From the NCBI GenBank assembly GCA_965208575.1, contig CBDBOV010000006.1, positions 1,024,001 through 1,088,000 of the forward strand: DNA of 64,000 nucleotides. Direction: 5' to 3'. The notes beneath the pieces are model-generated. The model made no database searches. It worked only from the letters and a program-made list of their open reading frames with translations, and had not been told where the DNA came from. Positions 1-64,000 of this stretch are shown in pieces (position 1 is the stretch's first letter; each line of letters starts with the position of its first letter). Made by a program: the position numbers and the translations under genes. Source of the DNA: Spirochaetia bacterium. GTDB lineage: Bacteria; Spirochaetota; Spirochaetia; SZUA-6; Bin103.

Positions 1-555
1 CCGGTTGCGCCGCGGCCTGACCGGCAGATCGAGTTGACCGCCGGGCCCCGCCGGCGCACCGTTCTCCGAACCGTTCCCCGCCATTTCACCGGCATTGTAG
101 CGACGCCTGCCGCGCCCCCGCAACCCGACCCGACGGCCGGAACCATGCCCGACCGCGAACCGTTCAAACCGGTGGCGATTCAGTGCAGCGGGCACGTCGA
201 GCAATACACCCGCATCGCGCGAGGCCTTGGCCCACTCCAGCAGCAAGTCGAATTGCCACTGTTCCTGGAGGCCGCCAAACCACTGCATCCCGTCGGACGA
301 AATGACACAGATGACATTGGCCAGGTCGCACGGGCCGAGGCATCCGGAAATCGTCAGTTGCACCGACTTGTTGAGTTTCTCGTCCTTCCACTGCTGCTTG
401 ATCCAGTCGCGCGGCACCGGCTTGAACCCCTTGTCCGTGCGACCGCAGCAACAGCCTTCGCACACCTCGATCTGGCCAAGAATGCGGCCGCGGGCCGTCG
501 CCAACGGTTCGCCGGCGCCGAGCGCTGCGCGGATGCGCTCGGTCTGAGCATTCAT
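1..555 (-). CDS. Thioredoxin-like (2Fe-2S) ferredoxin-domain protein, open to the window edge and continuing in frame into a porphobilinogen synthase (HemB)-like N-terminus (partial)
   Basis: Hand translation from ATG 555: MNAQTERIRAALGAGEPLATARGRILGQIEVCEGCCCGRTDKG...LTISGCLGPCDLANV...RHRFERF. There is no stop, and the frame continues MAGNGSENGAPAGPGGQLDLPVRPRRNR (internal ATG at 84). CxGCCCG/GCLGPC motifs; RPRRNR is typical of HemB N-termini. Absent from the ORF track. Confidence 0.7.
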   Translation of the reverse strand, partial: MNAQTERIRAALGAGEPLATARGRILGQIEVCEGCCCGRTDKGFKPVPRDWIKQQWKDEKLNKSVQLTISGCLGPCDLANVICVISSDGMQWFGGLQEQWQFDLLLEWAKASRDAGVLLDVPAALNRHRFERFAVGHGSGRRVGLRGRGRRRYNAGEMAGNGSENGAPAGPGGQLDLPVRPRRNR

Positions 556-613
556 GGGCGTGCCTTGCTTGCGAACGCAACGGCTCGACCCACCCTGCCG
601 TTGCGCTCATGCG

Positions 614-1660
614 TCACTTGCTGCTCACGCGCCAAACCGTCGCACCACCCTGGGCGTCGAGCGCGGCCAGCGCGCGTCCATCCGGTCGCCAGTACAAGGC
701 GCCGACCACGTCGGCTACGGGCGCAACTCCTATCGGACCGCCTTGTCCATCGCGCCGGAGTGACCATACAACTACGCCGCGGTCCCGAGCTCCCGAGGCC
801 AGGCGCATCCCGCGGCGAGCGAAGGCGAGCGCGGTAACAGGTGCAACATGAAATTCCAGGACGCCGGGCCGGGTGCCTTCGGGACCATTTCCCTGGAAGC
901 TCCAGACCGTCACCGCCTCGCCGCCGCTGGTGGCCAACAGCGTGCCGGTGTCATCGAAGGCCAAGGCCGACGGCTTGCCACGATATCCTGACATCATCGA
1001 GTCCTTCTCCGTGGAGCGTCGCCAAAAGTGCACCGAGTTGTCCTGGCTGCCGCAGGCCACGATATCCCCGTCCGGGCTCAGTTCCAACGACACCAGGGAG
1101 CCCGTCCACTCCAGCTTCTGGCGAAGCTCCCCGGTGGACGCGGCGAAGAACGTCACCCGACCGTAACAGGCCGTCGCCAGCTCCTCTGTGCTGGACCACG
1201 CGATCGCGCTGACGGTACTGGGATGAGCATGCGACTGCCAGATTTTCGCCCCATCCGCGCCATACGCGTGCACCTGCCGGGAGCAGGAGGCTGCCAACCA
1301 CTGTCCGTCCGGCGACCACGCCACGTGCTCCACCCAACCGCTGCCGACGTCGATAGACTCGCTGACCCGACCTTCGGCGGCACTCCAGACCAGGACTCGG
1401 CCGTCCTGGCCGGCCGTAGCGAACGTGGGACGGTTCGGATGGATCGCCAGCGCGAGCACCCCGCCTTCATGGACTCCGCGTTGCGCCCAGACGGTGGCGC
1501 CGGATATGCGGTCGAACGCGTAGACACCACCGGCGGCATCTCCGACCACCAGCGCCTCACCGCCTGGGGTCCACCCGCCGGCGATGGCGTAGTCACCGAC
1601 CTGCGCGGACCAGCCGGGGCGTAGCACGCCCCGCGGACGGCCCTCATTCAGATAAGGCAT
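614..1660 (-). CDS. WD40-repeat beta-propeller protein
   Basis: Repeated WD-type motifs (ATAGQDGRVLVW, AWSPDGQWLA, CGSQDNSVHFW, LASGARDRGVVVW); overlaps the end of the COG0523 gene. Confidence 0.85.
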   Translation of the reverse strand: MPYLNEGRPRGVLRPGWSAQVGDYAIAGGWTPGGEALVVGDAAGGVYAFDRISGATVWAQRGVHEGGVLALAIHPNRPTFATAGQDGRVLVWSAAEGRVSESIDVGSGWVEHVAWSPDGQWLAASCSRQVHAYGADGAKIWQSHAHPSTVSAIAWSSTEELATACYGRVTFFAASTGELRQKLEWTGSLVSLELSPDGDIVACGSQDNSVHFWRRSTEKDSMMSGYRGKPSALAFDDTGTLLATSGGEAVTVWSFQGNGPEGTRPGVLEFHVAPVTALAFARRGMRLASGARDRGVVVWSLRRDGQGGPIGVAPVADVVGALYWRPDGRALAALDAQGGATVWRVSSK

Positions 1661-3069
1661 GCCTCGAAGCTCTGCCGCATGTACTGCTCGTCGAGGTTGC
1701 GGCCGATGAACACGAGCTGATTGCGGCGGGGCGCGTCTCCCCAAGGGCGATCCGGCTGTCCGTCGAAGAGCATGTGAACCCCCTGAAAGACGAAACGGCG
1801 CGACTCACCTGCGAGGCTGATGAAACCCTTCATTCGGAAGATGTCCACCCCGCGTTCGCGGAGCAGTTCGCCAAGCCACGCGTCGAGCCTGCCGGGGTGG
1901 ACGTCGCCATCGCTCTCGATTGCAATCGATCCCACCTCGTCGTCATGCTCGTGCTGTGCGACCCAGGTTCGCTCGACCTCGACGGGAACCGCGCCCGCAA
2001 TGCGCGAGGCGCCGGTCTCCGTGGCGGGCGCCGGCTTGGAGCGCGGACTGTGTTCCGGTCTGATTGTCGCTCCATTCGCGCTGGTCAGTTGCAGATCGAA
2101 CTCCTCCGCCGTGTGCTCGGTGTAGAAACCGACCCGCACCTGCCGATCGACCTCCAGGAAGAACGACTTGCGCCCCGCGGAATCGAGCTGGAGGTTCAGG
2201 TGCTTTCCGACAGGAATCTCGTCCCCCGGGCGAACGAGATCCGCAGGTTCGGCGTACCGACGCACGCACCACTCCGCGCCCTCGCGAAGTGCGGAGTCAT
2301 CCGTGCCCTGGTCGGGAACGATGACAAGAGACATCGCCGGATCAGGGCCATCGTCGAGGCTGAGTTCGTAGCGCCCGCTGTCGAGCGAATAGACTCCAGT
2401 CCATTCGAACGGGTATTCCGGCTCAAGGAACGTGGGCCGCCGCTCGAGCACCTGGTCCAGGTCGAAGGCGCCGAGGTTGAGCACCGTATCGACGGAGACG
2501 TCCGCCCGCTCGCTGCGGATGACACGCGCCATCCGGTTCATGTCACGGAGCCGCGCCTCGAGCCGGTCGAGCGTGTCGCCGTCGACGAGATCCGTCTTGT
2601 TGAGCACGAGGATGTCCGCGAACGCGACCTGCTCCGTGCTCTCGTCGCTGCGGCCGAGCTGCTGCTCGATGTGGGCCGCGTCGACGAGCGTGACGATCCC
2701 GTCGAGCGCGAACTCCGCGCGAATCTCGTCGTCCATGAAGAAGGTTTGAGCGACCGGACCGGGATCGGCGAGGCCCGTGGTCTCCACCAGCACGTAGTCG
2801 AACTTGTCCCGGCGCTTCATGAGGTTGCCGAGCACGCGAATCAGGTCCCCGCGCACCGTGCAGCAGATGCAGCCGTTCGACATCTCGAAGATCTCCTCGT
2901 CAGCATTGATGACGAGTGCCTGGTCGATGCCGACCTCCCCGAATTCGTTTTCGATCACGGCGATGCGTTTGCCGTGTTCCTCACTCAAGATCCGGTTCAG
3001 CAGGGTCGTCTTGCCGGAGCCGAGGAAGCCGGTAAGGATCGTGACAGGTATGTTTCGGGACGCGTTCAT
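1648..3069 (-). CDS. COG0523 (CobW/ZigA-like) G3E metallochaperone GTPase
   Basis: GFLGSGKTT, ENEFG, GCICC (CxCC), ETTGLADP, NKTD, CobW_C-like C-terminus (FQGVH...LVFIGRNLD); RBS AGGAGG. Confidence 0.95.
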   Translation of the reverse strand: MNASRNIPVTILTGFLGSGKTTLLNRILSEEHGKRIAVIENEFGEVGIDQALVINADEEIFEMSNGCICCTVRGDLIRVLGNLMKRRDKFDYVLVETTGLADPGPVAQTFFMDDEIRAEFALDGIVTLVDAAHIEQQLGRSDESTEQVAFADILVLNKTDLVDGDTLDRLEARLRDMNRMARVIRSERADVSVDTVLNLGAFDLDQVLERRPTFLEPEYPFEWTGVYSLDSGRYELSLDDGPDPAMSLVIVPDQGTDDSALREGAEWCVRRYAEPADLVRPGDEIPVGKHLNLQLDSAGRKSFFLEVDRQVRVGFYTEHTAEEFDLQLTSANGATIRPEHSPRSKPAPATETGASRIAGAVPVEVERTWVAQHEHDDEVGSIAIESDGDVHPGRLDAWLGELLRERGVDIFRMKGFISLAGESRRFVFQGVHMLFDGQPDRPWGDAPRRNQLVFIGRNLDEQYMRQSFEACLI

Positions 3070-3170
3070 CTATTCCTCCTGGAGTAGCGGTGTAAACACC
3101 GGAATCTCGGCGTCGAGTCCGCACGCCGTACGACGAACGGATACGCCAACGGTGCCAAATATCAGGTCGG

Positions 3171-3248
3171 TCATCGGGCGCGCAGGCCGAGCCCCGCGGC
3201 CGCGGCGCCGACGACGACAATGCCGAGTGACCGGGCTCCTTTCGTCAT
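3171..3248 (-). pseudogene. 5' stub of an FAD/NAD-binding oxidoreductase
   Basis: MTKGARSLGIVVVGAAAAGLGLRAR*: a Rossmann-like first strand and glycine-rich loop that stops immediately. Confidence 0.4.
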
Positions 3249-3252
3249 CCGC

Positions 3253-3426
3253 TCACCTGAACCGTTTCGCGTCGGCTTCGTTCGGTGGCGGGTAGCGCAC
3301 GTCGACGCGAGGCGCGGGCGGCGTGTCGCCGGGGCCGTGGAACGAGATCGCGAGCGGCGGTGCGAGCGGCTTGAGCGTGGCGACGAGGCGGTCGTTGAGG
3401 ACTCTCCCGTCCTGGGTGTCTTTCAT
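3253..3426 (-). pseudogene. Truncated N-terminus of a DUF169-like protein
   Basis: 57-aa ORF immediately after the znuA stop: MKDTQDGRVLNDRLVATLKPLAPPLAISFHG...RVDVRYPPPNE; resembles DUF169 N-termini but ends early. Confidence 0.35.
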
Positions 3427-3429
3427 GAC

Positions 3430-4665
3430 CTATGAGCCAAGTGCGGCCACGATCCGTTCCACGTTGGTGCGCATGAAGCGGTCGTAGGTGTCCGCGGGTC
3501 CGCCGGCTTCGCTCAGCGACCCGGTGTAGATCGGCACGACGGCGATTCCCAGGTCGGAGGCAATCGACTCCGCCACCTGCGGATTCACCGTGGTGCCGAC
3601 GAAGATCGCCGGGACCGCGCACTCTGCGAGCAGTTCGCGCAACTCCGCGAGATGGCGTGCCGACGGCTCGGCCACGGTACTGAAACCCGGCACGACCGAG
3701 TCCAGCAGCTCGAAGCCGTAGCGTTGTGCGAAGTACCCCATCACGTCGTGGTCGGTGACGATCACCCGGTGGTGGCGCGGTACGACCGCTACCTGGTCCT
3801 TGATCCACGCGTCGAGCGTGTCCAGCTCTGCCGCAAGCTCATCCGCGCGGGCGGCATAGTCGGCCTCGTGCGCGGGGTCGATCCCGGCCAGCACTTCGGC
3901 AATCTCGTCGGCCCAGCGGGCAACCAGCGTCGGGTCCATCCACACGTGCGGGTCGAACTCGCCGTGGTGGTGGGCATGCCCCTCGTGCTCGTCCTCGTGT
4001 TCGTCGTGCTCGTCGTGCTCATCCTCGTCGTGGTCGTGCTCATCCTCGTCGTGGTCGTGCTCATCCTCGTCGTGGTCGTGCTCATCCTCGTCGTGGTCGT
4101 GCTCATCCTCGTCGTCGTCGTGCTCGTCCTCGTCGTGGTCGTGTTCATCCTCGTCGTGGTCGTGCTCATCCTCGTCGTGGTCGTGCTCGTCCTCGTCGTG
4201 GTCGTGCTCGTCCTCGTCGTGGTCGTGCTCATCCTCATCGTGATCGTCGTGTTCGTCGTGTTCCTCACCCAGGCGGATGAGTGGCAAGTGGGCGGTCAAG
4301 TCGACCACCATGCGGGGCTCCGCGCTGCTGATCAGGTCGCCGAGGAACTCGGCCTCCAGACCTGCGCCGTTGGTGAACAACACCGCGGCGTCGGCGAGCA
4401 GGTGCGCATCCCGCGGAGTCGGTTGGAACGTATGCGGGTCGGCCCCCGGCGGCATGAGCACGGAGAGCGAGATCAGGTCGCCGCCGACACGGCCAACGAT
4501 GTCGCCGACGATGTTGGTGGTGGCGACCACCAGGACCCGGTCACCCGCCGGGTGTTCCCCCGCCGGCGAGGCGAACAGCACCGGCACGGCGGCCAGCGCG
4601 AGCAGTACGGCGCCGATCGAAGTGGCCAACGTGCGACCAATTGAAAGCTTCGGAGATGGATACAT
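3430..4665 (-). CDS. znuA: ZnuA/TroA-family metal ABC substrate-binding protein with a very long His/Asp/Glu loop
   Basis: Signal peptide, VVATT, GADPHTFQP, DPHVWMDP, TDHD..GYFAQRYG; (HDHDEDE)n insert. Confidence 0.92.
   Translation of the reverse strand: MYPSPKLSIGRTLATSIGAVLLALAAVPVLFASPAGEHPAGDRVLVVATTNIVGDIVGRVGGDLISLSVLMPPGADPHTFQPTPRDAHLLADAAVLFTNGAGLEAEFLGDLISSAEPRMVVDLTAHLPLIRLGEEHDEHDDHDEDEHDHDEDEHDHDEDEHDHDEDEHDHDEDEHDHDEDEHDDDEDEHDHDEDEHDHDEDEHDHDEDEHDHDEDEHDEHDEHEDEHEGHAHHHGEFDPHVWMDPTLVARWADEIAEVLAGIDPAHEADYAARADELAAELDTLDAWIKDQVAVVPRHHRVIVTDHDVMGYFAQRYGFELLDSVVPGFSTVAEPSARHLAELRELLAECAVPAIFVGTTVNPQVAESIASDLGIAVVPIYTGSLSEAGGPADTYDRFMRTNVERIVAALGS
3964..4266 (-). repeat. 21-bp coding tandem repeat, about 10-11 copies, encoding HDHDEDE
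   Basis: + strand unit ctcatcctcgtcgtggtcgtg repeated with few variants. Confidence 0.95.
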
Positions 4666-4680
4666 GGCGTGAATATATTG

Positions 4681-4704
4681 CTATTGAGAGCGCGTTATCA
4701 ATAG
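4681..4704. promoter_or_regulatory. Candidate Fur-family (Zur-like) operator upstream of znuA
   Basis: AT-rich inverted repeat CTATTGA-N10-TCAATAG, 15 bp upstream of the znuA ATG and next to a TATATT -10 box. Confidence 0.6.
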
Positions 4705-4883
4705 TCCTGGCGCGTTGGCACCAGGTCGTTCAGGACTTGTCCGATCCGTCGCTCATCCGGCTACCGCCCGACCGCCACGACCGCCATGGAGTCGTTGCCG
4801 AGCTGTCGGCGCGGAGATATGATGCGACCACTGGCAACTGGAGATGGGAGTGGGGACTCGCGCTCGTCCATATAGACCTGCCC

Positions 4884-5699
4884 ATGGGGTGCGCCGAGGT
4901 GGCTGAAGCGCTGCCGCTGGTGGCACAGCCGGACCTGGCCGGCCAGGTGAACGCCGTGGAGCGGGATGGGTACGTGTACCTGCCGGCGGTGCTCGACGCG
5001 GGGCAGACCGCCGAGTTGCGGGCGCACATGGACCGCCTGCAGCCGAACCCGGAGAGCTTCGACCGCGGCCTCGAGCCGGAGCGCGACGGGTTCATCAACC
5101 GGCATATCAACAACGCCTTCAACCGCGACCCCTACTTCGTCCGCTTCCTCGACCATCCGGGCGTGATCGAGATCGCCGAAGCGCTGCACGGCACCGGCTG
5201 CCACGTGATCGGCATGACCTCCTGGCAGACCGGACCGGGGCGGCCCGACCAAGCCCTGCACGCGGACTGGCAGCCGCTGGAGCTGCCGGAGGACGTGATG
5301 GCCGACCCGCGGGTGCGCATCCCGGTGTACATCTCCACCGCGCACTTCTACCTGGACGACATGACCGAGGAGCTGGGGCCGACCCGCTTCGTGCCGGGCA
5401 GCCACCGCGCGGGGCGGGCGCCCAACGGCGACACCGCCTGGCACGGCCGCGAGGAGCGGAGCATCCTGTGCAGCGCCGGCGACGTGGTGATGTTCCGCAG
5501 CGAGGTGTGGCACCGCGGCACCGCCAACCGCAGCGACCGGGTGCGCTACCTGCTGCAGGTGCACTACGCGCAGCGCTGGATCGCGCAGCGCTTCCCGCCC
5601 TACCTGCACCGGTTCCGGTTCGATCCCGGCATCGTGGCCATGGCCAGCGACCGCCAGCGCCGGCTGATGGGGGACCACCCCCCGGGGAGTTACGATTGA
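4884..5699 (+). CDS. Phytanoyl-CoA dioxygenase (PhyH) family Fe(II)/2OG oxygenase
   Basis: RDGYV, LHADW (HxD), GPTRFVPGSH, VWHRG...R; start uncertain (4884 or 4899). Confidence 0.9.
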   Translation: MGCAEVAEALPLVAQPDLAGQVNAVERDGYVYLPAVLDAGQTAELRAHMDRLQPNPESFDRGLEPERDGFINRHINNAFNRDPYFVRFLDHPGVIEIAEALHGTGCHVIGMTSWQTGPGRPDQALHADWQPLELPEDVMADPRVRIPVYISTAHFYLDDMTEELGPTRFVPGSHRAGRAPNGDTAWHGREERSILCSAGDVVMFRSEVWHRGTANRSDRVRYLLQVHYAQRWIAQRFPPYLHRFRFDPGIVAMASDRQRRLMGDHPPGSYD

Positions 5700-6580
5700 G
5701 TTTCACCCTGAGCGTCGTCACCGACGAGATAGCGCAGGATCCGGCGGCGGCGATCGCGGCGGCGCGCGCGATGGGGTTTTCGCACCTGGAGTTCAACCAG
5801 GTCGGAGGGCGGGGCGTGCACGAGCTGTCCGACGACGCCGTCGCCGAGCTGGGGCGGATGGCCGCCGGCGCGGGCATGCGGGTGATCGCGGTGGATCCGC
5901 CGTCGTTCAAGACGGTGGTGCTGGACGAGGTGCCGACCGCCGAGGTGCCGCGCCACCCGGTGGTAATGGAGCACCTGGAGCAGGTCCGGCGCGCCTGCCG
6001 GACGGCGCGGGCCCTCGGGGCCGGCATCGTGCGCCTGTTCTCGTTTCGGCGCAGCTCCATGGTCGGCCTCGGCAACCCGTCGCCGCGCGAACCGTTGGGC
6101 GGTCCGATCCCCGATCACCTGCTGCCCAAGATCGTAGCCGGGCTGCGCGCCGCCACGGCGATCGCCGACGAGTACGAGGTGACCCTGGGCCTGGAGAACG
6201 TGCGCTCCTGCTGGGGCAATACCGGGCACAACGCGGCGCGCATCCTGGCGGCGGTCGACCACCCGCGGCTGCGCGCCATCTGGGACCCCGGCAACGACTA
6301 CGTTTCCGGCGGCGTGCCCTACCCCGACGGCTACCGGGCCGTGCTGCCGTACATCGTGCACGTGCACGTGAAGGACGCGGCGGTAGTGGACGCCGCTACC
6401 GGCCTCACCCGCTGGGCCTGCATCGGCACCGGCGCGGTGGACTACGCCGGCCAGATCGCCGCCCTGCGCCGCAACCGCTACCGCGGCGCACTCAGCGTCG
6501 AGACCCACTGGCGCAAGCCCGGCGACACCGGCCCCGAGTCCACCCGCGAAACCCTCGCCGGCCTGCGCCGCTTCCTGTGA
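5696..6580 (+). CDS. Sugar phosphate isomerase/epimerase (xylose-isomerase-like TIM barrel)
   Basis: TDEI, LGLEN, WDPGN, HVHVKD, SVETH; TTG start overlaps the upstream stop. Confidence 0.88.
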   Translation: MSFTLSVVTDEIAQDPAAAIAAARAMGFSHLEFNQVGGRGVHELSDDAVAELGRMAAGAGMRVIAVDPPSFKTVVLDEVPTAEVPRHPVVMEHLEQVRRACRTARALGAGIVRLFSFRRSSMVGLGNPSPREPLGGPIPDHLLPKIVAGLRAATAIADEYEVTLGLENVRSCWGNTGHNAARILAAVDHPRLRAIWDPGNDYVSGGVPYPDGYRAVLPYIVHVHVKDAAVVDAATGLTRWACIGTGAVDYAGQIAALRRNRYRGALSVETHWRKPGDTGPESTRETLAGLRRFL

Positions 6581-7461
6581 CCATTCCAGCGGTCGCCAAC
6601 CGCGCCGACGCACCACCGGTCGAAGTGCGCAACCTGCGCAAGCGCTACGGGAAGGGAGCATGGGCCAACGATGGCATCTCATTCGCGGCGGTGGGCGGCG
6701 AGATCCTCGGCATCGTCGGCCCCAACGGTGCCGGCAAGACCACGCTGATCCGCCAGATCACTACCGAGTTGCGTCCCACCTCCGGCGAGGTGCGGGTGTT
6801 CGGCATCGACGCGGTGGCGCGCCCGCACGCGGTCAAGCGCCTGATGGGCGTGATGCCGCAGGAGGCGACCCTGTACTGGGGACTGTCGGTGCACCACCAC
6901 CTGCGTATCTTCGCCAAGCTGCGCGGCCTGCGGCGGCGCGACGCCAAGCGCCGTTGCGAGAAGTTGATCGTCGACCTGGGCCTGCAAGAGCACCGCGACA
7001 AGACCACGGAGACCCTGTCGGGCGGCCTGCGGCGACGCGTGTTGCTGGGCATTGCCGCGGTCGCCGACTCGCCCCTGCTCATCCTCGACGAACCGAGCGT
7101 CGGGCTGGATCCGGAGGCTCGCCGCGACCTGTGGGATCTGCTGCGTTCCTACCGGCAACGTGGCAAGACAGTGCTGCTCTCCACCCACTACATGGAGGAA
7201 GCAGAGGCGCTCTGTTCCCGGGTTGGCATCATCCGGAAAGGCTCGCTACGGGTGCTCGATACGGTTGACAACCTGTACGCCGCCTACGGCTACGACTACA
7301 AGATCACCTTCGCCGGCGCAGACGGCGATGAGACGCTCTACGGCAACGACGACCGGCTGCTGGTACGCCAAGTGCATGAGCGGGGCATCGACCAGTACAG
7401 CGTCTCGCGCATCACGCTGGAAGATGTCTATCTCGGTCTGATCGAAGGCGCGGGCGAGTGA
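6577..7461 (+). CDS. ABC-2 type exporter ATP-binding subunit
   Basis: GPNGAGKTT, LSGG, ILDEPSVGLD, STHYMEEAE. Confidence 0.95.
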   Translation: MTIPAVANRADAPPVEVRNLRKRYGKGAWANDGISFAAVGGEILGIVGPNGAGKTTLIRQITTELRPTSGEVRVFGIDAVARPHAVKRLMGVMPQEATLYWGLSVHHHLRIFAKLRGLRRRDAKRRCEKLIVDLGLQEHRDKTTETLSGGLRRRVLLGIAAVADSPLLILDEPSVGLDPEARRDLWDLLRSYRQRGKTVLLSTHYMEEAEALCSRVGIIRKGSLRVLDTVDNLYAAYGYDYKITFAGADGDETLYGNDDRLLVRQVHERGIDQYSVSRITLEDVYLGLIEGAGE

Positions 7462-8234
7462 GCAGCGCGGCGTCTGACATGCACGACCTCCGCCCCACCG
7501 GTCCGGGCAAGTTCCTGGCGGACGTGGTCAGCATCTTCCAGATCAATGCCATCCCCGCAATCAGGCACTGGTATGTCACCGTGCTGGCCGCCGCCCTGAT
7601 CCCCGTGCCCTGGTTCTACGTCACCCGCACCATCGCCCCGGACGATCCGCAGGTGCTGCGCCGCCTGATGGCAGGCACGCTGGTGTTCGGCGTCACGTTC
7701 TCGATCGGCATGTTCGTGGGGCAGAACTGGGTGGCGCAGCGCTTCAACGGCAGCCTCAAGCTGCTCATCGCCATGCCGGTGTCGAAGGGCTCATACGTCC
7801 TGGGATCACTCCTTTACTCCTCGCTTTCCGGCGCGATCATCGTCCCTGCCCTGTTCGGCTTCGGTCTGCTGGCCGGCGTGGATACCTACCTCACCTGGGG
7901 CTTGGTGCCGGTGCTTGCGCTGGCTGTCCTGACCATGGCCGGCCTGACGCTGTTCGTGGTCAGCTTCGCGCCATCCCTGCAGGTCGGGAACCTCGTCACC
8001 GGGATGCTGTCGCTGGTGCTGGCGGCCCTGTCGCCGGTCTACTTCACCATGGAGCAGTCGCCGTTGCTGCTGAAGCTGCTGGGTTACGTCTCGCCGCTAC
8101 GCTACGCGGCGGACGGCATCACCAAGTCGCTGTCCGGCCAAACCGACGTCTGGTTCGAACTGGCGGTGCTGTCCGGCTTCGCCGTGGTCACCATGGCCCT
8201 GGGCACCTGGCGCCTCCCCTGGCGCGAGGATTGA
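7458..8234 (+). CDS. ABC-2 type exporter permease
   Basis: About six hydrophobic segments, SPVYF..SPLRYA motif, coupled to the ATPase. Confidence 0.88.
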   Translation: MSSAASDMHDLRPTGPGKFLADVVSIFQINAIPAIRHWYVTVLAAALIPVPWFYVTRTIAPDDPQVLRRLMAGTLVFGVTFSIGMFVGQNWVAQRFNGSLKLLIAMPVSKGSYVLGSLLYSSLSGAIIVPALFGFGLLAGVDTYLTWGLVPVLALAVLTMAGLTLFVVSFAPSLQVGNLVTGMLSLVLAALSPVYFTMEQSPLLLKLLGYVSPLRYAADGITKSLSGQTDVWFELAVLSGFAVVTMALGTWRLPWRED

Positions 8235-8290
8235 GCGGGGGTCGCCGCCTGCCGCGGGAAGCGTTTCCCTGGTTGAGATTAAGCAGCCTC

Positions 8291-8761
8291 CTATCGCTTC
8301 TTGAACAGAACATGCGCGGCGAACTCTCTGCGTATCGCCGCAGGAAGGCGCCCATAATCAACTATCGCCCTATACGCATCAAGTATCTGCTGGTAAACGT
8401 CGAACCGGCTGAACGAAGCAGTAGGATTGTAGTCGGCATCTGCTCGCAACTCCTTCAGCTTTCGCAATGTGGATGCAAAGCGTCTGATTTCTGCAGGAAA
8501 CATCGAAACCGACGAGCGGTTGCAACGCTTGTACGCCATATTGTGATCAAGCTCCCTGTACGCCGACATCCATGCGTCAGAAGTGCGCTGCGATGTTCCG
8601 ATTAACGTGTCCGCATTGGCACCGGAAAGACAATGAAACACCGCATAATAGGCCGTACTTACGGCTCTCCTCAGGTGAGCTTGTCGCGGTCGTCCTCCCG
8701 TATCATGTTCCGTTAGAACCAGTGCGGCGGTAAGCAGGTGTATGGGATCTACGCCTGCCAT
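8291..8761 (-). CDS. HEPN-domain (UPF0332-like) protein, putative toxin
   Basis: RRAVSTAYYAVFH and LRADADY (R-x4-Y) motifs; lower GC. Confidence 0.8.
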   Translation of the reverse strand: MAGVDPIHLLTAALVLTEHDTGGRPRQAHLRRAVSTAYYAVFHCLSGANADTLIGTSQRTSDAWMSAYRELDHNMAYKRCNRSSVSMFPAEIRRFASTLRKLKELRADADYNPTASFSRFDVYQQILDAYRAIVDYGRLPAAIRREFAAHVLFKKR

Positions 8762-9093
8762 ATCTGATTGGACAGTTCCCTTATACGCCGGTCAAGATAT
8801 TTCCTGTCCTTCGGTGTATACTTGACCTTGTCCAATCTATAGAGCACCAAACAGTCGTCCTCGAACAGATCATCAACCTGTGCATGCCAGTCGACGTCGT
8901 ACCATATGGGATCATCCACGATGTCCGCATCTCCATCGAATACAACCAATATCTGTACCAGTGGAGACTCGTCGTCCTTGCTTGTTCTTCTCTGCGCTGA
9001 AATCGTCGGAAACGATGCCCTGCCCTTGAAGTGCGACTCAAGCAGGTTGCGGGTCAACTTCTCAGCTTCTGAAAGTTGATCTTTGTCGCTCAT
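8749..9093 (-). CDS. Small acidic protein, probable nucleotidyltransferase-fold antitoxin partner of the HEPN gene
   Basis: Overlaps the HEPN gene; LVQILVVFDGD strand; gene arrangement typical of MNT-HEPN pairs. Confidence 0.55.
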   Translation of the reverse strand: MSDKDQLSEAEKLTRNLLESHFKGRASFPTISAQRRTSKDDESPLVQILVVFDGDADIVDDPIWYDVDWHAQVDDLFEDDCLVLYRLDKVKYTPKDRKYLDRRIRELSNQIWQA

Positions 9094-9484
9094 GGCTGGA
9101 TTGCTCCCTGCATCAAGTGTATAGTGAGGACCCATTGATGCACAGCGATGCTACATGAGTGTAGAGCTTGGCATCCGCCGTGGCAAGGAATCTGGGCGGT
9201 GTCCACCGATGGCCGCTGACCTGATCGCCCACGGCGGCGGCTACCCCGCCACTGCACCGGCCGCCTCGTCTGTCGCCGACGAGTGTTCTGACCGCCACCG
9301 AGCCGTCGTGCCAAGCGGCGCAAGCCCGACGCCCAACCTCATGCCTGAGGAAACGGCTTGAGAGCGTCGCGGGAAGGCATCGCCGTATGACAATACCAGC
9401 CCAATGGCCGGACAGCGAGCCTCTGAGCAGGCCGATCGTCTGCTCTGGACCCGCGCTCCTGGCGGGACTACCCTGCAATTGACG

Positions 9485-10783
9485 ATGCGAGCCACGACCA
9501 CGGGAGAGCGTGCAGGTCCGACGGACGGTGCCCGGCACGCCGCGAGCCGCCGCCGGTTTTGTTTCATTGCGGGAGCATTACTCCTGTTGGCCAGCGCCGG
9601 GTGCGCAGGACCCGTGTCCGGTTCATCCGACCGTGTGGACGAGATCACCCGCCTGCCGCGCGCCTTGACTGCGGCGGAGGTCGAGATCATCGGGGCAAAC
9701 AACCGCTTTGCCTTCGACCTGCTCGACCAGGCCAATCGCCGGAACGACAATCTCCTCATTTCGCCGCTGTCGGCGTCCATGGCGCTCGGCATGACCATGA
9801 ACGGAGCCTCCGGGGACACCTGGAGCCAGATGCGGGAGATGCTGGGGTTCCCGAGCCTCGCAGAGGAAGAGATCAACGCCTCCTACCAGTCCCTGCTCGA
9901 GCTCCTCGTCGGACTCGATCCCACCGTGGAGACCGCGATCGCGAACTCCGTGTGGACTCGGCAGGGCTTTCCGGTGCATTCCGCCTTCCTGGACACCGTG
10001 CGCGAGAGCTTCCACGCCGAGGCGGTGGAGCTCGACTTCGCGAGTCCCGCGGCGTCCGAGCGGATCAACGAGTGGGTCAAGGCCGCCACGCGCGGTCGAA
10101 TCGAGGACATCGTTCCCGCCAGGATCCCCGCCGCCGTGGTCATGTACCTGATCAACGCGATCTCCTTCAAGGGACCCTGGACCCTCCGGTTCGATCCTTC
10201 CGACACGCGACCCGAGCCCTTCCACCTGGACGACGGGTCCACTCGGACGGTGCCGCTCATGACCCTCCAGGGAGAGCTCTCCTATCAGGAGACCAGCCGG
10301 TTCCAGGCCGTGGACCTGCCGTACGGGGGACGCGCTTTTTCGATGACCGTGCTCCTACCGCAGTACGGCGTGAGCGTGGACGACCTCGCCACATCACTCG
10401 GCGCAGCGGAATGGAAGGAGATTTCCGACAGCTTCCGCGCCGCCGAGATGCGACTCTTCCTGCCGCGCTTTCGGATGGCCTACGAACGGACGCTGAATGA
10501 CGATCTGGCAGCCTTGGGCATGGTCGACGCATTCGATCACCGGGCGGACTTCACAAGACTCTCGCCGGTCGACGGCCTGTTGATCTCCGAGGTGAAGCAG
10601 AAGTCCTGGGTGAACGTCAACGAGGAGGGCACCGAGGCGGCCGCCGCAACCGTGGTCGAGGTGCGTGAGACGTCCGCTGGTCCCGTCTTCCGCGCCGACC
10701 GCCCGTTCCTCTTTCTCATCCGCGAGCGCCTCTCGGGCACCATCCTCTTCGTCGGCAAGCTCGCGAGCCCTCCGAAGGGCTGA
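9485..10783 (+). CDS. Serpin (serine protease inhibitor) family lipoprotein
   Basis: NLLISPLS, YLINAISFKGPW, hinge VNEEGTEAAAAT, FRADRPFLFLIRE, ILFVG; SRRRF...LASAGC signal and lipobox. Confidence 0.95.
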   Translation: MRATTTGERAGPTDGARHAASRRRFCFIAGALLLLASAGCAGPVSGSSDRVDEITRLPRALTAAEVEIIGANNRFAFDLLDQANRRNDNLLISPLSASMALGMTMNGASGDTWSQMREMLGFPSLAEEEINASYQSLLELLVGLDPTVETAIANSVWTRQGFPVHSAFLDTVRESFHAEAVELDFASPAASERINEWVKAATRGRIEDIVPARIPAAVVMYLINAISFKGPWTLRFDPSDTRPEPFHLDDGSTRTVPLMTLQGELSYQETSRFQAVDLPYGGRAFSMTVLLPQYGVSVDDLATSLGAAEWKEISDSFRAAEMRLFLPRFRMAYERTLNDDLAALGMVDAFDHRADFTRLSPVDGLLISEVKQKSWVNVNEEGTEAAAATVVEVRETSAGPVFRADRPFLFLIRERLSGTILFVGKLASPPKG

Positions 10784-10805
10784 CAGCGCCGTCTAGCAAG
10801 TCAAC

Positions 10806-12284
10806 TCAGAATTTGCGGGACCAGTCGGCGGGCCAGCGCTCTACCACCACCTTGGTCTGGGTGAAAAACTCCACCGCATGCTTGCCCTGGCCATGCAGCA
10901 CGCCGAAGAAGCTGCTGCGCCAGCCGGAGAACGGGAAGTAGGCCATCGGGGCGGCGACGCCGATGTTGATGCCGATGTTGCCCACGTCGGCGGCGTAGCG
11001 GAACTGGCGCGCGGCGCGCCCGTCGGTCGTGAACAGGCAGGCCATGTTGCCGTAGCGGCCCGAGTTGACCAGCGCGATGGCGTCCTCCACGGTGTCCACC
11101 TGCATCAGCCCGAACACCGGCCCGAATATCTCGGTGGTGGCCACGGTGCTGCCGGGCGGCACGTCGGCGAGCAGCGTGGGGCGCACGAACGAGCCGCCTT
11201 CCAGGCCCGGGACGGTGGCGCCGCGCCCGTCCACCACGACGCGGGCGCCCTCCTGCGCGCCGACCCCGATCAGGTGCTCGATGCGCTGTTTGCTGGCCTG
11301 GCTGATCACCGGCCCCATCTCCACCGACTCGTCCAGGCCGTCGCCGACCACGCGGTCGGCGGCCACCGCCGCCAGCGCCTCGGTGAAGGCATCGCCCGCA
11401 TCGCCCACGGTGATCGCCATGGAGGCGGCGAGGCAGCGCTGGCCGGCGTTGCCGTAGCAGGAGTCGACGGTGATCTGGGTGGCCATGTCGATCTCGGCGT
11501 CGGGCAGCACGACGATCGGGTTCTTGGCGCCGCCCTGCGCCTGCACCCGCTTGCCGGCGGCGGAGGCGCGCGCGTAGACGTGCTCGGCCACGGCGGTGGA
11601 GCCGACGAAGCTGACCGCGTGCACGCCGGGGTGGTCGAGCAGCGCGTTGACCGTGTCGGCGCCGCCGTTGACCACGTTGAACACGCCCGGCGGCAGGCCC
11701 GCCTCCTCCACCAGCCGGGTGACCACCTGCATGGTGATCGGCGTGCGGTCGGCGGGCTTGACGATCACCACGTTGCCGCAGGCCAGCGCGTACGGAAAGA
11801 ACCAGAACGGGATCATGGCCGGGAAGTTGAACGGGCACACGATCGCGCACACCCCCACCGGCTGGCGGATCATCAACTCGTCGATGCCGCGCGAGACATC
11901 CTCCAGTACGTCGCCCTGCATCATGGTGGGGATGCCGCACGCCACCTCGACGTTCTCGATGGCGCGCACCAGCTCGCCCAGCGACTCCGACAGGATCTTG
12001 CCGTTCTCGATGGTGATGGCGCGCCCGATCTCCTGCGTCTCGCGCTCCAGCAGCGCCTTCAGCTTGAACAGGTACTGGATGCGCTCGCCGGGCGGCGTGC
12101 CGCGCCACTCCGGAAAGGCCGCGGCGGCCGCCGCAACGGCGCGGTCCACCTCGGCGCCGGACGACTGCGGCGTGTGTCCTATCGTCTCCCCGGTGGCCGG
12201 ATTCACCACCGCCACGGTCTCGGCCCCGGCAGGCGCGCCCCACGCCCCGCCAACAAAGTTCCTGATCTCATACAAACTAGCCAT
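10806..12284 (-). CDS. mmsA: CoA-acylating methylmalonate-semialdehyde dehydrogenase
   Basis: [45 protein letters not shown]. Confidence 0.92.
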
Positions 12285-12452
12285 GGCTGACAAGTATATC
12301 ACACCCCAAGGGGTCTGAGTACGAGAGCCGTTAGCATGATCGGCACACATGCAAGACGTGCCCTCATCATCCTACCTGCTTCGCAGATCCTGTCTCTCGG
12401 ATCCCAACTTCACCCAGTGCCCGGATTTCATGAAGTGGAAGCTCCATCTTCT

Positions 12453-13865
12453 TCACCGCCAGTCGGAGGGTTCCAAGAGCTCGATCCGCTTGACGGATTC
12501 TATGAAACCGACTTCGGAGAACGGGCCAAGCCACCCAGAATAGTGGTTTACCGTCTGAATCACCCGCGCCGCGTAACTCACTTCCGGATCCTGTTTCGCA
12601 TCCGCTGAATCCACTTCTGGCGCCAAGCCGCGATAGTGTTCCAATAGGGGCGTGCTTTCCGAACTCCAGTGCACCCGACGCCCTTGACTTGAAATCTCTA
12701 CTGCTGCCATCACCACAAGGGCCTCGAATAGTCGTACACCGGAGGAAGCACGGCCCTCCTTCTGCGCCTTCGAGATCCCATAGTGCTCGAATGTTGCCTC
12801 GGTCAATTCAAGATCGGTCACCATCCCATTCACGAATCTTCGATAGATGTTATCGTCCGCCGTCCGAAGGATCACCGCAACCCCCGTAGTCAAGGAAGAG
12901 AGCGGCGTACTATTCGATGACGCTGCAACTAAACCGATCCGGTAGATCATTTGTCCGATCTGCCTCAGACTAACACGGGGAGAGACAAAGAACACCTCTA
13001 GAAGGTCGCAGATATCGCCGGTGACTTTGGCGGTGTTAAACATAGTACGTATAAACGGTTTTCTGTCAGGATCAGGAAGCCGGAAGTCGATGTCGAAGAA
13101 CCGGCGTAGATAGCCGGAGGCATCAAAGTCGTTCCCGTACAAGGCCCTTATCGAATGACTCAGTTGATCGCGATTCACCGCAAGTACGAACACCGTGTGA
13201 TCTACCGCGAACAGATGCTTCGCAACCTCGATCAACTCGACAGCGTACGACGGCCGGCAACGATCCAATTCGTCCACCATCACCACGAGTGGATGGCTAT
13301 CCGGCCTAGTGACCAGTAAGTTCGCCATCTCCTCGAGTCTATTCCTGAATCCCTCGATCGAGTTCTGGGTCTCTGTGTATTGCTTCAATCTGTCCTCGGC
13401 ATAGGACGAAAGGATTTTTCCTGCTTCTTTCTCGATCAACGGCTCGACATCGAGTACGCCGGCGGTAAAGAGCCTGATCACGCCGGGTATGGCTCGAAGA
13501 GCGACTTGCTTCGCAGCCTCCGCCGTGATTCTGATCTTTGCGTCGAGCGACTCGTCTTCGAATCGACGAAGGCCTTCGGTCAGCTCTGTAACGATGGCTA
13601 CAAAGGGGTCGCCGGCGTGATCGGTCTCCCATGCGTTGAACTCGACCACGGGGAATCGTTCGTTGCGCAGGCGCTGAGCCCACATCTTCAGGAACGTCGT
13701 CTTGCCGGCGCCCCATGCGGCGTCTACTGCTAGTACGCAGGGACCCTCGATGCCGTCGATGAGTTGCGTAAGGATCTTCGCAGGCTCACCTCTATTGAGG
13801 AGATCGTTCCTGAAGGGGTCATCCTGGGGTATCTCGATTTCTTCCGGCCTAATTCGTATTCCCAT
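12453..13865 (-). CDS. KAP-family P-loop NTPase (no obvious TM helices)
   Basis: DPFRNDLLNR, WGAGKTT, FNAW, VDELDRCRP, YLRRFFD; lower GC. Confidence 0.9.
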   Translation of the reverse strand: MGIRIRPEEIEIPQDDPFRNDLLNRGEPAKILTQLIDGIEGPCVLAVDAAWGAGKTTFLKMWAQRLRNERFPVVEFNAWETDHAGDPFVAIVTELTEGLRRFEDESLDAKIRITAEAAKQVALRAIPGVIRLFTAGVLDVEPLIEKEAGKILSSYAEDRLKQYTETQNSIEGFRNRLEEMANLLVTRPDSHPLVVMVDELDRCRPSYAVELIEVAKHLFAVDHTVFVLAVNRDQLSHSIRALYGNDFDASGYLRRFFDIDFRLPDPDRKPFIRTMFNTAKVTGDICDLLEVFFVSPRVSLRQIGQMIYRIGLVAASSNSTPLSSLTTGVAVILRTADDNIYRRFVNGMVTDLELTEATFEHYGISKAQKEGRASSGVRLFEALVVMAAVEISSQGRRVHWSSESTPLLEHYRGLAPEVDSADAKQDPEVSYAARVIQTVNHYSGWLGPFSEVGFIESVKRIELLEPSDWR

Positions 13866-13877
13866 TCACTCTGAACC

Positions 13878-14636
13878 TCAAGAGGGCTGCGGCGGGGTAT
13901 CGGTCTCGGGGGAGGCTGACGTGCGGAGCGGTAGCAGTGCGCTGCGGAAATCCTGGTCGAAGCGGGATGCCTCGGCACACTGCGCGCACACGCTTGGCCA
14001 CGCCGCGGTGATCTCACCCTGCCTTGCGCGGTAGTCGCTGGCGCGCTTTGCAAAGCGACGTGCGAGAGGTAGGGCGCGGAGTTGGCGCTGCGGATCGGGG
14101 TGACACTCCCAGTTGCCGCGCAGCATCACCGGGTTGTCCGGCCACACTGCGGCGATGACCCAGGCCTCGGTGCTCTTGGACGGCGTGCACAGGACAAGCT
14201 GCGGGACGCTGCGACGCAGGCCAAGCCACTGCAGGACCACCGTACGGAGCGCGTCAGTCGTGTGATCCGCGGGTGGACAGTCCTGTTCACAAGGAAGGTC
14301 TTGGTGTGGAGGATGCCGGATGCCCGCGCTGGAGTAGCTGTTGCCGGCCACATCGGCATCGACATGGACGATCACCAGGTCATGATTGGACAGTACCGAG
14401 GATCCCGATACCGAGCCACCTCCCTCGGTCGCTGACTGACGCGCCCAGCGATAGACCCCGCCCCAACCCACTCCCGTCCTGCCGAACGGCGCAGAGCCAA
14501 ATGCGGCGGAGCCCTCAGGTTGCAGGGTCTGGAACTCAAACTCCGTGTTCTCCAATAGGTGGTCGATGACCGCGCGAAGCAGGATCGCGTCAGTAGGACC
14601 CTCGACGGCGGCGGCGACCCGGAGCGGTTCAGACAT
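13878..14636 (-). CDS. TOPRIM-like (DUF4276/RloB-like) putative nuclease
   Basis: N-terminal VEGPTD plus HVDAD (DxD), STEAWV; overlaps the ATPase stop. Confidence 0.7.
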   Translation of the reverse strand: MSEPLRVAAAVEGPTDAILLRAVIDHLLENTEFEFQTLQPEGSAAFGSAPFGRTGVGWGGVYRWARQSATEGGGSVSGSSVLSNHDLVIVHVDADVAGNSYSSAGIRHPPHQDLPCEQDCPPADHTTDALRTVVLQWLGLRRSVPQLVLCTPSKSTEAWVIAAVWPDNPVMLRGNWECHPDPQRQLRALPLARRFAKRASDYRARQGEITAAWPSVCAQCAEASRFDQDFRSALLPLRTSASPETDTPPQPS

Positions 14637-15819
14637 CCGGGACGCCGCCGAGATGGCCCATCACCCACAACCGGGACAACGACCAGCCCTGCTCGGCCTT
14701 CTCCCGAAGGCTGGCGTCGACCTCCACCCGCCGGACGGAAGTACGCCCCGAGTTTGTCCGGGAAACCGTGAATAGCCGAACCCGATCATCCTGTAGGGGC
14801 AATCCGTCCAGGACGAGCGGGTTGTGCGTGGTCAACAATATTTGACGAGGAGGACTTGCATCCAGATACCATCCGCAGAAATGCTCGATCAGTGACCGGG
14901 CCAATCTGGGGTTCATGCCATGGTCGGCGTTGTCTACCGCGCACAGACGAGGACTCCGAGCATGACCAGAAACGACACCGAGAAACAGCGCGTACAAGGC
15001 ACCCTCCGACGCATCATAGCCGGACAGGACGTTGCGCTTCTCGCGCATGAAACGATCGCGAAATCTAATCACACTCTCGGATGCTGCCGCAGCAGGTGAC
15101 AATGGCAATTGCCCGGCGGAAGTAGCACCAAAGGAGGATGCCCAATCAACAAGTCCAAGTACCTCCCGACAGACCCTCTTGCTGTGTTCGCTCCGCGGAC
15201 GCTGCTTGAGCAGGTCCAGAATAGCTCGCGGAAGATTGCCGCCGGACAGTCCCAGCGGCTCTCTTGGCTGCGTCTCGGGAGCAACGCCACGCAAGACTGG
15301 TGTCGTTGGCGTAAATATGACGTAATTCTGCAGCAATTCCAGAAAATCAAGCGCGTCGCCGCCCGTGACATCGACTGCCTTCAGGGCCGCCACTCCCCGC
15401 TCCGGATTTGACCCTGATGCTGTCGCCGGGGATCGTCCAACCAAGCGCCGAGCACCATCTTCCCAGGACTCTGTCTTGAATCGCCAGGCAAGCTTCGGCT
15501 CCTCGAGCGGATTATGTAGTGAGACCTCGTATCTTGCCAGCGTGCCGCTCCCGCCAAAGTACAGGTGAGACGGGATCTTCTTGCCCGGCCTTGCCGGGAA
15601 GGCTGACTTGTAGAGTTGGGGAACGCCCGGCCGCACTCCGCGGAAGAGGAGATTCTGGTCGTCAACCCTACCAGCCGCCGCAGCGGAGAGCACTCCCACG
15701 GCCTCCAGCAAGTTGCTCTTCCCGCTACCATTGGCACCGATGAAAACGTTGACCCATCCGAGCCCCACGGTCACGTCCTCCAGAGACTTGAATGTTCTGA
15801 CAGAGAAGCTCTCAATCAT
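14629..15819 (-). CDS. AAA_21/ABC-type ATPase (defence-associated)
   Basis: FKSLED, IGANGSGKSNLLEA, signature SEG, Walker B variant AVDNADHGMNP, LTTHNP. Confidence 0.88.
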   Translation of the reverse strand: MIESFSVRTFKSLEDVTVGLGWVNVFIGANGSGKSNLLEAVGVLSAAAAGRVDDQNLLFRGVRPGVPQLYKSAFPARPGKKIPSHLYFGGSGTLARYEVSLHNPLEEPKLAWRFKTESWEDGARRLVGRSPATASGSNPERGVAALKAVDVTGGDALDFLELLQNYVIFTPTTPVLRGVAPETQPREPLGLSGGNLPRAILDLLKQRPRSEHSKRVCREVLGLVDWASSFGATSAGQLPLSPAAAASESVIRFRDRFMREKRNVLSGYDASEGALYALFLGVVSGHARSPRLCAVDNADHGMNPRLARSLIEHFCGWYLDASPPRQILLTTHNPLVLDGLPLQDDRVRLFTVSRTNSGRTSVRRVEVDASLREKAEQGWSLSRLWVMGHLGGVPDV

Positions 15820-16004
15820 GCGGCTTGTTGGTTCCCTAGTGTGGAGATGCACCGTAGCGGCGGGCCGCTACGGGGTCAAGTCGACGGCGCATCGAGCGGA
15901 TCGAATGCGGTAAAGCGAGGCAGGCGCTCCAGCTTGGCGCGGAGGTCGTCCCTTCCGGGACGTCCGCGGCGCAACTGAGCGGGGAGCAGCGGCAACCGTC
16001 CTCG

Positions 16005-17111
16005 TCACCGATCCACGCGGCAGATTGCCAGGTACTCGACGACGCGGCGGCGGACGGCCTGGCCGGCGCCGTTGCCGAACACCGCGTAGTCGCTGCTCGC
16101 GATGGTGGTCGGGCCGCGGGCCTGCAGCGTCTCCTTGAGATCATCGACCGACATCAGGCCTTCGTTGCTGTAGCTCACCACGATGAGCCGGGCGCGGATC
16201 CGCTCGACCAGGTGCGCGAACACCGCCCGTGCGGTGCGGCGGCGCGAGTAGTCGCTCTTCAGCGCATCGCGCTCGAATTTCCTCGTCTTGCCGTGCAGCG
16301 GCGGCTTGGTCCACCGCGCGATGTTCTCCAGCACGTGGTAGCAATCGACGTACTGGCGGTCGTTGTAGGGCGGGTCCAGGTAGGCCACGTCGGCCTCGTG
16401 GTCGCCGGCAACCTCGTTCACGTCCGCCCTGAGCACGGTGGCGCCGGCGGCGAATCGCAGCACCGGCATGCGCAGGCGCAGCGGTGCGTACACGTTCGAG
16501 TCCACCAGGTGGCGGCCATTCTCGTCGTAGGTGCGCGATCCCAGGTTCTTGAGGTAGGCGTCGTACTGGCCGACGGTGTTGGCCACCTTGTCGACGGCCA
16601 GCAGCAGGCTGGCGATCAGGACGTGCTGCTCCTGCCCGGTGCAGTCCCGGTCCCTCATGCGGAGCGCTATCTGGTCGCGAATCGCATCGATGCGGCCGGC
16701 GTTGTCATGCGTGAAGTAGCGCCCGCCGTAGTGCTCGGCGGCGTAGCCGTGCGCCGATTCCAGTTGATTCAGTTCGCGCAGCGCATCGGCAACGTACGCG
16801 ATCCTCACGTTGGCTTCGCTGGAGGTGAAGAAGGCGCGGTTGATCGAGTAGTTGCTCGCCAGGTTGTCAACCAGGGTGAGCCGGCTCGTGTAGGAGCGCA
16901 TGCGGTCGGCCACCACGCCGGTGCCGGCGAACCCGTCGAAGAACGACCCCACCTCGCCCGCGGCCGCCACGATCTCCCGCTCTATGAAATCGAGCAGCCG
17001 TACCTTGGAGCCGAGGTACTTGCGGTTGTGCAGGGTGACGGCGCCGAACTCGTCGAATGGCCGGCTCAGCGGCGAGTCGGCCTCGGCGGTGAACAGTCCC
17101 AACTGAGGCAC
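16005..17111 (-). CDS. D12-class (FokI/NlaIII-like) DNA N6-adenine methyltransferase
   Basis: YLGSK, FDGFAGTGVV (motif I), ANTVGQYDAY, YLDPPYN (motif IV), VSYSNEG. Confidence 0.92.
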   Translation of the reverse strand: MPQLGLFTAEADSPLSRPFDEFGAVTLHNRKYLGSKVRLLDFIEREIVAAAGEVGSFFDGFAGTGVVADRMRSYTSRLTLVDNLASNYSINRAFFTSSEANVRIAYVADALRELNQLESAHGYAAEHYGGRYFTHDNAGRIDAIRDQIALRMRDRDCTGQEQHVLIASLLLAVDKVANTVGQYDAYLKNLGSRTYDENGRHLVDSNVYAPLRLRMPVLRFAAGATVLRADVNEVAGDHEADVAYLDPPYNDRQYVDCYHVLENIARWTKPPLHGKTRKFERDALKSDYSRRRTARAVFAHLVERIRARLIVVSYSNEGLMSVDDLKETLQARGPTTIASSDYAVFGNGAGQAVRRRVVEYLAICRVDR

Positions 17112-17277
17112 CGCCTCACGGCTCCCGCGGCGGCGTCAAGAGGGGCCTGTGCACGCGATCGGAAGGAATCGATTCGCCGATCCTATCCGCGTTGAACGCG
17201 CCGTCCGCATACGCCTCGTGCACGAATTCGATCAGTCTCCGGCGTGACGCCACCTCCATGTTTACCTGGCTCGGGCC

Positions 17278-18621
17278 CTAAGCGGCGTCCAGCTTGGCGC
17301 GGATGGCGGCGTGGGCGGCGCGGTCTATGGGGTAGCGGGCGAGCACGAGGATGCCGACGATGAAGAACAGCGCGGGGATGGGGCCGATCAGCAGACGGAT
17401 GCCGTGCAGGGCGAGGGCGGTCTGGGCCACGTCGGGCACGTAGCCGGTCCACTGCAGCACGGCGCCGCTGACCGCGCCGGCGAGGCCCAGGCCCAGCTTC
17501 TGCAGGAAGGTCCACATGCCGTAGAACACGCCCTCGCGGCGCTGGCCGTTCTCCAGCTCGTCGTAGTCGACCACGTCGGGGATGATCGACCACGGCATCA
17601 CGTAGTTGGTGGCCAGGCCGACGCCGGCCAGCGCCATCAGCACGAACAGCACGGTCGCGTCGCGGTGCGCGAACAGGTAGGCGGCCAGCAACGCCGCGCC
17701 GAACAGCACCATGCCGGCGTTGTAGGCGGTGCGCTTGCCGATCCGCCCCGACAGCCACACCCAGCCGGGGATCGCCGCGAAGGCGGCCAGCAGCAGGGCC
17801 AGCGAGGCGAAGCTGGCCAGCTCGGGGCGCCCATACAGGTGCTCGAAGTAGAACGGCACCGCGCTGGTGGCCACCACGATGCCGGTCATGAACAGCGCCC
17901 ACGGGAACAGCGCCAGCCGGAACGGGCGCACCCTCAGCGCCGCCGCGTAACCGGCGAACACGCTGCCGGCCGGCGCCCGGTCGCGTGCCACCGGGCGCTC
18001 GCGCACCGAGGCGAAGGTGACCAGCACCACCGCCGCCGAGATCACCCCGAACAGCACGCCCGCGACCGTGTACCCCGCTCCCATGCCGGCGCCGGCCGCC
18101 ATGCCGACCACCACCGTGAACGCGCCCGCGCCGAGCAGGGTGCCGACGATCGCCCACGCCATCCGGTAGCCGTTCAGGTTGGTGCGCTCCTGGAAATCGC
18201 GCGCCAGCTCGGGGGTAAGCGCCGCGTAGGGGATGAACACCACCGTGTAAGCGGTGCTCACCAGGCAGAACGCGAGCACCACCCACGCGAACAGCGCGCC
18301 CTGGCCCCAGCCGCGCCCGCCCACCTCCAGGAACACCAGCGTCATGCCGGCCACCATCGCCAGCGAGCCGAACAGCAGGTAGGGCCGCCGCCGCCCCCAG
18401 CGCGAGACGGTGCGGTCGGACAGTGTGCCCATCAGCGGGTCGGTGACCGCGTCCCAGGCGCGCCCGAGCAGCAGCGCCAACCCGGCCAGCGACGCCGCCA
18501 GCCCGAGCGTGTCGGTGACGAAGTTGAGCAGCCAGAACCCCATGATGGTAAAGAACAGGTTGCCGCCCAGGTCCCCGACCCCATACCCCATCTTGGTCCG
18601 CAGCGAAAGCGATCCAGCCAT
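17278..18621 (-). CDS. MFS glycoside-pentoside-hexuronide (MelB-like) cation symporter
   Basis: DAVTDPLMG.LSDRT.SRWGRRRPY, PYAALTPEL, PDVVDYDE, RREG. Confidence 0.93.
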   Translation of the reverse strand: MAGSLSLRTKMGYGVGDLGGNLFFTIMGFWLLNFVTDTLGLAASLAGLALLLGRAWDAVTDPLMGTLSDRTVSRWGRRRPYLLFGSLAMVAGMTLVFLEVGGRGWGQGALFAWVVLAFCLVSTAYTVVFIPYAALTPELARDFQERTNLNGYRMAWAIVGTLLGAGAFTVVVGMAAGAGMGAGYTVAGVLFGVISAAVVLVTFASVRERPVARDRAPAGSVFAGYAAALRVRPFRLALFPWALFMTGIVVATSAVPFYFEHLYGRPELASFASLALLLAAFAAIPGWVWLSGRIGKRTAYNAGMVLFGAALLAAYLFAHRDATVLFVLMALAGVGLATNYVMPWSIIPDVVDYDELENGQRREGVFYGMWTFLQKLGLGLAGAVSGAVLQWTGYVPDVAQTALALHGIRLLIGPIPALFFIVGILVLARYPIDRAAHAAIRAKLDAA

Positions 18622-18676
18622 CGCCAGCCAGTATACGCCGAGTCACGACACCATGCACCCTGTTCGAATTGCAGGG

Positions 18677-18707
18677 TTGACCCAATCCTCATTAAGCGAT
18701 AACTTAA
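18677..18707 (+). promoter_or_regulatory. Sigma70-like promoter with overlapping operator for the TAC operon
   Basis: TTGACC-17-TAACTT with inverted repeat TTAAG-N6-CTTAA (18692-18707). Confidence 0.5.
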
Positions 18708-18755
18708 CAAGACACGGAGGAGTCACATGAAAACGACCTATCTTGAGGGTAGCAT

Positions 18756-19133
18756 TTGTCTTTCATATCTCTACGGTATAAATCAACTTACGACATTTGC
18801 GCCTACGCATCCAGGCGCGACAGGTGTCAGATCGTTACTTTCCTTGAGAGTCTAGGCGAACGCGATCGCAAGAAGGTGACTGCATTGCTGAGGTATGCGG
18901 CTCACCATGGGCCTCCGCGGAACCGCGAGAAGTGCCAGAAGATGGCAGGCGAGAACTTCTGGGAGTTCAAGGCCTCTCAGCTGCGTATCTTCTGGTGCTA
19001 CGATGCGGGGAGACGGAAGCGAATCGTCTTGTTACACGGCTTTACGAAGAAGACCGCGCACACACCGAAGAACCAACTGGAAGCGGGGCGTCGTGCGTAC
19101 CGCGAAGCACAACAAGAACTGACCACCACATGA
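18756..19133 (+). CDS. higB: RelE/HigB (Gp49-like) toxin
   Basis: FWEFK..QLRIF..Y...IVLLHGFTKKTAHTP; toxin-first gene order. Confidence 0.85.
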   Translation: MSFISLRYKSTYDICAYASRRDRCQIVTFLESLGERDRKKVTALLRYAAHHGPPRNREKCQKMAGENFWEFKASQLRIFWCYDAGRRKRIVLLHGFTKKTAHTPKNQLEAGRRAYREAQQELTTT

Positions 19134-19143
19134 GAGGAGAGAA

Positions 19144-19485
19144 ATGATCAAGGAGTGGAGTCGGCAGTTTGAGGGAGATCCCGAGTTCGAGTTCGACCTG
19201 CTGGCGATTGAAATCGGGGAGCGCATCGTCGAGAGAATGGAGCTGCTGAAGATGACTCGAACCGAGTTGGCTGCCAAGGTCGGAGTGAGCAAGGCACGCA
19301 TCAGCCAAGTCCTCAGCGGACATGACAATCTCACGTTGAAGAGCTTGGTAGCGGTCGCTATCGGTCTAGGGAGCCGTGTCGAGGTGCGATTGAAGAACAA
19401 GGAACAGTGGTTGCCCAAGAAAACTACCGTGGCGCACCCGTTGTTATCCTCGTCCTCACTTTCGGAACTCGCGGCCGCTGCTTGA
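19144..19485 (+). CDS. higA: HigA-like XRE HTH antitoxin with C-terminal extension
   Basis: TRTELAAKVGVSKARISQVLSGHDNLTLKSL; low-complexity tail ending SELAAAA. Confidence 0.85.
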   Translation: MIKEWSRQFEGDPEFEFDLLAIEIGERIVERMELLKMTRTELAAKVGVSKARISQVLSGHDNLTLKSLVAVAIGLGSRVEVRLKNKEQWLPKKTTVAHPLLSSSSLSELAAAA

Positions 19486-19488
19486 CAG

Positions 19489-19914
19489 TTGACACGCAAA
19501 TTACCGCTACGCCAGCCGCACCTGGCGGCTCTTGATCTACGCGGATTTTGGATAGAGCAGATCGAATACTGGGAAGCAGACGATGCTCCAGAGGAATTCG
19601 ATCAGCCAACGGTGCGCCTCTCGCGTCCGAACGTGCAGCAAAACGCAAATGACGAAGACTCGTACTTGATGACGCTCAGAATTCGCGTGTCGCAAGCAGA
19701 TGTGCGGTCGATAGATCTCACGATACGTGGTGTATTTCACGTCCAGGCAGACGACAACGGCAATGAGGGAACCCCGAGGATGCTCATATACAACGGAACT
19801 GCGATGTTGTATGGCGCAGCGAGAGGAATCATTGAGTCGGTTACCAGCCTGACGGGATTTGGCCGGCTGCGCGTGCCATCTGCCAACATCGCAGAGCTAC
19901 TCGGCAGAGGGTAG
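19489..19914 (+). CDS. SecB-like chaperone (third gene of a TAC system)
   Basis: 141 aa; beta-rich N-half then IRGVF...NGTAMLYGAARGIIESVT...GRLRVPS, a SecB-fold C-terminal signature. Confidence 0.8.
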   Translation: MTRKLPLRQPHLAALDLRGFWIEQIEYWEADDAPEEFDQPTVRLSRPNVQQNANDEDSYLMTLRIRVSQADVRSIDLTIRGVFHVQADDNGNEGTPRMLIYNGTAMLYGAARGIIESVTSLTGFGRLRVPSANIAELLGRG

Positions 19915-19950
19915 GCCGTAAGCCAGCAAACTAGCGCATCGCCGGCATCC

Positions 19951-20814
19951 CTACACGCGGATGAATTTCTGCAGTTGGGCGGGGGCCTGGACCTGGCCGA
20001 CGTAGAGGTCGCCGCGGGAGTCGCTCCAGATGCCGTGCGGGCAGGCCAGGAATTCGCCCGGCCTGGTGCTCGGGCGCCCGCCGCCCCAGGTGCACAGCCG
20101 TTCGCCGGCCATCGTGTAGACGCTGACCTCGTGGTGCACGCCGGCGACGTAGACCACCTCGCCGGCGGGGTCGAATTGAATGTTGTCCGGCTTCAGGATG
20201 CCGGCCCACTCGCTGAGGTAGCGGCCATCGGAATCGAAGATCTGGATGCGGTCGTTGGAGCGGTCGCACACCCAGACGCGGTCGTGCCGGTCAACGCGCA
20301 CGGCGTGCGACAGGTTGAACTGGCCGGGACCGGTGCCCCACTCGCCCCATGACAGCAGGTGGCGCCCGTCCGCGGTGTACTTGTGCACGCGGGCGTTGGC
20401 GTAGCCGTCGGAGATGAACAGGTCGCCGCCTGACGCGATGCCCACGTCGGTGGGCAGGTTGAACGGATCGCCGTCGCGGGCGCCCCTCTTGCCCGGGGTG
20501 CCGATGGTCATCACCAGTTCGCCGCCCGCGTTGAACTTGTAGATGCAGTGGTTGTTGCGCTCGGTGCAGAACACGTTGTCGTCGCCGTCGATGAAGATGC
20601 CGTGCGCATCCTCCAGCACCCCGGCTCCCCACTCTTCCAGGAACCGTCCGTCGCGGTCGAACACCACCAGCGGATGCTCGCTGCGCGAGTACACGAACAC
20701 CCGGTCCCGCGAATCGCACGCCACCGCGGGGATCCAGCCCCAGGTCCATCCGTCGGGGAGCTGCCCCCAGCCCTCTGCCACTTCGTAGCGATAGTCGCCG
20801 CCGCCAAATGCCAT
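19951..20814 (-). CDS. NHL-repeat protein (peptidylglycine alpha-amidating lyase-like)
   Basis: FNLPTDV, SDGYANARVHKY, GTGPGQFNLSH, CDRSNDRIQIFD, PGEFLACPHGI; RBS GGAAGGAG. Confidence 0.9.
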   Translation of the reverse strand: MAFGGGDYRYEVAEGWGQLPDGWTWGWIPAVACDSRDRVFVYSRSEHPLVVFDRDGRFLEEWGAGVLEDAHGIFIDGDDNVFCTERNNHCIYKFNAGGELVMTIGTPGKRGARDGDPFNLPTDVGIASGGDLFISDGYANARVHKYTADGRHLLSWGEWGTGPGQFNLSHAVRVDRHDRVWVCDRSNDRIQIFDSDGRYLSEWAGILKPDNIQFDPAGEVVYVAGVHHEVSVYTMAGERLCTWGGGRPSTRPGEFLACPHGIWSDSRGDLYVGQVQAPAQLQKFIRV

Positions 20815-21178
20815 GCTGCTCCTTCCTCCCGTCGCCGGCGACGAATGCCGGGCGCCGTACCGCGGTGCCACGGACCAATGCCTCAGGCGTCGACTCGGTT
20901 GCGGCGCCCGCCGTTCCGTCGCGGGCGCCGCCGCCGAACTCCAATTATAGGTGTAATGACCGATGGGCAACAGCCGCCAGCGTTCGCAACGGCTCGCCGC
21001 CGACGCCGGATACCTGGTCTTTCCAAGCGCCCGCCATCGGAGCCGGCGCCAGCTTCGCTGCCGGAGACAGCTCCCGTCCGCCGCCACACTACTTGGCGAC
21101 GGCGCCTTGTTCGACGGCTGCGCCGACGGCGTAGTGGGCGACCATGCGGCTTGAGCGCCACCCGCCGATGCGCAAGCC

Positions 21179-21314
21179 ATGGCCGCACCTGCCGGTCGCG
21201 GCGGGGGGCTTGACGGGTATCGTTGAGTCATCATATAAGACTCTCCCGGTGGCCATATGGCCGCACCTGCCCGTCGCGGCGGGGCTTGACGGGAATCGTT
21301 GAGTTATCACATAC
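21179..21314 (+). repeat. Two-copy imperfect direct repeat (78-bp period), each copy containing a promoter-like TTGACG box
   Basis: atggccgcacctgcc..tcgcggcgggg..cttgacggg.atcgttgagt.atca.ata at 21179 and 21257. Confidence 0.85.
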
Positions 21315-21352
21315 GGCCGTGAGCCCGATACGCTCACTAAAGGAGATGGTAG

Positions 21353-23272
21353 ATGAAAACTTTTTCAGGAAAATTAGTCGGTGCGCTTCTCGTTTTGCTG
21401 CTAGCGGCGCCCCTCGGTTTTGCGGAATATAAGGAAGCGCCGATGCTCGCGCGCCTGGTCGCGGCGGGTGAGCTTCCACCGGTTGCCGAGCGGCTTCCGG
21501 ACAATCCCTTCGTTGTTGGTCCCGGCGTGCTGAATGGCACGCAGTGGGTGGATTGGACTCCCGGCAACTACTCCGATGGGAGGAAAGTCAGGACTCTCGA
21601 AGATTCGCTTCACCAGAAGATTCCGGGTGCCGGACACATCAACATCCTGTGGTCGCCTGACAACACAACGACGGACCCGGTCGGGACCATAGTTGAAAGC
21701 TTCAACTTTTCCGATGATTACACCGTGTTCGATTTCACCATCCGCAAGGGGCTGAAGTGGTCCAACGGCGACCTGCTCACCACTGACGATGTTAGATTCG
21801 CCTTCGAGGACCTGTACGAGTATCCAGACGCCGAGATTCGATACCCGGTGCAATTGCACGCCCTGGGCAACCCACGGTTCCCGGTGGCCGAGTTGACGGT
21901 CCAGGATCGGCACTCATTCACGCTTACCTTTGACAGGCCATACGGTTTTTTCGTCACGGAACTGATCTCCTGGATCAGCACGGTAGGAGAAGGGATCTTT
22001 CAGCCCTCGGAGTTCCTGAAGCAGTACCATCCGAGGTACACGGCGGTCGCCACGCTGAACGACATGGCGGAGGAGGCCGGCCTGGCCGACTGGAAGCAGC
22101 TTCTACAAGCGAAGACCGGTAACCACTGGCAGATCCTTCTCGGCAGCCCGCACATGATCGGGGTACCCTCTATCCAGCCTTACATATTTACCGAGGCAAC
22201 CGATACGACGTTGCTGATCGAGAGAAATCCCTACTCTTACATGGTTGACACGGAGGGGCAGCAGCTCCCGTACATAGACTTCGTTGAAACCACCATGGTC
22301 GAGGACGAAGGCGCGAGAAACCTGAAGATCCTTGCAGGCGAGACGGACTTTCAGACCAGTGACTGGGCCAAGCTGCCGTCGATGCCGACCTACGTCAGTG
22401 GTGCCGAGCAGGGCAACTACCGCGTGCAGCTCGCCGGCGGGTTCGTCGGCCCTCCCACGCTGTTCATAAACCACGACTACGATTACCAGAATCCGAACAG
22501 CCAGTGGCAGAAGCTGATGCAGGACCCCCAGGGTCGCTTCGGCAGGGCGGTGGCACTCGCCATCGACAACCACGACGTCAATGACACGTTGTTCTTCGGC
22601 CAGTACAAGATGGACGACATTATCACCGGGTCCGACTTCGATCCGGCGCAGGCAAACCGACTCCTGGATGAGCTCGGGCTGGACAACAAAGACGCCAGCG
22701 GATTCCGCACGTACCCCGACGGCTCGCCCCTTGAAATCACGATCAATGCCATCGCGATTGACCCGGCCGGCATCGACGTGGCCCAGCTGTTCTCCCAGTA
22801 CCTGCAGGCCGTGGGACTCAACATCGACGCGCAGGGGGTCGAGGGCGGAATCTTCAATCAGAAAGCGGCCAACAACGAGTACCAGATGACGATCTTTTGG
22901 AATGACGTCCCGGCGTGGCCTTCCGGAATCTCCGTGGACTTCTGGCCGAGTTTCAAGGGCGCGTGGGCGCCCGAGAGCGCGAAATATATCGATTCCGCTG
23001 GCGAGGCGGGACGAAAGCCCCCTGCGTACATCCAGGAGTTCTTCGATATTATCGTCGATCGCAAGGCGGTTCCTCCCGGGACGCCTGAGGGCGCGGCGCA
23101 GTATGCGAGGCTGCGAGAGTGGTTCGCCGACAACAACGTGATGATCTGGCCCACTGGCAATATCGTGCAGCCCATCATCGCCTCGAGCGACCTTCGCAAC
23201 GTCGTGAAGGACGATTATGGGATTCTCTTCGGTTGGATCCATGCAATCCCGCAATGGTATTTCGCGGAGTAG
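21353..23272 (+). CDS. Family-5 ABC extracellular solute-binding protein
   Basis: Signal peptide, EAPMLA..V.AGELPPVAERLP, GLKWSNG, ERNPY, QLPYID; RBS AAGGAG. Confidence 0.93.
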   Translation: MKTFSGKLVGALLVLLLAAPLGFAEYKEAPMLARLVAAGELPPVAERLPDNPFVVGPGVLNGTQWVDWTPGNYSDGRKVRTLEDSLHQKIPGAGHINILWSPDNTTTDPVGTIVESFNFSDDYTVFDFTIRKGLKWSNGDLLTTDDVRFAFEDLYEYPDAEIRYPVQLHALGNPRFPVAELTVQDRHSFTLTFDRPYGFFVTELISWISTVGEGIFQPSEFLKQYHPRYTAVATLNDMAEEAGLADWKQLLQAKTGNHWQILLGSPHMIGVPSIQPYIFTEATDTTLLIERNPYSYMVDTEGQQLPYIDFVETTMVEDEGARNLKILAGETDFQTSDWAKLPSMPTYVSGAEQGNYRVQLAGGFVGPPTLFINHDYDYQNPNSQWQKLMQDPQGRFGRAVALAIDNHDVNDTLFFGQYKMDDIITGSDFDPAQANRLLDELGLDNKDASGFRTYPDGSPLEITINAIAIDPAGIDVAQLFSQYLQAVGLNIDAQGVEGGIFNQKAANNEYQMTIFWNDVPAWPSGISVDFWPSFKGAWAPESAKYIDSAGEAGRKPPAYIQEFFDIIVDRKAVPPGTPEGAAQYARLREWFADNNVMIWPTGNIVQPIIASSDLRNVVKDDYGILFGWIHAIPQWYFAE

Positions 23273-23361
23273 TCTCTTCGGGATAGCGCGCGTCTGATGG
23301 CTTGCTCCTTCAGACGTGCCATTTAGTACGTCCGCAAACCTCTTTTCCGCGGAACTCCTTT

Positions 23362-23395
23362 TCCCAGGCCCGCCCTGCACAGGGCGGGCCTGGGA
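23362..23395. terminator. Perfect 16-bp inverted repeat (hairpin) between SBP and permease genes
   Basis: TCCCAGGCCCGCCCTG-CA-CAGGGCGGGCCTGGGA. Confidence 0.7.
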
Positions 23396-23420
23396 TCATT
23401 AGAGACAAGAGCCACCCCTG

Positions 23421-24416
23421 ATGCTGAGACTAATAAGCAAGCGCATCCTCCTTATTTTTCCCATGCTGTTCATTGTCTCCCTGCTGTCCTTTGTCATCAT
23501 CCAACTCCCGCCCGGGGACTATGTGGAAACCTACATTGAGAATCTCAGGCAAATGGGCGGCATCCCCTTCGAAGACGCATTCCACCTTGCCGGCCAACTG
23601 AGGGAGCGCTACGCGTTGGATCAGCCCCTTTTGGTGCAGTACTACATTTGGATGAGACACATCGTGACCAAGGGGGATTTCGGCAATTCCTTCACCTACG
23701 ACCGACCGGTTACCGACATGCTCCGGGAACGGGTGCCGCGGACCATGGCCATTACCCTTGCGGGTGTCCTGCTTTCCTGGCTCATCGCGGTGCCAATCGG
23801 CATTTACTCCGCCGTTCACCAATACTCCTTCGCCGACTACGTTTTCACGTTCCTCGGCTTTGTGGGACTATCGTTTCCCGCGTTCCTCTTCGCCATCGTG
23901 CTGGTGTTCCTCGTCTTCCAATACACGGGGTGGGCCATTACGGGCATCTTCTCTTCCGCGTTCGAAGATGCACCTTGGTCGCTTGCCAAGTTCTGGGACA
24001 TGGTGAAGAACATGACTATTCCCATGATCGTGCTGTCCACGTCAGGGGCCGCGGCGCTCATCCGCATCCTGCGCGCCACCCTGTTGGATGAGTTGAAGAA
24101 GCAGTACGTCATCACCGCGCGGTCGAAGGGACTACTGGAGATGCGGCTCCTGTTCAAGTACCCCGTTCGCGTGGCGATCAACCCCCTCATCAGCACGATC
24201 GGGTGGCTCCTGCCTGCGGCGGTTGGCGGCGAGATCGTGGTTTCCCTGGTGCTGAACCTGCCCACGACCGGCCCCATCCTTCTAGCCTCGGTCCTGGACC
24301 AGGACATGTACCTGGCAGGCGGTATCCTGTTCATCCTGAGCTCCCTGACCCTGGTGGGAACGCTCATCTCCGACATCCTGCTGGTGGCGGTGGATCCGAG
24401 AATCAGGTTTGAGTAA
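23421..24416 (+). CDS. ABC permease (OppB/DppB-like)
   Basis: QLPPGD, GDFGNSF, YVITARSKG, SDILL..VDPRIR. Confidence 0.93.
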   Translation: MLRLISKRILLIFPMLFIVSLLSFVIIQLPPGDYVETYIENLRQMGGIPFEDAFHLAGQLRERYALDQPLLVQYYIWMRHIVTKGDFGNSFTYDRPVTDMLRERVPRTMAITLAGVLLSWLIAVPIGIYSAVHQYSFADYVFTFLGFVGLSFPAFLFAIVLVFLVFQYTGWAITGIFSSAFEDAPWSLAKFWDMVKNMTIPMIVLSTSGAAALIRILRATLLDELKKQYVITARSKGLLEMRLLFKYPVRVAINPLISTIGWLLPAAVGGEIVVSLVLNLPTTGPILLASVLDQDMYLAGGILFILSSLTLVGTLISDILLVAVDPRIRFE

Positions 24417-25566
24417 GACCACTAGCAGAGTACTCTCACTACCAGGCCTTTCATCGCATCCCCGCGCGCCGGTCAAGGAGCCGAAAAAGGACCTCGCCCT
24501 TGCTTCGCAGGGACAACTGGTCTGGCACAATTTTCGAAAGCACAAGGTCGCCATGGGGAGCCTGGTGGTGCTCACCCTGCTGTACATCGGGGCCATCTTT
24601 GCCGACTTCATCGCACCATACGAGAAGAACTACCGCATTCCCGATGTGCAGTTCAGCTCTCCTACGAGGGTGCGGGTATACGAGCCGGGCAAGGGTTTCT
24701 CCCGGCCGTTCGTGTTCGCGGTGACGCGGCAGTTGGATATGAAGACCTTCACCTACGAGACAGTTATCGACCGCAGCCAGAAGTGGTACCTGCGCTTCTT
24801 CGTGAAGACCGATCCCTACGAGCTCCTGCGCTTCATCCCGGTTTCCCACCGCCTTTTTGGCGTGGATACCGGCTACATCGCGCTGTTCGGCACCGACAAT
24901 CTGGGCATAGACATCCTCTCCCAGACGCTATACGCCAGCCGCATTTCCCTCTCGGTAGGGCTTGTCGGTGTGGCGATCAGCTTCGTCCTCGGCGTGATCC
25001 TGGGCGGGATCTCCGGCTATTTCGGCGGCACCGTAGACGAAATCATCCAACGCTTCATCGAGTTCATCATAACCCTGCCCCAGCTGCCGCTGTGGATCGC
25101 GCTCTCAGCGGCCGTCCCGAACCGATGGACCGGCATCCAGACCTTCTTCGCCATCACGGTCATCCTCTCGTTGGTCGGCTGGACGAGTCTTGCGCGCGTG
25201 GTGCGCGGGCGGCTGATCTCGATGCGGGAGGAAGACTACGTCATGGCGGCGCGGGTTGCCGGGCGCCGGGACGGGGCCATTATCCGTCTTCACCTGCTGC
25301 CGGGCTTCATGAGCTACCTGGTGGTGAACATCACACTGGCCATTCCTGCCATGATCCTCGGGGAGACCACGCTGAGCTTCCTGGGCGTAGGGATCCTCCC
25401 GCCCGAGGTGAGCTGGGGCGCGATGCTGAGGGAGGCCAACGACGTCACGCTGATCTTCAACTATACCTGGTACCTGACCCCCTGCATCTTCGTGATTGTT
25501 GCCGTGCTGGCCTTCAATTTCGTCGGTGACGGCTTGCGCGATGCGGCCGATCCATACGCGTGTTAG
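24409..25566 (+). CDS. ABC permease (OppC/DppC-like)
   Basis: GTDNLGID, ARVVRG, EAA-like loop, GDGLRDAADP. Confidence 0.93.
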   Translation: MSKTTSRVLSLPGLSSHPRAPVKEPKKDLALASQGQLVWHNFRKHKVAMGSLVVLTLLYIGAIFADFIAPYEKNYRIPDVQFSSPTRVRVYEPGKGFSRPFVFAVTRQLDMKTFTYETVIDRSQKWYLRFFVKTDPYELLRFIPVSHRLFGVDTGYIALFGTDNLGIDILSQTLYASRISLSVGLVGVAISFVLGVILGGISGYFGGTVDEIIQRFIEFIITLPQLPLWIALSAAVPNRWTGIQTFFAITVILSLVGWTSLARVVRGRLISMREEDYVMAARVAGRRDGAIIRLHLLPGFMSYLVVNITLAIPAMILGETTLSFLGVGILPPEVSWGAMLREANDVTLIFNYTWYLTPCIFVIVAVLAFNFVGDGLRDAADPYAC

Positions 25567-25695
25567 GAACGGCCGGATGATGCGCCATCCGGCATGCGAA
25601 GGAGTGACGGTCGGTCGGCACCGGGTGCGGCGGCTGATGCGGCTGCTGGGGGCCGGTGTGTATTCTGTGTGCAGCCTGTCCGCTACTATTGAGAT

Positions 25696-26493
25696 ATGAG
25701 TGACCGGTTCGGATTCGATGCGCCGAAGTCGCAGCCGATCGAGGACTCGATCGTATGGGCGGCGGGCAACGGGTTCCGCTACATCGACTTTCAGGCCGAC
25801 GTGCCGCCCAACGCCATTGCCTCCTTCGACCGCGGCCGGGTGCGCACGGTGCGGGAGCTGTGCGAACGGCACGGCGTGGCGCTCGGCATCCACCCCTCCT
25901 CCGCCATCAACAACGCGGAGTATGTCCCGATCATGGCGGAAGCGGCCAGCGAGTACCTGGCGGCCAATCTCGATCTGGCCCAGCGGCTCGGCTGCGGCTG
26001 GATCATAGGCCACGGCGGCTACCACTTCGGTGACCTGGAGCTGCGCCGCGCGGCGGCGCTTGAGCGGCTGCGGCGGCTGGCGGACCAGGCCGAGCAGAAG
26101 CGGCTGACGGTGTTCTTCGAGAACCACAACCGGGAGCCGGAACACGCCGAGATGCACTACCTGCCGCACAACGTCGAGGAGACACGCTGGTTCTTCGACG
26201 CCATCGGCTCGCCGCACTTCAAGTGGGCGTTCAACGTGGCTCACGGCAACCTGGTGGCGGAAGGGTGGCGCGGCTTTCTGGATGCGTTCGGGGCCGGCAA
26301 CATCGGCCAGGTGCGGCTCAACGACAACCGCGGCGACTACGAGATCCACCTGGTGCCCGGTGAGGGCAACATCGACTTCGCGGCGCTGTTCGCCGGGCTG
26401 CGGGCAGCGGGTTACACGGGCTGGTTCAGCCTGGGGTTTGGCGATGAGGCGGACAAGGTACGCGTCAGGGAGTGGTTCGCCGGCCTCCTCTGA
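25696..26493 (+). CDS. Sugar phosphate isomerase/epimerase (AP-endonuclease-2 TIM barrel)
   Basis: FFENH, DNRGDYEIHLVPGEGNIDF. Confidence 0.82.
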   Translation: MSDRFGFDAPKSQPIEDSIVWAAGNGFRYIDFQADVPPNAIASFDRGRVRTVRELCERHGVALGIHPSSAINNAEYVPIMAEAASEYLAANLDLAQRLGCGWIIGHGGYHFGDLELRRAAALERLRRLADQAEQKRLTVFFENHNREPEHAEMHYLPHNVEETRWFFDAIGSPHFKWAFNVAHGNLVAEGWRGFLDAFGAGNIGQVRLNDNRGDYEIHLVPGEGNIDFAALFAGLRAAGYTGWFSLGFGDEADKVRVREWFAGLL

Positions 26494-28033
26494 GGGGGCG
26501 GCGGGACCGGTCCTGGTAACCGGCGCCAGCGGCTACGTCGGCGGCCGCCTGGTGCCGCTGCTGGAGGAGCGCGGCGAGCGGGTGCGCTGCCTGGCACGCC
26601 GGCCCGAGCTGCTGGCGGGCCGTTTCGATGCGGCCACCGAGCTGGTTGCCGGCGACGTGCTCAATCCCGCCTCCCTGCGCGGCGCCCTGGCGGGGGTAGC
26701 CACCGCCTACTACCTGGTGCACGCGCTCGGCTCACGCGGCCACTTCGAGGAGGAGGAGGAACGGGCGGCGCACACGTTCGCCACCGCCGCCCGTGCCGCC
26801 GGCGTGCGGCGCATCGTTTACCTCGGCGGCCTGGTCACCGCCGGCAGCGCGCTGCCCGGCACCGCGCTGCCCGGCTCCGCCCACATGCGCAGCCGGCTGA
26901 AGGTGGGCGAGATCCTGCGCGCCTGCGGCATCCCCACGGTCGAGTTCCGGGCCTCGATCATTATCGGCGCCGGCAGCCTCTCGTTCGAGATGATCCGGGC
27001 GCTGGTGCAGCGGCTGCCGGTCATGGTGACGCCGCGCTGGGTCACGGTGCAGGCGCAGCCGATCGCCATCGGCGACGTGCTCGCCTACCTGGCGGCCGCC
27101 CTCGACCTGCCGCCGGCCGGCGCGCGGGTGTTCGAGATCGGCGGCGGCGCGGTGACCACCTACCGCGGGCTGATGCAGGAGTATGCGCGGCAGCGCGGCA
27201 CGCGGCGGCTGTTCCTGCCGGTGCCGCTGCTCACGCCGCACCTTTCCAGCCTGTGGCTCGGCCTGGTCACCCCCCTGTTCGCACGCGTCGGCCGCAAGCT
27301 GATCGAGAGCATCACCGTGCCGAGCGTGGTGCGTGACGCCGGCGCCGCGCGCGCGTTCGCGATCCGCCCGTGCGACTACCGCAGCGCGATCCGCCGGGCG
27401 CTGGCCGAGGAGGATGCCCGCTTCGTTGCCACCCGCTGGGCGGACGCCCGCTCCGCCCTCGCCGGCGTGCCGCGGCGCTGGGGCGGCGTGCGCTTCGGCA
27501 CGCGCCTGGTCGACTCCCGCACGGTCACCGCCGCCGCGGCGCCGGACGCGGCGTTCGCTCCGGTGCAGGGCATCGGCGGCGCCGCCGGTTGGTACTACGG
27601 CAACGCCCTGTGGCGCCTGCGCGGGGTGCTGGACCGTCTGGCAGGCGGCCCCGGCATGAAGCGCGGGCGCCGCGACGCGCGCGAGCTGCGCCCCGGCGAC
27701 GTGGTCGACTGTTGGCGGGTGCTGGCGTGCGAACCGCCGCACCGGCTCACGCTGGAGGCCGAGATGCGCCTGCCGGGACGGGCCTGGCTGCAGTTCGAGG
27801 TCACCCCTTGTGAACGCGGCGCGCGCATCCGCCAGACCGCGCTGTTCGATCCCGTGGGCGTAACCGGTCTGGCATACTGGTACCTGCTGTACCCGGCCCA
27901 CGTGCTGATCTTCCGCGGCATGCTGCGCGGCGTGGCAACCCGCGCCACCGGGAGCGGCGCCGGCCCCCGGCACCGTTCCCACCTCACCCGCTCGGAGGAA
28001 CATCCGGGAGCAGAGGCAGGCAGCAGCAGATGA
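26444..28033 (+). CDS. YbjT-like atypical SDR with C-terminal DUF2867
   Basis: VLVTGASGYVGG, AYYLVH, RASIIIGAGS.SFE, GG..GWYY, EMRLPGRAWL; start uncertain. Confidence 0.88.
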   Translation: MRRTRYASGSGSPASSEGAAGPVLVTGASGYVGGRLVPLLEERGERVRCLARRPELLAGRFDAATELVAGDVLNPASLRGALAGVATAYYLVHALGSRGHFEEEEERAAHTFATAARAAGVRRIVYLGGLVTAGSALPGTALPGSAHMRSRLKVGEILRACGIPTVEFRASIIIGAGSLSFEMIRALVQRLPVMVTPRWVTVQAQPIAIGDVLAYLAAALDLPPAGARVFEIGGGAVTTYRGLMQEYARQRGTRRLFLPVPLLTPHLSSLWLGLVTPLFARVGRKLIESITVPSVVRDAGAARAFAIRPCDYRSAIRRALAEEDARFVATRWADARSALAGVPRRWGGVRFGTRLVDSRTVTAAAAPDAAFAPVQGIGGAAGWYYGNALWRLRGVLDRLAGGPGMKRGRRDARELRPGDVVDCWRVLACEPPHRLTLEAEMRLPGRAWLQFEVTPCERGARIRQTALFDPVGVTGLAYWYLLYPAHVLIFRGMLRGVATRATGSGAGPRHRSHLTRSEEHPGAEAGSSR

Positions 28034-28075
28034 CAGGATGTTGTCACGTAGTCTGATTGATGCCAACATGAGGTA

Positions 28076-28342
28076 ATGATCAGGACCCAGGTGCAGTTTA
28101 CCGAGCAGCAGTTGAGCCTCTTGAAACGACTGGCGACGGCCCGTGGCGTCTCAGTTGCCGAGTTGGTCCGCAATGGCGTGGACCTGTTGCTGGACGCAGC
28201 GAAGCACGCGCCGGAGACAGACAGGGCGCGGCGGGCGCTCGCGGTCGCCGGGCAATTTCGCTCCGGTCGCAACGACGTAGCGCGACATCACGACCGGTAC
28301 CTCGGTGCGGCCTATGGAACGCCGCAAGCGGGCGCGGAATGA
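28076..28342 (+). CDS. vapB: CopG/RHH antitoxin
   Basis: RTQVQF...GVSVAELVR, HDRYL; overlaps the PIN gene. Confidence 0.85.
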   Translation: MIRTQVQFTEQQLSLLKRLATARGVSVAELVRNGVDLLLDAAKHAPETDRARRALAVAGQFRSGRNDVARHHDRYLGAAYGTPQAGAE

Positions 28343-28734
28343 GCGTATTTGTCGACACCTCCGCGCTCTATGCGGTGCTGGATGCCGATGATGATGAGCA
28401 CACAGCGGCGCTCGAGGCGTGGACCGGCTTGATCCATGCGCAGATATCAATGTGCACCTCCAATTACGTATGCGTGGAGAGTGCCGCCCTGCTTCAGTCG
28501 CGGATCGGCATGCGCGCCGTTCGGGCGCTGTTCGAAGATCTCCTGCCAGTTATGTCGGTGGCGTTGATCGACCAAGCGCTGCACGCCCAGGCCGTGGCCA
28601 GCCTGCTCGACGCTGACCGCCGCCGGCTGAGTCTCGTCGACTGCGCGAGCTTCGCAGTGATGCGGCAGCGTGGGATCATGACGGCGTTCGCCTACGATCC
28701 GCACTTCGAAGAGCGAGGGTTCCAACTCGTGTAG
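28339..28734 (+). CDS. vapC: PIN-domain toxin
   Basis: VFVDTS, YV.VES, SLVDCASF, FAYDPHF. Confidence 0.92.
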   Translation: MSVFVDTSALYAVLDADDDEHTAALEAWTGLIHAQISMCTSNYVCVESAALLQSRIGMRAVRALFEDLLPVMSVALIDQALHAQAVASLLDADRRRLSLVDCASFAVMRQRGIMTAFAYDPHFEERGFQLV

Positions 28735-28834
28735 CCCCTCGGCCGCGTCCCCCGCAAATGGTGGCCCGGCGGAGCAGCCGGCGGGCTGGACCGTCGTCGA
28801 TGCACCTGCTTACACTGCGCCGCGGAGGTGAACC

Positions 28835-30490
28835 ATGGCTGAACCGCGCTGCATCGGCATCGACTTCGGCACCGACTCGGTGCGCGTGGTGGTGATTCGC
28901 GCCGACACCGGAGCCCAGGAAGCGCGCGCCGTGGAGGCCTACCCGCGCTGGAGCGAGGGCCGCTACTGCGACGCCGCCGCCAACCGGTTCCGCCAGCATC
29001 CGCTCGACTACATCGAGAGCCTGGAGCGCGCCTGCCGTGCGGTGTCCGCCCAACTGAGCGGCGCGCAGCGCGACAGCATCATCGGCATCGGCGTCGACAC
29101 CACCGCCTCCACGCTGGCCGCCGTGGACGAGGCGGGCACGCCGCTGGCCCTCGGCGAGCGGTTTGCCGACAACCCCAACGCCATGTTCGTGCTGTGGAAG
29201 GATCACACCGCCGTGCGCGAGGCCGACGAGATCAACGCCCTGGCGCGCACCTGGGGCGGCATCGACTACACCTGTTACTCGGGTGGCGTGTATTCCTCGG
29301 AGTGGTTCTGGGCCAAGGCGCTGCACGTGCTGCGCGCCGACGCAGAGGTGGCGGCGGCGGCCTGGTCGTGGACCGAGCACTGCGACTGGATCCCCGGCCT
29401 GCTGACCGGCAACACGGCGCCCGCCGAGTTGCACCGCGGGCGCGCCGCGGCCGGCCACAAGGCGATGTGGCACGCGTCCTGGGGCGGCCTGCCCGGCTCC
29501 GACTTCCTGGGCCGACTCGATGCGCGGCTGGCCACCCTGCGCGAGCGCCTGTACGACCATTCGTCGACCTCCGACCAGAGCGCCGGCACGCTGTCCGCCG
29601 AGTGGGCGCAGCGGCTCGGCCTGCCCGCCGGGATCACGGTCGCGGTCGGCGGCTGCGACGCGCACTTCGGCGCCGTGGGCGGCGGTGTACGCCCCGGCAC
29701 GGTGGCGAAGATCCTGGGCACCTCCACCTGCGACATGATCGTGGCCGACCCCGGCGCCATCGGCGAGCGCGCCATCGCCGGCATCTGCGGCCAGGTGGAC
29801 GGCTCCATCGTGCCCGGCCTGATCGGCCTGGAGGCGGGCCAGTCGGCGTACGGCGACGTGTACGCCTGGTTCCGCGACCTGCTGTGCTGGCCGCTGCGCT
29901 CGCTGGCCGCCGGGCAGCGCGCGGGTATCGCCGACCGCCTGCTCGACGACCTCTCCGACGCGGCGGCCGCGCTGCCGGTCGACCCGGCCGGCATCCTGAG
30001 CCTGGACTGGTTCAACGGCCGGCGCACCCCGAACGCCGATGCGGGCCTGAAGGCGGCGATCACCGGCCTCACCCTCGGCGCCGACGCCCCGGCGGTGTAC
30101 CGGTCCCTGGTCGAAGCCACCGCCTACGGCAGCCGCGCCATCAACGAGCACCTGGCCGCCGCCGGCATCCCGGTGGACGAGATCATCGCCCTCGGCGGCA
30201 TCTCGCAGCGCTCCGACTTCGCCGTGCAGGTGGCCGCCGACGTGCTCGGCATGCCGATCAAGGTATCGGCCACCGAGGAAGGCCCCGCCCTCGGCGCCGC
30301 GATGTGCGCCGCCACCGCCGCCGGCCACTACGCCACCGTGCAGGAGGCGCAGGCCGCCATGGCGCCCGGCTTCAAGGCCACCTTCGAGCCCGACCCCGCG
30401 CGTGCCGCCCACCATACCGAAGGCTACCAGCGCTACCGCGCCCTCGCCGAAGCGGTAGAATCCGCCCCCTGGCGCCCCGCCGCGCCGTAG
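28835..30490 (+). CDS. araB: Ribulokinase (FGGY family)
   Basis: GIDFGTDSVR, LWKDHTA, YSSEWFWAK, AAGHKAMW, LDWFNGRRTP. Confidence 0.95.
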   Translation: MAEPRCIGIDFGTDSVRVVVIRADTGAQEARAVEAYPRWSEGRYCDAAANRFRQHPLDYIESLERACRAVSAQLSGAQRDSIIGIGVDTTASTLAAVDEAGTPLALGERFADNPNAMFVLWKDHTAVREADEINALARTWGGIDYTCYSGGVYSSEWFWAKALHVLRADAEVAAAAWSWTEHCDWIPGLLTGNTAPAELHRGRAAAGHKAMWHASWGGLPGSDFLGRLDARLATLRERLYDHSSTSDQSAGTLSAEWAQRLGLPAGITVAVGGCDAHFGAVGGGVRPGTVAKILGTSTCDMIVADPGAIGERAIAGICGQVDGSIVPGLIGLEAGQSAYGDVYAWFRDLLCWPLRSLAAGQRAGIADRLLDDLSDAAAALPVDPAGILSLDWFNGRRTPNADAGLKAAITGLTLGADAPAVYRSLVEATAYGSRAINEHLAAAGIPVDEIIALGGISQRSDFAVQVAADVLGMPIKVSATEEGPALGAAMCAATAAGHYATVQEAQAAMAPGFKATFEPDPARAAHHTEGYQRYRALAEAVESAPWRPAAP

Positions 30491-30534
30491 CCCGCATCCC
30501 GTGCGCACTCGGAGCCGGCCCAATTGATTCGAAC

Positions 30535-30558
30535 GAGCTAAAATAGCTACTATAGCTC
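30535..30558. promoter_or_regulatory. Autoregulatory operator/-10 box of the Phd-PIN module
   Basis: GAGCTA-N12-TAGCTC with a third AGCTA inside; TACTAT 7 nt before the ATG. Confidence 0.55.
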
Positions 30559-30560
30559 CT

Positions 30561-30812
30561 ATGAAGGACTTTACCGCCAGAGACGCCAAGAACCGCTTCG
30601 GTCAGTTGCTCGATGCTGCGCAGCGAAGTCCTGTCAGGGTGACCAAGAATGGCCGCGCCGTCACGGTGATGCTGTCGACCGAGCTCTATGACCAGCTCCG
30701 CAGCGCGGCGTGGGATCGTCTGACCGCGACCATGGACGCCATGGGAGAGGAGGCCACCGCAAGAGGCTTGACCGAAGCCAAACTCGACGCGCTTCTTGCG
30801 AATGACAGCTGA
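30561..30812 (+). CDS. Phd/YefM-family antitoxin
   Basis: FTARDAKNRFGQLLD..QRSPV.VTKNGR. Confidence 0.92.
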   Translation: MKDFTARDAKNRFGQLLDAAQRSPVRVTKNGRAVTVMLSTELYDQLRSAAWDRLTATMDAMGEEATARGLTEAKLDALLANDS

Positions 30813-31227
30813 GCGAATCGTGGTCGACACCAATGTCCTGATCAGCGCAGCGCTGACGCCCGCGGGAACGCCGCGCGCCGTCGTGGACAGGATACGGGAA
30901 GCGGGTGGAGTGCTCCTGTTCGCCAACGAGACCATCAAGGAGATCCACAGCCGCCTCTTTCGACCGAAGTTCGATGGCTACGTGAGTCGCACAACCAGGA
31001 CGCAATTCATAGTGCAGCTACTGGGTGTTTCAGAGCGTGTCTCGATCACCGGAGCCAAGCTCGGATGTGCAGACCCGAAAGACGACAAGTTCCTGGAGAC
31101 GGCGATGGTTGGCGAGGCGGAGTGCCTGATCACGGGAGATCGCCACCTTCTGGACATGACCCCGTATCGCGGTATTCCTATCGTCACCGCCGCGGCGTTC
31201 CTGACCTCGTTCGCTGCTCCGAACTGA
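30802..31227 (+). CDS. PIN-family putative toxin (PIN_3 type)
   Basis: VVDTNVLISA, CADPKDDKFLE, ITGDRHLL. Confidence 0.92.
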   Translation: MTAERIVVDTNVLISAALTPAGTPRAVVDRIREAGGVLLFANETIKEIHSRLFRPKFDGYVSRTTRTQFIVQLLGVSERVSITGAKLGCADPKDDKFLETAMVGEAECLITGDRHLLDMTPYRGIPIVTAAAFLTSFAAPN

Positions 31228-31275
31228 CCCCGCGGGCCGGACGCCAAGTGCGCAGCACCGGCGAGTTCCGTCAGT

Positions 31276-32028
31276 TTACCGGTTCCAGGCGGCGGCGATT
31301 TCCCTTACGCAATCGGTGAGGGCCGGGACCGGGTTGTTGACGTCGCCTTCGTACTCGATGATCGGCACGCCGTCGAAGCCTACCTCCCCGAGCGCGGTGA
31401 CCAGGGCGGGCAGGTCGAGGATGCCGGTACCGATCACGACGTCCACCGGCTCGCGGTCGCGGGAGTAGACGAAGTCCTTGAGGTGCACGCCCATCAACCG
31501 GTCGCCGAAGCGGCGCACCATCTTGACCGGGTCCTCGCGCGAGTCGATCGCCCAGGCGGTGTCCAGCATCAGCCCGATGCGCGGGCCGGTGCGCCGGAAC
31601 ACCTCCTCCAGCATCTGCGCGTTGCCGAGCCAGTGGGCGCCGCCGTGGTTGTGCAGCGCCACGTTCACGTCGTACCGTTCGGCGAGGCGCTCGGCGGCGG
31701 CGAACGTGTCCCACGACGCCGGCGGAGTGACGTCGGCGCTGATCACCGGCAGGCCCGCCTTGCGGGCGAACCGGAAGTAGCACTCGGCGCCGGCGGCGTC
31801 GCCCGTGATCGAGTTGACCCCGCAGCTCACCAGCCGCACGCCGGCGTCGCGGTACGCTGCGATGGCCGCGTCGTGGGCGCCCTCGTCGGCGAAGTCGATG
31901 TGCACGCGACACGGCTCGACCGCCGCCAGCCCGATCTCCCCGGCCTTGGCGGCGACCTCTTCGTTGCTGGCGAAGCCGCGGAAGCAGTAGCTCTGCACGG
32001 CGATCCGGTCGGTCGTCGATGATGTCAC
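31276..32028 (-). CDS. Sugar phosphate isomerase/epimerase (IolE-like TIM barrel)
   Basis: QSYCFR, ALHNHG, LDTAW, VHLKD, IEYE. Confidence 0.88.
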   Translation of the reverse strand: MTSSTTDRIAVQSYCFRGFASNEEVAAKAGEIGLAAVEPCRVHIDFADEGAHDAAIAAYRDAGVRLVSCGVNSITGDAAGAECYFRFARKAGLPVISADVTPPASWDTFAAAERLAERYDVNVALHNHGGAHWLGNAQMLEEVFRRTGPRIGLMLDTAWAIDSREDPVKMVRRFGDRLMGVHLKDFVYSRDREPVDVVIGTGILDLPALVTALGEVGFDGVPIIEYEGDVNNPVPALTDCVREIAAAWNR

Positions 32029-32159
32029 GCCGCGGATGGTAGCGACCCTGGCCGCCGCACCGCAAGTGGACCCCGCGAACGCGCCGGCCCGGGCTGGCCC
32101 GGAAACGGCACGTGGACGCCGGATCATGGCTCCGCTATACTCCTGGTCAGGTCAATCCC

Positions 32160-32360
32160 ATGCCACCGGCAACACTGAAATCCAAGATGGAAAGCTTGAT
32201 TCGCAGTCTACCGGAGAATGCAGGCATCGAGGATGCGATGGAAAGGCTATTCCTTCTCCACAAGATCGAAAAAGGCATCGAACAAGCAGATGCCGGCCTT
32301 GCCGTTTCACACCATGAGGCGCGACGGCGATTGACGCACAAGCATTTGCGAGTCCGATAG
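32160..32360 (+). CDS. Orphan small antitoxin (RelE/ParE partner type)
   Basis: LPEN..IEDAMERLFLLHKIEKGIEQADAG..VSH.EAR. Confidence 0.7.
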   Translation: MPPATLKSKMESLIRSLPENAGIEDAMERLFLLHKIEKGIEQADAGLAVSHHEARRRLTHKHLRVR

Positions 32361-32380
32361 TCAAAGGGCATCCGCATCAG

Positions 32381-32450
32381 GCCGTTACGATTCTTGACAA
32401 TTCAGCACAGCGCTCGTCTGCTTGATCCGTCCGAATTGGGCGGCGACTGA
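32381..32450 (+). pseudogene. C-terminal remnant of a RelE/ParE toxin
   Basis: AVTI(+1 nt)LTIQHSARLLDPSELGGD* directly after the antitoxin. Confidence 0.55.
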
Positions 32451-32461
32451 CTGCGTCGGTC

Positions 32462-34678
32462 ATGGCAAGTGCTGAGGATCGCGATCTGTTTCAGGCCCGT
32501 GGTGCGGCCGAGCAGGCGAGCAGTGCGCCGCTCGCGGCCCGCATGCGCCCGCGCACGCTGGACGAGTTCGTCGGCCAGGACCACATCGTCGGGCCGGGGC
32601 GGCTGCTGCGGCGCGCGATCCAGGCCGACCAGCTCTCGTCGCTGATCTTCTACGGGCCGCCCGGTACCGGCAAGACCACGCTCGCGCAGGTGATCGCGGG
32701 CACCACCCGCGCCCGCTTCACGGCGCTGAACGCGGTGCTGGCCGGGGTGAAGCAGCTCCGCGAGGCGATCGCCGCGGCGCGCGAGGCGCGCGACCTGCAC
32801 GGCAAGCGCACCATCCTGTTCATCGACGAGGTGCACCGCTGGAACAAGGCGCAGCAGGACGCGCTGCTGCCGAGCGTCGAGAACGGCACCATCGTGCTGA
32901 TCGGCGCCACCACCGAGAACCCCTACTTCGAGGTGATCAAGCCGCTGGTGAGCCGCAGCCGCATCTTTCAGCTCCAGGGCCTCGGGCGCGAGGAGCTGGC
33001 GCGGGTGGCGCGCATGGCGCTGGCCGACGGCGAGCGCGGGCTGGGCGCCTTCCGCACCGACGTAAGCGAGGAGGCGATGGAGCACCTGCTGAACGTGGCC
33101 AACGGCGACGCGCGCAGCCTGCTCAACGCGCTCGAGCTGGCGGTCACCACCACGCCGGCGGGCGAGGATGGCGTGGTGCGGGTGGACCGGCTGGTGGCGG
33201 AGGAGTCGATTCAGCGCCGCGCGGTGCTGTACGACAAGGAGGGCGACGCCCACTACGACACCATCAGCGCGTTCATCAAGAGCGTGCGCGGCTCCGACCC
33301 CGACGCGGCGCTGTACTGGATGGCGCGCATGGTGTACGCCGGTGAGGATCCGCGCTACCTGTTCCGGCGCATGCTGATCCTGGCGTCCGAGGACGTCGGC
33401 ATGGCGGACCCGGCGGCGGTCGGCGTGGTGACCGCCTGCGCCGCGGCGTTCGACTACGTCGGGCTGCCGGAGGGGCGCTTCCACCTGGCCGAGGCGGCGC
33501 TGTACCTGTCCACCGCACCGAAGAGCAACAGCACCCTGGGCTTCTTCGATGCGCTGCGCGCGGTGGAGGCGGAGCGCGAGGCGCAGGTGCCGTCGCCGTT
33601 GCGCGACGCCAGCCGCGACGCCGAGGGGTTCGGCCACGGCGCCGGCTACCAGTATCCGCACGCCTTCACCGACCACTGGGTGGCGCAGCAGTACTTGCCC
33701 GAAGAGCTGCAGGGGCGGGTGTTCTACCAGCCCGGCGACAGCGGCCACGAACGCGCCATTCGCGACCAGGTGGCGCGCCGCCGCGAAGCCAACCTGGCGG
33801 CCGCCTGGGAGGGCACCGAGGGCGGCGGCGAGATCCTGACCAACGCCGGCACGGATGTGCAGCGCGATCTGGACCGCTGGCTGGAGCAGGCCCTGTCCGA
33901 CGCCGCCGGCCGGCTGGCCGGCGAGCGCGACCGCATCGTGGCTGCGGCCGGCCTGCAGCGCCACGGCGTGGTGCTGGACCTTGGCCTGGGCAGCGGCCTG
34001 CTGACCTTCGAGCTGCTGCGCCGCTGCCCGGAGGGCGGCGTGTGGGCGCTGGCGCCGCCGGAAGCCAGGGGGGTGCGCGAACAGCTCGCCTCCCTGCCGG
34101 CCACCATGCAGCCCACCCTGGTGGCGGAGCCGGCGCAGATCGACCCGGCGGTGCGGTTCGACGCCGTGGTAGGCCGCGGCGTGTGGCGCACGGAAGGCGG
34201 GGAAGCGCTGGTCCACGCCACCTGCAGCGCGCTGGCCGAGGGCGGACGGCTGGTGCTGGCCGAGCCGCTGCCGGAGCGCGCGCCGCGGCTGCACGAGGTG
34301 CTGGATCTGGACGGGCTGGACGAAGCGGATCGGGCCGCCGTTGCCGCCGCCGAGGAAGCCCACTACGGCGCCCGCCCGGCACTTACCGGCGCCGAAGTCG
34401 AGGCCGCTCTGGCGCCGCACGTCACCGCCCTGACCACCGAAGTCGTGCAACAACCGGGCCGGCTGGCAGTGACGCGCACCCTTCTGGAGCGCTGGTTTCC
34501 GAACGGCGCGCAGGCGCCCGCCACCTCCTACGCCCACATGCTGCTGACCGCCGGCGTCTCCGCCGACGTTGTCGCGGCCCTGCGCCGCGGCCTCGAAAAC
34601 CGCCTCGGCAGCGCGCTCGACTGGCGCGTCGCCACCCTGTTTGTGACCGCAACCGGCTCGCCGGCCGGCAGCCGGTAG
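32462..34678 (+). CDS. rarA: Replication-associated recombination protein A with C-terminal SAM-methyltransferase-like domain
   Basis: PLAARMRP, GPPGTGKTT, IDEVHR, GATTENP, SAFIKSVRGSDPDAA; C-terminal VLDLGLGSG. Confidence 0.95.
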   Translation: MASAEDRDLFQARGAAEQASSAPLAARMRPRTLDEFVGQDHIVGPGRLLRRAIQADQLSSLIFYGPPGTGKTTLAQVIAGTTRARFTALNAVLAGVKQLREAIAAAREARDLHGKRTILFIDEVHRWNKAQQDALLPSVENGTIVLIGATTENPYFEVIKPLVSRSRIFQLQGLGREELARVARMALADGERGLGAFRTDVSEEAMEHLLNVANGDARSLLNALELAVTTTPAGEDGVVRVDRLVAEESIQRRAVLYDKEGDAHYDTISAFIKSVRGSDPDAALYWMARMVYAGEDPRYLFRRMLILASEDVGMADPAAVGVVTACAAAFDYVGLPEGRFHLAEAALYLSTAPKSNSTLGFFDALRAVEAEREAQVPSPLRDASRDAEGFGHGAGYQYPHAFTDHWVAQQYLPEELQGRVFYQPGDSGHERAIRDQVARRREANLAAAWEGTEGGGEILTNAGTDVQRDLDRWLEQALSDAAGRLAGERDRIVAAAGLQRHGVVLDLGLGSGLLTFELLRRCPEGGVWALAPPEARGVREQLASLPATMQPTLVAEPAQIDPAVRFDAVVGRGVWRTEGGEALVHATCSALAEGGRLVLAEPLPERAPRLHEVLDLDGLDEADRAAVAAAEEAHYGARPALTGAEVEAALAPHVTALTTEVVQQPGRLAVTRTLLERWFPNGAQAPATSYAHMLLTAGVSADVVAALRRGLENRLGSALDWRVATLFVTATGSPAGSR

Positions 34679-34754
34679 TACATCGTCGCGAATCGCCCGG
34701 CTCCGGCCGATGGCCGTGGCAAAGGCCAAGGCACGCAGATTCGATCGCGAGCTA

Positions 34755-35087
34755 CTACGAGATTGCCAAGTACGATGCGGCCTCGTCCGCGTCGAACTCA
34801 GCCAACCGAGTGGAGAACTCGCGCAGTATCGCCTCGATTTCATTGGTGGTGCAGTTACCCCTCCGGATCCAAACCACCTTCGGTGGGTGTCCGTACAGAA
34901 AGCTCAGCTGATGGAAGTCGGAGTCCTTCGAGACAATGGCGTAACCGTTCTCACCGGCGTGTTTCCATACCTGCCGGTCCACGGCTCGATGTAGACCAAG
35001 ATCCCGAACATGTGCGGATTCGGGATACATACTCGCAAGACGGTCGATCAATCGCGGCGACAGATTCTGGTCGAAGAGCAGCTTCAC
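34755..35087 (-). CDS. DUF5615 PIN-like toxin
   Basis: LLFDQNLS, HVRD.GL, IVSKDSDF, PPKVVW.R.GN. Confidence 0.88.
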   Translation of the reverse strand: MKLLFDQNLSPRLIDRLASMYPESAHVRDLGLHRAVDRQVWKHAGENGYAIVSKDSDFHQLSFLYGHPPKVVWIRRGNCTTNEIEAILREFSTRLAEFDADEAASYLAIS

Positions 35088-35311
35088 TCCGCCGGTACCG
35101 AGACGAATCGGCGCTCTCGGTCAGCCGCGAACGATAGACATGCCTTGATGTCATCCGATGTAAGATCTGGTAAATCGGCGAGTATCTCTTCCCGAGTCAT
35201 GTCTGACGCCAGGTATTCGAGAACATCGTAGACGGTGATGCGGAGCCCCCGAATACATGGCTTGCCCCCACGCTTCCCCGGCTCAATGGTGATGATCTCT
35301 CGATAGTCCAT
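35084..35311 (-). CDS. DUF433 antitoxin
   Basis: PGKRGGKPCIRGLRITV..L....EILAD.PDL..DDI.ACL.FAA. Confidence 0.92.
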   Translation of the reverse strand: MDYREIITIEPGKRGGKPCIRGLRITVYDVLEYLASDMTREEILADLPDLTSDDIKACLSFAADRERRFVSVPAE

Positions 35312-35385
35312 AGCACTCAGCGTAGCACCGTTGGGCCGAGCATCGGAAGGGCGTCGACCGGGCAGCGGGCAACTCGTGGCCTACG

Positions 35386-35586
35386 TTCGACGACCTGTAC
35401 TACTTCGAGCGCGCCTGCGAGACTTACATCACGGCGCTGCAAACCGGGCGCGAACTGAAGATCCCCGGCGAGCAGGTGGCCGCCACGACACGCCGGCAGT
35501 GGCTCGACTACCCGGACCTGAGCGACGACCACTTCCACGAATTGCAAGCGATCCTGGACCGCGAAGACCCGTCCTACCGCGACTGA
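35386..35586 (+). pseudogene. 3' fragment of a class II aldolase/adducin-family gene
   Basis: Hand translation FDDLYYFERACETYITALQTGRELK...HFHELQAILDREDPSYRD*; no 5' part or start. Confidence 0.65.
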
Positions 35587-35590
35587 ACGG

Positions 35591-36880
35591 TCAGCGCGCC
35601 CGCGACCATTCGTCGAACAGGTTGTCGTATTCCTCAGCGAGGCAGGCCCACGAGTAGCGCCGCATGGCCGCGGCCAGTCCCGGCGGCGGCTTCACCGGCG
35701 GGCTCGACAGCAGGGCGATCAACCGGTCGGCCAGCGTCTCTTCGTCGTCGTACAGGCATTCTTCGTGGAAGGCCGCCGGGATCACCTCCGGGTAGGCGAG
35801 CCGGTTGGGCAGCAGCGGATGGCAGCCCGACGCTACCGCCTCCACCACCGAGATGCCGAAGTTCTCCTGGATGGCGGTCGACACCACCACCGCGCCGCGG
35901 CCAAGCCACTCCAGGTACGCCTCCCGGCTCGGCAGATAGCCGTACTGCACCACCCGCTCGCCGAGCCACTTGCGCGCGGCGATGAACTCCTGCGGCACGT
36001 ACTGGGCGTTCTCGCCGAGCAGCGCCACCCGGAACGCCACGCCCGCCCGCTGCACCCTGCGCAACGCGGCAAAGAACGCCGCCGGCTGCTTGTCGAACTC
36101 CCAGCGGTGGTTCCAGATCACCAGCGGCGGTCCAGCCCTCGCTGCGCACCGTGCCGGCCCCGCAACCGTTGCCGCGATATCAGTAGCAGAGGGTTGCCGC
36201 CCGGCGGCTCCGGCGGCTCGCGCAACTCCGGCGGCGCGGGACTCGGCCGGCGGGGAGGGCGCCGCCGGCCCGACGCTCGCCGACGACGGCGCGGGCCAAG
36301 CCACCGCTGCATGGCGGCGGTCGGCAGTCGACAACGCCGTGGCGCCGCCCGGCGCCGGCTCTACGGACGGCGGCAACCGGCAGCCGGGATACAGCACGCG
36401 CGCCTTGGCCGCCAACGCCTCCGGGATCCACGCCGGCTCGTACTCCGGCATGCGGCGCAACACCTCCGGCAGCACCGCGAAGTAGGCGTCGCGATGGTAG
36501 CGGGAGTTGAACACCATCACGTCGGCGGCCAGCGCCGAGGCGATGTCGGTGAAGGCGAACTGATAGTCGCGCTGCTCGCCCTCCGGCTTCGGATAGCTGA
36601 GTTGATTCTCGTGCACGTACAGGAGGATCGGCGGGCAATCCGCTCCCCACAAAGCCTTCAGGTCGGCCACGTTCATCAGGTCGGTGACCAGCAGCAGGGC
36701 GTAGTCCGCCGGACGCGCCACCGCGCGGGCAAAGTGGAGCGCCGCGCCGCGCATCCGCCAGCGCCAGAAGCGCGCCGGCAGCGTGTGCAGCTCGATGCGG
36801 TGGCGGGAGTGCTGTACCAGGCCGTCGGCGAACTCGCGGTGCGAGCCGCCGTAGAACGGCTCCAGGAACAGGATGTTCAC
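35591..36880 (-). CDS. DUF3524 + GT4 glycosyltransferase (GTDC1/QTMAN-like)
   Basis: ILFLEPFYGGSH, WRWRMRGAA, YVHENQLSYP, FNS.YH, IWNHRWEFDK, ENFGISVVEA, PNRLAYPE. Confidence 0.88.
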   Translation of the reverse strand: MNILFLEPFYGGSHREFADGLVQHSRHRIELHTLPARFWRWRMRGAALHFARAVARPADYALLLVTDLMNVADLKALWGADCPPILLYVHENQLSYPKPEGEQRDYQFAFTDIASALAADVMVFNSRYHRDAYFAVLPEVLRRMPEYEPAWIPEALAAKARVLYPGCRLPPSVEPAPGGATALSTADRRHAAVAWPAPSSASVGPAAPSPPAESRAAGVARAAGAAGRQPSATDIAATVAGPARCAARAGPPLVIWNHRWEFDKQPAAFFAALRRVQRAGVAFRVALLGENAQYVPQEFIAARKWLGERVVQYGYLPSREAYLEWLGRGAVVVSTAIQENFGISVVEAVASGCHPLLPNRLAYPEVIPAAFHEECLYDDEETLADRLIALLSSPPVKPPPGLAAAMRRYSWACLAEEYDNLFDEWSRAR

Positions 36881-36885
36881 CGTAC

Positions 36886-37659
36886 TCAGTGCACGCTCCA
36901 GCCGCCGTCGACGGTCAGCGCCGCGCCGGTGACGTAGCTCGCCGCATCGCCGGCCAGGTAGAGGGCAAGCCCGGCGATCTCGCGCGGCTCGCCCCAGCGC
37001 CCCAGCGGCACCTTCGCGGCCACGCCGGCGACGATCTCGGGGTCGTCGAGCAGCGGCAGGTTCAGCTCGGTCGCGAACATGCCGGGGATGATGCAGTTGA
37101 CGGTGATGCCGGACTGCGCCCACTCCAGCGCCAGCACCCGGGTGAGCTGCAGCACGCCACCCTTGCTGACCGCGTACGGGGTGCGCTCGGCCATGCCCAG
37201 CACCGACAGCAGCGAGCCGATGTTGATCACCCGTCCGTAGCCCTGCGCCTTCAGGTGGGCGGCGGCGGCGCGGCACACCAGCCACATCGAAGTGAGGTTG
37301 GTGTCCTGCACCTGCCGGAACTGCTCCAGGCTCAGTTCCTCGATCGGCCCGCGGATGTTGATGCCGGCGTTGTTCACCACGATATGCAGCCCGCCGCACT
37401 CGGCGATTGCCGCCGCCACCGTCTCCTCCACCGCGGCGGGGTCGCTCACGTCGCACCGCCAGGCGCGGCACGCCACCCCATGCTCGGCGCTCAACTCGCG
37501 CGCCACCTCCTGCACGCGCTCGCCGCGCGCCAGCAGCGCCAACGACGCCCCCGCCTCCGCCAGCGCACTGGCGATCACCTCGCCGAAGCCGCGGCTGGCC
37601 CCGGTCACCAGCGCCACCCGCCCATCAAGCCGAAACGAGCCGAGAATGCCGAGCTTCAC
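36886..37659 (-). CDS. Classical SDR oxidoreductase (gluconate 5-dehydrogenase-like)
   Basis: TGASRGFG, NNAG, YAVSK, VDGG. Confidence 0.93.
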   Translation of the reverse strand: MKLGILGSFRLDGRVALVTGASRGFGEVIASALAEAGASLALLARGERVQEVARELSAEHGVACRAWRCDVSDPAAVEETVAAAIAECGGLHIVVNNAGINIRGPIEELSLEQFRQVQDTNLTSMWLVCRAAAAHLKAQGYGRVINIGSLLSVLGMAERTPYAVSKGGVLQLTRVLALEWAQSGITVNCIIPGMFATELNLPLLDDPEIVAGVAAKVPLGRWGEPREIAGLALYLAGDAASYVTGAALTVDGGWSVH

Positions 37660-37845
37660 AATCGTCCGCCAGGGAAGCCGGAAGCAACTCCATCACCTGC
37701 GCCGCGCCGCGATACCGCCGCCAACGTGATACGGAGCAGCCGCCACGACCAACCGAAACGCACGATCAGCTCTTCCTTGAGTCGAATAATACGTACACCG
37801 CGAAGGCGCGTAGCACGCCGGACGGAAGACCTGTGAAGCGGTGAA

Positions 37846-38202
37846 TTATTTCTTCAGCGGTATCGGCGATTCAACGTTGACTTCGGGATACGTGCTCAGC
37901 CATTTCTCCACACCACTGCCCCATTCTTCTCTAGACACGTAGGAAAGGTTGGGATAGTCTTCTATCCCCACATCCGAGAGCCTCGATAGCAGTCGCCTTG
38001 GCATGCCACCCAACCACGCGACATCGAGGTCATCCTTGGAGCCGTCGAAGACGATCACGATGCGGAGATACGGAGAGCCGTCGTCCACGTCATAGGTACG
38101 CCGTACCTCGATCGGGCCGAATGCTACTGCTCCGCGCGGATGGCCCTCAGCAAGGGCCTCCTGCACGATATCCCTGACTTTCGATAGCGTCGTCGCGTCC
38201 AT
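37846..38202 (-). CDS. Orphan hypothetical protein resembling the 8749-9093 antitoxin-like protein
   Basis: DDGSPYLRIVIVFDGSKDDLD vs DDESPLVQILVVFDGDADIVD; lower GC; TATACT upstream. Confidence 0.6.
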   Translation of the reverse strand: MDATTLSKVRDIVQEALAEGHPRGAVAFGPIEVRRTYDVDDGSPYLRIVIVFDGSKDDLDVAWLGGMPRRLLSRLSDVGIEDYPNLSYVSREEWGSGVEKWLSTYPEVNVESPIPLKK

Positions 38203-38417
38203 GTGCCGCTTTAGTATACCGACCGATGATGGTCGTCGCCACGCGCCACCATCAGCCCTGTTAGACACGTTAGCCGTGTGCGGCCACGCGAACCGAGCCG
38301 GCCGTCCGCGACGCTCTTACTGGATAGCGCATGACGCTGTGCGCGCCGTACGGCAACGCCACAGCCGGCCGGCCACGTCCGGCCGGCCACGTCGATCGGA
38401 CTTCACCCGACCGGGCG

Positions 38418-39623
38418 CTACTCGAATTGGCGTTTGCTCTGGCTGCGCGCCTTGCCCTTGCCGCGGACGATGTCGGTCCGCTCCCAGGAATCGAGCGCGC
38501 AGCATATCGGGTGCGTGTCGCCCAAGTTGTGGCGCATCTCGCTGGGCGTGAACCAGTCGCAGGTGCCGTTCGCCAGTGCATCGACTTTCACCTTGTCGGC
38601 GGAGTAACCGTATACCCGGCACACGCCGTCCTCCTCGGCCCAGTCTTCGATGTAGGACATCCAGGGCACGTCCAACCCAAGCTGTGCGCGGACCAGTTCC
38701 TGCAGCGAGCCGATCCGCGACCCCACGTCCCAGCCGACCGCTTCCTCCTCCCAGCCTTCGCCGCCCGGCAGTTCCCACACCTCCGAATCTGCGTCGCGGC
38801 ACAGCAGGAATCTCGACTCGCCGCCGGAGGGGCACTCGATCAGCAGCCGGGTGGTGGTGAGCGGGCGGTCGAAGCAGACCGGCAGCAGGCGCTTGCCGGC
38901 ATCGCTCAGGGCGTCGCGCGCGGCCGGGTTGTAGGGGTAGTAGCCCGCCGCCGGCGGCGCGTCGGCGGCACAGTACTTGTTGAAGATGCCGCAGCGGTCT
39001 TCGCCGGTGGTGCCGGCGGGGGCCTGGTGCCAGACATGCTCGTTGACCACCAGCAGGTCGCCCGCCTTCAGCTCCGGGTCGATGAACGGCGGCAGTTGCT
39101 CCCGGTCGGGCGCCGTCAGGTCCAGCACGTGCGCCTTCGGGTCGATCACGCGCGGCAGCTTGTGCGAACCCGGCGACACCATGAACGGACCGAAGGAGGG
39201 ATCGAAGTCGTTCAGCGGAATGATGGCGAATACCCAGTTCATGGACGAGCCGACCGGGCGCCAGCGCTTGTAGTCGGAGTGGGCGCCACCGCCCTTGTCG
39301 CCGGGCGTGCGCAGGTAGGCGACCGACGCGGTCAGGTGCGCGGGACCGCCGAGCGCGGACTCCACCGCCCCGACCACCGCCGGATGCTCGGCGATCGCGG
39401 CCAGCCCCGGCTCCGCCATCCGGTTGCCGCTGACCGTGTACTTGGCCGGTTCCGGATAGGAAAGACGCCGCGGGAACGCCTGGCGTTGCGCCTGTTCCCG
39501 GACCACCCGGCGAAGCTCGGCGGCTTCCCCGGCCGACAGGGCGTTGCGCACGATCAGGTAGCCTTCCTCGTGAAAGTCGGCGAGCTGTTGCGGGCTCAAG
39601 GTTGGGGTGAACGTTGCACTCAT
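38418..39623 (-). CDS. PhyH-family dioxygenase fused to a C-terminal NUDIX-like domain
   Basis: FHEEGYL, AHSDY, PGSH, VWHQA; then FLLCR..WELPGG. Confidence 0.78.
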   Translation of the reverse strand: MSATFTPTLSPQQLADFHEEGYLIVRNALSAGEAAELRRVVREQAQRQAFPRRLSYPEPAKYTVSGNRMAEPGLAAIAEHPAVVGAVESALGGPAHLTASVAYLRTPGDKGGGAHSDYKRWRPVGSSMNWVFAIIPLNDFDPSFGPFMVSPGSHKLPRVIDPKAHVLDLTAPDREQLPPFIDPELKAGDLLVVNEHVWHQAPAGTTGEDRCGIFNKYCAADAPPAAGYYPYNPAARDALSDAGKRLLPVCFDRPLTTTRLLIECPSGGESRFLLCRDADSEVWELPGGEGWEEEAVGWDVGSRIGSLQELVRAQLGLDVPWMSYIEDWAEEDGVCRVYGYSADKVKVDALANGTCDWFTPSEMRHNLGDTHPICCALDSWERTDIVRGKGKARSQSKRQFE

Positions 39624-39729
39624 CTGGTTGACCTGCCCGGCAGCATAGGATGCAGGCCAACCCCGGTCAAACGCAGATGGGCGCGCGCCCCGTGGCCAGC
39701 ACCGCGCTCGCCGCGGTCGAGCTGTCGAT

Positions 39730-39850
39730 CCGGCTGCGGCGTTGCGGGGTTGCGCCGGCGGGCCGGCCGGGCCGGCTGCGGCGTTGCGGGGTTGCGCCGG
39801 CGGGCGGCGGGCCGGCTGCGTGGTTGTGCGGTTGCGCGCGGGCCGGCGGG
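39730..39850. repeat. ~41-bp GC-rich tandem repeat (two near-identical copies plus one degenerate) in a divergent intergenic region
   Basis: ccggctgcggcgttgcggggttgcgccggcgggc at 39730 and 39772, degenerate copy at 39812. Confidence 0.8.
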
Positions 39851-39911
39851 TCCGGTGGCGTTTGCGCCGCGATGCGGTGTGCGATACGGTAGCGGTGGAG
39901 GTAGAGAAGCA

Positions 39912-41930
39912 ATGATCAGAACACTTATCGCGGTCGCCGCGTGCGCGACCCTGGCAGCCGGCGCCTTTGCTGCCGGACAGGAAGGCGGGAGCATGGGAGT
40001 AGCCGCCGGCAGCGCGGACGGCGGCGGCATGTCGCCGCTGTCGGAGGGAACCTTCTGGGCTACCCTGGCGGACTACGAGGCGGACACCGGCACCCCGATC
40101 GCGTCGTTCAACGAGGCACCGATGCTGGCGGCCATGGTGGCCGACGGATCGCTGCCCCCGGTGGAGGACCGGTTGCCGGCCGAGCCGTTCGTCATGGCGC
40201 CGTTCGAGAGCATCGGCAGGTACGGCGGCACCATGAATCTCATCAAGTTCTACGATTACTTCTGGGGCGCAGGGTCCTACATGCACCTGGAGACCATGCT
40301 CGGTCGCGGGCGCCCGGAAGTGGACAAGACCGTGATCCCGAACATCGCCAAGGGCTGGGAGTACAGTTCCGACGGCTCCACCCTGACCCTGTTCCTGCGC
40401 GAGGGGCACAAGTGGTCGGACGGCTCGCCGTTCACCTCGGCGGACTTCATGTTCTGGTATGAAGACCTCACCCTGAACGAGGAATACACCCCGCTCATCT
40501 CGCGGCGCTGGTACGTGAACGACGAGTTGATGAAGATGCGCGCGGTGGACGAGACCACGGTGCAATTCGAGTTCGCCGGCCCGTGGCGCGGCATGATCTA
40601 CAACCTCTCCGGCGGCGCCACCGGCATCACCATGCGCAGCCCCTACGCGCAGGGCGAGTACCTCAAGCAGTTCCACCCCAAGTACAACGACAACGCCGCG
40701 GATCTGGCCAAGGAGGCGGGCTTCGACACCTGGTTCCAGCACCTGCGTGCGAAGGCCCAGTACAACGACGACAGCGCCGCCGAGGGCGTGCCGCTGCTGT
40801 CAGCCTGGGTCCCGGAGACGGTGGAGATCGACTTCGTGGTGCAGAAGCGCAATCCCTACTATTACAAGATCGACACGGCGGGCAACCAGCTCCCCTACAT
40901 CGACGAGTTGCGCTCGGCGCTGGCCGGCAACCCGGAGCTGGTGGCGGCCAAGGTGATCAGCGGCCAGTCCGACTACGGCGCCGGCATCTGGGGCGGCGGC
41001 GTCAGCATCAACAAGCTGCCGCTGCTGCTGTCGCGCGCGGAGCAGAACAACCTGCGCGTGTCGGTGGCGCCTACGCCGACGAGCTGGGCCGCCCTCGACG
41101 TCGGCCTGTTCTTCAACAACACCTATCCCGACCCGGTGATCCGCGAGCTGTACGCCGACGTGCGCTTCAAGCAGGCGCTGTCGCTGGCCATCGACCGCGA
41201 CGAGATCAACGAACTGGTGTTCGGCGGCCTCGGCAAGCCGAGCCTGGCGACCGTGCAGTCCAGCTCGCCCTGGTACGATGAGCAGACCGCCACCGAGTTT
41301 GCCGTGTTCGACGCCGAGCGCGCCAACGCACTGCTGGACGAGATCGGCCTGGCCATGGGTGACGACGGCGTACGCATGCGCCCGGACGGCAAGCCGCTGG
41401 AGATCAACCTGCAGATCGCGCCGTGGGTGGCCACCCATGCGCCTTCCGCCGAGCTGATCGCCGAGTACTGGACCGCGGTCGGCGTCAAGACGACCGTGGA
41501 CGCCACCGGCAACCAGTGGGAGAAGTACAGCAACAACGAGACCATGGTAAACGTCTGGCAGCTCGACGAGAGCGACTACGGGCGCACGGTCGGCAGCATT
41601 CAGTGGTGGGCCGGCGGCCAGTTCTGGGGCCGCGAGTGGCAGAAGTGGCGCCAGACGGCGGGCGCGGAAGGCGAGGAACCGCCGCCCGCGGTGCGCGAGT
41701 ACTTCGATCTGTGGACCAGGATTCCGAATACCAACGACGCGGACGAGCAGGTGGCCCTCGGCAAGCGGGCGATCCAGTTGCTCGCCGACAACCTGTGGTA
41801 CATCGGCGTCATGGCGCCGCCGCCGGACGTGCGCTTCGCGCGCGCCACCCTGCGCAACATCGACCTGCAGCAGCTTCCTCACCTGCAGTTTGCGCCGGCG
41901 GCGTCGCCGCAGTGGTATCTCGACAACTGA
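39912..41930 (+). CDS. Family-5 ABC solute-binding protein
   Basis: Signal peptide, EAPMLA..V..G.LPPVEDRLP, LREGHKWSDG, RNPYY, QLPYID; RBS GGAGG. Confidence 0.93.
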   Translation: MIRTLIAVAACATLAAGAFAAGQEGGSMGVAAGSADGGGMSPLSEGTFWATLADYEADTGTPIASFNEAPMLAAMVADGSLPPVEDRLPAEPFVMAPFESIGRYGGTMNLIKFYDYFWGAGSYMHLETMLGRGRPEVDKTVIPNIAKGWEYSSDGSTLTLFLREGHKWSDGSPFTSADFMFWYEDLTLNEEYTPLISRRWYVNDELMKMRAVDETTVQFEFAGPWRGMIYNLSGGATGITMRSPYAQGEYLKQFHPKYNDNAADLAKEAGFDTWFQHLRAKAQYNDDSAAEGVPLLSAWVPETVEIDFVVQKRNPYYYKIDTAGNQLPYIDELRSALAGNPELVAAKVISGQSDYGAGIWGGGVSINKLPLLLSRAEQNNLRVSVAPTPTSWAALDVGLFFNNTYPDPVIRELYADVRFKQALSLAIDRDEINELVFGGLGKPSLATVQSSSPWYDEQTATEFAVFDAERANALLDEIGLAMGDDGVRMRPDGKPLEINLQIAPWVATHAPSAELIAEYWTAVGVKTTVDATGNQWEKYSNNETMVNVWQLDESDYGRTVGSIQWWAGGQFWGREWQKWRQTAGAEGEEPPPAVREYFDLWTRIPNTNDADEQVALGKRAIQLLADNLWYIGVMAPPPDVRFARATLRNIDLQQLPHLQFAPAASPQWYLDN

Positions 41931-41945
41931 CGAGCTTTTAGCTGA

Positions 41946-41987
41946 CCCCCGCCATGCCGGTCACCCGCCGGGTGGCCGGTGCGGGGG
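41946..41987 (+). terminator. GC hairpin after the SBP gene
   Basis: ccccgc..ccggtcaccc-gcc-gggtggccgg..gcgggg imperfect stem. Confidence 0.5.
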
Positions 41988-41999
41988 CACTGCGACACC

Positions 42000-42995
42000 G
42001 TGGCGCAATACATTCTCCGCCGCGTGCTGTACATGCTGGTGGTGCTGGCGCTGATCTCGATCTGCGCCTTCGTCATCATCCAGCTTCCGCCGGGCGACTA
42101 CGTCACCGACTACGTCGCCCGGCTGCAATCGCGCAGCGGGGTCGTCGACGAGGCGCTCATCGAGGCGCTCAGGAAGCAATACGGGCTCGACCGGCCCATG
42201 TACGTTCAGTACCTGAAGTGGATAGGCAAGCTGGTGCGCGGCGACCTCGGCCAGTCGTTCTCGTTCGAACGCCCGGTGCGCGTCCTGCTGGCCGAGCGGC
42301 TGCCGATGACGGTGCTGATCTCGATGCTGTCGCTGATCTTCGTGTACGTGGTGTCGATCCCGATCGGGATCTACTCGGCCACCCACCAGTACTCGCTCAC
42401 CGACTACAGCTTCACCGTGCTCGGCTTCATCGGCCTGGCGACGCCCAACTTTCTGCTGGCGCTGGTGCTGATGCTGCTGTTCTACCAGTGGTTCGGCTGG
42501 AACGTCGGCGGGCTGTTCTCGATCCAGTACGTCGATCAGCCGTGGAGCTGGGCCAAGTTCGTGGACATGCTCGCCCACCTGCCGGTGCCGATCATCGTCA
42601 TCGGCACCGCCGGCACCGCGGGGCTGATCCGCGTGCTGCGCGGCTCCCTGCTGGACGAACTGGCCAAGCAGTACGTGATCACGGCGCGCGCCAAGGGGGT
42701 GGCCGAGCGGCAGCTCCTGTTCCGCTATCCGGTACGGGTGGCGGTAAACCCGATCATCAGCACGGTGGGCTGGGTGTTGCCGGCGATCGTGTCCGGCGAG
42801 ACCATCGTGGCGATCGTGCTCGGGCTGCCCACCATCGGCCCGCTGGTGTTCCGCTCCCTGACCCAGCAGGACATGTTCCTGGCGGGCAGCACGATCATGG
42901 CGCTGAGCTTCCTGACCGTGGTGGGCACGCTGGTCTCCGACATCCTGCTGGTGATGGTGGACCCGCGCATCCGCTTCGAGGCGGTGGAGCGGTGA
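42000..42995 (+). CDS. ABC permease (OppB-like)
   Basis: QLPPGD, YVITARAKG, DPRIRF. Confidence 0.93.
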   Translation: MAQYILRRVLYMLVVLALISICAFVIIQLPPGDYVTDYVARLQSRSGVVDEALIEALRKQYGLDRPMYVQYLKWIGKLVRGDLGQSFSFERPVRVLLAERLPMTVLISMLSLIFVYVVSIPIGIYSATHQYSLTDYSFTVLGFIGLATPNFLLALVLMLLFYQWFGWNVGGLFSIQYVDQPWSWAKFVDMLAHLPVPIIVIGTAGTAGLIRVLRGSLLDELAKQYVITARAKGVAERQLLFRYPVRVAVNPIISTVGWVLPAIVSGETIVAIVLGLPTIGPLVFRSLTQQDMFLAGSTIMALSFLTVVGTLVSDILLVMVDPRIRFEAVER

Positions 42996-44200
42996 GCGGC
43001 AGGCCGGGGGCGGCGGGCGGGACCGGGCAGCCGCCGGCGGCGGTGCCGGCTCCGGGGGCGGCGCCGGCTCGGGGGACGGCGGAGGCGTTGCCTAGCCGGG
43101 AGCGGGAGACTGCCCTCGTCGAGCAGTACTACCTCGCCACCCAATGGCAGTTGATGTGGCGCAAGTTCCGCCGCCACCGGCTCGCCCTGCTGGGCGGGGG
43201 CGTGCTGGTGGTGTTCTACGTGACCGCGCTGCTGGCGGAGTTCGTGGCGCCCACGGTGCCGGCGGTACGCGACCGCGACCTGGTCTACGCGCCGCCCCAC
43301 CGGGTGCGGCTCATTCATGACGGCGCGCTGCGCAGCCCGTTCGTGTACGGCTTCGACCGCGAGATCGACATGCTCACGACGCAGCGCATCTACACCCCGA
43401 ACCGCGAGCTGATTCACCCGATCCGGCTGTTCGTGCGGGGAGAGCCGTACCGGTTCTGGGGCCTGTTCGAGACCGACCTGCACCTGTTCGGGGCGGAGGG
43501 GACCACGCTGCTGCTGATGGGCTCCGACTCCTTCGGGCGCGACATGTTCACCCGTAACCTGTACGCCGCCCGCATCTCGCTGTCGGTCGGCCTGGTGGGG
43601 GTGCTGCTGAGCTTCGTGCTCGGCGTGATCCTGGGCGGCATCTCCGGCTACTACGGCGGCACCGTCGACATGGCGATCCAACGCGTGATCGAGTTCCTGA
43701 TCGCGCTGCCGACCATCCCGGTGTGGATGGCGCTGGCAGCCGCCCTGCCGCCGGGGTGGGAGTCGGTGAAGATCTACTTCGGCATCACCATCATCCTGTC
43801 GATCGTCGGCTGGACCGGGCTGGCGCGGGTGGTGCGCGGCAAGCTGCTGGAGCTGCGCGAGGCGGACTTCGTCATGGCCGCGCGCGTGGCCGGCGCCCGC
43901 GAGGGACGCATCATCGCCCTGCACCTGCTGCCGTCGTTCCTGAGCTACCTGATCGTGCACCTGACGCTGGCCATCCCCGGCATGATCCTGGGCGAAACGG
44001 CGCTGAGCTTCCTGGGCCTCGGCATCCGGCCCCCCGCGGTGAGCTGGGGCACCCTGCTGCAGGATGCCCAGAACGTGCAGACCGTCATCCTCTACCCGTG
44101 GCTCATGCTGCCGGCGCTGTCCGTGGTGGCCGCCGTGCTGATGTTCAACTTCCTCGGCGACGGCCTGCGCGACGCCGCCGACCCCTACAAGGCGGGCTGA
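42992..44200 (+). CDS. ABC permease (OppC-like)
   Basis: QWQLMWRKF, GRDMF, ARVVRG, GDGLRDAADP. Confidence 0.92.
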   Translation: MSGRPGAAGGTGQPPAAVPAPGAAPARGTAEALPSRERETALVEQYYLATQWQLMWRKFRRHRLALLGGGVLVVFYVTALLAEFVAPTVPAVRDRDLVYAPPHRVRLIHDGALRSPFVYGFDREIDMLTTQRIYTPNRELIHPIRLFVRGEPYRFWGLFETDLHLFGAEGTTLLLMGSDSFGRDMFTRNLYAARISLSVGLVGVLLSFVLGVILGGISGYYGGTVDMAIQRVIEFLIALPTIPVWMALAAALPPGWESVKIYFGITIILSIVGWTGLARVVRGKLLELREADFVMAARVAGAREGRIIALHLLPSFLSYLIVHLTLAIPGMILGETALSFLGLGIRPPAVSWGTLLQDAQNVQTVILYPWLMLPALSVVAAVLMFNFLGDGLRDAADPYKAG

Positions 44201-44276
44201 CCGCGGCCGGCGCCCGTGCGTGCGCATGCCGATGCGTGTACACGAGCCGCGCCTACCGGCTACCCTTCGCCGCGAA

Positions 44277-45401
44277 ATGAGTGATGCAACGCTGCGCGCC
44301 GGGGTGATCGGCGCCACCGGCCGCGGCAACTACGGCCACGGCCTCGGAGACGCTTTCGCCGCCCTGGAACGTACCCCGGTGGTGGCGGTCGCGGACGCCG
44401 ACCAGGCGGGCGGCGCCGAGGCGGCAAGCCGGTTCGGCACCGACAACCACTACCTCGACTACCGCGACATGCTCGCCCGCGAGCGCCTCGACGTGGTGGC
44501 GGTGAGCCCGCGCTGGACCGACCAGCGCCGCGACATGGTGGTCGCGGCCGCGGAGGCGGGCGTCAAGGGCATCTTCTGCGAGAAGCCGTTCGCCGCCACC
44601 CTGGCCGACGCCGACGCCATGATGGCGGCCTGCGACCGCCACGGCGTGCGGGTGGTGGTGGCCCACCGGCGCGCCGCCGCCCACGAGCAGCGGCTGAAGC
44701 AGATCGTCGACTCCGGCGAGATCGGCGACATCCAGGTAATGCGCGGCCACGGCAAGGGCGACCACCGCGCCGGGTCGCTGGACCTGATGATCCTCGGCAC
44801 CCACATCCTGGACGGCATCCGCTACGTTGCCGGCAGCGACGTGGCCTGGGCGCACGGCCACGTCACGCAGGATGGCCGCCCGGTCACCACGGACGACGTC
44901 CGCGAAGGCGACGAGGGCGTCGGCCTGCTGGCCGGCAACCGGGTGGCCGCCTACTACGTGTTCGAGAACGGCCTCACCGCCCACTACGAGTCGTTCCAGG
45001 GCTTCCCGGACGATGCCCACGATCACAACCGCCACCTCGGCTTCGAGGTGTACGGCACCAGGGGCATCGTCTCGGTGCGCAACTCGCCGGGCGGCGAGCT
45101 GTACCTGCACCGCCACGACCTGTGGATACCCGACACCGACACCCGTCCATGGGAGCGCATCCGCATCCCGGAGTGGGAGCGTCAGAACAGCGGCCTGGAG
45201 AGCAACCTGATGATCGTGAACGAGCTCCTGGCTGCCATCGACGACGACCGCGACATCCGCGAGGTCTCCTCCGGAGCCGACTCGCGCGCCACGCTGGAGA
45301 TGATCATGGCCGTGCACGAGTCCAACCGCCTCGGCACCCGCGTCCCCTTCCCCCTCGCCAACCGCGCCAACCCCTACGCCACCTGGCTGGCGGAGGAGTA
45401 A
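44277..45401 (+). CDS. Gfo/Idh/MocA oxidoreductase
   Basis: GVIGATGRG, IFCEKP, GTHILD. Confidence 0.92.
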   Translation: MSDATLRAGVIGATGRGNYGHGLGDAFAALERTPVVAVADADQAGGAEAASRFGTDNHYLDYRDMLARERLDVVAVSPRWTDQRRDMVVAAAEAGVKGIFCEKPFAATLADADAMMAACDRHGVRVVVAHRRAAAHEQRLKQIVDSGEIGDIQVMRGHGKGDHRAGSLDLMILGTHILDGIRYVAGSDVAWAHGHVTQDGRPVTTDDVREGDEGVGLLAGNRVAAYYVFENGLTAHYESFQGFPDDAHDHNRHLGFEVYGTRGIVSVRNSPGGELYLHRHDLWIPDTDTRPWERIRIPEWERQNSGLESNLMIVNELLAAIDDDRDIREVSSGADSRATLEMIMAVHESNRLGTRVPFPLANRANPYATWLAEE

Positions 45402-45550
45402 CCATCGCGCCGCCGTAACCGAAGGATTCCGGCTCAACGGCTCGGAAGTGGCGGCGGCGGGCTTATCTTTGGAGGCGCCGGGCTACGGAGCGGCGAGGGC
45501 ACAGTATTGGGTGTTGCGTCTGATCGCGCCACAAGGGGAGGCGAATTGCC

Positions 45551-46177
45551 ATGAGCAGAGTGTTCATTTACTGGGACAATTCGAACATTTTTCACGAAGC
45601 GCAGCGTTTCGCGGTGGAACGGAACGAGGGCCCCGACGCGCGTTATCGCGTCCGTATCAACTTTGACAACATGTTCCGCTTGGCGCACGCCGACCGGACG
45701 CTGGGGCGCGCGGTCGCGGCGGGCTCGATACCGCCCGAAATGCGCCAGCTTTGGAATCGCATGGAAGCAGCCGGCGCGGAAGTCCAGCTTTTCGATCGTG
45801 AAAGGCCGGATCGTAGCGAACAGGACATCCCCGATCGAATACTCCAACTGCGCATGCTCGAAGATGCGCTCGACCACAACGGCAACCCCGGCGTGGTGGT
45901 GCTGTTGACGGGAGACGGCGCCGGCTACTACGAGGGCACCGGCTTTCACAGCACGTTGGAACGCATGCACAAGCGTGGCTGGCGGGTAGAGATCCTGTCG
46001 TGGCGGCACTCCTGCAACCAGCGAATGCGCCAGTGGGCGGAGCAGAATGGCCTGTTCATCGCCCTGGACGACTTCTACGACTCGATCACCTTCCTGACCC
46101 CATCCCGGGAAGGATTCGAACTCGCTCTCGGTCGCCAATCTGCCCCGCTGGACTTGTCGCAGCGCCAGACATCCTGA
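45551..46177 (+). CDS. NYN/LabA-DUF88 (PIN-like) domain protein
   Basis: IYWDNSN, EQDIPD, LLTGDG, GWRVEILSW, FIALDD; RBS GGAGG. Confidence 0.85.
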   Translation: MSRVFIYWDNSNIFHEAQRFAVERNEGPDARYRVRINFDNMFRLAHADRTLGRAVAAGSIPPEMRQLWNRMEAAGAEVQLFDRERPDRSEQDIPDRILQLRMLEDALDHNGNPGVVVLLTGDGAGYYEGTGFHSTLERMHKRGWRVEILSWRHSCNQRMRQWAEQNGLFIALDDFYDSITFLTPSREGFELALGRQSAPLDLSQRQTS

Positions 46178-46288
46178 CGGCCAAGCACGCTTCTACTTGT
46201 AGGGGTCGGCGGCATCAGATCCGCGGGCGAGAGGCACAACTACGGAACCGGCCACCCAAGCGGGTTCTGTCACCTCGTGGCCATAGTT

Positions 46289-46453
46289 CTAAGCCCCCAA
46301 ATCGTCACTTCGCCACGACGCGAATTCCGTCGTGGCCACCAACGGACCGACGGAGAGTTCGGCCAGCGAGATCGCGGTTGTGGCCGGCACCGGCGACAGT
46401 TGCTGCGGATCGCGCAGCCGCACCGTATTGGCGTCCAGCAGACCGAGAAGCAC
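46289..46453 (-). pseudogene. Truncated N-terminus of a VapC/PIN toxin
   Basis: Hand translation GLLDANTV.LRDPQQL..PATTAISLAELSVGPLVA then a premature end. Confidence 0.55.
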
Positions 46454-46658
46454 AGATCCGGAGGTCTCGTCCGGCGGCGCCGACCCGCGCGCCGCGCTGG
46501 AAGATGATCAACGGCGGTACACGAGAGTCCAACCGTTCCGGCAGCCGAGTGCCTCGCCGCTCGCCAGCCGCGACAGCCCCTACGCCATCTGGCTCGCAGA
46601 GGACGACCGCACGCCGGACATTGCCGAATGGGCGCGTCCTCCGAGGTCTTCCCGCAAC

Positions 46659-47453
46659 CTATCGCTGGTCCAACTCGATGACGAGGGGCGGAGCGTCCTT
46701 CCGGGGCCTTGAATCGACGTCCAATCCCGCACACAGGAGACGCTGCGCCAGACCCGTGCTCCCGAGAATCAGGTGCAGTCGAGAGCCGCTGTTGGGGCCT
46801 CTCTCGCCGGTGCCGGAGGTGTGACCCGGGTAGTTCCTGACGTCAGGATGTGCAGCGCGGTAGAAATCGCGGAAGCCCAAGTTCATCAGCGCCCGGAGTT
46901 CATCTTCGTGGGCTTGCCCATACCCACTTCCTCGTGGGCCGTCGTCTCTGAATTTGACGTTGAAGTCGCCGCATATCACGCTGTCCTTCCGGTTGTACCC
47001 CTCGTTGCGGACATGTGCCCGTAGCCGGCGTAACCATGCCAACCTTCGTTGCAAGGGATACGGAACATAAACCGAGGAGACCCAGAAACCGCCGAGGTCC
47101 ACGGTAAGGAAATCTGACACCTCTTCCTCGTCATCCGGGAATCCGCGGAAGAGCACATCCGGCCGGCCTAGGCTGCGGTGGCTGAGGATGGCTACCCCCG
47201 TGGGATACTGACCGGCTCTGCTGCCGACACACCGGGACTCGTACCCGACTTCGAGCAGTTCCTCCTTGGGGAATTCCTCGTTCAGACCAATCTTCTGGAG
47301 GGTTACGATGTCGGGACGCCTCAAACCGCGGTCCTGCAGCCAGTCACGGACTTTGGTCCCATACTTATTCATGCCTCGTATGGCCACGTTCGCGATTCTC
47401 ATGAGTGAGTCTTGCCTCCCCGCGACAGTCGGATCCGTGAAAGTGAGTGTCAC
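46659..47453 (-). CDS. Exonuclease III-like (EEP) protein with degenerate catalytic motifs
   Basis: PDIVTLQK, GVAILS, SVYVP, CGDFN; canonical QE, RLD and SDH appear as QK, RLH and KDA. Confidence 0.75.
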   Translation of the reverse strand: MTLTFTDPTVAGRQDSLMRIANVAIRGMNKYGTKVRDWLQDRGLRRPDIVTLQKIGLNEEFPKEELLEVGYESRCVGSRAGQYPTGVAILSHRSLGRPDVLFRGFPDDEEEVSDFLTVDLGGFWVSSVYVPYPLQRRLAWLRRLRAHVRNEGYNRKDSVICGDFNVKFRDDGPRGSGYGQAHEDELRALMNLGFRDFYRAAHPDVRNYPGHTSGTGERGPNSGSRLHLILGSTGLAQRLLCAGLDVDSRPRKDAPPLVIELDQR

Positions 47454-47500
47454 CTTCTCCTATGAGGATACCATTTCGTGACTCGGGTGATTGTTTCGAT

Positions 47501-48599
47501 CACTTGGTGAAGGCGGCGTGGACGAAGGCCACGTAGCCTATCAGATCGCCGAGGGAGGTTACTTGTAGGGGTCGGCGGCGTCGCGGAGGCCGTCGCCGAG
47601 GAACATGAAGGTCATTACGGTGACCACCACGAACAGCACCGGGATCATCAGCCAGGGGCTCAGGGCGACGGTGCGGAAGTTCTGGGCGGTGGTGAGCAGC
47701 ACGCCCCAGCTCACCACCGGCGGCTTGAGGCCCCGGCCGATGAAGCTGAGCGCGGTCTCGCCGAGGATCATGTTGGGCACCGCCAGGGTGAGGTGCACGA
47801 TCAGGTAACTGAGGAACGACGGCAGCAGGTGGCGGCGGATCACCGCGCCGCTGGAGGCACCGCTGACCCGTGCCGCCACCACGAAGTCGCCGCTGCGCAA
47901 CTCCAGCAGCTTGCCGCGCACCACGCGCGCCAGGCCGGTCCAGCCCAGGATCGAGAGGATGATGGTGATGCCGAAGTACACCCGCAGCGCCGGCCACTTG
48001 GGCGGCAGCGCCGCGGTCAGCCCCATCCACAGCGGCAGGGTGGGAATGCTGATCAGGAACTCGATGATGCGCTGGATCACGGTGTCCACCGCGCCGCCCA
48101 CGTAGCCGGAGACACCGCCGATTACCACGCCGAGCAGAAGGCTGATGGCGACCCCGAGCAGCCCGATCGACAGCGACACGCGCCCGGCGTACAGCGCCCG
48201 AGAGAACATGTCGCGGCCGGACTCGTCGGTGCCGAACAGGTGCAGGTCGGTGCGGATGAAGCCCAGGAACTTGTAACGGTCGGTGCGCACGAAGAAGCGG
48301 ATGGGATGGGGGTCGGACCTGTTCTCGGTGTAGATGCGCTGCAGGGTCTCCGGGTCGCGGGTGCGCTCGAGCGAGTACACGAACGGACCGAGCAGCCGGC
48401 CGTCATGGAACAGGCGCACCCGCTGCGGCGGCGCGAGCAGGTATTCGGCGGCGCGGGTGGCCTTCTCGTACGGGCTCAGGAAGCCGGCCGCAGCGGTGGT
48501 GAGGTACAGGAACAGCAGCACCCCGCCGCCCGCCAGGGCCATGCGGTGGCGGCGGAACTTGCGCCACATGAGCTGCCACTGCGAGGCGACGTAGTAGCG
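47501..48599. repeat. Copy A of a ~1.1 kb diverged direct duplication (copy B 50178-51307)
   Basis: Near-identical sequence with scattered SNPs and a 33-bp deletion. Confidence 0.93.
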
Positions 48600-48641
48600 G
48601 TCGTCGGTGCTTCGACTCCGGGGCCGCGGTGGCGCCGGCAC
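47559..48641 (-). pseudogene. Orphan duplicate OppC-like permease (in-frame 11-aa deletion, altered N-terminus)
   Basis: Paralog of 50234-51355 lacking VHPPATLYLFG; GLGL->GRGL; no upstream operon. Confidence 0.7.
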
Positions 48642-48790
48642 CCAAGGCCAACGGTTCCCGTCCGTGATCCACCTTGCGTCGACTGCGTCGACGAGGAGGG
48701 GGACGTGCCGGGCTTGGGATGATATACTGATGTAGTCGCCGGAGTGAGATCCCGGGCCATTGCTACGAAGCGCGCGAAGGAGAGAATGCC

Positions 48791-49015
48791 ATGGCGGGCA
48801 CCAGGAAGAGCACCGTACAACAAGTCACCGTCCATCTGACGTCGGAAGAAGTGGAGTTCCTCAGGACCCAGGCCGGCATTGATGGAGTCTCCTTCAATGA
48901 CGTGCTGCGGCGCTCGATCATCCTGGAGAAATTCATCGTGGATCAACAAAGGAAGAAGCGCAAGATTTTCTTTGGCGCACCGGGCCAGCCACTCAGAGAA
49001 ATGATCCGACAGTAG
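48791..49015 (+). CDS. Small ribbon-helix-helix (CopG-like) protein
   Basis: QVTVHL..EE.EFL..A...GVSFNDVLRRSI; RBS AAGGAG. Confidence 0.65.
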   Translation: MAGTRKSTVQQVTVHLTSEEVEFLRTQAGIDGVSFNDVLRRSIILEKFIVDQQRKKRKIFFGAPGQPLREMIRQ

Positions 49016-49024
49016 CCGGCCTCC

Positions 49025-49333
49025 ATGAGCGAACGAGCGCAAGGTCCCGAAGGGGCGGAAGCGGAACGGTCATCGGAGCAGGAGATCCATGATGTTCCGG
49101 TCCCTCGTGGTGGAGCGATCTATGATCCGAGGCCGCTGGAAGACAAGGCCCGTCGGAGAATCGCGTATCTGCTCATTGCATTGTTGGCGTTCGTCGTCAT
49201 AGCATTGCTGGCGATGGTGGTCTTCGATATCATAACGGTCGACGAAATGAAGGAGTTTGGCGTGATCCTTGGCCCACTCGTGGCGTTGGTGTCGGCGGCC
49301 ACGGGCTTCTACTACGGAACGAAGGGTAGCTGA
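49025..49333 (+). CDS. Small two-TM membrane protein of unknown function
   Basis: RRRIAYLLIALLAFVVIALLAMVV and ILGPLVALVSAATGFYYG. Confidence 0.7.
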   Translation: MSERAQGPEGAEAERSSEQEIHDVPVPRGGAIYDPRPLEDKARRRIAYLLIALLAFVVIALLAMVVFDIITVDEMKEFGVILGPLVALVSAATGFYYGTKGS

Positions 49334-49439
49334 GCGGCAGACCACACGGACATTCGTGGACGTATCATGCTTCGTAGATCCGTCGCCACGTGAGTCTAGC
49401 GGCGCAGGGCCCAGCCCGGCTGTTTAAGTCAAACGCACG

Positions 49440-50213
49440 TTGAAGGTGCATATCGATATGAGCCAAAGATTGGAATATGGCGACGAGTGTGTCGACCCAA
49501 GGGAGATCTATGACTACGTCAAGAACTCTCGTGATCCGGTTAGCGATTCTGATCTATACACGAGGTTTCGAGCCAGTTTTCGCGAAATGCTGCGGGCGCT
49601 TGGAGAGCGGAGTCGCACGAATCCCGTTTTCTATCTCCGCGACGACAATGCGCAGGATTACCTGTTTTCATCCAATCAGTTAGACGATCGCTGGAAGCTG
49701 CTTCGTCCGATGGAATACGATTACCAGTATGATGATGGCGGACGAGAGGCATCTGGGATAGCGGACGTGAATGGCGATTGCGTAGTCCGTGCGCTGGCAA
49801 TTGCCGTCCGCTGTGGCGACACTGCGGCTCTTGCGGATGGCAGCAATGACGATCCATACCGGCAGGTGTATCAGCAACTTTCAGAGATTGTTGCTGCGGA
49901 TGCGGTGCAATTGTTTCAGTACGAACTGAAGTGCTCGGAGGGCGTATCGGAGTTCATTTATGGACGATGGTTGGATGCGCGGGGTTGGCGTCGGTTGGAT
50001 CGACAATCTGTGATCGGACTCGTCGAAGGAAACCGTCGTCCGACAGTGGGGGAATTCATCAACGAAGCGAGAATCAACTGGGACGAGCCGGTGATACTGT
50101 CTACTCAGAGTGGAGGCGAGGGGCACTTGGTAACCGTGGTGGACAAAGTTATTTATGACGAGGGTGACTGTTCCCGCCACTTGGTGGAGGCGGCGTGGAC
50201 GAAGGCCACGTAA
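49440..50213 (+). CDS. Hypothetical protein with phage-type papain-like Cys-His-Asp motifs
   Basis: GDCVVRALAIA, TVGEF, GHLVTVVDKVIYD.GD; lower GC; start may be 49458. Confidence 0.65.
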   Translation: MKVHIDMSQRLEYGDECVDPREIYDYVKNSRDPVSDSDLYTRFRASFREMLRALGERSRTNPVFYLRDDNAQDYLFSSNQLDDRWKLLRPMEYDYQYDDGGREASGIADVNGDCVVRALAIAVRCGDTAALADGSNDDPYRQVYQQLSEIVAADAVQLFQYELKCSEGVSEFIYGRWLDARGWRRLDRQSVIGLVEGNRRPTVGEFINEARINWDEPVILSTQSGGEGHLVTVVDKVIYDEGDCSRHLVEAAWTKAT

Positions 50214-50233
50214 CCTGAGGTCGCTGCCGGAGG

Positions 50234-51355
50234 TTACTTGTAGGGGTCGGCGGCGTCGCGGAGGCCGTCGCCGAGGAACATGAAGGTCATTACGGTGACC
50301 ACCACGAACAGCACCGGGATCATCAGCCAGGGGCTCAGGGCGACGGTGCGGAAGTTCTGGGCGGTGGTGAGCAGCACGCCCCAGCTCACCACCGGCGGCT
50401 TGAGGCCCAGGCCGATGAAGCTGAGCGCGGTCTCGCCGAGGATCATGTTGGGTACCGCCAGCGTGAGGTGCACGATCAGGTAACTGAGGAACGACGGAAG
50501 CAGGTGGCGGCGGATCACCGCGCCGCTGGTGGCGCCGCTGACCCGTGCCGCCACCACGAAGTCGCCGCTGCGCAGCTCCAGCAGCTTGCCGCGCACCACG
50601 CGCGCCAGGCCGGTCCAGCCCAGGATCGACAGGATGATGGTGATGCCGAAGTACACCCGCAGCGCCGGCCACTTGGGCGGCAGCGCCGCGGTCAGCCCCA
50701 TCCACAGCGGCAGGGTGGGAATGCTGATCAGGAACTCGATGATGCGCTGGATCACGGTGTCCACCGCGCCGCCGACGTAGCCGGAGACACCGCCGATCAC
50801 CACGCCGAGCAGGAAGCTGATGGCGACGCCGAGCAGCCCGATCGACAGCGACACGCGGCCGGCGTACAGCACGCGCGAGAACATGTCGCGGCCGAGCTCG
50901 TCGGTGCCGAACAGGTACAGGGTGGCGGGCGGATGCACGCCGAACAGGTGCAGGTCGGTGCGGATGAAACCCAGCAACTTGTAGGGGTCGGTGCGCACGA
51001 AGAAGCGGACGCGGTGCGGGTCGCCGGTGTTCTCGGTGTAGATGCGCTGCAGCGTCTCCGGGTCGCGGGTGCGCTCAAGCGAGTACACGAACGGACCGAG
51101 CAGCCGGCCGTCGTGGAACAGGCGCACCCGCTGCGGCGGCGCAAGCAGGTAGTCGGCGTCGCGGGTGGCCTTCTCGTACGGGCTCAGGAAGCCGGCCACC
51201 GCGGTGGTGAGATACAGGAACAGCAGCACGCCGCCGCCCGCCAGGGCCATGCGGTGGCGGCGGAACTTGCGCCACATGAGCTGCCACTGCGAGGCGACGT
51301 AGTAGCGCTCCTCCGCCGCCGACTCGCGCGTTGGAGCGGCGCTGGCCTCGCTCAC
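50234..51355 (-). CDS. ABC permease (OppC-like)
   Basis: GTDELGRDMFSR, ARVVRG, GDGLRDAADP. Confidence 0.93.
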   Translation of the reverse strand: MSEASAAPTRESAAEERYYVASQWQLMWRKFRRHRMALAGGGVLLFLYLTTAVAGFLSPYEKATRDADYLLAPPQRVRLFHDGRLLGPFVYSLERTRDPETLQRIYTENTGDPHRVRFFVRTDPYKLLGFIRTDLHLFGVHPPATLYLFGTDELGRDMFSRVLYAGRVSLSIGLLGVAISFLLGVVIGGVSGYVGGAVDTVIQRIIEFLISIPTLPLWMGLTAALPPKWPALRVYFGITIILSILGWTGLARVVRGKLLELRSGDFVVAARVSGATSGAVIRRHLLPSFLSYLIVHLTLAVPNMILGETALSFIGLGLKPPVVSWGVLLTTAQNFRTVALSPWLMIPVLFVVVTVMTFMFLGDGLRDAADPYK

Positions 51356-52353
51356 GCCGCGGCCCGCTCAAAGCGGATGCGCGGGTCGACCCACACCAGC
51401 GCCAAGTCGGACAGGAAGGTGCCGAACACGGTCAGGGCGCCCAGGAACAGCACCGTGCTGCCGGCCAGAAAGGTGTCCTGGAACAGCAGCGCCTGCAGCA
51501 GCATCGGCCCGGTGGTGGGCAGGTTGAGCACGATGGCGGTGATCGCCTCGCCCGACACGATCGCCGGCAGCAGCCAGCCCACCGTGCTGATCAGCGGGTT
51601 GATCGCGATGCGCACCGGGTAGCGGAACAGCAGCCGCCGCTCGTCCACCCCCTTGGCGCGCGCGGTTATCACGTACTGCTTGCTCAGTTCATCCAGCAGC
51701 GTGCCGCGCATCACCCGGATCAGCCCGGCGGTGCCGGCGGTCCCGATCACCAGCAGCGGCACCGGCAGGTGCTTGATGGCGTCCCACAGCTTGCCCCACG
51801 ACCACGGCGCCAGCCGGTACTCGGTCGAGAACAGGCCCCCAATGGAGATGTCGAAGTAGCGGAAGCCGAGCCACATCAGCACCAGCGCCAGCGCGAAGTT
51901 GGGGGTGGCCAGGCCCATGAAGCCGACCCCGCTGAACACGTGGTCGGCCCACGAGTACTGGTGGGTGGCGGAGTAGATGCCGATCGGCACCGCGATGACG
52001 TAGGTGATCAGCAGGGTCAGGATCGAGATCAGCATGGTCAGCGGAACGCGCTCGGCGAGCAGCTCCGCGGTCGGCTTGTTGAACGCGAACGAGCGCCCGA
52101 AGTCGCCGCGCAGCACGATCTTGCCGATCCAGCCGAAATAGCGCGGCACCATCGGCTTGTCCAGCCCGTACAGCCGCTTGAGGTTGGCGACCTCCTCCTC
52201 CTCCATCTCCTCGCCGGTTTCCTGCACGATCCTCAGGATCATGGTGTCGACAAAGTCGCCCGGCGGGAGCTGGATCACCACGAATGCCACGATCGAGATC
52301 GCCCACAGCGAGACGATCATGTACAGGGTGCGGCGCAGAATGAGCTGTCCCAT
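51352..52353 (-). CDS. ABC permease (OppB-like)
   Basis: QLPPGD, YVITARAKG, DPRIRF. Confidence 0.93.
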   Translation of the reverse strand: MGQLILRRTLYMIVSLWAISIVAFVVIQLPPGDFVDTMILRIVQETGEEMEEEEVANLKRLYGLDKPMVPRYFGWIGKIVLRGDFGRSFAFNKPTAELLAERVPLTMLISILTLLITYVIAVPIGIYSATHQYSWADHVFSGVGFMGLATPNFALALVLMWLGFRYFDISIGGLFSTEYRLAPWSWGKLWDAIKHLPVPLLVIGTAGTAGLIRVMRGTLLDELSKQYVITARAKGVDERRLLFRYPVRIAINPLISTVGWLLPAIVSGEAITAIVLNLPTTGPMLLQALLFQDTFLAGSTVLFLGALTVFGTFLSDLALVWVDPRIRFERAAA

Positions 52354-52375
52354 GCGAGGCTCCCTACGGTAACAG

Positions 52376-52432
52376 AAAAAACGGCCGCCGGGCCGGGCGA
52401 CTCGTGGTGAGTCGCCCGTTCCGGGCGGCCGT
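52376..52432 (-). terminator. Hairpin plus U-tract between SBP and permease (intrinsic-terminator-like)
   Basis: - strand acggccgccc..cgggcgactc-acca-cgagtcgcccg..ggcggccgt followed by TTTTT. Confidence 0.65.
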
Positions 52433-52474
52433 CGATCATGCTCAGGGCGCGACAGCCTGCCGCGCCTGCCTTGG

Positions 52475-54523
52475 TTACTCCTGCACCAGGTAGAACTGGG
52501 AGGGGTGCTGGGGGCCGGTCCAGGAGCCGATCGACCAGTCGTGGCCGCCGCGCTCCGGGAAGTTGCGCAGCTTGTTGCTGCGCGGCATCGGCAAGGGCAC
52601 CTCGCCCACCGTCCCGATCACCCACAGGTTGTCTGCCTGCGAGGCGAGAATCTCCTTGCCCAGGCGTGTCTTTTCGTCCTGGTCGAGGGTCGCGGTCATC
52701 TGTTCCCAGCGCTCGATGTTGCGCTTGACCTCATCGGGCGGCTCGATGCCGCCCTCGCCGCCGGTCACGTACCACAGCGCCCACTGGTTGCCCCACGGGT
52801 TCTCCCATCCCTGGCGTTGCGGCAGGAAGAACAGCGGCGACGCCACGAACGCCTCCGAGCGGGCGTTGAACCCGGCCGAGCCGCCGTAGAGCTGCATCTG
52901 GTTGGTCTTGGAGCGCTCCTCGCTCTGCTGGTAGGAGAAGCTCTTCATGGTCACTTCCATGCCGATCTCCTTCCACTGCTCCACCGCCAACTCGTGAATC
53001 GGCAGCACCGCGGCGCCGGTGTCCATCACCACCGAGAAGCGGTTGCCGTCGGACAGCAGCCGCCACTCGCGGTTGCCATCCCAGGTCAGCCCCAGCTCGT
53101 CCAGGATCTGGTTGGCGCGCTCCACGTCGTGCTCGGCATACGCCTCGGCGAAACGCGGCTCGAAGTAGATCGACTCCTTGATCAGGGTGTGCTGCCGCGG
53201 CGTACCCAGCCCCTGGAACACCACCTCGTTGATCTCGTCGCGATCCAGCGCCAGTGACAGGGCGTGCGAGAAGCGGCTGTCGGCGAAGATCGGCGCCAGC
53301 ACCGGGTCGTCGACCGTGCGGTTGACCTGGAACAGGTTCGCCGAGCCCTCCAGGCTGGGCCACAGCTCGACCGTGTAGTCGCCGGACTCCTCGTTCTGCT
53401 TCATCAGCGGGTAGTCGCTCAGCGGGGCGTACCAGCCGATGGAGACGGTGAACTCGCCGGCGATGATCTTGCCGGCGAACACCTGCAGATCCTGGACCAA
53501 TTCCACGTTGATGCCGTCCATGTAGGGAAGCTGGTTGCCCTCGACGTCGATCTTCCAGTAGTAGGGGTTGCGCTCCCAGCGCGCCAGGTCGGTGCCGACC
53601 TCGGCCAGCCGGTGGTTGGTGAGCTGCGGACGGTCGGTGTTGAACTTGGGCAGCTCGCTCCAGGAGTTGTTCTTGTCGCCGAAGTGCTGCACCCAGTTCT
53701 CGAAACCCGCCTCCTTGGCCAGCGCCTCCGCCTTCTCGGCGCCCACGTAGTTGGGGTGGAACTGGCTGAAGTAGTGCTTGGCCTGCTTGATCGGCGTGAC
53801 CCCGCGGTTGGGATGGGGCAGCCATTCGACCGCCACCGGGTTGGCGATGGCGAACGAGAACTGGAAGGTGAGGTCGTCGAGGAAGTTCATCTTCATCAGC
53901 TCGCCGCCCGGCTGCAGGAACTTGGCCGGGTTCGGGGTGAGCTCCTCGTTGAGGATGATGTCCTCGTACCAGAACTTGACGTCCTCGGTGGAGAACGGTT
54001 CGCCGGTGGACCACTTGATGCCCTCGCGCAGGGTCACGGTGAGCACCTTGGCGTCGGCCGACAGCTCGTAGCTGGTGGCGACGTTGGGCGACTGCGTCGA
54101 CAGGTCTCCCGCGATGCGGTTGAGCTGCTCGATGCCGATCAGCAGGTGGGCTTCGCCCCAGTGGCCGGTGCCGTCGCGGCCCATGAAGGCGTAGCCGCCG
54201 TACTGGCCGATCTCCTGGTAGGGCACCACCACGTACGGGTCGGCCGGCAGCCGATCCTCGACCGGCGGCAACTCGCCGGCGGCCACCATCTCGGCCAGCA
54301 TCGGTGCCTCGCTGAACGAGGTAATGGTGTTGCCGGTGGCCGCGGTGTAGTCGGCGATGGTGTTGTAGAAGCGAATGTCGTCCCACTCATGGTCGAAGGT
54401 GGTGCGCTCCATGGCCATGGCCGCCTCGCCGCCGCTGTCCTCCGCCTCGCTGCCGCCAAACGCCAGCGCAGGCACCAGCAGCGCCGCAACCAGCGGCACC
54501 GCAAACAATCTGTGCAGTCTCAA
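52475..54523 (-). CDS. Family-5 ABC solute-binding protein
   Basis: Signal peptide, EAPMLA.MVAAGELPPVEDRLP, LREGIKWS, ERNPYYWK, QLPYMD; RBS AAAGGAG. Confidence 0.93.
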   Translation of the reverse strand: MRLHRLFAVPLVAALLVPALAFGGSEAEDSGGEAAMAMERTTFDHEWDDIRFYNTIADYTAATGNTITSFSEAPMLAEMVAAGELPPVEDRLPADPYVVVPYQEIGQYGGYAFMGRDGTGHWGEAHLLIGIEQLNRIAGDLSTQSPNVATSYELSADAKVLTVTLREGIKWSTGEPFSTEDVKFWYEDIILNEELTPNPAKFLQPGGELMKMNFLDDLTFQFSFAIANPVAVEWLPHPNRGVTPIKQAKHYFSQFHPNYVGAEKAEALAKEAGFENWVQHFGDKNNSWSELPKFNTDRPQLTNHRLAEVGTDLARWERNPYYWKIDVEGNQLPYMDGINVELVQDLQVFAGKIIAGEFTVSIGWYAPLSDYPLMKQNEESGDYTVELWPSLEGSANLFQVNRTVDDPVLAPIFADSRFSHALSLALDRDEINEVVFQGLGTPRQHTLIKESIYFEPRFAEAYAEHDVERANQILDELGLTWDGNREWRLLSDGNRFSVVMDTGAAVLPIHELAVEQWKEIGMEVTMKSFSYQQSEERSKTNQMQLYGGSAGFNARSEAFVASPLFFLPQRQGWENPWGNQWALWYVTGGEGGIEPPDEVKRNIERWEQMTATLDQDEKTRLGKEILASQADNLWVIGTVGEVPLPMPRSNKLRNFPERGGHDWSIGSWTGPQHPSQFYLVQE

Positions 54524-54809
54524 GTATCTGCTCCTTTGGATGTGAGGTATCGCCCGCCAATGTGTACCGCCACCGCCCCGCGGTCAAGGCACGCCGGGAC
54601 GGCTCCTTCACCGCCGGCGACGCCCTCTCCCATACGGTCCCGCATGCTTCCGGCCGCTCGAATCCTGGCGCTCGCGACTCGCGAACCCGCCGGGCAAGCG
54701 CCGCTGGCGCGGTCGCTGGGCACCTACGGCTGACAGTACCGTCGGGGTCGCCTGCCTTCCCCATCTGCATTTGGTACGCTGGCAGACCTGCTCAAAGAGT
54801 GGACCGACA

Positions 54810-54825
54810 GTACCAATTATGGTAC
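54810..54825. promoter_or_regulatory. Palindromic TA operator
   Basis: GTACCA-ATTA-TGGTAC upstream of the toxin remnant and HTH gene. Confidence 0.6.
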
Positions 54826-54835
54826 CATTCAGAAG

Positions 54836-54883
54836 TTGAAGCTCGCCGAGCGACGAGCGAAGGAGTACTACCGAAGTGTCTGA
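54836..54883 (+). pseudogene. Last ~15 codons of a deleted Gp49/RelE toxin
   Basis: LKLAERRAKEYYRSV*, with its stop overlapping the antitoxin start. Confidence 0.55.
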
Positions 54884-55163
54884 ACAGAACCCTCACCTGG
54901 GATCCACGCTCGAAAGTCTGCTGCGGAAAGACGGCACCTACGAAGATGCCAAGAACGACGCTGTCAAAGCGGTCCTCGCATACAAGCTTCAGCAAGCGAT
55001 GAAAGAACAGAACCTCTCCAAGGCGCGCATGGCCGAACGCATGGAAACCAGCCGCTCACAACTCGACCGCTTGCTGGATCCGGAGAACGAGGGGGTAACA
55101 CTGCATACTCTCAAGCGCGCCGCGGCCGCGGTGGGTATGCGCCTGGAGCTCGAACTCCGCTAG
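54876..55163 (+). CDS. HigA-like XRE antitoxin (orphan)
   Basis: NPHLGS, SKARMAERMETSRSQLDRLLDP.N..VTL.TL.RAA. Confidence 0.88.
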   Translation: MSEQNPHLGSTLESLLRKDGTYEDAKNDAVKAVLAYKLQQAMKEQNLSKARMAERMETSRSQLDRLLDPENEGVTLHTLKRAAAAVGMRLELELR

Positions 55164-55184
55164 TCCGCATCCGTCGTCTTCCTG

Positions 55185-56153
55185 TCACCGGCTGGCTGGC
55201 AGACTCGCCCGGAGGTCGGTGGAGACGGCGCAGTGGTCCGGGTGGTCATCGTGCCGCGGCCACTCGCGCGTCGATTCCGGGACCAGCAGTGCTGCGGCAG
55301 TGGGGTCGAGCACGATGTGGTCGATGAATTCCTCGAAGTCCGGGTCGCACTGAAACTCGATGTCCGCAGTGAGGAGATCGAGCGGGGACGATTTCGGCGA
55401 CAGCTCTCTCCAGGCCCAGTCGTCGCGGACGGCCAGACGGCGGTTGAAGTCTCCCAGGATGGCGAAGGCGGTCCCCGCGTCCTGCCGGCGGTGGGCCCAG
55501 GATCTGAGTTCGAGAACCTGGTCTCGCAGCGTGGCGCAGGTCTGTGCGCGGGACTCGCTCGCGTCCTGCTCGGCCGACCAGCATCCCGAATTGAGGTGCA
55601 CGGACAGCAGGCGCAGTTGGCGGTCGCCGAGGGCCACCGTGATGTCCGTACCCCAGCGATTGTGCGGGGCCGGGTCGCCGAGGGATGTCAGGTCTTCGTT
55701 GCGCTGGTAGGCGATCTCCTTGCGGATGGCGAACCCGGTCGCCAGTTGGTGGACGTACTTGCCCGGCAGTCCCCAGCACTCGCGCGGCTCGGCTGCCGGT
55801 ACCGGACGCATGGACACTTCCACGCGCCAGTGAGTTGCGGGGAACACCCGCAGCGCCGCGTCCATGTTCTCCACTTCCTGGAACGCCACCACGTCCGGCG
55901 CGATCTCCCGGACACGGTCCGCGATGGCGTCGTAGTCCGCCTGCTCCCTGGGCACGCAGCCGGCGTCGTCGGTGTCGTTCAGATGCTCCAGGTTCCAGGT
56001 GGCGATGCGCAGTTGCACCGCGGCGGGCGGGCCGGGAACCACCCCCGACCCCCGGCAGCCGGCGAGCAGCAGCGGCACGCCGACCAGGACGACCAGCGCG
56101 GTAACAATCGGCCTCCGGTACGCGCTGCGGTCCGGATGCGGGGCATCACTCAT
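55185..56153 (-). CDS. Endonuclease/exonuclease/phosphatase (EEP) family lipoprotein
   Basis: Lipobox LLAGC, IATWNLE, FQEVE, VHLNSGC, GDFNR, IDHI, DHCAV. Confidence 0.88.
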   Translation of the reverse strand: MSDAPHPDRSAYRRPIVTALVVLVGVPLLLAGCRGSGVVPGPPAAVQLRIATWNLEHLNDTDDAGCVPREQADYDAIADRVREIAPDVVAFQEVENMDAALRVFPATHWRVEVSMRPVPAAEPRECWGLPGKYVHQLATGFAIRKEIAYQRNEDLTSLGDPAPHNRWGTDITVALGDRQLRLLSVHLNSGCWSAEQDASESRAQTCATLRDQVLELRSWAHRRQDAGTAFAILGDFNRRLAVRDDWAWRELSPKSSPLDLLTADIEFQCDPDFEEFIDHIVLDPTAAALLVPESTREWPRHDDHPDHCAVSTDLRASLPASR

Positions 56154-56157
56154 GGGC

Positions 56158-56367
56158 TCACCACACCTCGCGCAGGTCGACGTCGACCGGTTCCCCGTCC
56201 GGCGTGCCGGTGCAGGCGACGGCGATGCGGTCGGCGTGTTCGCCGGCGAATGGTGCTGCGGTCACGTAGTGGTCTCCATCGATGATTTCGTGCCTGCGCC
56301 CATCCTCCGGGAACTGCAGGTAGGCTTCGTGGGTGAGCTTGGTCTTCCGGTCGACGACGACTGCCAT
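56158..56367 (-). pseudogene. Internally deleted Uma2 (DUF820) endonuclease
   Basis: N-terminus LT...Y..FPEDGRRHEIIDG.HYVT.AP joined directly to a C-terminal VDLREVW; catalytic core absent. Confidence 0.7.
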
Positions 56368-56422
56368 GGCCGCTTCCGAGCATACCACGAACGTCCGGTG
56401 GCATCCTGGTATAGTTGGCCCC

Positions 56423-57511
56423 ATGAAGATCAGCGACATCACCTGCACGCCGCTGGCCATCGGCAAGGGGCTGCTGCGGATTGCCACCGATGCCGGGGTG
56501 GAGGGCTGGGCGGAGGTCCCGGGCCGCAACAACGCGGTGTTCGCGGCGTACCTGGAGGGCGTCATCAAGCCGGCCCTGGTCGGCGAAGACCCGCGCCTGG
56601 TGGACCGCCACTGGGAGACGCTGGCGCTCGGGCGCGACGAGCAGTCGAACAAGCTGCCCGCGTCGGTGGTCGGGGTGATCGACGTGGCGCTGTGGGACCT
56701 GCTCGGCAAGGACACCGGCCTGCCGGTGCACATGCTGATGGGCGGGGCGCGCCGCACCACCATTCCGCTGTACTGGAGCACCGGCTCCGGCTGGCGCATG
56801 CAGCCGGAGGAGATGCTGGCGCTGGTGCGGGCCGGCCGCGAGCAGGGCTTCGGCGCGTTCAAGATCCGCATGGACTGGCGCGGTTGGCGCCAGGATATCG
56901 ACCCGGAAAAGGACTTCCGGATATTCAAGCTGGTGCGCGAGTTCCTGGACGGCGGCGAATACCTTGGCTTCGACGCCAACAACGGCTACTCGGTGTCGAC
57001 GGCGATCCGGCAGGGCCGCCGCTTCGAGGAGCTGGGCATCGACCACTTCGAGGAGCCGATCCCACACTACGACCTGCCGGGGCTGAAGCAGGTGGCCGAC
57101 GCCCTGGACGTGGCGGTGTCGGCGGGCGAGCAGGACGCGTTCCGCTGGTGGTTCGAGCACTTGGTGCTGCTCGGCAACCCGGACATCCTGCAGCCCGACA
57201 TCCTCAACGCCGGCGGCCCGAGCGAGGTGAAGCGCATCTACGAGATGGCCACGGTGCTGGACAAGCCGGTAATGCCGCACAGCCCGCAGGCGGGCATCAA
57301 CTCGATGGCTTCCCTGCACGTGTACGCCACCGTGCAGAACGCCACCCGCCCGCACGAGTTCTCCACCGAGTTCTCCGGCCCGCTCGACGACGTCGCCGAC
57401 CTGTACGGCACGTCCGTGCTGCCGGAGGACGGCGCCATCGAGCTCGGCAACCGGCCCGGCCTCGGCATCGAACTCAACGAGGCCGCCGTCGCCCGCCTGA
57501 CGGCGCGGTAA
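56423..57511 (+). CDS. Mandelate racemase/muconate lactonizing enzyme family protein
   Basis: DVALWDLLGK, FKIR, DANNG, FEEP, GEQ, QPD, PGLG. Confidence 0.92.
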   Translation: MKISDITCTPLAIGKGLLRIATDAGVEGWAEVPGRNNAVFAAYLEGVIKPALVGEDPRLVDRHWETLALGRDEQSNKLPASVVGVIDVALWDLLGKDTGLPVHMLMGGARRTTIPLYWSTGSGWRMQPEEMLALVRAGREQGFGAFKIRMDWRGWRQDIDPEKDFRIFKLVREFLDGGEYLGFDANNGYSVSTAIRQGRRFEELGIDHFEEPIPHYDLPGLKQVADALDVAVSAGEQDAFRWWFEHLVLLGNPDILQPDILNAGGPSEVKRIYEMATVLDKPVMPHSPQAGINSMASLHVYATVQNATRPHEFSTEFSGPLDDVADLYGTSVLPEDGAIELGNRPGLGIELNEAAVARLTAR

Positions 57512-57796
57512 CAGTGGCGATGAACCGAAGCACTCGACTCTGCGCCGGCTCCTTCGCGGGTGGGCCGGTGACCTCCGACCTGGTGAACGGCGTTGATCGC
57601 CGACAGCGCGGGGCGGTGTGCGGGACTTGGCGGCACGAGCTGGCCGGTCACGCGGTCGGCGCTGTTGCACACCAACGGCGCCCTTGCACATTTGCGTTGA
57701 CAGTGTTGGCGGGCAGGTGAACGTGCACGCACCCGACGATGTGACATGGGGAGCGAGACCGGAGACGCCTGTACTTCTTCCATCTCCGGCGGGTCG

Positions 57797-58919
57797 GTGA
57801 CGAAGGGCCGGTACACGGCGCTGATTGCCGGCTACACCGGCGCGGTGGGCGGCGCCCTGGCGCGCGAGCTGGCCGGCCGCGCCGAGTGGCGGGTCTACGG
57901 CCTGGCCCGGCATCCGCCGGCGGCCGTCGAGCCCGCCGCCACCAGCGAGCCGTCCTGGGACGGGGAACCCGCCGTCACCGGGGTGGAGGGCGTGACCGGG
58001 GTGGCGGCGGACATGGCGGACCGCGACGGGCTGCGGCGGGCGCTGGAGCCACTGGGCGGCGTCACCCACCTGTTCTACTGCGGGCGCGTCACCCACGCCG
58101 AGCAGGTGATCGAGGATGCCGCCGCCAACCTCGCTCTGCTGGACAACGTGGTCACCGCCACCGAGGCGGCCGCCCCGGGGTTGCGCCATGTGCACCTGGT
58201 GCAGGGCGGCAAGTACTACGGCGTGCACGTCGGGCCGTTCCCGACTCCGGCCGAGGAAGCGCAACCGCGCGCGCCGATCGACAACTTCAACTACGACCAG
58301 CAGGACTACCTGAGCACCCGCGCCGCCGCGGCGCGGTGGACCTGGTCGGCGTCGCGGCCCAACACGCTGGTGCACTTCTCGCCGGCGATCGCGCGCAACC
58401 TGGTCAGCACGCTCGGCGCCTGGGCCGCGATCTGCCGCGAGCTGGGCGCCGCGCTGGACTTCCCGGGACCGCCGGCCGCCTATGGCAGCCTCACCCAGCT
58501 CACCACCATCGAGCTGCTGGCGCGCGCCATCGCCTGGATGGCCACCGAGCCGGCGTGCGCCAACGAGGCGTTCAACGTCACCAACACCGACCTGTTCCGC
58601 TGGCACGCGCTGTGGCCGCGGCTGGCGGACGCGTTCGCCATGCCGCTCGGCTGCGTGCGTCCCCTACGGCTGGCCGAGGTGATGGCCGGCCGCGGCGAAC
58701 TGTGGCGGCAGGTGTGCGCGCGCCACGGCCTGGTGCAGCCCGACCTGGACCGGGTCGCCAACTGGGGGCTACGCCGACGCCACCCTGGAGCGCACCTGGG
58801 ACGAGATCCTGAGCCACAACAAGGCACGCCGCCTCGGCTTCCACGACTGGGACGACAGCCCGGCACGCATCTTCACCATCCTCGACCAGTACCGCCAGGC
58901 CCGAATCCTGCCGCACTGA
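57797..58919 (+). pseudogene. PRISE/VEP1-like SDR with a +1 frameshift in a G5 run (58764-58768), or a sequencing error
   Basis: GYTGAVG, QGGKYYG, NFNYDQQD, NEAFNVTN; removing one G restores WGYADATL..WDEILSHNKARRLGF..YRQARILPH*. Confidence 0.8.
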
Positions 58920-58939
58920 GCCACCTGCTCTCGTCGCGG

Positions 58940-60037
58940 CTACTGGCGGTGAAACTCCATCCAATAGTGTCCGTATTGACGGTATTCATTGCCGGCTGTT
59001 TCGTGCCAATACCAGGACACGATCAGCAGGTCGGGGCTGTCGGTCGGGGCGAACGCGATGCGGTCCGCTTTGAATTCTTCGCCGGGTTCCTCCGCCGTTC
59101 CACCCAGCGGCGTCCAGGTCGAACTCGCACCCTGAAAGTCGAGGAAGTAGTTCCCGTCGTCGAGCGTCCACGTGGCCGTGAACCGCTCGGTTCCGTGCGC
59201 CTCTCGCACCTCCCCAATGAACGTCCCGTCCGCTCCGATTGTCATCTCGAAGAGGACCGGACCCTGATCCCACTCATCGGTGGCCTGCCACACGCCGGTC
59301 AACGTTGGTACCGGATTCGGGATCCAATCGTAGCGCTCAAGCCCGACGTCCGCCGGCGTCTCGTGGTCATCCTGCCACTCATGCATGAACAGTACGCTGT
59401 GGTCGTCGCTTCCCCACACGTAGTGCTTCCGGACGCTCATCGAAGAGCCGTCTTCCTCGTCTTCCCACTCTCTTATCACCGTACCCTCGGCCGCTGTCGA
59501 CCATCCGCCGCTTGGATTCCACACGTGGTCAAGGGTTCCGTCAAGAAAGTAGTAGGATCGGGCCAGAACATACCTGCCACTCGTGAATGTAAGGGTGTCG
59601 ACGAAGTGTCCCTGAACCTCGCCGTCATCGTCGTGCCACTCGCGGCCTGGTGTCCTCCAGGTGCTTTGGAGTCCCGGCCTCACGGTGATGGTGAAGACGA
59701 GGGAAGCCTTCTTCGAGCCGGTGGCGTTGGTTGCGGTGTAGGTCACGCTGTGATTGCCGGCCGCGGTCGGGGTGCCGCTCAGCACGCGGGTGGCGGCGTC
59801 GAACGCCAGGCCAGCAGGTATCGGCGCGAGGTTGTAGGTCAAGTCACCCTTGTCACCCGTTGCCTCCGGCAGCGTGACGGGCGACGACGCCACGTCCCTG
59901 GTCATGGGTGGTATGGACAGCGTCAGCTCTTCCGCCGGGAAGTCTACCGGTGTACTCACGGTCGCCTGCTCGCAACCTGGCAGGCACATCACCACCGCGG
60001 CGGCTGCTGCCGGCCACGCGGTGCGTATCGATCTCAT
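58940..60037 (-). CDS. Surface lipoprotein with putative Ig (He_PIG-like) domain and beta-rich C-terminal repeats
   Basis: Lipobox LPGC; LPEATG..G.LTY.L...PAGLAFDAATRVLSGTPT.AG...VTYTAT; in-frame upstream ATG 60169 with AGGAGG. Confidence 0.8.
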   Translation of the reverse strand: MRSIRTAWPAAAAAVVMCLPGCEQATVSTPVDFPAEELTLSIPPMTRDVASSPVTLPEATGDKGDLTYNLAPIPAGLAFDAATRVLSGTPTAAGNHSVTYTATNATGSKKASLVFTITVRPGLQSTWRTPGREWHDDDGEVQGHFVDTLTFTSGRYVLARSYYFLDGTLDHVWNPSGGWSTAAEGTVIREWEDEEDGSSMSVRKHYVWGSDDHSVLFMHEWQDDHETPADVGLERYDWIPNPVPTLTGVWQATDEWDQGPVLFEMTIGADGTFIGEVREAHGTERFTATWTLDDGNYFLDFQGASSTWTPLGGTAEEPGEEFKADRIAFAPTDSPDLLIVSWYWHETAGNEYRQYGHYWMEFHRQ

Positions 60038-60209
60038 GTATTTCACCTTCGGTGTTCTCCTTGTCGTTTGTCGCGTAGTGGTCAGGGCAGGGAGCCCTGC
60101 TTGTCCGAACTTGTCTCGCGCAACGCGCTCCTGGCACGGAGCGGCGCGCCTGCGTTCACGTAGCTGCATGACCTCCTTTACGTGGGACTTCGGTGCTGGT
60201 TCCGGGCGT

Positions 60210-60473
60210 TCATCGGTGTCTGTCGCTCGGGCGGCGCGGCGGGCGTGGGATTTCGGCGGGCCACTCCCCGTCGTCGGGCCAGTGATCGGAGAGATACTGG
60301 AGCGCACGAGCCGCGCGACGGATCGTGATGGTGCGTCCGCGCTCCAGACGGGCGATCGTTTCGCCGCTTCCGGTCGCCAGGCGGGAGACCGTCGACAGCC
60401 GTCGCCGGGTGTGAGTAGCGAAGATCGTACAGAGGCGCGGTAACCACTCCGTCGTCGTGGCCGTGTCGTTCAT
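60210..60473 (-). CDS. Phage Cro-like HTH protein
   Basis: LSTVSRLATGSG.TIARLERG..ITIRRA..ALQYLSDHWP...EWPA.IPRP; divergent from the S24 repressor. Confidence 0.75.
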   Translation of the reverse strand: MNDTATTTEWLPRLCTIFATHTRRRLSTVSRLATGSGETIARLERGRTITIRRAARALQYLSDHWPDDGEWPAEIPRPPRRPSDRHR

Positions 60474-60479
60474 AGCATG

Positions 60480-60508
60480 ATTGTGTCATACATCGCATAT
60501 CCGTGCAA
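60480..60508 (-). promoter_or_regulatory. cro promoter with a degenerate operator
   Basis: - strand TTGCAC-17-CACAAT ending 6 nt before ATG 60473; contains a GTGTCAT half-site (60483-60489). Confidence 0.55.
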
Positions 60509-60598
60509 CCCGTCTGTATTCACCCGTTTTCTTGCCGGGGGGCGCGAGGCTCCGGGACTCCCACCGGTAGCGTTTGGGGCTCGGTGCGGTTTCTGTTA

Positions 60599-60618
60599 TC
60601 GTGTCATTTATGACACGA
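60599..60618. promoter_or_regulatory. Perfect 9-2-9 operator over the repressor start
   Basis: TCGTGTCAT-TT-ATGACACGA; overlaps TG-n-TATCGT -10 box and ATG 60610. Confidence 0.75.
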
Positions 60619-61482
60619 GGCGGCCTGGACCACCTGCGCGCGACCGTAAAGACTCACGTCCAGCGCGAGGGATTGCGTCCGCTCTCCACCCGCACGGGGA
60701 TACCGGTCGGGCAGCTTCGCAGCCTCCTCGACGGGCGAGCAGCGCTGAGCACTACCATTGAGTGCGCTTCGACGGCGTTCGGATTGGAGTTCTACGTCGG
60801 ACCTCCGCGCGAATCCGATTCAGCCGGGCCGGCGGGCAGGGCGGTCGGTACTTCGGACAGCTCTGGCGGCCGCGAGCATCCCCAGTCTGCCGAGGTACCT
60901 GCGGCGGCAACGCCTCCCGCATGGGTGATGAATCTGCGCCGCGACTTGCGCGAGGACGTGGCCACGCTGCTACGGGGGTTCACCAGCGCCGACGCCCGAG
61001 CGTTTCTCGCCACCGGCGCCGCGGCGCGACAACCAGCGCTCACCGGCGTGGCGCCAAGTGCCGACTACGCGAGAGTTCGCATGCTCGACGCAGCCGCCGG
61101 CGGTGAGAGTGGCGGGGAGCTCCTGCTTGAGCAGGCGCGGGTCACCGGCTACCAGGAATTCCCGCGCCGATGGCTGGAGCGCCACGAGATCGATGCCGGT
61201 CGGTGTGCGATTGTCGGCATACGGGGAGACGCCATGGAACCGACGCTGCCGGACGGGTGTTCGATCCTGGTCGACTACACCCGTCGACGCCTGCGTGTCG
61301 GACGCATCTTCGTGGTGCGCTCCGGCGCCGAACTGATGGTGCGGCGGGCGCTCAAGGACCGCGCCGGCCGGTGGCTGTTGGCCGGCGATCATCATCCGCG
61401 CACGCCGCCGGCACCATGGGACCGGCGCGGTTCCGAGGTAGTCGGGGAGGTTCGCTGGATGGCCAACACGTTCGCGGGGTAG
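60610..61482 (+). CDS. CI-like repressor: N-terminal HTH plus S24-like domain with substituted catalytic residues
   Basis: GLRPLSTRTGIPVGQLRSLLDG; AAAGG; IRGDAMEPTLPDG.ILVD; ELMVRR; VVGEVRW. Confidence 0.85.
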   Translation: MTRGGLDHLRATVKTHVQREGLRPLSTRTGIPVGQLRSLLDGRAALSTTIECASTAFGLEFYVGPPRESDSAGPAGRAVGTSDSSGGREHPQSAEVPAAATPPAWVMNLRRDLREDVATLLRGFTSADARAFLATGAAARQPALTGVAPSADYARVRMLDAAAGGESGGELLLEQARVTGYQEFPRRWLERHEIDAGRCAIVGIRGDAMEPTLPDGCSILVDYTRRRLRVGRIFVVRSGAELMVRRALKDRAGRWLLAGDHHPRTPPAPWDRRGSEVVGEVRWMANTFAG

Positions 61483-61620
61483 GACAATCGGAACGCGCGG
61501 CGCCGGGTGCAGCGCAACTGACGCCGACAGACTTGCTGGACGGTGCCGCCGGACAAGGTCGATGATCCTCCGATTCGAGCCTACCGGTAGACGCGGAACG
61601 TGCGCCGGCGCCCGCCAAGT

Positions 61621-61667
61621 GGGCAGGGCTGGGCAAGGCAGGGCAGGGCTGGGCTGGGCAGGGCAGG
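61621..61667 (+). repeat. (GGGCW)n pentamer microsatellite, about 9 units
   Basis: gggcagggctgggcaaggcagggcagggctgggctgggcagggcagg. Confidence 0.85.
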
Positions 61668-61726
61668 TCATGGCCGATGACGAAATACCGCTCCGGTGAT
61701 ACGATAGGGCACGGTGGAGGATGCCC

Positions 61727-62455
61727 ATGAAGAACTCCGCGCTCGCTGCTGCTCAGGTCGGGATTGACTACCCCACTACCGACGGTGAGCCCATGGCGGA
61801 AACCGATGCCCAGGGAATCCCCCTCATGTACGCGGTCACCGGTCTGCGCGACTACTTCCGCCACCGCCCCGACGTGTACGTGTCCGGCAACCTGTTGGTC
61901 TACTACGAAGCGGGCAACCTGGACGCCTCGGTGGCGCCGGACGTGTTCGTGGTGCTTGGAGTCCCGAACCACATGCGGCCGACCTACCGGATCTGGGAGG
62001 AAGGCAAGGGGCCCGACTTCGTGCTGGAGATCACCTCGCGCCACACGCGCGCCAACGACGAGGGTCCGAAGCGGGAACTGTACCAGCGGCTGGGGGTGCA
62101 GGAGTACTGGCGGTACGACCCGACGGGAGACTACCTGGAGCCGCCGTTGCACGGCCTGGAGCTGAGCGATGGAGCGTACCGGCGATTGCGGCCGAACTGG
62201 CTGGCGGACGGCACGCAGGTGATGTACAGCGCGGTGCTGGAGCTGGAGTTGAGGATTGAACGAGATGAACTGCGCTTCCGCGATCCGGTGAGCGGCGAGC
62301 GGGTGCGGACGCTGAGCGAAAGCAACGAAGAGCGGCGACAGGAGGCGGAAGCGCGCCGGCACGCCGAACAGAAGCGGCGACAGGAGGCGGCGGCACGCCG
62401 CGCCGCGGAAGCGCGGGTGGCGGAGCTGGAGGCGTTGCTGAACCGGCGTCGGTAA
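61727..62455 (+). CDS. Uma2 (DUF820) family endonuclease with coiled-coil tail
   Basis: YP.TDGEPMAET, VAPDVFVV, PDFVLEITS, GVQEYWRYDP; RBS GGAGG. Confidence 0.92.
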   Translation: MKNSALAAAQVGIDYPTTDGEPMAETDAQGIPLMYAVTGLRDYFRHRPDVYVSGNLLVYYEAGNLDASVAPDVFVVLGVPNHMRPTYRIWEEGKGPDFVLEITSRHTRANDEGPKRELYQRLGVQEYWRYDPTGDYLEPPLHGLELSDGAYRRLRPNWLADGTQVMYSAVLELELRIERDELRFRDPVSGERVRTLSESNEERRQEAEARRHAEQKRRQEAAARRAAEARVAELEALLNRRR

Positions 62456-62577
62456 CGCCGGCCTGATGATCGGCTTTACGCCGAACTCCGGCCCCGTGAG
62501 CGATTTCAGCCGTCCCGGAAGTTTGGCTCTTGACGCGGCAAGTCCGGGTCCCGTGCCCGCGGCCCGGGTGACGCTCC

Positions 62578-63774
62578 TCAGGCGTCCCTGTAGTTCAGCT
62601 CTCGCTGCGCGGTTACCTTCGACTCGTCGATGGCGAAGCCGAGGCCGGGGGCGTCGGGGACGGTGATGGTGCCGGCGACCGGGTGCAGCGGATCGGCCAG
62701 GAAGAACTGGTGGACGATGTTCCACTTGACCAGGTATTCCTGGATCGGGCAGGTGGGGGGCGGCTGGGCGGCGATCAGGTGGGCGGTGGCGTGCGTGCTG
62801 TGGTTGTGCGGGATCACCGGCAGGTCGAAGGTGGAAGCGAGCGCGCAGATCTTGACGGTCTCGCTGATGCCGCCGCACCAGCAGATATCGGGTTGCAGCA
62901 CGTCCATGGCGCGGTTCTCGACAATCGCCCGGAACCCCCAGCGGGTGTACTCGTGCTCCCCGCCGGCGATGGCAATCGGGGAGCTGGCGCGAATCTCCAG
63001 GTAGCTGTCCAGCTTGTCGGCCAGAACCGGCTCCTCCAGCCAGCGGATGCCGTACTCGGCCAGCTCGCCCGCCAGGCGGATCGCGTAGGGCACGTCCCAG
63101 GAACTCCACGCATCCAGCATGAGGTCGACGTCCTCGCCCACCGCCTGCCTGAGCGCGGCGGCCAGCGCCAGGTTGCGGCGCACGCCGTCTGGGCCGTCGG
63201 CGGGGCCGTCGCGGAAGAACCACTTGGTGGCGGTGTAGCCCTCCGCCGCGAACCCGGCGGCGCGCCGGGCGGCTGCTTCCGGCTCGATCGAAAATCCCAG
63301 CGCGCTGGCGTAGGCCGGGAAGCTGGTACGGGTCGGCCCGCCGAGCAGCCGGTACACCGGCTGCCCGAGCGCCTTGCCCTTCAGGTCCCACAGGCCGCAG
63401 TCCACGACGCTGATCGCCATCATCGGCTCACCCTTGCGGCCGTGGATCGTCGACCGGTACATCAGGTCCCACAGCAGCTCGATGGCGAGCGGGTCGCGCC
63501 CGATCAGGAGCGGGCGCAGCGCGGTGTCGATGATGAACGCCTCGATCCGGCTGCATGGCCCGGACAGGCCCACGATGCCGTCGTCGGTGTGGATCTCCAG
63601 GAACACGGCCCGCAGATCGTAGCGTCCGTCGCCGACACCGGGCATGAGGTTGGCGCCGCGGCGGCGAAACTCGGGGTACACGTCCAACGGCATGATCAGC
63701 CGCTCCTCCCAGAACGGCTCCGGATGCTCCAGCACGCCGCACAACTCGCGCAGCTTCAGGTCGACGATCTTCAC
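62578..63774 (-). CDS. Enolase-superfamily acid-sugar dehydratase (L-rhamnonate dehydratase-like)
   Basis: DCGLWDLKGK, TKWF, LDAW, WLEEP, GEHEYTRWGF, QPD, PGLG. Confidence 0.9.
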   Translation of the reverse strand: MKIVDLKLRELCGVLEHPEPFWEERLIMPLDVYPEFRRRGANLMPGVGDGRYDLRAVFLEIHTDDGIVGLSGPCSRIEAFIIDTALRPLLIGRDPLAIELLWDLMYRSTIHGRKGEPMMAISVVDCGLWDLKGKALGQPVYRLLGGPTRTSFPAYASALGFSIEPEAAARRAAGFAAEGYTATKWFFRDGPADGPDGVRRNLALAAALRQAVGEDVDLMLDAWSSWDVPYAIRLAGELAEYGIRWLEEPVLADKLDSYLEIRASSPIAIAGGEHEYTRWGFRAIVENRAMDVLQPDICWCGGISETVKICALASTFDLPVIPHNHSTHATAHLIAAQPPPTCPIQEYLVKWNIVHQFFLADPLHPVAGTITVPDAPGLGFAIDESKVTAQRELNYRDA

Positions 63775-63906
63775 TTCACCCTCCTGTTTACCGCCCGCCG
63801 TCACGGAGGCGGACGCCACCGCATGCTACCACTTCACGCCACCCGGCGGCGCGTTCACCAAAGGCGGGTTGTTGGTGTAAGCTGATGAGCGCCAGGAGGA
63901 ACTGCT

Positions 63907-64000
63907 ATGGCACTTCGCATAAACGACACGGCGCCCGATTTCCACGCCGACACGACACAGGGGCCGATCAACTTCCACGAGTGGGTCGGCGACGGCTGGG
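63907..64000 (+). CDS. 1-Cys peroxiredoxin (Prx6-type), 5' partial
   Basis: AGGAGG RBS; [31 protein letters not shown]. Confidence 0.8.

Follow-up and report, generated by a model that had tools for sequence, protein, structure and literature searches.

A phage-type repressor and Cro-like gene pair with a predicted inactive S24 domain beside a lipoprotein gene in a Spirochaetia bacterium

The question raised by this locus is what a divergent pair of phage-type regulators does in a bacterial chromosome when no phage surrounds it and the larger regulator lacks the residues with which such repressors cleave themselves. The pair lies in a 64,000-nt stretch of a Spirochaetia bacterium genome (GCA_965208575.1, contig CBDBOV010000006.1, positions 1,024,001 to 1,088,000), hereafter the window. 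Our preferred reading, which we consider rather probable, is that the immunity module of a Mu-like phage (c plus a Ner/Cro-like gene) became fixed in the chromosome, that the phage was lost, and that the module now works as a local two-regulator cassette.

Layout and genomic setting

The layout described in the initial annotation was confirmed in its gene calls, S24 domain and operator: a Cro-like gene and the gene of a helix-turn-helix (HTH) plus S24 repressor, Rep*, diverge from a 136-bp spacer (Table 1). They belong to an accessory island that is absent from a sister species and is flanked by a PRISE/SDR gene and an MR/MLE gene, each of which has its 3' end towards the island. By blastn, homology with G007 at the same site stops at 58925 and restarts at 62585, with 23 bp between, and the site holds 282 bp in G001 and 3.3 kb of unrelated DNA in G003. 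GC3 is 0.77–0.78 in the lipoprotein, Cro-like and repressor genes, 0.85 in the Uma2 gene and 0.88–0.94 in the flanking genes; inspection by eye revealed no direct repeats at the island ends.

Table 1. Coordinates of the features in the window (strand as given; O, operator-like site)
Feature	Position	Strand	Remarks
Accessory island	58926..62584	.	3.66 kb; lipoprotein, Cro-like, repressor and Uma2 genes
He_PIG lipoprotein	58940..60046	-	start GTG 60046 or ATG 60037
Cro-lipoprotein spacer	60047..60209	-	conserved AAAGGAGG-TC-ATG, ATG at 60167-60169
Cro/Ner-like small protein, 87 aa	60210..60473	-	phrog_7669
O3, degenerate copy	60461..60480	.	CCGTGTCGT-TC-ATAGCATGA; 13/18 vs O1; over the Cro-like start codon
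O2, degenerate copy	60481..60500	.	TTGTGTCAT-AC-ATCGCATAT; 12/18 vs O1; in the putative cro promoter
TATCGT, putative -10 hexamer	60597..60602	+	7 nt before the repressor ATG
O1, perfect palindrome	60599..60618	.	TCGTGTCAT-TT-ATGACACGA; spans the repressor start codon
Rep* repressor, 290 aa	60610..61482	+	HTH, variable linker, S24 domain
Ala208 codon GCC	61231..61233	+	position of the S24 nucleophile Ser
Arg245 codon CGG	61342..61344	+	position of the S24 general-base Lys
Uma2-family putative endonuclease	61721..62455	+	Pfam PF05685, E 5.3e-18

The observation that no phage genes flank the pair also holds, the neighbours being an SDR (PRISE) gene, two MR/MLE enolase genes, the Uma2 gene and a gene for an exo/endonuclease-phosphatase lipoprotein. 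The island contains only the four genes of Table 1, with no lytic or transposition genes for the pair to gate, as it would in a prophage. Mu transposase (PF02914) was found in none of five module-bearing genomes, this one included; it occurs near the locus in three of five viral records tested. Rfam gave no matches at E up to 1 between 58500 and 62800. The Uma2 gene is duplicated in G006 and was not seen next to the pair in the remaining loci; it is probably a co-resident of the island outside the switch, and because it does not travel with the pair elsewhere, a toxin-antitoxin or defence role through it was dropped. Most of the window is present in four sequencing runs of one study, and no RNA run was listed as containing it; other runs hold small shares (0.05–0.17), some labelled sponge metagenome, which are not evidence of habitat.

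The repressor and its predicted dead S24 domain

Rep* combines three parts: a probable N-terminal HTH at about residues 16–60, which ends in GLEFYVGPPR; a linker that is variable except for a conserved helix at about 100–125; and an S24 domain at about 156–290. The S24 domain is recognisable (Pfam PF00717, residues 171–271, E 3.4e-10; 40.1 bits, where the cut-off is 23.3), and both the Ser of G-x-S-M and the Lys of V-K-R are missing from it. In a phmmer alignment with LexA 8b0v (E 0.008), GDAM stands opposite G-x-S-M and VRR opposite VKR, which puts Ala208 and Arg245 on the catalytic Ser and Lys, just as the initial annotation had read these two motifs. The Ala-Gly cleavage site that it also reported is present in the window's protein (AAAGG), but it is unconserved even among close relatives, with VTVGG in P0002, IAADG in P0003 and other residues in five more clade members. 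The profile phrog_4, 'transcriptional repressor', matches Rep* at E 1.2e-14, and among phage proteins the S24 part is matched best, at about 29–30% identity, by CI-like or c repressors from Pseudomonas phages. The presence of an HTH is suggested by the homolog P0048, whose Pfam HTH_3 match (E 9.8e-6, residues 39–85) aligns with Rep* residues 8–65; Rep* itself has no direct Pfam match to HTH_3, and a PDB profile search with its N-domain returned no HTH, MreC alone appearing at E 0.2. The database gene call P0004 (184 aa) begins at Met107, so that the HTH is omitted from it. A scan of the genome contigs with Rep* gave 56 pattern matches, none of them confirmed by tblastn.

The two substitutions together characterise one group of repressors. 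Among 121 aligned S24 sequences, 106 have Ser and Lys, 13 have Ala and Arg, and two are gapped; 12 of the 13 Ala/Arg sequences form a single clade (SH-aLRT 100 and stem 0.5 in a quick tree), and all 12 members share both residues, at sequence identities as low as about 49%. The Ala-Gly motif decays inside the clade. In the viral counterparts, by comparison, 29 of 31 adjacent S24 ORFs have Ser, Lys and an A-G motif. The claim of a dead autoprotease is well supported by these residue patterns, which predict that the repressor cannot cleave itself. The dN/dS test that had been proposed as a check gave 0.196–0.248 for the S24 domain at dS 0.30–1.11, that is, about 0.20–0.25, so purifying selection maintains the domain without its catalytic residues.

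These values also bear on whether the pair is a prophage remnant decaying neutrally, with the catalytic changes as damage. The phage-module origin, the GC3 below that of the neighbours, the decaying Ala-Gly site and one sister-genus copy cut to 77 aa with a degraded operator are what such decay would leave. However, all three genes of the lipoprotein-cro-repressor set have dN/dS of 0.07–0.35, with dS reaching about 1.1; five full-length loci, from four genomes and two genera, have unbroken frames; Ala and Arg are fixed in 12 clade members; and the operator core is conserved. Decay is already disfavoured by this, and we give it hardly any credence. Nearly as improbable is that Rep* is still cut in trans, at its retained Ala-Gly, whether by an S24 protein that has kept its activity or by some different protease. 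The AAAGG of the window's protein and the other S24 genes of the genome would allow such cleavage; it is opposed by the loss of Ala-Gly in the close relatives and clade members named above and by a same-genome paralog without Lys.

The fixed chromosomal cassette that we prefer is further supported by other routes by which related repressors have parted with their catalytic residues. In the sister genus, nine repressors of 141–142 aa, from six genomes, have no S24 domain, and in a paralog lineage the Lys position is Ala, Asn or Arg in all three species read. Within the same lineage, self-cleavage residues thus appear to have been lost in three ways, by Ser to Ala plus Lys to Arg, by deletion of the S24 domain and, in the paralog, by loss of Lys only, with the DNA-binding parts and operator-like sites meanwhile under strong selection. 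A complex prediction for a homodimer of the short, 142-aa repressor scored 0.24, below the mark of 0.42.

Putative operators, the Cro-like protein and a possible switch

The perfect operator seen over the repressor start in the initial annotation was recovered. O1 has a 9-2-9 layout, is the sole match in the window at up to three mismatches (0.02 expected) and the sole match in the 6.5-Mb genome to a relaxed pattern with at most one mismatch, and 12 of 15 related loci carry its core, CGTGT-N8-ACACG, unchanged. The degenerate copy named with it was likewise found (O2), as a block whose position is conserved among aligned loci. A further copy that had not been listed, O3, abuts O2; relatives have TCGTGTCAT at the O3 position. 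O1 (18/18), O3 and O2 all fall within 160 bp, and at least 12/18 is reached at only 14 positions in 64 kb. Related putative operators would therefore lie over both promoters, as in a phage immunity module.

Both genes had been described as leaderless-looking. Part of that description stands, as neither the repressor start nor the Cro-like start is preceded by a Shine-Dalgarno stretch and the TATCGT hexamer is kept in 13 of 15 aligned loci (TAACGT in G014, TATTGT in the second G013 locus). However, a consensus promoter scan of 58800–61800 returned no sigma-70-like sites, so that we can only infer a leaderless start of the repressor. The putative cro promoter reads TTGCAC, 17 nt, CACAAT, 6 nt, ATG on the minus strand, below the scan threshold. 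The cro-less G020 row of the alignment has a gap at the TATCGT position.

The Cro-like gene is the best-conserved part of the module, 83–95% identical across two genera with dN/dS 0.07–0.19. Its product matches phrog_7669 over its full length (E 3.9e-22, residues 3–83 against profile positions 4–84 of 105), a family with 1,783 representatives at 50% clustering and E up to 0.001, and has a conserved tail, SDHWPxDxxWPxxIPRP. No HTH family matched it in Pfam, where DUF982 alone appeared, below cut-off, at E 0.03, and a PDB sequence profile search with its alignment gave no matches. AF2 predicts four helices (pLDDT 78.5), and the top rows of the fold search are XRE HTH proteins (Foldseek E 0.8–4; VIA Z up to 6.0, in the common range), the best matches being HipB, DdrO, ClgR, SinR, P22 C2 and C-proteins. 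The protein is thus probably an XRE-type HTH protein, as far as the model can tell. In the protein atlas it falls among unnamed clusters, two of the top three being 50–63% viral; the nearest named clusters, HTH_Tnp_1 (0.76) and HTH_35 (0.75), were too weak to be used.

In G000 and G007, a paralog has the Cro-like domain fused in frame to a leucine-rich repeat (LRR) protein, and G001 and a second G006 contig have long open frames, of 462 and 436 aa, at the homologous match. The fusion is a poor fit with a plain DNA-binding Cro, and it is one reason to consider that the Cro-like protein does not bind DNA and is instead a partner of Rep*, an anti-repressor or adaptor acting perhaps through the inactive S24 domain. 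The missing Pfam HTH, the weak fold scores and an invariant Trp/Pro-rich tail (WPxDxxWPxxIPRP) unusual among Cro proteins point the same way. We nevertheless consider such a partner unlikely, because sequence pattern and four-helix model fit an XRE HTH, the ner/cro position is where its phage homolog is encoded, a second HTH-like stretch occurs in longer members of the family, and the Cro-like gene is kept where the repressor has no S24 domain.

The lipoprotein gene lies downstream of the Cro-like gene. Its product begins with MRSIRTAWPAAAAAVVMCLPGC, with a lipobox-like LPGC whose Cys can be read directly in the window (AAAAVVMCLPGC), as is required of a bacterial lipoprotein; five relatives have LGGC, LTGC, LAGC, LAAC and LVGC. 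It contains one Ig-like domain, He_PIG (Pfam E 4e-11, residues 54–119), the only confident part of its AF2 model (mean pLDDT 57.1), followed by an all-beta C-terminal part without an assigned fold. Its atlas neighbours are He_PIG-type hypothetical clusters only, and its dN/dS against G006 is 0.165. Its ATG is ATA in G006, where the GTG three codons upstream is kept. The initial annotation had also pointed to an AGGAGG-ATG in the spacer running into the lipoprotein. This ATG is in frame here, but in the G006 ortholog the frame from it is broken by two 1-nt indels and one 3-nt indel, so that it probably marks no real N-terminal extension. The spacer itself is conserved (mean column identity 92% over 60030–60215 against G006, gene ends included) and could hold a separate promoter; its RNA fold is not significant (z 0.30), and the two-sequence consensus fold is without covariation.

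If the module works as its layout suggests, a Rep* dimer would bind O1 and repress its own gene, and from O2 and O3 it would also silence the Cro-like transcript, which would be leaderless and extend through the lipoprotein gene. The Cro-like protein, for its part, would recognise these half-sites in another order of preference and shut off the repressor gene, and this mutual shut-off would create two self-reinforcing states. The output would be a surface-exposed Ig-domain lipoprotein, in the initial annotation a putative adhesin of a presumably host-associated bacterium. Since Rep* presumably cannot cleave itself, RecA and DNA damage would no longer flip the switch, and switching would depend on noise, dilution or a further signal. 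An ordinary pair without memory is a weaker but serious candidate: Rep* would simply repress its own gene and the adjacent operon, with a graded response, and the Cro-like protein would only fine-tune Rep* or would activate the lipoprotein gene. In its favour, bistability is itself inferred, O2 and O3 are weak at 12–13 of 18, and the sister genus uses a 142-aa repressor without S24 and apparently without an intact cro in cis at the lipoprotein locus. It accords less well with a Cro-like gene that is the best conserved of the module and retained elsewhere in the same sister-genus genomes, and with operator-like sites at both starts, as mutual repression would require.

Recurrence, phage origin and known systems

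The proposed link with the lipoprotein gained support from G006, where the order lipoprotein, cro, repressor is kept. In four sister-genus genomes a lipoprotein homolog (34–37% identity) adjoins a second repressor copy; these loci share synteny and were therefore counted as one event. They have only a probable cro remnant between lipoprotein and repressor, keep O2/O3-like and -35-like blocks upstream, and belong to genomes with an intact Cro-like gene elsewhere. Other copies have other neighbours: a LuxR-type gene (G005a), a cro fragment followed by mnmG (G005b), or a 305-aa ORF without assignment together with an Hsp70/actin-like ORF (G014), so the module is not always tied to surface proteins. 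Association with surface-protein genes (He_PIG, CARDB, LRR) thus recurs without being universal. A bolder interpretation, which we regard as doubtful, is a family of heritable ON/OFF switches, copied by this bacterial lineage from a Mu-like phage, that varies surface and eukaryote-like proteins (He_PIG, CARDB, LRR), the dead S24 domain serving as an oligomerisation or sensing module for a cue other than DNA damage; on this interpretation there would be several copies per genome, each with private operators.

On the preferred reading of a fixed phage-derived cassette, the locus would be a clean natural example of a phage lysis-lysogeny switch that lost its trigger and was put to new use in the host, and phrog_7669, a large unannotated family, would gain a likely role as a regulator in the Ner/Cro position. 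If it is true that the switch controls surface or eukaryote-like proteins, it would offer a mechanism, amenable to testing, by which individual cells of uncultured bacteria come to differ.

The proposed phage origin is borne out by the divergent genes Rhks_02 and Rhks_03 of the Mu-like Rhodovulum phage vB_RhkS_P1, which match the pair; this phage is listed among mitomycin-induced phages of the Mu-like type in which the c repressor combines HTH and S24 domains (PMC8541194). Both genes are homologous and divergent. The Cro-like protein is 53% identical to Rhks_03 over 55 aa (E 2e-16), with a common tail, WPDDxEWPAxIPRP; both repressors have LEFY-GPPR (LEFYFGPPR in Rhks_02) and then an S24 domain (PF00717 in Rhks_02, E 1.7e-15). 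A start near a -10-like hexamer is also common to the two systems. They differ in that the phage has GDSM where the window's copy has lost Ser and Lys, that the phage pair adjoins transposase and ParB-like genes where the window's copy has no phage genes and a downstream lipoprotein gene, and that the phage palindrome, ATAATGGCC-N6-GGCCATTAT, is unlike O1. In IMG/VR, 66 viral contigs encode relatives of the Cro-like protein, 30 of them with a divergent upstream S24 gene. From these matches and those to phrog_7669, the nearest model is the Mu-type c/ner pair; of the earlier label 'phage CI/Cro', the phage immunity pair is retained and lambda itself is not.

In lambda, the divergent HTH regulators CI and Cro are separated by several related operators, and the larger of the two ends in an S24 domain. 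The present pair has the same arrangement of divergent regulators, related operator-like sites and a larger protein with an S24 domain, but no close sequence relation; instead of a single tripartite OR, it has sites divided between the two starts, at a distance of about 120 bp, and RecA-dependent cleavage should not be possible in Rep*. SinR/SinI of Bacillus subtilis is a phage-repressor-like HTH switch over surface and matrix genes, but it shows no sequence relation to the present pair, contains no S24 domain and is antagonised through protein binding. Synechocystis sll1626 is a LexA-related regulator of non-SOS genes with neither the nucleophilic Ser nor an Ala-Gly site (PMC1524924), and hence a natural S24-family parallel to Rep*; it differs as a LexA ortholog with unlinked targets, no Cro-like partner and no derivation from a phage module. 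PrlP of Streptococcus suis is a chromosomal HTH plus S24 repressor like Rep*, controls host traits and self-cleaves at Ala155-Gly156 under stress (PMC12273997), whereas Rep* lacks the dyad. Domesticated phage repressors and non-cleavable LexA-like proteins are kinds already known, and the Rep* pair is a further variant of them.

Gene pair and altered S24 domain

The divergent Cro-like and HTH-S24 repressor genes of the initial annotation were both recovered as open reading frames where it had placed them. The repressor matches Peptidase_S24 in Pfam (residues 171-271, E 3.4e-10) and phrog_4, 'transcriptional repressor', in PHROGs (E 1.2e-14). The codons GCC at 61231 and CGG at 61342 read as stated, and in a phmmer alignment with LexA 8b0v (E 0.008) the G-D-A-M of the repressor faces the LexA G-x-S-M, with V-R-R facing V-K-R. 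The repressor N-terminus has no direct Pfam match; its homolog P0048 carries HTH_3 at residues 39-85 (E 9.8e-6), and BLASTP pairs query residues 8-65 with P0048 residues 31-90. The public gene call (P0004) is a 184-aa product from Met107 that omits the conserved HTH (window 60610-60927), and we favour the longer gene model because residues 1-66 have low dN/dS. The same short gene call was made for P0005, a 90% identical relative.

Features of the module and its surroundings (window positions)
Feature	Position	Strand	Remarks
Small XRE protein gene	54876-55163	+	HTH_26 E 2.1e-7; HTH_37 E 8.7e-7
Exo/endonuclease-phosphatase gene	55185-56153	-	adjoins small XRE gene; product starts with lipobox-like LLLAGC
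He_PIG lipoprotein gene	58940-60046	-	downstream of Cro-like gene; He_PIG E 4e-11 (Pfam)
Cro-like ORF	60210-60473	-	87 aa
Predicted operator O3	60461-60480		13/18
Predicted operator O2	60481-60500		12/18
Predicted operator O1	60599-60618		18/18
Repressor ORF	60610-61482	+	290 aa; 136 bp from Cro-like ORF
Repeat run	61620-61670		GGCAGGG / GGCTGGG units between repressor stop and Uma2
Uma2 gene	61721-62455	+	

A word-seeded search gave 225 relatives of the repressor, the best 120 of which were aligned with the query. Ala and Arg occur together at the dyad positions in 13 rows and Ser and Lys in 106, with 2 rows gapped; no row of this alignment has only Ser or only Lys replaced. Twelve of the 13 Ala/Arg sequences group into a single clade (SH-aLRT 100) when the S24 part is analysed by a quick maximum-likelihood tree; a long stem (0.5) leads to this clade, and the thirteenth sequence, P0018, is placed outside it on a very long branch. 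The Ala-Gly site that was said to remain is indeed present in the window repressor, as AAAGG, but is replaced within the Ala/Arg clade (VTVGG in P0002, IAADG in P0003, other residues in five more distant members). Most of the Ser/Lys relatives shown retain a site of the AAAGG type, and Ala-Gly is still present in both P0040 (PAGGAG) and P0064 (ASAGAG). Cleavage of the repressor in trans is an unlikely rival explanation that has to be weighed with both the AAAGG kept in the window protein and its replacement elsewhere in the clade; in the mechanism we propose, the switch would no longer be responsive to RecA.

Neutral decay of the module is a second rival, and the dN/dS comparison suggested earlier bears on it directly. 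Pairwise against the orthologs in the related genomes G006, G005 (two copies) and G014, the S24 part gives 0.196-0.248 at dS 0.30-1.11, the N-terminal 66 residues 0.08-0.31, the linker 0.31-0.71, the Cro-like protein 0.07-0.19 and the lipoprotein 0.165. By these values the changed S24 domain is conserved rather than decaying, and neutral decay is disfavoured. At the sequence level, both catalytic residues of the S24 domain are lost and selection acts on all parts of the module.

Predicted operators and gene starts

The perfect operator previously placed over the repressor start, TCGTGTCAT-TT-ATGACACGA, is present at O1 and is the sole match in the window at <=3 mismatches, where 0.02 are expected; with a relaxed palindrome pattern at <=1 mismatch, it is also the sole match in the entire 6.5-Mb genome. 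When every 20-mer of the window was scored against the palindrome, one site reached 18/18, two reached 13 and eleven reached 12. The degenerate copy described in the cro promoter is real (O2), and it adjoins a third site missing from that description (O3), the two together covering the Cro-like start and promoter. The predicted operator set is, on these scans, unique in the genome.

Alignment of 15 intergenic regions extends this comparison to the relatives. Twelve of the 15 loci have the core CGTGT-N8-ACACG unchanged over the repressor start, and G014 differs from it by a single mismatch; the remaining two, one beside a 77-aa truncated repressor and the other a G020 locus without cro, have lost it. 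At the Cro-like start the conserved blocks are TCGTGTCAT over codons 2-4 and an adjacent GTG...AT...TAGCACGG, which correspond to O3 and O2, and past them lies a GTCAAC block that gives TTGAC when read on the cro strand. The starts had been called leaderless-looking: neither gene is preceded by a Shine-Dalgarno stretch, and 13 of the 15 aligned loci have TATCGT 7 nt upstream of the repressor start codon (TAACGT in G014, TATTGT in the second G013 locus, with the cro-less G020 row gapped there), but a consensus promoter scan gives no promoter. The absent Shine-Dalgarno and the position of TATCGT would fit leaderless transcripts.

Under the proposed mechanism, the repressor would repress its own gene through O1 and, through O2/O3, the cro-lipoprotein transcript, with the Cro-like protein countering it at the same half-sites, and the output of the switch would be the surface Ig-domain lipoprotein. 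A graded local regulator instead of a switch is a less likely, rival account of the locus.

Phage relatives, paralogs and distribution of the island

The Cro-like protein matches no Pfam family above cut-off and falls in phrog_7669 (E 3.9e-22), whose function is unassigned in PHROGs. A full HMMER scan with its family profile found 1,783 representatives at E <=0.001 and 634 at <=1e-10, many of them ~200 aa long (range noted 200-235) with a second HTH-like stretch. The long members P0190, P0191, P0180, P0212 and P0238 have an added conserved, HTH-looking stretch (…GRIASPxALCLALGVSRxxYDYVxKHY…AGDxRF), and ten long members scanned gave no Pfam match above cut-off. The AF2 model of the Cro-like protein (19 sequences) has four helices at a mean pLDDT of 78.5. 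Nearly all top Foldseek rows are XRE-type HTH proteins (HipB, DdrO, ClgR, SinR, P22 C2 and 434 repressor), with ~52 residues superposed at an rmsd of 2-3 A, yet with E of only 0.8-4, and Z in VIA-align does not exceed 6.0 (Stl, controller proteins, Aca proteins), a range common for small helical models. With moderate confidence, the protein is taken to be an XRE-like HTH; the less likely rival that the Cro-like protein acts by protein binding should be read beside the same structural matches.

Rhodovulum phage vB_RhkS_P1, present as two records, was the only phage that tblastn with the Cro-like protein found among 50,697 phage records. Its Rhks_03, an 86-aa hypothetical protein, matches at 53% identity across 55 residues (E 2e-16), with the Trp/Pro-rich tail among them, and the divergent Rhks_02 has PF00717 (E 1.7e-15), G-D-S-M and the LEFYFGPPR motif that closes the N-terminal domain of the window repressor. 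A transposase annotated 'mobile element protein' lies 3 kb from the pair, and vB_RhkS_P1 is listed among mitomycin-induced Mu-like phages with HTH + S24 c repressors (PMC8541194). IMG/VR contributed 66 loci with Cro-like relatives, many a few kb from a contig end; 30 of them have an S24 ORF directly upstream on the opposite strand (31 ORFs in total). Ser, Lys and the A-G motif are present in 29 of the 31, the others being a fragment and L094, which has Ala at the Ser position. The L094 protein (2466-3134, minus strand; D-D-A-M, weak match, E 1.7e-6) has no evident Ala-Gly site, and non-cleavable versions may also occur on phages. Mu transposase PF02914 lies near the pair in three of five viral records tested, the other two being fragments rated 42% complete. 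Taken together, the vB_RhkS_P1, IMG/VR, PF02914 and PHROGs matches identify the pair, by homology, as the c / Ner-position module of Mu-like phages. The phage CI/Cro origin first suggested is thus retained as homology to a phage immunity pair, but the type is Mu-like rather than lambda's own. The island itself carries no phage genes, as had been claimed for its flanks, and PF02914 was found in none of five module-bearing genomes.

Relatives of the repressor occur in 18 of 41 related genomes, source genome included; without it, they are found in 17 of 23 genomes of its own family and in 0 of 17 from seven other families of the order. Cro-like relatives occur in 15 of the 41, in that family only (14 of 23). 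The orthologous site is 23 bp between SDR and MR/MLE genes in G007, 282 bp in G001 and 3.3 kb of unrelated genes in G003, from which we infer that window 58926-62584 is an insertion or deletion polymorphism. GC3 is 0.77-0.78 in the lipoprotein, cro-like and repressor genes, 0.85 in Uma2 and 0.88-0.94 in flanking genes. The whole arrangement is kept in G006 with two additions (L016:9471-10751, minus strand, and 10815-12505): an IS3-family transposase (rve E 2.1e-25) separating the repressor from Uma2, and a tandem duplication of Uma2. G005 has two module copies, 97% identical, and G014 has one, all with Ala/Arg. The sister genus has 12 repressor matches in 7 genomes that span residues 1 to ~130 only: nine are intact 141-142 aa proteins with HTH, linker and conserved helix but without the S24 part, and one repressor is truncated at 77 aa.

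More distant relatives are found in the same family. At L027 (source contig C6, ~198.5 kb, outside the window), a Cro-like paralog (36-39% identity) forms an in-frame fusion with an LRR protein (8511-9788; 425 aa, LRRNT_2-like start, without signal peptide). The fusion is kept in G007 as one 424-residue alignment; homologous matches in G001 and G006 are open frames of 436-462 aa, alignment to the LRR part being confined to G007. The paralog repressor (L027:7644-8420, minus strand, 39% identity) has G-E-S-M with Ala at the Lys position, and its orthologs (L012, L007) keep Ser and have Asn in G007 and Arg in G022; on these residues, we regard the paralog lineage as a second, independent dyad loss in this bacterial family. 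Elsewhere in the source genome, L026 (C2:406000-422000) has two S24-domain matches (42-46% identity, tblastn), each with an in-frame TGA interruption, and no Cro-like match was found there; from unannotated ORF translations, the region is taken to be a prophage remnant.

Downstream genes and known S24 regulators

The lipoprotein follows cro in the source genome and in G006. In four sister-genus genomes, which count as one event by their common synteny, a lipoprotein gene whose product shares 34-37% identity runs divergently from the gene for a second short repressor, and the cro region between the two is probably a remnant (best tblastn piece 26 aa, 50% identity, E 0.29; start codon mutated in 3 of 4). 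CARDB proteins also occur beside the module: in G023 two CARDB-repeat ORFs follow cro, one of 799 aa with a lipobox-like LASC near its N-terminus and one of 991 aa, and in G020 a short repressor stands opposite two CARDB proteins (358 and 1617 aa). A strict surface-protein link is opposed by the G005a copy (LuxR-type gene after cro), the G005b copy (cro fragment, then mnmG) and G014 (a 305-aa ORF of no assigned identity and an Hsp70/actin-like ORF), so the proposed cargo holds for some loci and not for others.

The AGGAGG-ATG at 60169, described as running in frame into the lipoprotein, is conserved as a motif, but the frame is broken in G006. The spacer (60047-60209) holds this strong AAAGGAGG-TC-ATG in a reading frame that is not conserved. 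The lipoprotein more likely begins at GTG 60046 than at ATG 60037, since the latter codon reads ATA in G006. Around the spacer (window 60030-60215 against G006) 189 columns are 92% identical, compared with 88% for the full-length lipoprotein gene and 94% for the cro-like gene, and the spacer has no significant RNA structure and no Rfam match.

A narrow literature search found no account of a chromosomally fixed Mu-type c/ner pair with an Ala/Arg dyad or of parallel S24-domain loss in a sister lineage, and no described role for phrog_7669. There are precedents both for non-cleavable S24 repressors and for chromosomal HTH-S24 proteins that regulate host traits. Synechocystis LexA, which is without Ser and the Ala-Gly site, is a non-cleavable S24 repressor like the one predicted here (PMC1524924). 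PrlP is a chromosomal HTH-S24 regulator of host traits, but PrlP self-cleaves (PMC12273997).
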